A stretch of 63,848 nucleotides of DNA, the filler included, from Octopus bimaculoides (taxonomy: Eukaryota), in assembly GCF_001194135.2 (NCBI RefSeq). It is 7 parts of 7 records of this genome, joined end to end, with 100 filler letters (N's around TTAATTAATTAA, not from the genome) between each part and the next. Parts side by side here need not be neighbours in the genome. Positions count along the whole stretch, not along the records: positions 1 to 17,135 come from NC_068985.1; 6 more parts are not named here. One strand, written 5' to 3'. The notes under the pieces were generated by a model, which made no database searches, was not told the origin of the DNA, and worked only from the letters and a program-made list of their open reading frames with translations. Made by a program: the position numbers and the translations under genes. Position 1 is the stretch's first letter, and every line of letters starts with the position of its first letter. This document shows positions 1 to 63,848 of this stretch, in pieces.

Positions 1-43
<43 letters not shown>

Positions 44-773
44 CATATATATACATATATATAGAAATGGCAGCCTCTGATCAACACATTTATCTAATCT
101 CCAAGAAAATCGCCATGAAATATCTGTAAAACTGTAAATTCTATCACAAAAAACCCCCCAAAAAGTCTTGAATGTCTTCCTGAATGATAAAGAATACACT
201 TGAGGAAATATAAAGTGAAATATATTAAGCAGGAAGAATCTGTTGCGAATGTACGAAGTATAAATATTGCAAATAACAACACGTGTATTGTACGAAATTT
301 CTAAAATAACTGCAATTTTCGATAGGAAAAAAAAAAATCACTATCTGAATAACTTTTGAGTGAAAACATAAGACAAATTTAAAGAAAAACCATCTGGAAT
401 ACATAGAAGGGAAAACAGAAAAAGTAAAATCCCTTATGAATATACAAAACATAAACAATGTATCGTATTGAGCAGCACATGGTATCACCATAACTTGAAA
501 AGAAGTTCAAAATCTTACACTGCCTTGGAAATACCCATGTCTTCGGAAAAACTCGATAATTATCACTGTGTATTTTCTGTCATTTATTGAAGGCTATTAT
601 TAGGGGAAAGTAGACGGTTTTGCTTTTGACTTACGAGATAATTGATTATTGTAGGTTTAACTTTCATTACTCCTGATTTAAGAGAATTTCTGTAGTTACA
701 GATAGGTATATATTTATTTGTTCCTTTATTTATTTTTCCCTATCCAAGTCGAATCCTTTTCAAGAGTTTGCAT

Positions 774-779
<6 letters not shown>

Positions 780-812
<33 letters not shown>

Positions 813-1450
813 TCACACCGCCATTTCCCCTTTCTCTATTGCTGCCCTCTAAATATGTAGACACACTCTCTCTCTCTCTATCTCTCTCTCTCTCTCTCTC
901 TCTATCACTTTACTTCACTCCATCAGCCCATAATTCTTCTCCCAGACCCTTAATCTCTCTTCTACTGTTTTCTCTTTTTCTCTCTCTCTCTATTTCCTCT
1001 CTATAAATACATAGACACACACTCTCTCTTTCTCTTTTTCTTTACTCTTCCCCATCACACCGTCCTTCTCTCAGCCCCTCAAACTCCCTAAATATAGTAT
1101 ATATATATATATATATGTGTATGCATACATATATGTATATGTATATATATGTGTCTGTGTTTGTGTATATATGTATATATATAGACACACTCTCTCTCTC
1201 TTCTTTCTAATACACAGTCCTCTCTTCTCTCAGACACTCAACCTCTATTATAAATACATACTCCCTCTCTCTCTTTCTCTCTCTGTCTTTTCACGCCTCT
1301 TTCTCTGTCTCTTCACTTCTCTGTCACACAGTCTTTTTTCTCTCAACCTCTCAATCTTCCTAAATATATAGACAAACATTCTCTCTCTCTCCCCCTTCCT
1401 CTCTTCTCTCAGCCTTTCAATCTCTCTAAATATATAGACACACTTTCTTT
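780..1450. repeat. (CT)n-rich compound repeat with a recurring TAAATATATAGACACACT motif
   Basis: The motif recurs at about 850, 1005, 1175, 1361 and 1427 between CT tracts. Confidence 0.75.
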
Positions 1451-1532
1451 CTCTATTTCTTCACTACCCTCCATCACACTGTTAAATTTTTTTAAATAAA
1501 TAGATAAATAAATAAATAAAATATCCAGAAAA

Positions 1533-4400
1533 ATGTCCAGAAACTGGAGGAGCATGGAATTGGCATTGTTTTTGAGAGCCTGGCGCTGTGCTGAAGGAGA
1601 TAACCCAAACAATATAATCACAGCTGCACTGAAAAGCAATAGTTACACCAGAACTTAATCAAAAATAGAACGAAAGAAGCAGGAGTTTACACACTCCTAC
1701 AACCTCATACGATCCCATATCAGCACTCTTGATGCCATCTTTGATAATAAACACAGCAAAGATGACAAGAATGGAGGCATGGATGCAGATGAAAGATGTC
1801 ACCCCCACTTGGTAGACATTCAAGAAAACAAAGAAGAAGATTCAAGTGAGAAACCTGCCCGAAAAGTAAACCCAAGTGCAAGTGCTCCTACCACCATCAA
1901 AGCAAAAAACCATGGAGGTGAAAGAGCCAAGAAAGAACAACTAAAAGAAGCAAAAACTAAAACAAGAACAAAACATGAAACAGCCAAAGAAAGAAGCAAA
2001 CCTGACTACCCATATAACAAAAAGGATAAAAAGAGACAGCACACACGAATATGCAAATTCTACTTGAAAGGTGTCTGCTGGCATGGAGAGGGAGGTGCAA
2101 GCTGTCGTTTTGCACACCAACGACTCCGCCACATAAACATGAAACAGGGAAAGGACTATGCACCACCTGCCCCAAAACAGAGGTACGTAGATGTAGTGCA
2201 TGCTACAAACCAGACTTATCAACAGGTTGTTGAAAGGGCAACTGCTGAACAACAATCCTTTTTGTGTATGGCACAAAAGATTATACAGCAGCTGACCTAG
2301 CTACATTAATCTCACAGATGGGACTATCCCCAATACACAAGACCACCACAGCAAATAGACCCAAGGTGGGCACCACTGGCAACAACACACACATATCACA
2401 TTGGTGCTCTTATTGAACATCAGAGGACTGTTAACACTTAGTAACAGGACAAAAATGTGAAAGTGACATCGACGCTACTCTTAGATCACAACATGGTAGA
2501 CCTGACCATGTACGGACCAAAGGAAACCATGGACATGCAGCCTACAAGAAACTCTCAAAATCTTTCCAGCTTGAACTTCCATAAGGCAAACTGGAAACAA
2601 ATTGAAAAAGAGATCCTCAAACAAAACTGGCTTAAATGTCTCTCCTCACTGGACATCAACATGAAACTCCAACAATTCATGTCTGTAATGCAAGCCATAT
2701 GCTACAAATGTGTCCAGAGAGAAAGGCCACTGAAAACAAGAACAAAATCCCCAAGGAGAGGAAAATTCTTATGAGACGGCATACAAAAGTTTCAAATTGC
2801 CTAAACAAACAAATTGAAAGCGGTGAAATGTCCCGCATGAAAATACAACTGCTGGAGATTTAAAAAAATCTGCAACTCTCCCATGAAAAAGAAAGAGCAG
2901 ACAAAGAAGACTGGGCTATAGACAATATAAAATCTAACCTCAGAGCTTTCTACAAGATTGCCAAAGAAACAGCTTCAGTGCACTGCAGGATAGGGCCACT
3001 CCTCGAAAAAGATGGTACACTCACAGGAAACCCAATGAGGATAAGTGAAATACTAAATGAGCAATTCAAAAGTATTTTCACTCCACCCCTAGAACACTTG
3101 CAAGTCAGCAATCCAACCGACTTTTTTTACCACAGTAGATATAAAAACAGAAGCAGTGATGATCAATTACATTAATATAAAGGAAGACGATGTAATAAGT
3201 GCTATAGATGAAATGAACCCAAACTCAGCTACTGGCCCTGATGGATTCCCAGCAATCCTTCTAAAAGTATGTAAGCGAGTCCTAGCAAGACCACTGCAGT
3301 CCCTCTTTCAGAGCTTCCTTGCAACTGGCAAACTTCCAAGAAACTGAAGGAGGGTAAAATATGCCCTATTCATAAAGGAGGTAGCAGAGCGGAGCCCAAG
3401 AACTACAGACCTATCTCTCTGACCTCGCACATCAGCAAGGTCATGGAATGAATAGTCAGAAGACAACTAATCGCCTTCCTTGAAGAAAATGACTTGCTGC
3501 CTGACACCCAACATGGTTTCCGACCAGGAAGAAGCTGCCTGACTCAGCTCTTACAACACTATGGCTGGGTGCTAAAACAGCTGCTCAACCACTCAAATGT
3601 GGAAGTGATATATCTCAACTTTGCAAAGGCCTTTGATAAAGTCGATCATGGAATGATATGTCACAAACTGCATGATCTCGGCATAGTTGGAAAATTGAGA
3701 GAATGGTTCCATGACTTTCTGAAGGATAGAAGTCAGGTTGTAGTAGCCAATGGGGCCACCTCCAATGACACGCAAATAGTGGCACTGCTTTGGGACCACT
3801 ACTGTTCATAATGGCCCTCTCAGACATGCCCTCAGCCACACAGAGAGCCACGATCACAAGTTATGCAGATGATACAAAAGTCTCACAGGTAATACAGAAC
3901 CCTGAAGACACTATGCACCTGCAATGTGAGCTGGATGAAATATACAAGTGGGCTGAAAAGAATAGCATGTAGTTTAATGCTGAAAAGTTGCAAGCCTTGT
4001 GCTATCAGCATGCAAAACTAAATGCAATACACATTAAATACATTGGACCTGGAGGGATTGCAATCCCAGAGGCACAGTCAGTGCGAGACCTTGGTATTTA
4101 CATGAGTAATGATGCATCCTTTTATGTGCATGTTGCTTGTCCCAAACTCTGGCATCGAGAGTTACACAAATACTAGAACTGAGCGCCACTGCATAGTGCC
4201 AAGGACTTCAAATTTGCCATCTAGATGTAGGACAAGATACTGCAATAGCCTGGGCTTCAGAGGTCCACAGTTCTTCAATATCCTCCCGAAGGACCCGAGA
4301 GACCTGCATGAGGTAAATGTAGGTGTCTTCAAAATAAAGCTGGACCTCATACTGTCAAATGTCCTAGATGAGCCAACTTTCCGACAGGAGGTGCCGCAAT
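1533..4400 (+). mobile_element. Decayed CR1-like non-LTR retrotransposon (ORF1 with CCCH zinc finger; ORF2 with deleted APE and frameshifted RT)
   Basis: ORF1 frame 1533-2300 has one in-frame stop and CKFYLKGVCWHGEGGASCRFAH. APE ends LLNIRGL (about 2407) and LDHN (about 2478) are present. RT motifs include GPDGFP, KGGSRAEPKNYRPISLTS, QHGFRPGRSCLTQLL, YLNFAKAFDKVDH, LGPLLF and YADD (3862-3873). Confidence 0.9.
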
Positions 4401-4918
4401 TAATTATTCATCTCATCATGTGCATTTTTTATCAAAATAACATCACAGTGAATATAATGATCAGAGTGAATAAATATAAAATATGTATACATAAATAAGA
4501 AATCATTTGATCTAGAATCAACCTCTAAAAAGAGTTTGCTAAATGTTTTTTATTCATTCCCTCGTTTCTACCAGTGCTAAAGGAGTGCATGATGTGGTTT
4601 TAGTCATTTTGTTGTCTATTTCGAGCATGTAGGTGCTGTTTCTCAGTACCCTAACTTATAATTATATCTATATAATTATATATATATATATACACACAAC
4701 ACACAGATATTACATAGAATATCTAACCATATCATATACATGATATGGATAGATGGACAAACAGATATTTGAAGAAAGATGTCCTTTAAATTTATCTACT
4801 TTTTTTTTAAAGATCTTAGAAAAACAAAATGACACAAAAGTTTTAGAATGAAAATTTTATATTGTGTGCTCTGATTGTGTGATTTTCCCAATACATATAT
4901 TAAGGAGTGATCCATATA

Positions 4919-5941
4919 TCAGGTTGAGTAAAAACTAAGCAACATTTTGAACCATAAAGAATTTGTACCAGATTTTTGCAGAGTTTTGAATTTTTTAAAA
5001 CATTTTTTTTTGCAATTGTCTGGTAATACAGACATAAACTTGCCCAAATGCATCAAGAAGTAAACATTGATTTTTTTTCACCATTGTTACAATTATCTGA
5101 AATGGAACTGTCAAAGTGCGATATTTGGACAAAAAACCACTCAAGAACTGGCAAAAGAACTTCAAGTTAGCCAGAAAACTACCTGCAACCAGTTGCATGC
5201 AATTGGAAAATCAAAAAAAAAACTCGACAAATGGGCACTACACAATTTGAATGAAAATCAGAAAATGTGCAGATATGAAATTTGCTCATTGCTTTTTCTC
5301 CATAACCAGACCGATCCATTTCTCAACCATATTGTAACCTGCGATGGAAAGTGGATTCCGTACAATAAAAAACATTCTTTGCAGTACTTGGACCAAAATG
5401 AAGCACCAAAAACCTTCCCTAAACCCGAGAAGGTTATGGTGACTGTTTGGTGATGTACTGCTGGACTCATCCACTATAACTTCTTAAAACCTGGAAAAAC
5501 CATTATTGCAGAAACATATTGCCATAAAATTGCCAAAATGAAAGAAAAACTGCTACTCCTCCATCCCAGACTGGTCAACAAAAAAGGGCCAATCATTCTT
5601 CATGATAATGCTCCACCACACATTTCACTAATGATGCTCCAAAAGTTGAGGAAACTTGGCTACAAAATCCTTCCCCATCTAGCTTATTCCCCAGACCTTT
5701 CTCCCACTGACTAACACTTTTTCAAGCACCTTGATGATTTCCTGCAAGAGAAGGAGTTCAAAAATGAAACTGATGCTGAAAGTGCATTCAAAGTGTACAT
5801 TAGCTCTAGAACTCCAGATTTTTATATTACTAGAATAAACAAACTTGTAACTCAGCAAAAATGTGTTGATTTCCGCATTGTTAAAATATATTGTGATGAA
5901 TTTCATGTTTCAAAACGTTGCTTACTTTGTACTCAGCCTGA
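4919..5941 (+). mobile_element. Mariner (D,D34D-type) DNA transposon, internally deleted and inactive
   Basis: 40-bp terminal inverted repeats (4919-4958 and 5902-5941, 34/40 identical by eye) flanked by TA. Transposase remnants IVTCDGKW, KVMVTVW, LHDNAPPH and YSPDLSPTD* are present with stops and frameshifts. Confidence 0.93.
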
Positions 5942-6169
5942 TAGATGAATTGGTCTTAAGTAGTGACTATTTCTGGTTTAGTTTCAGATTTAGAATTTTT
6001 TATACAGTATTCTTTTTTTAGCTTTCATAGTTATCATTTTCTTTTATTTTGAAAAAAGGAAATATTTTAATATATTTCAGGATGCTCATCTTTTACTTTT
6101 CTCTTTTTGTCAAATAAACACACACACACACACACTCACACACACACACACACTATATAATCATTCTTC

Positions 6170-7075
6170 ACTTGAGATTTATTATTATTCTTATTTTATG
6201 TCCTTTGACTGGAAATATTTTGTCATACATCCTGTGACTTCTTCAGCAACTCGCTATCCCATGTACAGGAAACACTTCTAAGAGATGCATTCTTAATTTG
6301 TTGTTTATGCACTTTTACACGGTGAATTAATTTTGATCCTGTTTGGCCAATGTAATTACCATTGCATTGTGGGCAAGTACTACAACAGATGAAATTCTTT
6401 GTTTTGCAGTTCAAGTTTGCATTAACTTTCAACTCCTTGTCATTCTTGAATCATCTGGTTGTTACCTGCTCAATCATTTCACACATCCTACAGCTTCTCC
6501 ACAGTTTGTTACCTGCCTTATTCCTTCTACTGATATGAATTTCACCTTTGATAGGAGTCTTGGAGATTTGGTGGTTGTCTTCAGTTCTTGATGTGTTGTC
6601 ATTCTTTAATTATGTTTTGGAAATTTGATGACTGATGTTGAGTTGGAATGTATTTTTTAGCTGAATGTAAGATTTATGGGAATTTTTTAAAATTATTATT
6701 ATGGTTGTCTACAAATAGGATATTTATAGTTGTGTTTCTCTTTTCACCCTCATTGTGGGAGTTTCTCCATAAGACAAACTGAAATTTCTTCTACTTTGGT
6801 CATGGCAGGATTTACTAAATTTTGTGTGTATTTTTTGTTTCTGAAGGAGCATATTTAGTTCTACCAATTATTTCTCTCATCTATTTATGTCTGACTATTG
6901 TGCATATAATTCTTGCCTTATTGAACAGGATGCTTCTTTTAGTGCAGGATGCATGGTAAGATCTAAAATCTAAATATTGGTGTCTGCCTGTATCTTTGAA
7001 GCAGAGATCAGCTGTAACTGTCTCATTCTCTTTAATTATCAGGATGTTCCATGAGGGATAACTTTAGAGGTATAC
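6170..7075 (-). mobile_element. Penelope-like retroelement fragment (RT thumb region plus GIY-YIG endonuclease)
   Basis: Minus strand translates to ILIIKENETVTADLCFKDTGRHQYLDFRSYHASCTKRSILFNKARIICTIV (about 7050-6890) and CKTKNFICCSTCPQCNGNYIGQTGSKLIHRVKVHKQQI (6223-6432). Confidence 0.85.
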
Positions 7076-7508
7076 TTTTGCCACTATAGGTAATATCAGG
7101 AAATATGGTATACATACATTAATTATAATTTAACTTTTACCAAATTCCTTGGTGCTTATAACAAAAACACAAAATAAATACTAAGTTTCAGAAAACAATA
7201 CTTATTACCTTTAAATAGAATTACATAAAACAGATTTTTCATTTGTATATTTGCATGAATATATATCATTATTTTTCTAAATTTTATCAATGTATTTGTG
7301 ATCTACTCCATCAAAAACCTATCCTATGCATATTTTTAACTTACTCTGTATCTTTTACTTTTTCTACCCCTCTTAGAATGTGATGTAAAGAGTGACTGGA
7401 AACATCAACCAACTAACCAATCAACATTTATATAGGCCATTATTAGAGATGCATAAACACACATACAAACATAAAATATATGTATGCATCTGTGTGTGTG
7501 TGTGTAAG

Positions 7509-7910
7509 GTGCAGATGTGGCTTTGTGGAAAGAAGTTCACTTCCCAACCACATGGTTCTGGGCTCAATCCCACTGCATGACACCTTAGGGCAAGTGTCTT
7601 CTATTATAGCCTTGGGTTGACCAAAGCCTTGTGAGTGGTTTTGGAAGATGTAAATTGTATGCAAGCCAGTCATATATGTGTGTCTGTGTTATTGTCCCCT
7701 TGCCTTAACATTGTGCAATACTTGTAAATCAATGTCACAATCTCCTTTGTTCTAAATCTTCCGTGAAAAAATGTCTGGTCATAAGGAAGTATTATCATAC
7801 TTGTATATAGGTTGGCAATGGAAGGGTATCTAGCTGTAGAAAATCTGCCTCAACAGAATTCCATCTGATGCATGCAAGTATGAAGAAGCAGACATAAAAA
7901 TGATGATGAT
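7509..7910 (+). mobile_element. SINE with family-A head and RTE-like tail type 2
   Basis: Family-A head at 7509-7680. The tail ends GGTTGGC...GAAGGGTATCTAGCTGTAGAAAATCTGCC...ATGATGATGAT. Confidence 0.75.
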
Positions 7911-8329
7911 ATAAACGGCTATGTAAATCTGCTTCTTTACCTGCCCCTACAAACTCTTTGCAAAGTTCATCCTCAACTTAAACTAGAATTATGTCTCCAT
8001 GTGCATTTGTGTGTGTGTGTGAGAGAGAGACAGACAGACAGAGAAGATTTCATGTATGTGAGAATGTACATGCATTTGTTAGATGTCCATTGATAACATA
8101 ACTTTTATCATCTTCACTACCACCACTACCACAGCTTGTCAATTTCAATGTTTCTCTTTAACTTATGTTAACTCTCTTTGTATCTCCCTTTTACTCTCTC
8201 TCGCTCCCCCTATCTCCGTATACAATGTAAAGTATAACTGAAAAAAAAATCAATCAACCAACCAACTAACATTTTTATCAGCTGTTATTAGCATTCCTCT
8301 AAATGTTGCTCTCTCTGCAACCCTCTGAA

Positions 8330-8900
8330 CCCATTCACCTCTGAACCCATTCACCTCTGAACACTTGTTCAATTATATCTTAAACTGCTTTGAGAACATC
8401 TCAATGCACATGTGCCTGAAATTATTATTGTTGGTGACTTTAATATACACAACTCCTCTTAACCAAGCTGATAAAGGAGCCTTTACACATTAGCACAACT
8501 TGAGTCGTGCTTTGATGGAGTTCATCTTATCTCATTACTTTAGCCAACACTAAAATCTGCAGATATACAGATGCAGGTTAGACAGTGGAGGAGAGTGTAC
8601 ACATGTCTACACTGTTACACAGTTACCCATTGTATTTTGAAGTGTGCAGCAAGGTAGAAGCAAAACGTCTGAAACAATAGATCTCTGAGTCATGCACAGT
8701 CCTTCAACTAACTATCAATGTCATATATCTGATCAATCAAAGATTACTAAATCTACACAATAAATTGTCTCAATTACTCCTCCTTCCAACACAACTGGCA
8801 ATTGCTAAATTTTCTGTTGCTTGGACTAACAACACCAATTACAGTATATTCACCTAAATGTATCTCTGCTCAAGACATTAATATTCTAATCATTCTTGAT
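8330..8900 (+). mobile_element. Very old LINE endonuclease fragment
   Basis: EIIIVGDFNIH, an APE GDFN motif, at about 8417-8450. The flanks are heavily decayed. Confidence 0.45.
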
Positions 8901-9060
8901 CCCTTTCTCAACTAAGAGACCTGTAATAGCTCTCTCCCATTCTTCCTTTTCTTTCATTCATGAAAATGATATCTGAAGTCAATTTTCCCCTATGAAATGT
9001 TTTGTTTAAAATATAAACAACAGTACAATATTTAATGAAAACCAATAAACTAATACCATC

Positions 9061-9083
9061 TTTTTTTCTTGTGATATTTTCAG
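9061..9083 (+). promoter_or_regulatory. 3' splice acceptor ahead of the NKY coding exon (alternative CAG at 9091-9093)
   Basis: TTTTTTTCTTGTGATATTTTCAG ends 18 nt before the ATG, which implies an upstream non-coding exon. Confidence 0.65.
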
Positions 9084-9101
9084 TTCTTATCAGAATACAA
9101 C

Positions 9102-9440
9102 ATGAAGCAGTATTTCAGCAGCCAGTTAATAATTTTCGTCTTCTGTTGTATTGGAGTGATACTGTCTGGAGAAATTTGGGAAGGGAATCATGAAAATTCT
9201 GACAAGAACTTACTATCATTGATCACCAGAGCAGCAGTAGCATCACGAGACAATGCACTTATGGCACCACCAAGTGGATATCAAGGTCGAATGCCAGCAT
9301 ACTATATACGAACCCAGAGAGGACTCAAAAGAGAACCAAATTGGATATGGATGCCATCCCATGGTTATGTTCCTGTCCCAGAGACTTCCAATGCTAGAAG
9401 TTCTGATAATCGTGGAAGTACAATTCTGAGATATGGTTAA
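9102..9440 (+). CDS. NKY: Neuropeptide precursor, NKY (NKY-2-like) family: signal peptide about aa 1-23; mature peptide EPNWIWMPSHGYVPVPETSNARSSDNRGSTILRY-amide (aa 78-111, nt 9333-9434)
   Basis: Intact 112-aa ORF with A at -3 (AAC ATG). It has a hydrophobic N-terminus (LIIFVFCCIGVILS), a dibasic KR at aa 76-77 and a C-terminal RY-G-stop amidation signal. The WIWMPxxGYVxVP...I(L/M)RYG pattern matches annelid/mollusc NKY-2 peptides as I recall them; no database search was run. A pyrimidine tract plus CAG acceptor lies at 9061-9083 and AATAAA at 9552-9557. Confidence 0.88.
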   Translation: MKQYFSSQLIIFVFCCIGVILSGEIWEGNHENSDKNLLSLITRAAVASRDNALMAPPSGYQGRMPAYYIRTQRGLKREPNWIWMPSHGYVPVPETSNARSSDNRGSTILRYG

Positions 9441-9551
9441 ATATGAAATCATCTTCGAATAACACGAACCTTTAAGTAACTGCCAACAATGGATAACTCT
9501 GTATTTCTCTTGTTTCTTACAATGACACATACTTTTTGGATTTAACACAGA

Positions 9552-9557
9552 AATAAA
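9552..9557 (+). terminator. Candidate polyadenylation signal of the NKY transcript
   Basis: AATAAA lies about 110 nt after the stop codon and is followed by T/GT-rich sequence. The region is AT-rich, so a chance match is possible. Confidence 0.45.
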
Positions 9558-9855
9558 TTTACAATATCTTTAAAGCAATTTGTTTGATTCTTATTATGGG
9601 TGTATAGTGATGTTCTTAGTTTTATATTAGTATCATTATTAAATGTAATAGAAACAATTTAAAGCAAATACACATGGTAATAAAACTTATTTCTTCAACA
9701 AAAGCTGGAAAATATGATCACATCAAAGATAGTATAATAAAACTTCATAGAGAAAGTAATAATTTTGTATTTTTGTCCAATGTAAGAATCCTTATATATG
9801 TTACATATATATATATACAATGTAAGTATCCTTATATATGTTACATATATATATA

Positions 9856-10020
9856 AGTCCACTCTGCTGAGTGATTGGTGTTAAGAAGGGCATCCAGCTG
9901 TAAAAATCCTGCCAAAACAGTCAAAGAAGTCTGGTGCAGGTTTTGGCTTGGCCAGCTCTTGTGATACCATCCCACCCATGCTAGCATGGAACATGGACAT
10001 TAACTGATGATGATGATGAT
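9856..10020 (+). mobile_element. RTE LINE 3' end fragment with (GAT)n tail
   Basis: Reverse-complement match to the RTE 3' ends at 13155-13310 and 16851-17000 (GAAGGGCATCCAGCTGT...CCCATGCTAGCATGG...GATGATGAT). Confidence 0.75.
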
Positions 10021-10240
10021 ATATAATTAGATAAAGATGGTTATGGGTGGTCTATGGGGTTACCCTGAATGTCATTTCCATAAAGTGCTTAGCTTTACAG
10101 CATCTTTTCAGACCCTAATGGCCAGTGGCCTATAACCCATAGACCAACCATAACTATCTTTATCTAATTACTCTACTGCTCTATAACTTAGAGTGTGCTT
10201 CTCTTTTGAATTTGTGACTTACTGAGGATATATATATATA

Positions 10241-10569
10241 TGAACAAGAACTTTGCAGCTGTTGAACGACTTTCATGTGGTGTAGTTAGAAAGATACTTT
10301 AGAGGTTATTGGAAAAGTAACTGAACTTATGAAACAATAAATAACTTCTAAGTTAGGTGCCTTAATCAAGTATCTAACTTAGAATTTATCAGGCTTTAGT
10401 ACATAAGATTGCAAAGTGTCTGGATAATAGTATGCACAGAATTTTAAAACAAAAGACTTTTCTCACAAAATAATGGAAACTGAGTTCAGTTACTTTTCAA
10501 ATAATCTCTAAAGTATATTTCTAACTACACCATGTGGAAGTCATTCAACAGCTGCAAATTTCTTGTTCA
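10241..10569. mobile_element. MITE with about 88-bp terminal inverted repeats, inserted in (TA)n
   Basis: 10241-10328 (TGAACAAGAACTTTGCAGCTGTTGAA...) is the reverse complement of 10482-10569 with scattered mismatches. TA runs flank both sides. Confidence 0.85.
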
Positions 10570-11259
10570 TATATATATATATATTGTCAGTAAGTCACAA
10601 ATCCAAAGGAGAAGCACATTCTAAGTTCATATGATGTAAAATAAGTATGATTCATACTTTGTGCAAATTGAATTTCAAGACTAAACTTTATTTTGAGAAT
10701 GGCTAAGAATTATACAGAGCATCAGATATTTTGTTCAAAGAGAAAATTCACAGAATGAGGTAAAAACTGATGACAAAATATGTGTAGTGACAGAAACTTA
10801 ATTATTTTGAAATCTGACAAAAACTGAGGTAAAATGTAAGGGTAACTGAAATTAATAAAAATAGACATTAAGAGATTTGATGAGGAAGTCTAGTCTTGTT
10901 AAAGACATAGTATCTCAACAAAAGTGGCTACGAAAGAAAAAACAAAGACAATGTGTAATAGTATTTTAAGTAAAGTAAATAGTATGTGATATGTGAGTAA
11001 AGTTGAGAAAGTCTAATTTCTCTTGAATTAAAGATGAGTAAAAGTTAAAGTTAACTCATTTGATAATTAAAATTTGAAATCAAAGGATAATTTATATTTT
11101 AATTATAAGATAAATCTTAGATTTCATCCAATGTACTTTATTTGTTATATTTGAAATAATTTTTCATTTGTTTTGCTAACCAACACAGAAACCAGCTATT
11201 GATAGATAGTAAGTAGAAGCTAAAGACATGGAAAGTAGTTATTATTAAGTATCAGGCTA

Positions 11260-11455
11260 AGGCGGTGAGCTGGCAGAATTGTTAGCATGCTGGGCAAAAT
11301 ACTTAGTGACATTCTGCCCCTCTTACATTTTGAGCCAAAGTCGACCTTTCATTCTTTCGAGGTTGATAAAATTGAACACTGTTGAACACTGGAGTCGATG
11401 TAATCGACTCATCCCCTCTCCCAAAATTGTTGCCCTTGTGGCAAAATTTGAAACC
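11260..11455 (+). mobile_element. tRNA-derived SINE, family B
   Basis: Head AAGGCGGTGAGCTGGCAGAA. A 19-bp target-site duplication ATTATTAAGTATCAGGCTA lies at 11241-11259 and 11456-11474. Homologues occur at 25532, 51135, 60075 and 61343. Confidence 0.85.
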
Positions 11456-11543
11456 ATTATTAAGTATCAGGCTATCAAAGTGATTTATTAAGTATTAGGC
11501 TTATCTGAGTGGCTTATGATCCAAAATATTTTAGCTACAACCA

Positions 11544-11967
11544 TCCTGTATTTCCTTGTATACATGAAATATCGTATACATGAAATATCGTAGACATGAA
11601 GTATCCAATGTGTCCAATTTTTAAGATGATATTTGAGGAAGATTTGATAGCTATTTTTAAGAGGTCAGTGACACTACAGTCCTGTATTTCCTTGTATACA
11701 TGAAATATTGTATACATGAAATATCGTAGACATGAAATATCGTAGACATGAAATATCATAGACATGAAGTATCCAATGTGTCCAATTTTTAAGATGATAT
11801 TTGAGGAAGATTTGATAGCTATTTTTAAGAGGTCAGTGACACTACAGTCCTGTATTTCTTTGTATACATGAAATATCGTAGACATGAAGTATCCAATGTG
11901 TCCAATTTTTAAGATGACATTTGAGGAAGATTTGATAGCTATTTTTAAGAGGTCAGTGACACTACAG
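11544..11967. repeat. Three-copy tandem repeat (136, 168 and 120 bp) with a nested 16-bp unit
   Basis: Units start at 11544, 11680 and 11848. The inner ACATGAAATATCGTAG unit is present 2, 4 and 1 times, which accounts for the length differences exactly. Confidence 0.9.
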
Positions 11968-11969
11968 AA

Positions 11970-12440
11970 ACTATCTTGTTTGCTAAGATTAATCAGGTAG
12001 TACAGGAAGGAGCTACTTCCAATGACTGGTATAACAGCATCAATGGCAATTACTACAAAGGCAATGGAAAGGGACCAGTGAGAGGGAAATTTCACGAGTG
12101 TCAAACTCAAGGACTGAATCATGAAAGTAACAAATAGAGCTTCTGCAAAGTTAATTCAGGACGAGAATAACAAAGGCAAGATATTGTTTGGGCTTATTCA
12201 AGGATACAGAATCATAAATAGCAAGTTTTTATGTGATGCAACAGCAAGAGAGAATTTCATCCCAGAAGAAACTATTCTATTGTGTATTCTTAATTTGGAA
12301 AAGTATTTCAAAAGTCACCCTCACCTGCAGTCTAAATATTAAAGAAACTAGTGGTAGATAAACGGTTTGAGAAAATTTTAGGATGCAGTTAGAAAGATTA
12401 CAGTTGGTAGTGACTTCAGTAAGGAATTCAGTGTATTTAA
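11970..12440 (+). mobile_element. Ancient RTE reverse-transcriptase fragment
   Basis: Degenerate INQVVQEG...NDW...YKG and MKVTNR...LFGLIQG...LNLEKYF correspond to RTE RT motifs (QFGF, DLEKAFD). Confidence 0.6.
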
Positions 12441-12752
12441 GTACTTAGGACTATAATACTAGAATTTAGGATTGGTTATTTTTTGGCCCTTTATATACTA
12501 AGCTAAGATCTTTATATGGTAACCTTGTTCTTATAGCAGCTTCTGTGGTAGAGTTGCAGAAGAACATACATGCATGCATAAATAAATGCACACACATATA
12601 AAGCAAGCAAAATAATGGAGAGGTTGGTGTGGATACCTGGATCCCCTTTCATTTGCCATATACATATACAAGGCATATATAAAATATATATTATTTATAT
12701 AATATATAACAACATATATAGATGATATAAAAAAATAGTATATAATATATAT

Positions 12753-13144
12753 AGGCGCAAGAGTGGCTGTGTGGTAAGAAGTTTGCTTCCCAACCACATG
12801 GTTCCAGGTTCAGTCCCACTGCATGGCACCTTTGACAAGTATTTCCTTCTATAGCCTCAGGCCAGACAATGCTTGTGAGTGGATTTGGTAGATGGAAACT
12901 GAAAGAAGCCCGTCATATATAAATATATATATGTATGTATTTATGTGTCTGTGTTTGTCCCCCCACCATTGCTTGACAACTGATTTTGGTGTTTATGTCC
13001 CAGTAACTTAGAGGTTTGGCAAAAGGAAACCGATAGAATGAGTACTAGGTTTACAAAGAATAAGTCCTGGGATCAAATTGTTCGACTAAAGGCGATGCTC
13101 CAGCATGGATGCAGTCAAATGACTGAAACAAGTAAAAGAATGAA
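12753..13144 (+). mobile_element. tRNA-derived SINE, family A (head + internal AT/GT microsatellite + tail type 1), CpG-decayed copy
   Basis: A-box-like TGGCTGTGTGG and B-box-like GGTTCAGTCCC; collinear with the copies at 27345 and 62635. Confidence 0.85.
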
Positions 13145-13154
13145 ATATATATCA

Positions 13155-14915
13155 TTATCATCATCATTGTTTAACATCCGCTTTCCATGCTGAATTGGGT
13201 TCGACAATTTGACTGAGGACTGGCAAGCCAGGAAGCTGCACCAGGCTCTAATCTGATCTAGCAAGGTTTCTACAGCTGGATACCCTTCCTAACGCCATCC
13301 ACTCTGAGAGTGTAGTGGGTGCTTTTTATGTGCTACTGGTATGGGGGCCAGTCAGGCATACTGGCATCGACCACACATGAATCGTGCTTTTTACATGCCA
13401 CCAGTACGTATGGAAGCCAATCAGGTGGCACTGGCATCAACCATGCTCGAATGGTGCTCTTTATGTGCTACCGGGACGGGAACAGTCAAGCGACACTGGC
13501 ATTTACCACACTCGTATGGTGTTTTTTATATGCCACTGGCATGAGATTCAGTCCGGTGGGACTGGCATTGACCATGCTCGAATGGTGCGTTTCACATGCC
13601 AGTCAGGCAGTACTGGAATCAGCCACGACAATGATTTAACTTGACTCAACAGGTCTTCTCAAGCATAGTATATATCCCAATGATTGAAGGGCACACTTAA
13701 ATGGGCCGGTTATGCGACACTGGCATAGGCCATGACTACGTCTCACTTGACTAGCTGGGTCTTCTCAAGCACAGCATATCTCCAAAGGTCTTGGTTGTTT
13801 GTCATTGCTCCTGTGAGGCCCAACTTTTGAAGGTCATGCTTCACCACCTCATCCCATGCCTTCCTGGGTCTACCTCTTCCACAGGTTCCCTCCACTGTTA
13901 GGGTGTGACACTTTTTCATACAGCTGTCCTCATCCATACACAACACATGACCATAACAGTGCAGTTGTCTTTCTTGCACAGCACATCTGATGCTTCTTAG
14001 GTCCAACTTTTCTCTCGGGGCACTTACATTCTGTTGTGTATGCACACTGACATTACACATCCAGCAGAGCATACTAGTATCATTTCTTGCTTACACATGT
14101 CTTCAGCAGTCACAGCCCATGTTTTACTGCTGTGTAGCATGGCTGTTCGCACACATGCATCATACAGTTTACCTTTCACTCTGAGCGAGAGGCCTTTTGT
14201 TACCAGCAGAGGTAGGAGCTCTCTGAACTTTACCCGGGATATTCTTATTCTAGCAGCTACGCTCTCAGAGCATCCACCCCCACTACTGACTTGGTCACCT
14301 AGCTATCAACTACTTCTATTTTTTCCTGCTACAATGTGACAGAAGCTGTTTTCGCACATTTTCAGTGTTTATTGCCCCTGTGCATCTTCTACACACAAAA
14401 ATTATTTTCCTAATTAGCCTCCCTTTGATATTGCTGCACCTCTTATTTGTCCATAGCTTACACTGGATACATCTTATAGAGTTTCTACCTATCCTTTTCT
14501 ACAGATTGAGCAGGGCCATCCACCTGAAGGGATTTGGGATTTGCCTGCCTTCCTACTTAGTAAGACTTTGGTTTTGCTAGATTGATTCTAAGGCCCTTTG
14601 ATTCTAATCTTTGCTTCCACACCTGAAACTTCTCCTCTAGTTCTGATAGTGACTCAGCTATTTAGAGCAAGGTCATCAGCATAGAGGAGCTCCCAGGTGC
14701 ATCCTGTCTTGAATTCCTCTGTTATCGCCTGGAGACCTATGATGAATAAGAGGGGGCTGAGGACTGATCCTTGGTGGGCCCTACCCCTACCTGGATTTCT
14801 TCAATATACTCGCTGCCAACCTTCACTTTAATGACAGCATCCCTGTACATGGCTTGTACAGCTCTCAATAACCACTCATCTATCCCTAGTTTCCGCATTG
14901 ACTACCAGATGAAGT
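13155..14915 (-). mobile_element. 5'-truncated RTE LINE with a PHD-like finger in ORF2 and a tandemly repeated 3' UTR
   Basis: Minus strand shows WELLYADDLAL (YADD about 14672-14683), EKFQVWKQRLESKGL and RGRGRPRKAWDEVVKHDL. A (GAT)n tail lies at about 13155-13168. Confidence 0.92.
13319..13625. repeat. Five diverged 65-70-bp tandem units in the RTE 3' UTR
   Basis: Units beginning GTGC(T/G)(T/C)TTTA.. start at about 13319, 13384, 13454, 13519 and 13585. The first four contain CTGGCAT and the fifth has CTGGAAT. Confidence 0.75.
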
Positions 14916-15469
14916 CAAATCTATCCTTAGAAATGGTGACAATACCAGAAATGTTGAAAAATAGACATCTAAGTTTGTGGAAAATCTTAATGTGATAGAG
15001 CGAAATGGATTTCATTTTTGAAATCAGCACCCCAGAATTAGTAGGAAACATGTCTCCAACATCAGACAACAAATCCCTGTTACCCAGTGTAATTTATATA
15101 ATGTATATAATATATATAAATTACATATATATTATTTTTATAACAAATACATAATTATCACTGCCATCATTGGCTGGATGTCCACTTTTACAAACTTGCA
15201 TGAGCCAAACAAAACCTATTGAAGCAGATACTTTTTGGAAACTGGTGATAGAAAGACTAAGAAGTGAGTTGATATTTTCCCTAGCTTTGGATAATGAATT
15301 TGATGGCCAGACATACTTTTGTGAAGTGTAAACATTTGTGTGTGTGTACATTGTTTAATGTACACTGTATAAAGACAGGAGCTACTAATAATTTGTTACA
15401 ATGAAGACATGAGGCTAGACAGGTTTTTATAATGTACCATGTGTCTCCAAGCAATTCTCAGGCTCTGAG

Positions 15470-16250
15470 CACATTGTTCTATTTGAAAACCAGGACACTT
15501 GTACATTAAAAATCACAAGAAAAAATGAAAAAAAAAAACCGAGAAAGTTGCAGCCCCCTACTATAACAATGCCCTAGCTAACAGAAGTTTCAAAAATAAG
15601 ATATATTACAATACTTCAAGTAAAAATATGAAACTTAAAAATAGACCCCCACCACCACTCTAAATGCTGATAAAGACAAGAAATTCCTATCTCTTTTAGA
15701 CAAGCATTTCCTAGTAAACCATAAATACAGGAAGATTTTTTTTAATAGTTGCACAATAAAAATGTCACACAGCTGCTTTCTCAATATGGAGAACATTATC
15801 ACTCATAAGCATCATTAAGAGTGTAATCTTAATTGTAACTGCCTAGACCTTGAAGCTTGCCCATTTGATCAGGCATGTATGATAAACTCTGTCATCTATG
15901 TGGCAGAAGTCACAAAAATGCTTCAAGATAACGTAACTGAAAAGAAAAATTAGATCAGTTTATGCAAAGGCAATTTCAAAAGACATTATGCAAGCCACAA
16001 GTCTTACTTCCAGCACATTGACCAAAGTAAAGCCACTAAGTTGGTTAGCCACATATGGGGTTTGAAGAGCAACAACACACCATTTATAGAGAATTGTAAT
16101 GGAATCCATGCCATATATAAATGGGTCTAAGAAATGTAATTTATGCATAACAGAAAGATTGCACATTCTTTTTCAATCCAAGAATTCCACCACACTATTC
16201 CAGACCCAAAATGTTCAGCAAATGCAAGCATATGGACAAATTTCTTTTAG
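15470..16250 (+). mobile_element. Second Penelope-like element fragment (GIY-YIG end), different family from 6170-7075
   Basis: Frameshifted translation gives FLSLLDKHF...KIFFN..TIKMSHSC, CNCLDLEACPFDQACMINSVIYVAEV, LCKGNFKRHYASHKSYFQH and PYINGSKKCNLCITERLHILF. Confidence 0.8.
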
Positions 16251-16850
16251 CACACTGGAGGACACCGCCCTCTCTGGACTGAGCGGCTGTCTTGTAGACT
16301 TTGGACTCTTCTTTGTTGACTTATTCTATAACAACTAGTTTAATTATGACTTCTATGGTCAAAGGGGAGGTAACTCTAATTTTTTTTCTTTGTTTTCTTT
16401 CTGTTTTTATTCACCCTTCTATTTTTTGCATCAACCATGTACTCATTTTTTTCTCATGTACCAGTGTCCTGATTTTCAAATGAAATAGACCATGTGCTCA
16501 GAGACTGAAATTGCTGAACTAAGCACATAATAAAAACCTACCTTCATAGCAAGAAAATATTAGTAGTTCTTATTTTTATACAGAGTACATAAAATGATTC
16601 TTATCTCTCACTGAATGGAGTACTTTTTTGTTGATCTTACCTTAACAGAACAGTGAACTATATATCTTTTATCTTTTTATCTTTCACTTGTTTCAGACAT
16701 TAAAGGGATTTAGTGGAACAAATCAACCCTAGAACTTATCTTTTAAAATCTAGTACTCATTCTATCGGCCTCTTTTGCCAAACCGCTAAGTTACGGGGAC
16801 GTAAACATACCAACAACAGTTGTTGGGGACAAACACAGACACAAAGGCAC

Positions 16851-17135
16851 ATCATCATCATCATCGTTTAACGTCCGCTTTCCATGCTAGCATGGGTTGG
16901 ACGATTTGACTGAGGACTGGTGAAACCGGATGGCAACACCAGGCTCCAGTCTGATTTGGCAGAGTTTCTACAGCTGGATGCCCTTCCTAACGCCAACCAC
17001 TCAGAGAGTGTAGTGGGTGCTTTTACGTGTCACCCGCACGAAAACGGCCACGCTCGAAATGGTGTCTTTTATGTGCCACCTGCACAAGCCAATCCAGGGG
17101 CACTGGCAACGATCTCGCTCGAGAATCCTACAGGA
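16851..17135 (-). mobile_element. Young RTE 3' end, cut by the scaffold end and adjoining a SINE-A tail (16683-16842, minus)
   Basis: Same family as 13155-13330 but with CpGs intact; begins with (CAT)n on the plus strand. Confidence 0.85.
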
Positions 17136-17235
17136 NNNNNNNNNNNNNNNNNNNNNNNNNNNNNNNNNNNNNNNNNNNNTTAATTAATTAANNNNNNNNN
17201 NNNNNNNNNNNNNNNNNNNNNNNNNNNNNNNNNNN
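17136..17235. other. Synthetic 100-bp scaffold spacer (N44-TTAATTAATTAA-N44)
   Basis: The identical structure occurs at 31392-31491, 39808-39907, 51757-51856, 53766-53865 and 61677-61776. The 12-mer gives stop codons in all six frames. Confidence 0.95.
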
Positions 17236-19233
17236 TATATTTGTGTGTGTGTGAGTGTGTGTTTGTCCTCCACCACCACTTAACAACTGGTGTGTTTACA
17301 CCCCCATAACTTAGCAGTACAGTAAAAGACAAAAATAATGTTACACAGTATTACGTATGGGTTGTGATTTTGTGGTGTGTTTCTTTCATTGGTCACCTAC
17401 TATCTTACCTACCATCAATCCACAGTTCATAATTGTTTTTTAATGCTTCATCAGGGTAATGATAGGTCAATCTCTATTCATTTGAGTTAGTTACCTTTTT
17501 CCTGTAGCATGCAGCAGGTGATAATCAATCTGTACAAGATGCAGCTGATAATGTCACAGAGTGTCAAAGTAATTTAAATATCGACACACTCGCAACTCAT
17601 TAGCAGCTTATTTCTTGTCCTCAGGCACACACACACGCACGCGTGCGCACAATGCTATATTGAGGTTTGATCTTTTTAATCTTGACATTGTGCAAGCATC
17701 AAACAGGTGAGGAATGATTGGATGAGAAGACAATGTGATATTTACAAAAAAGAAAAAAAAAAGGTGTTTTAGTTCCATGCCAGCTCTGATTGAACAGCAG
17801 ACTTAAGATCAAAGCTGGTGGCAGGTGATGATGATTCCTGGTACTTAAGCCATAAAAGAAAGACAAAAACAAAAAAAACAAAAAACTATCAAAGCCATAT
17901 CTTTTTAGCTGCTTCAATGAAAACGAAAGATTTACATTAAAATCAGATTTGTATTCATTTATATATGTATATGTTAGGCATGCATTATAAGTAGGCTTTG
18001 CATTCATCTAGGAAATTGCCTTGCATCAACAATGTAAACATTTATCCTTGTTTCAGTCATTGAACTGTGACAATGCTGGGGTACCATGAAACTTTTTCTC
18101 AAGCAAACTACAAGAGCTTTATGCTCTGCTATGGTTCCTATAACTAAATACCCTTTCCAATACCAATCACTTTACAGCAAGTACTGGGTGTTTTTTTTTG
18201 TTTTTTTCATGCCACGAGCACTAGTGAGGTTGCCATCTGACTTGCAAAACTACGAGCCCTGAGGTGGGGTGGTTTATACTGGGAGATGAAGGGACCAGAG
18301 CAGGACAGATTTCTTGTGGTAAATGAGCTATATGACTACCCACATTTTAAAAGAGTGGGTGAAAGTAATTGGGTGGAGCCGGAAAGAGATAAAAATTGCG
18401 GTGAGGAGGTGTTCGTTCTGATGGATTCTCAAGGTAGGAGGAGAGTGGGGACAGAGGAACCAGAAGCATAGGTGAGTAGAGGCTGCAAGTGTGAGTGAAG
18501 GTAATCAAGCAACAAGTGTAAAGATCTGTTGGGGTTGAAGGGTGGATGCAGTGAACAGTGAAGAAAGGGTGAGGTGTGACTAATGATGCATGAGTTGAGG
18601 GGAGGCAGGGAGGGTTGAAGATGATAACTATTGTCATATCTCTTAATTATTATTACTGTTAACTAACTATACTTCATCTATTATCAGGTCACATATACTG
18701 GTTTTTGTATGGTTTTTTTTTTCTTATTTTTAAAATTTGGTCACTCACTTTTACTGATCTTGGTTGTCCTTGCAATTCTGTATAGTCTTGACATACCAGT
18801 TTTCATCACTTTCTCACTTGTGTGTGTATACTATGTATATTATGTGTGTGTGTGTTTACTATGTATATATGAGTGTGTGTGTGTGTATATACTTTGTTTA
18901 TCTGTGTTTAAATTATGTATATGTGTGTTTATACTATGTGTATGTGTATGTATACTGTATGTGTATATACTGTGTATAAGAATGTGTGGGTATACTAAAT
19001 ATGTGTGCATATAGATATTATGTGTGTGTGATTACTATGTATATATATGAGTGTGTGTGTGTGTATACTTTGTTTATCTGTGTTTATATTATGTATATGT
19101 GTGTTTATAATGTGTATGTGTGTGTATGTATACTGTATATGTATATACTGTGTATGAGTATGTGTGGATATACTAAATATGTGTGCATATATATTATGTA
19201 TACTATGTGTATAAATATGATAATAAATATAAA

Positions 19234-19272
<39 letters not shown>

Positions 19273-19282
19273 NNNNNNNNNN

Positions 19283-19316
<34 letters not shown>

Positions 19317-19586
19317 TACACATACACACTCAAACATACTTTCCTACATCTTCGTTGTTCATAAGAGTTCTTACATTAAAGGGTTTCTCAACAGGTTCCC
19401 TAGTCTGTGGTTCTCTGGTGTCAAAGTTACATATATCATTCCAGAAGCTGTATCTCTATTTGCTGAATGTCACCTTGGCTCTGCCAACTCTGGTAATCAA
19501 CTGATTATGATATTTCTACTTCATCATGTCTGCATCCATACTCAGTGGTAGCTGTTCACTTAGTGCAATTGTCATTGTTGTTGGTA

Positions 19587-19988
19587 CAGGTGTGGCTGTA
19601 TAGTAAAGAGGTTTACTCCCCAGCCATGTTGGTTCAGTTCCTCTGCATGGCACATTGGGAAAGTGTCTTTTACTGTAGACCCTGGCTGATCAAATCTTTG
19701 TGAGTGGTTTTGGTAGACAGAAGCCGAAAGAAGTTTGTTGTTGTGTGTGAGTGAACCCTTGTTTAGGCATTACATGATGATTGTAAATGAGCATCACCGT
19801 CATACAAGTGAGGTTGTTCATTTGCAGTCTTCCATGAAAAACCTGTCTGGTCATGGGGAAATATTACTTTGCTTGGAAACAAGTGAGGGTTGGCAACAGG
19901 AGTCATCTTATCATAGACAATCTGCCTCAATGAATTCCATTTGACCCATGCAAGCAAGGGAAAGTAGACATTAAATGATGATTATGAT
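19587..19988 (+). mobile_element. SINE with family-A head and RTE-like tail type 2
   Basis: Collinear with 7509-7910 and with the minus-strand copy at 24850-25328. Confidence 0.75.
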
Positions 19989-20039
19989 GTTGAGAATAGG
20001 AAGCTGTTGTGTCTTTCTCTTCTTACAAAGTCAGTTTTA

Positions 20040-21140
20040 CCACTTTTGTTGTGGTGTCAGTCTGAAGGATAATGATACATTTAAGGAAGTTTTTCCTTGA
20101 CTTTAGGCAAGAGTGAATTGCTGTTTGGTCAAATGTAGGATGTCAATTATGTATTTACTACTGCTGACGATTTTTTTTCCATACTTGGTGCTTGTCTAAT
20201 GGCTGGTGGGGCTATTCCTGCTAGAATACAGAGATGATATCCGTTGATCTATAACACTGTATAACATGATTTTTGTCCTTGGGTAGCAACTGTTATTTCC
20301 TCTTTGCTTATCCCCAGAAAGCATGAAAAATGGCTAATATTTCCTTCACACTTTGCTTTTGTTACATTTATTCAAACCCCAAAGAATTCCTCATAGCACG
20401 TGGCTATGATGCTCCCCCACCACTCTTGCTCATGATCAGAGATGCCCATATTGTCAGCCATTAAGGGACATACTCAAGTGGTTATGGTCAAGCAACTGAC
20501 AAGCAAATCTGTGGTATTGAGTAGAATATTTGCTATAACGATATTTCTGCTTCAGCAACTCAGAGCTTAATCTGTCTGAAATGTAATAGAAAATTGGTTA
20601 GTTTCAAAACACTGATGTCCAGGTCACAAAAGCAAAGTTTGAAAGGAAATAGTAGTAATTTCCTTTGATTTCTAGAATGAAGCAAATAGGAAATAATACT
20701 TGCTGACCAAAGGCATAAAAATAAAAAAAACTTGTTACTCTGTGATCAGTTGACAGAAAACATTATGGGTGTAGATTTAGCTGTTCAGCTTAGTAGATCT
20801 TTCCATACTGGGCTGGTGTAGTCATCTATGCAGCTGCAGTGAATTAGGGCAGTTGAAATAAAGGTCTGAGGAATTGCAGGTTGCCTTTTGCTTGTGAGCT
20901 TATTGACAATGCTGCCAGCACACATTTTTGCTTTCAGTCTTCTGGATGTGGATCTTGAAATTGAGACAGTTATCAAGGGTGACATCTAATTACACTGGGT
21001 ACCACAATAGTCAAGGGACCAAAGCATCAAATTCAAGTTACTTGTAGCTGTTATTTTGCTTCAGGGATTTATTACTTCAATGGCAAGCACTCGCTTATCT
21101 CTGAGATGGTCTGACACTGAGGTCGTTAGATCTTGTTGTG
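20040..21140 (-). mobile_element. Decayed LINE ORF2 C-terminal region (clade not assigned), interrupted at about 20330-20720
   Basis: LDVTLDNCLNFKIHIQKT (about 20985-20935), DYTSPVW, ILAGIAPPAIR and SCLKSRKNF occur in the expected order on the minus strand. Confidence 0.65.
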
Positions 21141-21144
21141 GTAA

Positions 21145-21780
21145 CATTATGTCCACTTCTTTTCTTTTCTTTAGCCTACCCCCTTTTCTCTTTAGAAAAC
21201 TCTCTTTTCATTAGCCTATCCCTTTTGTCATTAGCTTATCCTTCTTCTCTTTAGTCCACTCCCCCTCTTCTCAGCCTACCTGTCGTCTATTAGCCTACCC
21301 CTTATTCTCTTTAGCCCACTCTCTCTCTCTCTCTTCTCTTAGCCTACCCCCTATTCTGTTTAGCCCATTCTCTCTCTTATCTTAGCCTATCCTCTATTCT
21401 CTTTAGCCCTCTCTCTCTCTCTCTTCTATTAGCCTACCCCCTATTCTGTTTAGGCCATTCTCTCTCTTATCTTAGCCTACCCCTATCCTCTTTAGCCCAC
21501 CCTCTCTCTTCTATTAACCTCCTCTTTTCCTCTTTTGCCTATTCCCTCTTCTCTTTTGCTCAATCTCTATCTCTCTTTCTTTTTAACCTACCCCCCTCTT
21601 CTCTCNNNNNNNNNNCCCTTCTTTCACTTCACCTCTTTCTTCTTTAGCCTCACCCCCCCTTTAACCTTATTCTTTTTCTTTTTTTTACCCTAGTCTCACT
21701 TTCTCTTCTCAACATAATCTCCTTAACCTCACCCTCACCAACTCTTTTCCTCGTCCTCATCCCCACCAAATGCTTCTTCT
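21145..21780. repeat. Pyrimidine-rich minisatellite built on TTAGCC(T/C)AC(C/T)C units
   Basis: More than ten degenerate TTAGCCTACCC / TTAGCCCACTC units separated by CT tracts. Confidence 0.75.
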
Positions 21781-22769
21781 GTCAACTGTATTTCAACTTT
21801 TTCTCCCTCTCTGATATGTGATAGGTAGCAGGTTGTGCGTATTCTGACATGTATCTTGTTACAGTAGAGTAGTTTATTCTTGCCATTAGTGCAAACAAGT
21901 CAGACAGATAGCTAGGACGTAACACCAGCATGTGTAAGTTCTAACCTGCTATTTCACTTCGTAATTTCATAATTAACAACTATCTTTTACATCTTTGCTT
22001 GTGTTGTAAGTGTTTAAATGTGTACATGTATTCGTGTGTGTATATGTTTATACATTCACATATGTGTGTGTGTGTATGCTTGTACATGCATGTGAGTGAA
22101 TGTATATGTTTGCACATGCATACATGTGCATGTATGTGTCATTTATCCTGCAATGGTATATAGTTATTGCAGGGTGTGTGCTACTGTGCTTGGACTGATT
22201 ACTTGCGCTTAAATGGTTCTCAAGAACCAATATACACTCTTACTCTCGCTTTTTATCTTTTACTTGTTTCAGTCATTGGACTGTGGCCAAGCTGGGGCAC
22301 CATCTTAAAGTGATCTTATAGATCAAATCACACTCAGTACTTATCTTTTTAAAGTTTGGTACTAATGCTATCAGTTTCTTTTGCCAAACCACTAAGTTAG
22401 GAAATGTCAACAATCTAACACAGGTTGTCAAATTATAGGAGGATAGACACTAACACAAAATCACACACACACACGTGCATTTTAAATATAGTTTTTTGTT
22501 TTTGAAGAAAAACAATGCAGGTTAAAAATTAAAAGTACTGGTCAATGATTAGTAATATTGCCTGATATTTCTATATTTCATAGTTAGGATCCCTTCTTCA
22601 GGAAATCTAAAGAGAAAAGGTGTTGATAGCTCTCAATAAACATTTAAAACATTTATGTATGTATTATATATCTACAAAACTATACTGTGTGTGTGTGTTG
22701 AGTGTGTGTGTATGTATGTATGTATGTATGTATGTATATATACATGTGTATATTTATGTGTAAGTGTGC

Positions 22770-22807
<38 letters not shown>

Positions 22808-23839
22808 NNNNNNNNNNNNNNNNNNNNNNNNNNNNNNNNNNNNNNNNNNNNNNNNNNNNNNNNNNNNNNNNNNNNNNNNNNNNNNNNNNNNNNNNNNNNN
22901 NNNNNNNNNNNNNNNNNNNNNNNNNNNNNNNNNNNNNNNNNNNNNNNNNNNNNNNNNNNNNNNNNNNNNNNNNNNNNNNNNNNNNNNNNNNNNNNNNNNN
23001 NNNNNNNNNNNNNNNNNNNNNNNNNNNNNNNNNNNNNNNNNNNNNNNNNNNNNNNNNNNNNNNNNNNNNNNNNNNNNNNNNNNNNNNNNNNNNNTATATA
23101 TATATATATATAAAGAGGATATTTTCAATTTCCATCTACTAAATTCACTCACAAGGCTTTGGTTAGCCTGGGGTTATAGTAGAAGACACTTGTCAAAGTG
23201 CCAGGCACTGGGACTGAATTCAAAGCCCAATGGTTAGGAAGCAAACTTCTTATCACACTGCCATGTCTTCAAATATCAAGGTAATTTCTGTGCATAATGT
23301 GATCTTTATCCTTGACTTAATCCCTCTTTCTGAGTGTGTATTATTAGATTTGGAAGAAAATTAGAACAGAATTATTATGAAGAAAATTTTACCATCTTTT
23401 GAGGGTGTGCAGCTGTCTCTCAGAATACATGCCTTCTCCACCCACCTCTGGTGGTGACCTGAAATGTCAAAGGTGTATTCCTTATTAAGATGTTATCTTC
23501 ATGTCATGTATCTAAATTTAATCACTGTACCCTCATACCTGAGCCTATTCATTTCTAAATGTTATTTGTGGAGAGGGGGGATTTGAACTAAGCACTAAAT
23601 ACTAACTACATACCACTCATGCATTTGTCAGTGATACCGTTTCCTCATCTCCTCCTCTCTTACAAGATGCAGTAGTCAGCTGTAGCTGACTACCCCATCA
23701 AAAGTAACTCTTAGTGATTTCCATTATCAATACTGCACTCTACTGGTGTGGTAATCTGTCATCATCTATCAATAACTATTCTGTTTTATAGACTAATGGA
23801 AGTGTCTTCTACGCGGGAATTTAACCTGGCAGATATAGT

Positions 23840-24227
23840 TATTGTTGTTGGCACTCTGTCACTTACAACATCGAGGGTTCCAGTTGATCCGATCACCAGA
23901 ACAGCCTGCTCATGAAATTAACGTACAAGTGGCTGAGCACTCCACAGACACGTGTACCCTTAACGTAGTTCTCGGGGATATTCAGCATGACACAGTGTGA
24001 CAAGGCTGACCCTTTGAATTACAAGCACAACAGAAACAAGAATTAAGAGTGAGAGAAAGTTGTGGTGAAAGAGTACAGCAGGATTCGCCACCATCCCCTG
24101 CCGGAGCCTTGTGGAGCTTTAGGTGTTTTTGCTCAATAAATACTCACAACGCCTGGTCTGGGAATCGAAACTGCGATCCTATGACTGTGAGTCCACTGCT
24201 CTAAGCACTGGGCCATTGCGCCTCCAC
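23840..24227 (-). mobile_element. tRNA-derived SINE, family C, full length with TSD
   Basis: Minus-strand head GTGGAGGCGCAATGGCCCAGTG... has A/B-box-like motifs and a (CAA)n tail. TSD TGGCAGATATAGT lies at 23827-23839 and 24228-24240. A second copy is at 47016-47405. Confidence 0.9.

Positions 24228-63848: not shown

What the first reader, a model, noticed from the sequence alone, without database searches (positions are those of the whole stretch)
9102..9440. Intact NKY-type neuropeptide precursor isolated among dead transposons
Seen: this is the only clean ORF in 64 kb, with a signal peptide, a KR site, a 34-aa peptide EPNWIWMPSHGYVPVP...STILRY, an amidation Gly and a stop. The N-terminal Glu could cyclise to pyroglutamate. 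Established: NKY peptides are a lophotrochozoan family of long RYamides, and Platynereis NKY activates an sNPF/PrRP-type receptor. Inference: this is the octopod NKY-2 orthologue, whose function in cephalopods is poorly known. A short single-exon CDS like this is easily missed by gene annotation.
Basis: partly seen in the sequence, partly recalled or inferred. Interest (0 to 1): 0.8.

Follow-up and report, generated by a model that had tools for sequence, protein, structure and literature searches.

The report
Octopus NKY-2 neuropeptide precursor gene
The 112-codon reading frame is a real, conserved octopus gene for the precursor of NKY-2, a long RY-amide neuropeptide already known from other molluscs and annelids, so it is a correct but fairly ordinary find.

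Summary
The ORF at 9102-9440 (+) is exactly as described. It has a hydrophobic N-terminal signal-like segment, a Lys-Arg site, a 34-residue peptide EPNWIWMPSHGYVPVPETSNARSSDNRGSTILRY, a terminal Gly and a stop.

It is not a chance ORF:
- Orthologues exist in Octopus vulgaris (92% identity), Argonauta hians (85%) and a more distant contig (62-65%).
- Pairwise dN/dS is 0.09-0.27.
- The only colinear conserved DNA in the 17 kb is 9065-9821.
- That block begins at a TTTCAG splice acceptor invariant in all four species, 18 nt before the ATG.
- It runs through about 380 nt of 3'UTR containing an invariant AATAAA.

A profile of the cephalopod proteins finds about 17 short mollusc-type precursors ending ...[FY]WIWMPAQGYV.VP...LRYG. 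These carry the published NKY-2 signature and include the oyster precursor whose NKY peptide has been synthesised and assayed.

- The piece holds three other long ORFs, all derived from transposons or repeats.
- The gene probably has upstream non-coding exons.
- The NKY/sNPF-receptor pairing is regarded in the literature as probable cross-talk.

In passing, octopuses also carry a diverged paralogue that has lost the RY-amide peptide.

The parts
9057..9083 (+). Polypyrimidine tract and 3' splice acceptor (TTTCAG ending at 9083)
   Evidence: TTTCAG is invariant in the window, O. vulgaris, Argonauta and the ENA contig. Similarity collapses upstream of it. The colinear conserved block starts at 9059-9065. 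The O. vulgaris gene model splices into this site.
9084..9101 (+). 18-nt leader between acceptor and start codon (5'UTR part of the coding exon). It has no in-frame stop, and A is at -3 of the ATG.
   Evidence: Sequence read directly. Conserved in the three octopods and in the O. vulgaris paralogue.
9102..9170 (+). Start codon and predicted signal peptide (aa 1-23, MKQYFSSQLIIFVFCCIGVILSG). The cleavage site after G23 is inferred.
   Evidence: Hydropathy peak of 3.26 over residues 9-19. M1 and FCCIG are conserved in four cephalopod sequences. Nearly all aligned family members have an N-terminal hydrophobic segment at the same place. SignalP was not run.
9171..9326 (+). Propeptide / spacer (aa 24-75), with conserved DKNLLSLITR and RDNALMAPPSGYQGR blocks
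   Evidence: These blocks are invariant or nearly invariant in four cephalopods. dN/dS is 0.07-0.40, as low as for the mature peptide. The L.Y.L and APP..Y..K motifs are shared with other molluscan NKY-2 precursors.
9327..9332 (+). Dibasic Lys76-Arg77 prohormone convertase site
   Evidence: Invariant in all 18 aligned precursors. This Lys is the 'K' of the name NKY as predicted for the oyster (PMC4200219).
9333..9434 (+). Predicted mature 34-residue NKY-2 peptide EPNWIWMPSHGYVPVPETSNARSSDNRGSTILRY
   Evidence: Carries the NKY-2 motif. Aligns 17/33 to the oyster NKY peptide. W81, I82, W83, M84, P85, G88, Y89, P93, R110 and Y111 are invariant or nearly so. Calculated monoisotopic mass is 3914.89 as the amide and 3896.88 with pyroGlu plus amide.
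9435..9440 (+). Amidation-donor Gly112 followed directly by TAA stop
   Evidence: G112 is invariant. 13 of 18 family members end exactly at this Gly and the rest add only K/R residues.
9441..9821 (+). Conserved 3'UTR with AATAAA at 9552-9557 (invariant in three octopods) and at 9736-9741 (kept in O. vulgaris)
   Evidence: Alignment A3. Positions of the poly(A) signals. The colinear block ends at 9821 against O. vulgaris and at 9854 against Argonauta. A 40-bp duplication at 9778-9855 marks the end.

Best explanation
Window 9084-~9821 (+) is the last exon of an octopod orthologue of the lophotrochozoan NKY-2 neuropeptide gene, and the only coding exon.

Shown here: the reading frame, its conservation under purifying selection, the splice acceptor, the conserved 3'UTR, and homology of the whole precursor to known NKY-2 precursors.

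Inferred from the established route of neuropeptide biosynthesis:
1. The 112-residue prepropeptide enters the ER by its signal peptide, which is cleaved around G23.
2. A prohormone convertase cuts after K76-R77 in secretory granules.
3. Peptidylglycine alpha-amidating monooxygenase (PAM) uses the terminal Gly112 to give ...STILRY-NH2.
4. The N-terminal Glu, conserved in all four cephalopod sequences, may be cyclised to pyroglutamate.
5. The resulting 34-mer is released from neurons or neuroendocrine cells and acts on a rhodopsin-type GPCR. The sNPF/NKY-type receptor is the only candidate tested elsewhere and is a weak one, so the true receptor is unknown.

The gene most likely has one or more upstream non-coding exons lying outside this 17-kb piece.
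For: - ORF and coordinates.
- Orthologues: O. vulgaris 92%, Argonauta hians 85%, ENA contig 62-65%.
- Colinear conservation is confined to 9065-9821; every other cross-species hit is multi-copy repeat.
- dN/dS is 0.27 (vs O. vulgaris), 0.17 (vs Argonauta) and 0.09 (vs the ENA contig). Differences fall mostly at third codon positions: 5/5/10 and 12/7/28 for positions 1/2/3.
- Only the + frame stays open in all four species.
- The acceptor is invariant.
- The 3'UTR is conserved, with an invariant AATAAA.
- Profile search: 22 hits, of which about 17 are 110-157-aa precursors ending ...WIWMPAQGYV.VP...RYG.
- hhalign to the oyster-type precursor P0022: 97.8%, E 7e-13.
- P0022 ends in the published C. 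gigas NKY peptide apart from one residue.
- Literature definition of NKY-2.
Against: - There is no expression or peptide evidence. No RNA-seq, EST or mass-spectrometry data could be consulted.
- The signal peptide was judged by hydropathy and conservation only.
- The core motif departs from the consensus in octopods: PSHG instead of PAQG, and EPN instead of G[YF] before WIWMP.
- No upstream exon or promoter was found in the window, so the transcript structure in this species is inferred from O. vulgaris.
- There is no in-frame stop between the acceptor and the ATG. An N-terminal extension from an upstream exon, as in the O. vulgaris model, is therefore not formally excluded.
- The physiological receptor is unknown.
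Confidence: 0.9

Rival explanations
1. The real product is longer. Upstream exons supply an earlier ATG and an N-terminal extension of about 39 residues, as in the 151-aa O. vulgaris model P0001.
For: There is no in-frame stop between the acceptor (9083) and the ATG. The O. vulgaris annotation joins three upstream exons with canonical GT-AG sites in frame.
Against: - The extension would bury the hydrophobic signal segment 45 residues or more from the N-terminus.
- The Argonauta model and nearly all non-cephalopod homologues start just before the hydrophobic segment.
- None of the three upstream O. vulgaris exons has a detectable counterpart in the window.
- The ENA 139-aa model is simply read-through of the intron.
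Confidence: 0.06
2. An intact-looking but silent relic. The ORF is preserved by recency of descent rather than function in this species, for instance because a transposon insertion has separated it from its promoter.
For: The exon is surrounded by transposon debris: RVT_1 fragments at 3494-3972, a mariner-like fragment at 5067-5453 and multi-copy repeats. No upstream exon was found in the window.
Against: Purifying selection is seen on the branch pairs that include the window (dN/dS 0.27, 0.17, 0.09). The acceptor, leader, start, KR, RYG, stop and poly(A) signal are all intact. In O. vulgaris the introns are 7-20 kb, so an absent upstream exon within the 9 kb available is expected.
Confidence: 0.03
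3. A chance or transposon-derived ORF, or a gene on the opposite strand (the 101-aa ORF at 9243-9548, -).
For: The piece has three other ORFs of at least 112 aa that derive from repeats. An antisense ORF of 101 aa exists.
Against: There is a single-copy colinear orthologue in three other genomes. The antisense frame is broken in all three other species. The ORF belongs to a family with invariant processing sites.
Confidence: 0.005
4. An NPY/NPF, sNPF or NKY-1 precursor rather than NKY-2.
For: It has a C-terminal RY-amide and a length of 34 residues, similar to NPY/NPF. NKY has been called a paralogue of NPY.
Against: - No Pfam match at E up to 10, including the pancreatic-hormone/NPY family.
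- The C-terminus is ILRY, not RxR[FY].
- The peptide sits at the very C-terminus of the precursor, not directly after the signal peptide.
- The NKY-1 motif FW[RQ]P[LM]G[YG] is absent and the NKY-2 motif is present.
- It is a single long peptide, not several short sNPF/LFRFamide copies.
Confidence: 0.005

Closest known systems
Crassostrea gigas NKY (NKY-2 type) precursor and its peptide GGIWIWMPAQGYVSVPRDEVGGASNKGSSSNLLRY-NH2 (Stewart et al. 2014, PMC4200219; Yanez-Guerra et al., bioRxiv 10.1101/712687)
   Same: - Precursor of about 110-126 aa: signal peptide, propeptide with an L.Y.L...APP motif, K-R, and one long peptide at the extreme C-terminus ending RYG-stop.
- The WIWMP..GYV.VP core.
- A low-complexity G/S/N-rich middle.
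- 17/33 identity in the peptide; hhalign 97.8% over 101 columns.
   Different: - Octopods have EPN instead of GG[IFY] before WIWMP, and PSHG instead of PAQG.
- The peptide is one residue shorter.
- The N-terminal Glu allows a pyroGlu that the oyster peptide cannot form.
- The oyster peptide has been synthesised and assayed; the octopus one has not.
NKY-2 cluster of De Oliveira et al. 2019 (PMC6425005): molluscs, annelids, nemerteans
   Same: The diagnostic Lys (of the KR site) and the C-terminal Tyr, and the central consensus G[YF]WIWMPAQG. The window has NWIWMPSHG.
   Different: Three of the ten consensus positions differ in octopods (G to N, A to S, Q to H). The more distant cephalopod-like contig P0003 keeps PAQG.
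[quoted passage not shown]
   Same: Long (up to 43 aa) RY-amide peptides from a single-copy precursor.
   Different: The Platynereis NKY-1 ending cited is IMRY-amide, and the NKY-1 subgroup has a different core motif. The receptor pairing (EC50 420 nM) is now suspected to be cross-talk with the sNPF receptor. Nothing is known for cephalopods.
NPY/NPF family
   Same: About 35-residue amidated peptide ending in R-[YF]-NH2, with a Pro-rich N-terminal half.
   Different: - No detectable sequence homology (Pfam scan empty).
- No RxR[FY] ending.
- The peptide is at the C-terminal end of the precursor rather than right after the signal peptide.
- The G/S/N-rich C-terminal half is unlikely to form the amphipathic helix of the PP-fold (inference, not tested).

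Membership tests
NKY-2 neuropeptide precursors | Central consensus G[YF]WIWMPAQG in the mature peptide (PMC6425005) | tested here: met
   The window has PNWIWMPSHG: the WIWMP..G core is intact and 3 of 10 positions are substituted. W81, I82, W83, M84, P85 and G88 are invariant or nearly so across 18 sequences.
NKY-2 neuropeptide precursors | Diagnostic Lys at the N-terminal boundary (K of the K-R site) and Tyr at the C-terminal end | tested here: met
   K76-R77 and Y111 are invariant in all 18 aligned sequences.
NKY-2 neuropeptide precursors | C-terminal R-Y-G (amidation signal) at or next to the end of the precursor | tested here: met
   R110, Y111 and G112 are followed by TAA. 13 of 18 members end at this Gly.
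NKY-2 neuropeptide precursors | Statistically significant homology of the whole precursor to recognised members | tested here: met
   The cephalopod profile finds molluscan precursors at E 6e-8 to 7e-4 against 1.84 billion proteins. hhalign to P0022 gives 97.8%, E 7e-13. P0022 carries the published oyster NKY peptide with one substitution.
NKY-2 neuropeptide precursors | N-terminal signal peptide (secreted precursor) | tested here: inconclusive
   The hydrophobic core at residues 9-21 (Kyte-Doolittle 3.26), a Lys in the n-region and small residues at -2/-1 fit, and the segment is conserved. No dedicated predictor such as SignalP was available.
NKY-2 neuropeptide precursors | The peptide is actually produced, amidated and expressed in nervous tissue | not testable with these tools
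   No transcriptome or peptidome data were accessible. Masses to look for: 3914.89 Da (amide) and 3896.88 Da (pGlu plus amide).
NKY-1 neuropeptide precursors | Central consensus FW[RQ]P[LM]G[YG] | tested here: not met
   The motif is absent from the 112-aa product.
NPY/NPF (Pfam PF00159 pancreatic hormone family) | Match to the family profile, an RxR[FY]-amide ending, and the peptide placed directly after the signal peptide | tested here: not met
   No Pfam family matched at E up to 10. The ending is ILRY, and the peptide is at the C-terminus of the precursor.
sNPF / LFRFamide | Several short (5-10 aa) RF/RY-amide copies per precursor | tested here: not met
   There is one 34-residue peptide, a single dibasic site and a single Gly-stop.

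The most novel reading that the evidence does not exclude
The NKY-2 precursor may yield more than the RY-amide.

Its propeptide (aa 24-75) is under purifying selection as strong as the mature peptide.

Octopuses also keep a second gene derived from NKY-2 (O. bimaculoides A0A0L8HDN1 and O. vulgaris P0043, on the same chromosome about 7 Mb away). That gene retains the acceptor, leader, signal peptide, part of the propeptide and the 3'UTR. In place of the WIWMP...RY-amide region it has an unrelated, non-amidated tail that follows an RIRR site.

If that paralogue is expressed and processed, it would be a cephalopod-specific prohormone born from NKY-2. It would also point to a bioactive or sorting role for the shared N-terminal half.
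Probability: 0.15. Interest if true: 0.5.

Novelty: new member of a known kind. Interest (0 to 1): 0.25.

Why it matters
It gives a cleanly delimited octopod NKY-2 gene: coding exon, acceptor, processing sites, 3'UTR and predicted peptide masses. Public annotation either lacks this gene, labels it 'hypothetical', or gives it a doubtful N-terminal extension.

NKY is one of the lophotrochozoan peptides whose physiological receptor remains unsettled. A defined cephalopod ligand makes expression mapping and receptor deorphanisation in octopus straightforward.

Beyond that it is an expected member of a family already reported from all mollusc classes. It fills a gap in annotation rather than changing any picture.

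Tried and rejected
- Pfam scan of the product: no family at E up to 10. There is no Pfam model for NKY, so this only argues against NPY/NPF membership.
- Supplement search of De Oliveira et al. for named cephalopod NKY-2 sequences: the only hits were chance 'NKY' substrings inside unrelated proteins, and the files were cut when stored. I could not confirm whether an octopus NKY-2 was explicitly listed there.
- Full-text search for 'WIWMP': it found only the two papers already in hand.
- Exact-sequence look-ups of the window protein and of P0011: not on record. The window's species could therefore not be identified beyond an octopod distinct from O. vulgaris (dS 0.15).
- Source names of homologues: all 'hypothetical' or absent, so no database label supports or contradicts the family assignment.
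- Search of the window for the three upstream exons of the O. vulgaris model: only chance matches of 10-13 nt.
- Antisense ORF at 9243-9548: rejected because it is broken in all orthologues.
- Raw ORF length as evidence: rejected because repeat-derived ORFs of the same size occur nearby.
- Three long proteins (P0004, P0017, P0021) and the 377-aa P0015 in the profile search are repetitive, unrelated proteins matching only a propeptide stretch. I disregarded them.
- Structure prediction was not run. A largely disordered 112-aa prohormone would not have been informative.

Full report
**Observation**

The window holds an ATG-initiated ORF at 9102-9440 on the + strand, 112 codons ending in TAA. Its product is MKQYFSSQLIIFVFCCIGVILSGEIWEGNHENSDKNLLSLITRAAVASRDNALMAPPSGYQGRMPAYYIRTQRGLKREPNWIWMPSHGYVPVPETSNARSSDNRGSTILRYG.

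- A hydrophobic N-terminal segment, with mean Kyte-Doolittle 3.26 over residues 9-19.
- One dibasic site, K76-R77 (9327-9332).
- A 34-residue peptide (9333-9434).
- A terminal Gly (9435-9437) directly followed by the stop.

The claim that this is the only clean ORF does not hold within the 17-kb piece. There are four ATG-ORFs of at least 112 aa against 0.3 expected from dinucleotide shuffles. The other three are products of a decayed retroelement or of a tandem repeat:
- 1779-2300 has a zf-CCCH match and 4109-4498 lies in the same element. RVT_1 fragments in different frames sit between them at 3494-3972.
- 11535-12122 (-) overlaps the 168/120-bp repeats at 11558-11967.

ORF length alone is therefore no argument here.

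**It is a real gene**

A word-indexed search of 5.8 billion proteins found three relatives:
- An Octopus vulgaris 'hypothetical predicted protein' (92% identity).
- An Argonauta hians 'hypothetical protein' of exactly 112 aa (85%).
- An unnamed ENA contig product (62-65%).

I fetched the three loci and compared them with the window.
- The only colinear similarity is window 9065-9821, at 84% over 765 nt to O. vulgaris and 76% over 811 nt to Argonauta. All other hits are multi-copy repeats.
- Nei-Gojobori dN/dS for the CDS is 0.27, 0.17 and 0.09 against the three orthologues.
- dN/dS is similar in the signal peptide, propeptide and mature peptide.
- Substitutions concentrate at third codon positions.
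- The + frame is open in all four species and every other frame is broken. That includes the 101-aa antisense ORF seen in the window.

**Gene anatomy**

*Acceptor and upstream exons.* A TTTCAG acceptor preceded by a pyrimidine tract ends at 9083, 18 nt before the ATG. It is invariant in all four species, and similarity vanishes upstream of it. The O. vulgaris model reaches this acceptor from three small upstream exons with canonical GT-AG borders, spread over 34 kb. None of these exons has a counterpart in the 9 kb of window upstream. The first exon and promoter of the window's gene therefore probably lie outside the piece.

*Start codon.* The 39-residue N-terminal extension of the O. vulgaris model would bury the signal segment. 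It is absent from the Argonauta model and from non-cephalopod homologues. I take 9102 as the true start and the upstream exons as 5'UTR. This is inference.

*3'UTR.* Downstream, about 380 nt is conserved among the three octopods. It holds an invariant AATAAA at 9552-9557 and a second one at 9736-9741 shared with O. vulgaris. Conservation ends at a 40-bp duplication at 9778-9855.

**Identity**

De Oliveira et al. 2019 define two NKY subgroups. NKY-2 has the central consensus G[YF]WIWMPAQG plus a diagnostic Lys and a C-terminal Tyr. They report NKY from all eight mollusc classes (PMC6425005). The window peptide reads NWIWMPSHGYVPVP...LRY.

An HMM built from the four cephalopod sequences (A1) was run against 1.84 billion representatives. 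Besides the cephalopod proteins, it returned about 17 precursors of 110-157 aa. Those with a source name come from a freshwater mussel and a limpet. All end in KR-x(1-6)-[FYIV]W[IV]WMPA[QHR]G[YF][VMI].[VIL][PK]...[LIMF]RYG.

One of them, P0022, carries the Crassostrea gigas NKY peptide that Yanez-Guerra et al. synthesised (GGIWIWMPAQGYVSVPRDEVGGASNKGSSSNLLRY-NH2) with a single substitution.
- The window peptide aligns 17/33 to that published peptide.
- The cephalopod profile aligns to the whole of P0022 at hhalign probability 97.8%, E 7e-13.

In the 18-sequence alignment, K76, R77, W83, M84, P85, G88, R110, Y111 and G112 are invariant. W81, I82, Y89 and P93 are nearly so. The propeptide also shares L.Y.L and APP..Y..K motifs.

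Other families do not fit:
- The NKY-1 motif is absent.
- No Pfam family, including NPY/pancreatic hormone, matches at E up to 10.
- The architecture is not that of NPY/NPF or sNPF.

Membership in NKY-2 is therefore met on every sequence criterion I could test. The signal peptide is supported only heuristically, and production of the peptide is untested.

**How it most likely works**

The following is inferred from the general neuropeptide pathway and is not shown here:
1. Co-translational signal-peptide removal near G23.
2. Convertase cleavage after K76-R77.
3. Amidation by PAM at the expense of Gly112, giving ...STILRY-NH2.
4. Possibly cyclisation of the N-terminal Glu. That Glu is conserved in all four cephalopod sequences (KREP), whereas other taxa have D, G, N, S or A there.

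Predicted monoisotopic masses are 3914.89 Da (amide) and 3896.88 Da (pGlu plus amide).

**Receptor**

The Platynereis receptor activated by NKY is orthologous to sNPF receptors. It responds to NKY at 420 nM and also responds to FMRFamide. The oyster sNPF receptor responds to oyster NKY only at 3 uM, against 31 nM for GSLFRFamide. Both Yanez-Guerra et al. and Thiel et al. conclude that NKY probably has a different, still unknown, endogenous receptor.

**Surroundings**

The exon does sit among transposon debris:
- Frameshifted reverse-transcriptase fragments (about 2457-4498).
- A mariner-type transposase fragment (5067-5453).
- Several repeat families present in many copies at the O. vulgaris locus: 7507-7910, 12752-13139, 13153-13463 and 16709-17111.

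In Argonauta the gene lies inside a gene model on the opposite strand that has a Selenoprotein_S match. I found no conserved exon of such a gene in the window.

**Side finding**

The profile search also hit an O. bimaculoides protein, A0A0L8HDN1 (P0011, 91 aa). It has an O. vulgaris counterpart, P0043, at 76% identity.

What these share with NKY-2:
- The acceptor, the FLSKYN leader and the signal peptide.
- Part of the propeptide: 43% identity over 62 aa, E 8e-17.
- At the DNA level, part of the 3'UTR.

How they differ:
- They lack DKNLLSLITR and the whole WIWMP...RYG region.
- After an RIRR site they end in DLGFDFKKPEYEQVCGPYKVSD..., with no amidation signal.
- The alignment offsets between the propeptide and the 3'UTR differ by 55 nt, so the peptide region was remodelled with a frame change.

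The O. vulgaris copy is on the same chromosome as NKY-2, about 7 Mb away and inverted. Both species keep a 91-codon ORF, which hints at function. I could not compute dN/dS without O. bimaculoides DNA. The paralogue is not in the window.

**Verdict**

This is the coding exon of an octopod NKY-2 precursor gene. It is a new, unannotated or poorly annotated member of a known and widely distributed family, so the interest is modest. It is useful as a defined ligand for the open question of the NKY receptor. The paralogue and the strongly constrained propeptide are the only mildly unexpected features.

Noticed in passing
L004:19826-20119 (O. vulgaris OX597818.1, about 31.24-31.27 Mb, reverse); not in the window: Octopus paralogue of the NKY-2 precursor (O. 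bimaculoides A0A0L8HDN1 = P0011; O. vulgaris P0043). It has the same acceptor, FLSKYN leader, signal peptide, part of the propeptide and part of the 3'UTR. The WIWMP...RYG peptide is replaced by a non-amidated tail after RIRR. A 55-nt net offset shows the peptide region was remodelled. A 91-codon ORF is kept in both species (76% identity).
   Followed up: partly
L001:8001-8007, about 14286-14347, 34815-34847 (O. vulgaris): The O. vulgaris gene model for NKY-2 adds 39 N-terminal residues from three tiny upstream exons spread over 34 kb. These are probably 5'UTR exons miscalled as coding, since the extension would bury the signal peptide. None is detectable in the window.
   Followed up: partly
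L002:1-16339 (Argonauta hians): The Argonauta NKY-2 gene lies within a gene model on the opposite strand whose 179-aa product matches Selenoprotein_S (PF06936). This may be a nested-gene arrangement. No corresponding conserved exon was seen in the window.
   Followed up: no
window 1779-4498: Decayed non-LTR retroelement. An intact 173-aa ORF with a CCCH zinc finger (1779-2300) is followed by reverse-transcriptase fragments spread over all three frames (RVT_1 hits at 3494-3811 and 3790-3972).
   Followed up: partly
window 5067-5453: A 128-aa ORF with a TTG start and a weak match to the mariner-type Transposase_1 domain: a truncated DNA-transposon remnant.
   Followed up: partly
window 11558-11967: Tandem repeats with periods of 168, 120 and 16 bp (95-97% matches). 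They create the longest ORF of the piece (195 aa, - strand, 11535-12122), which has a repeating peptide and is an artefact of the repeat.
   Followed up: partly
window 7507-7910, 12752-13139, 13153-13463, 16709-17111: Interspersed repeat families present in 2-6 copies each within the 50-kb O. vulgaris locus (70-90% identity). They are not colinear with the window.
   Followed up: no
window 9171-9326: The propeptide of the NKY-2 precursor is as constrained as the mature peptide. DKNLLSLITR is invariant in four cephalopods and dN/dS is 0.07-0.40. It shares L.Y.L / APP..Y..K motifs with bivalve and gastropod precursors, which suggests a function beyond that of a spacer.
   Followed up: partly
window 13743-14072 (-): A 109-aa ORF containing GRGRPRKAWDEVVKHDLQKLGL. 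From memory this resembles the C-terminal tail of non-LTR retrotransposon polyproteins. It had no Pfam match.
   Followed up: no
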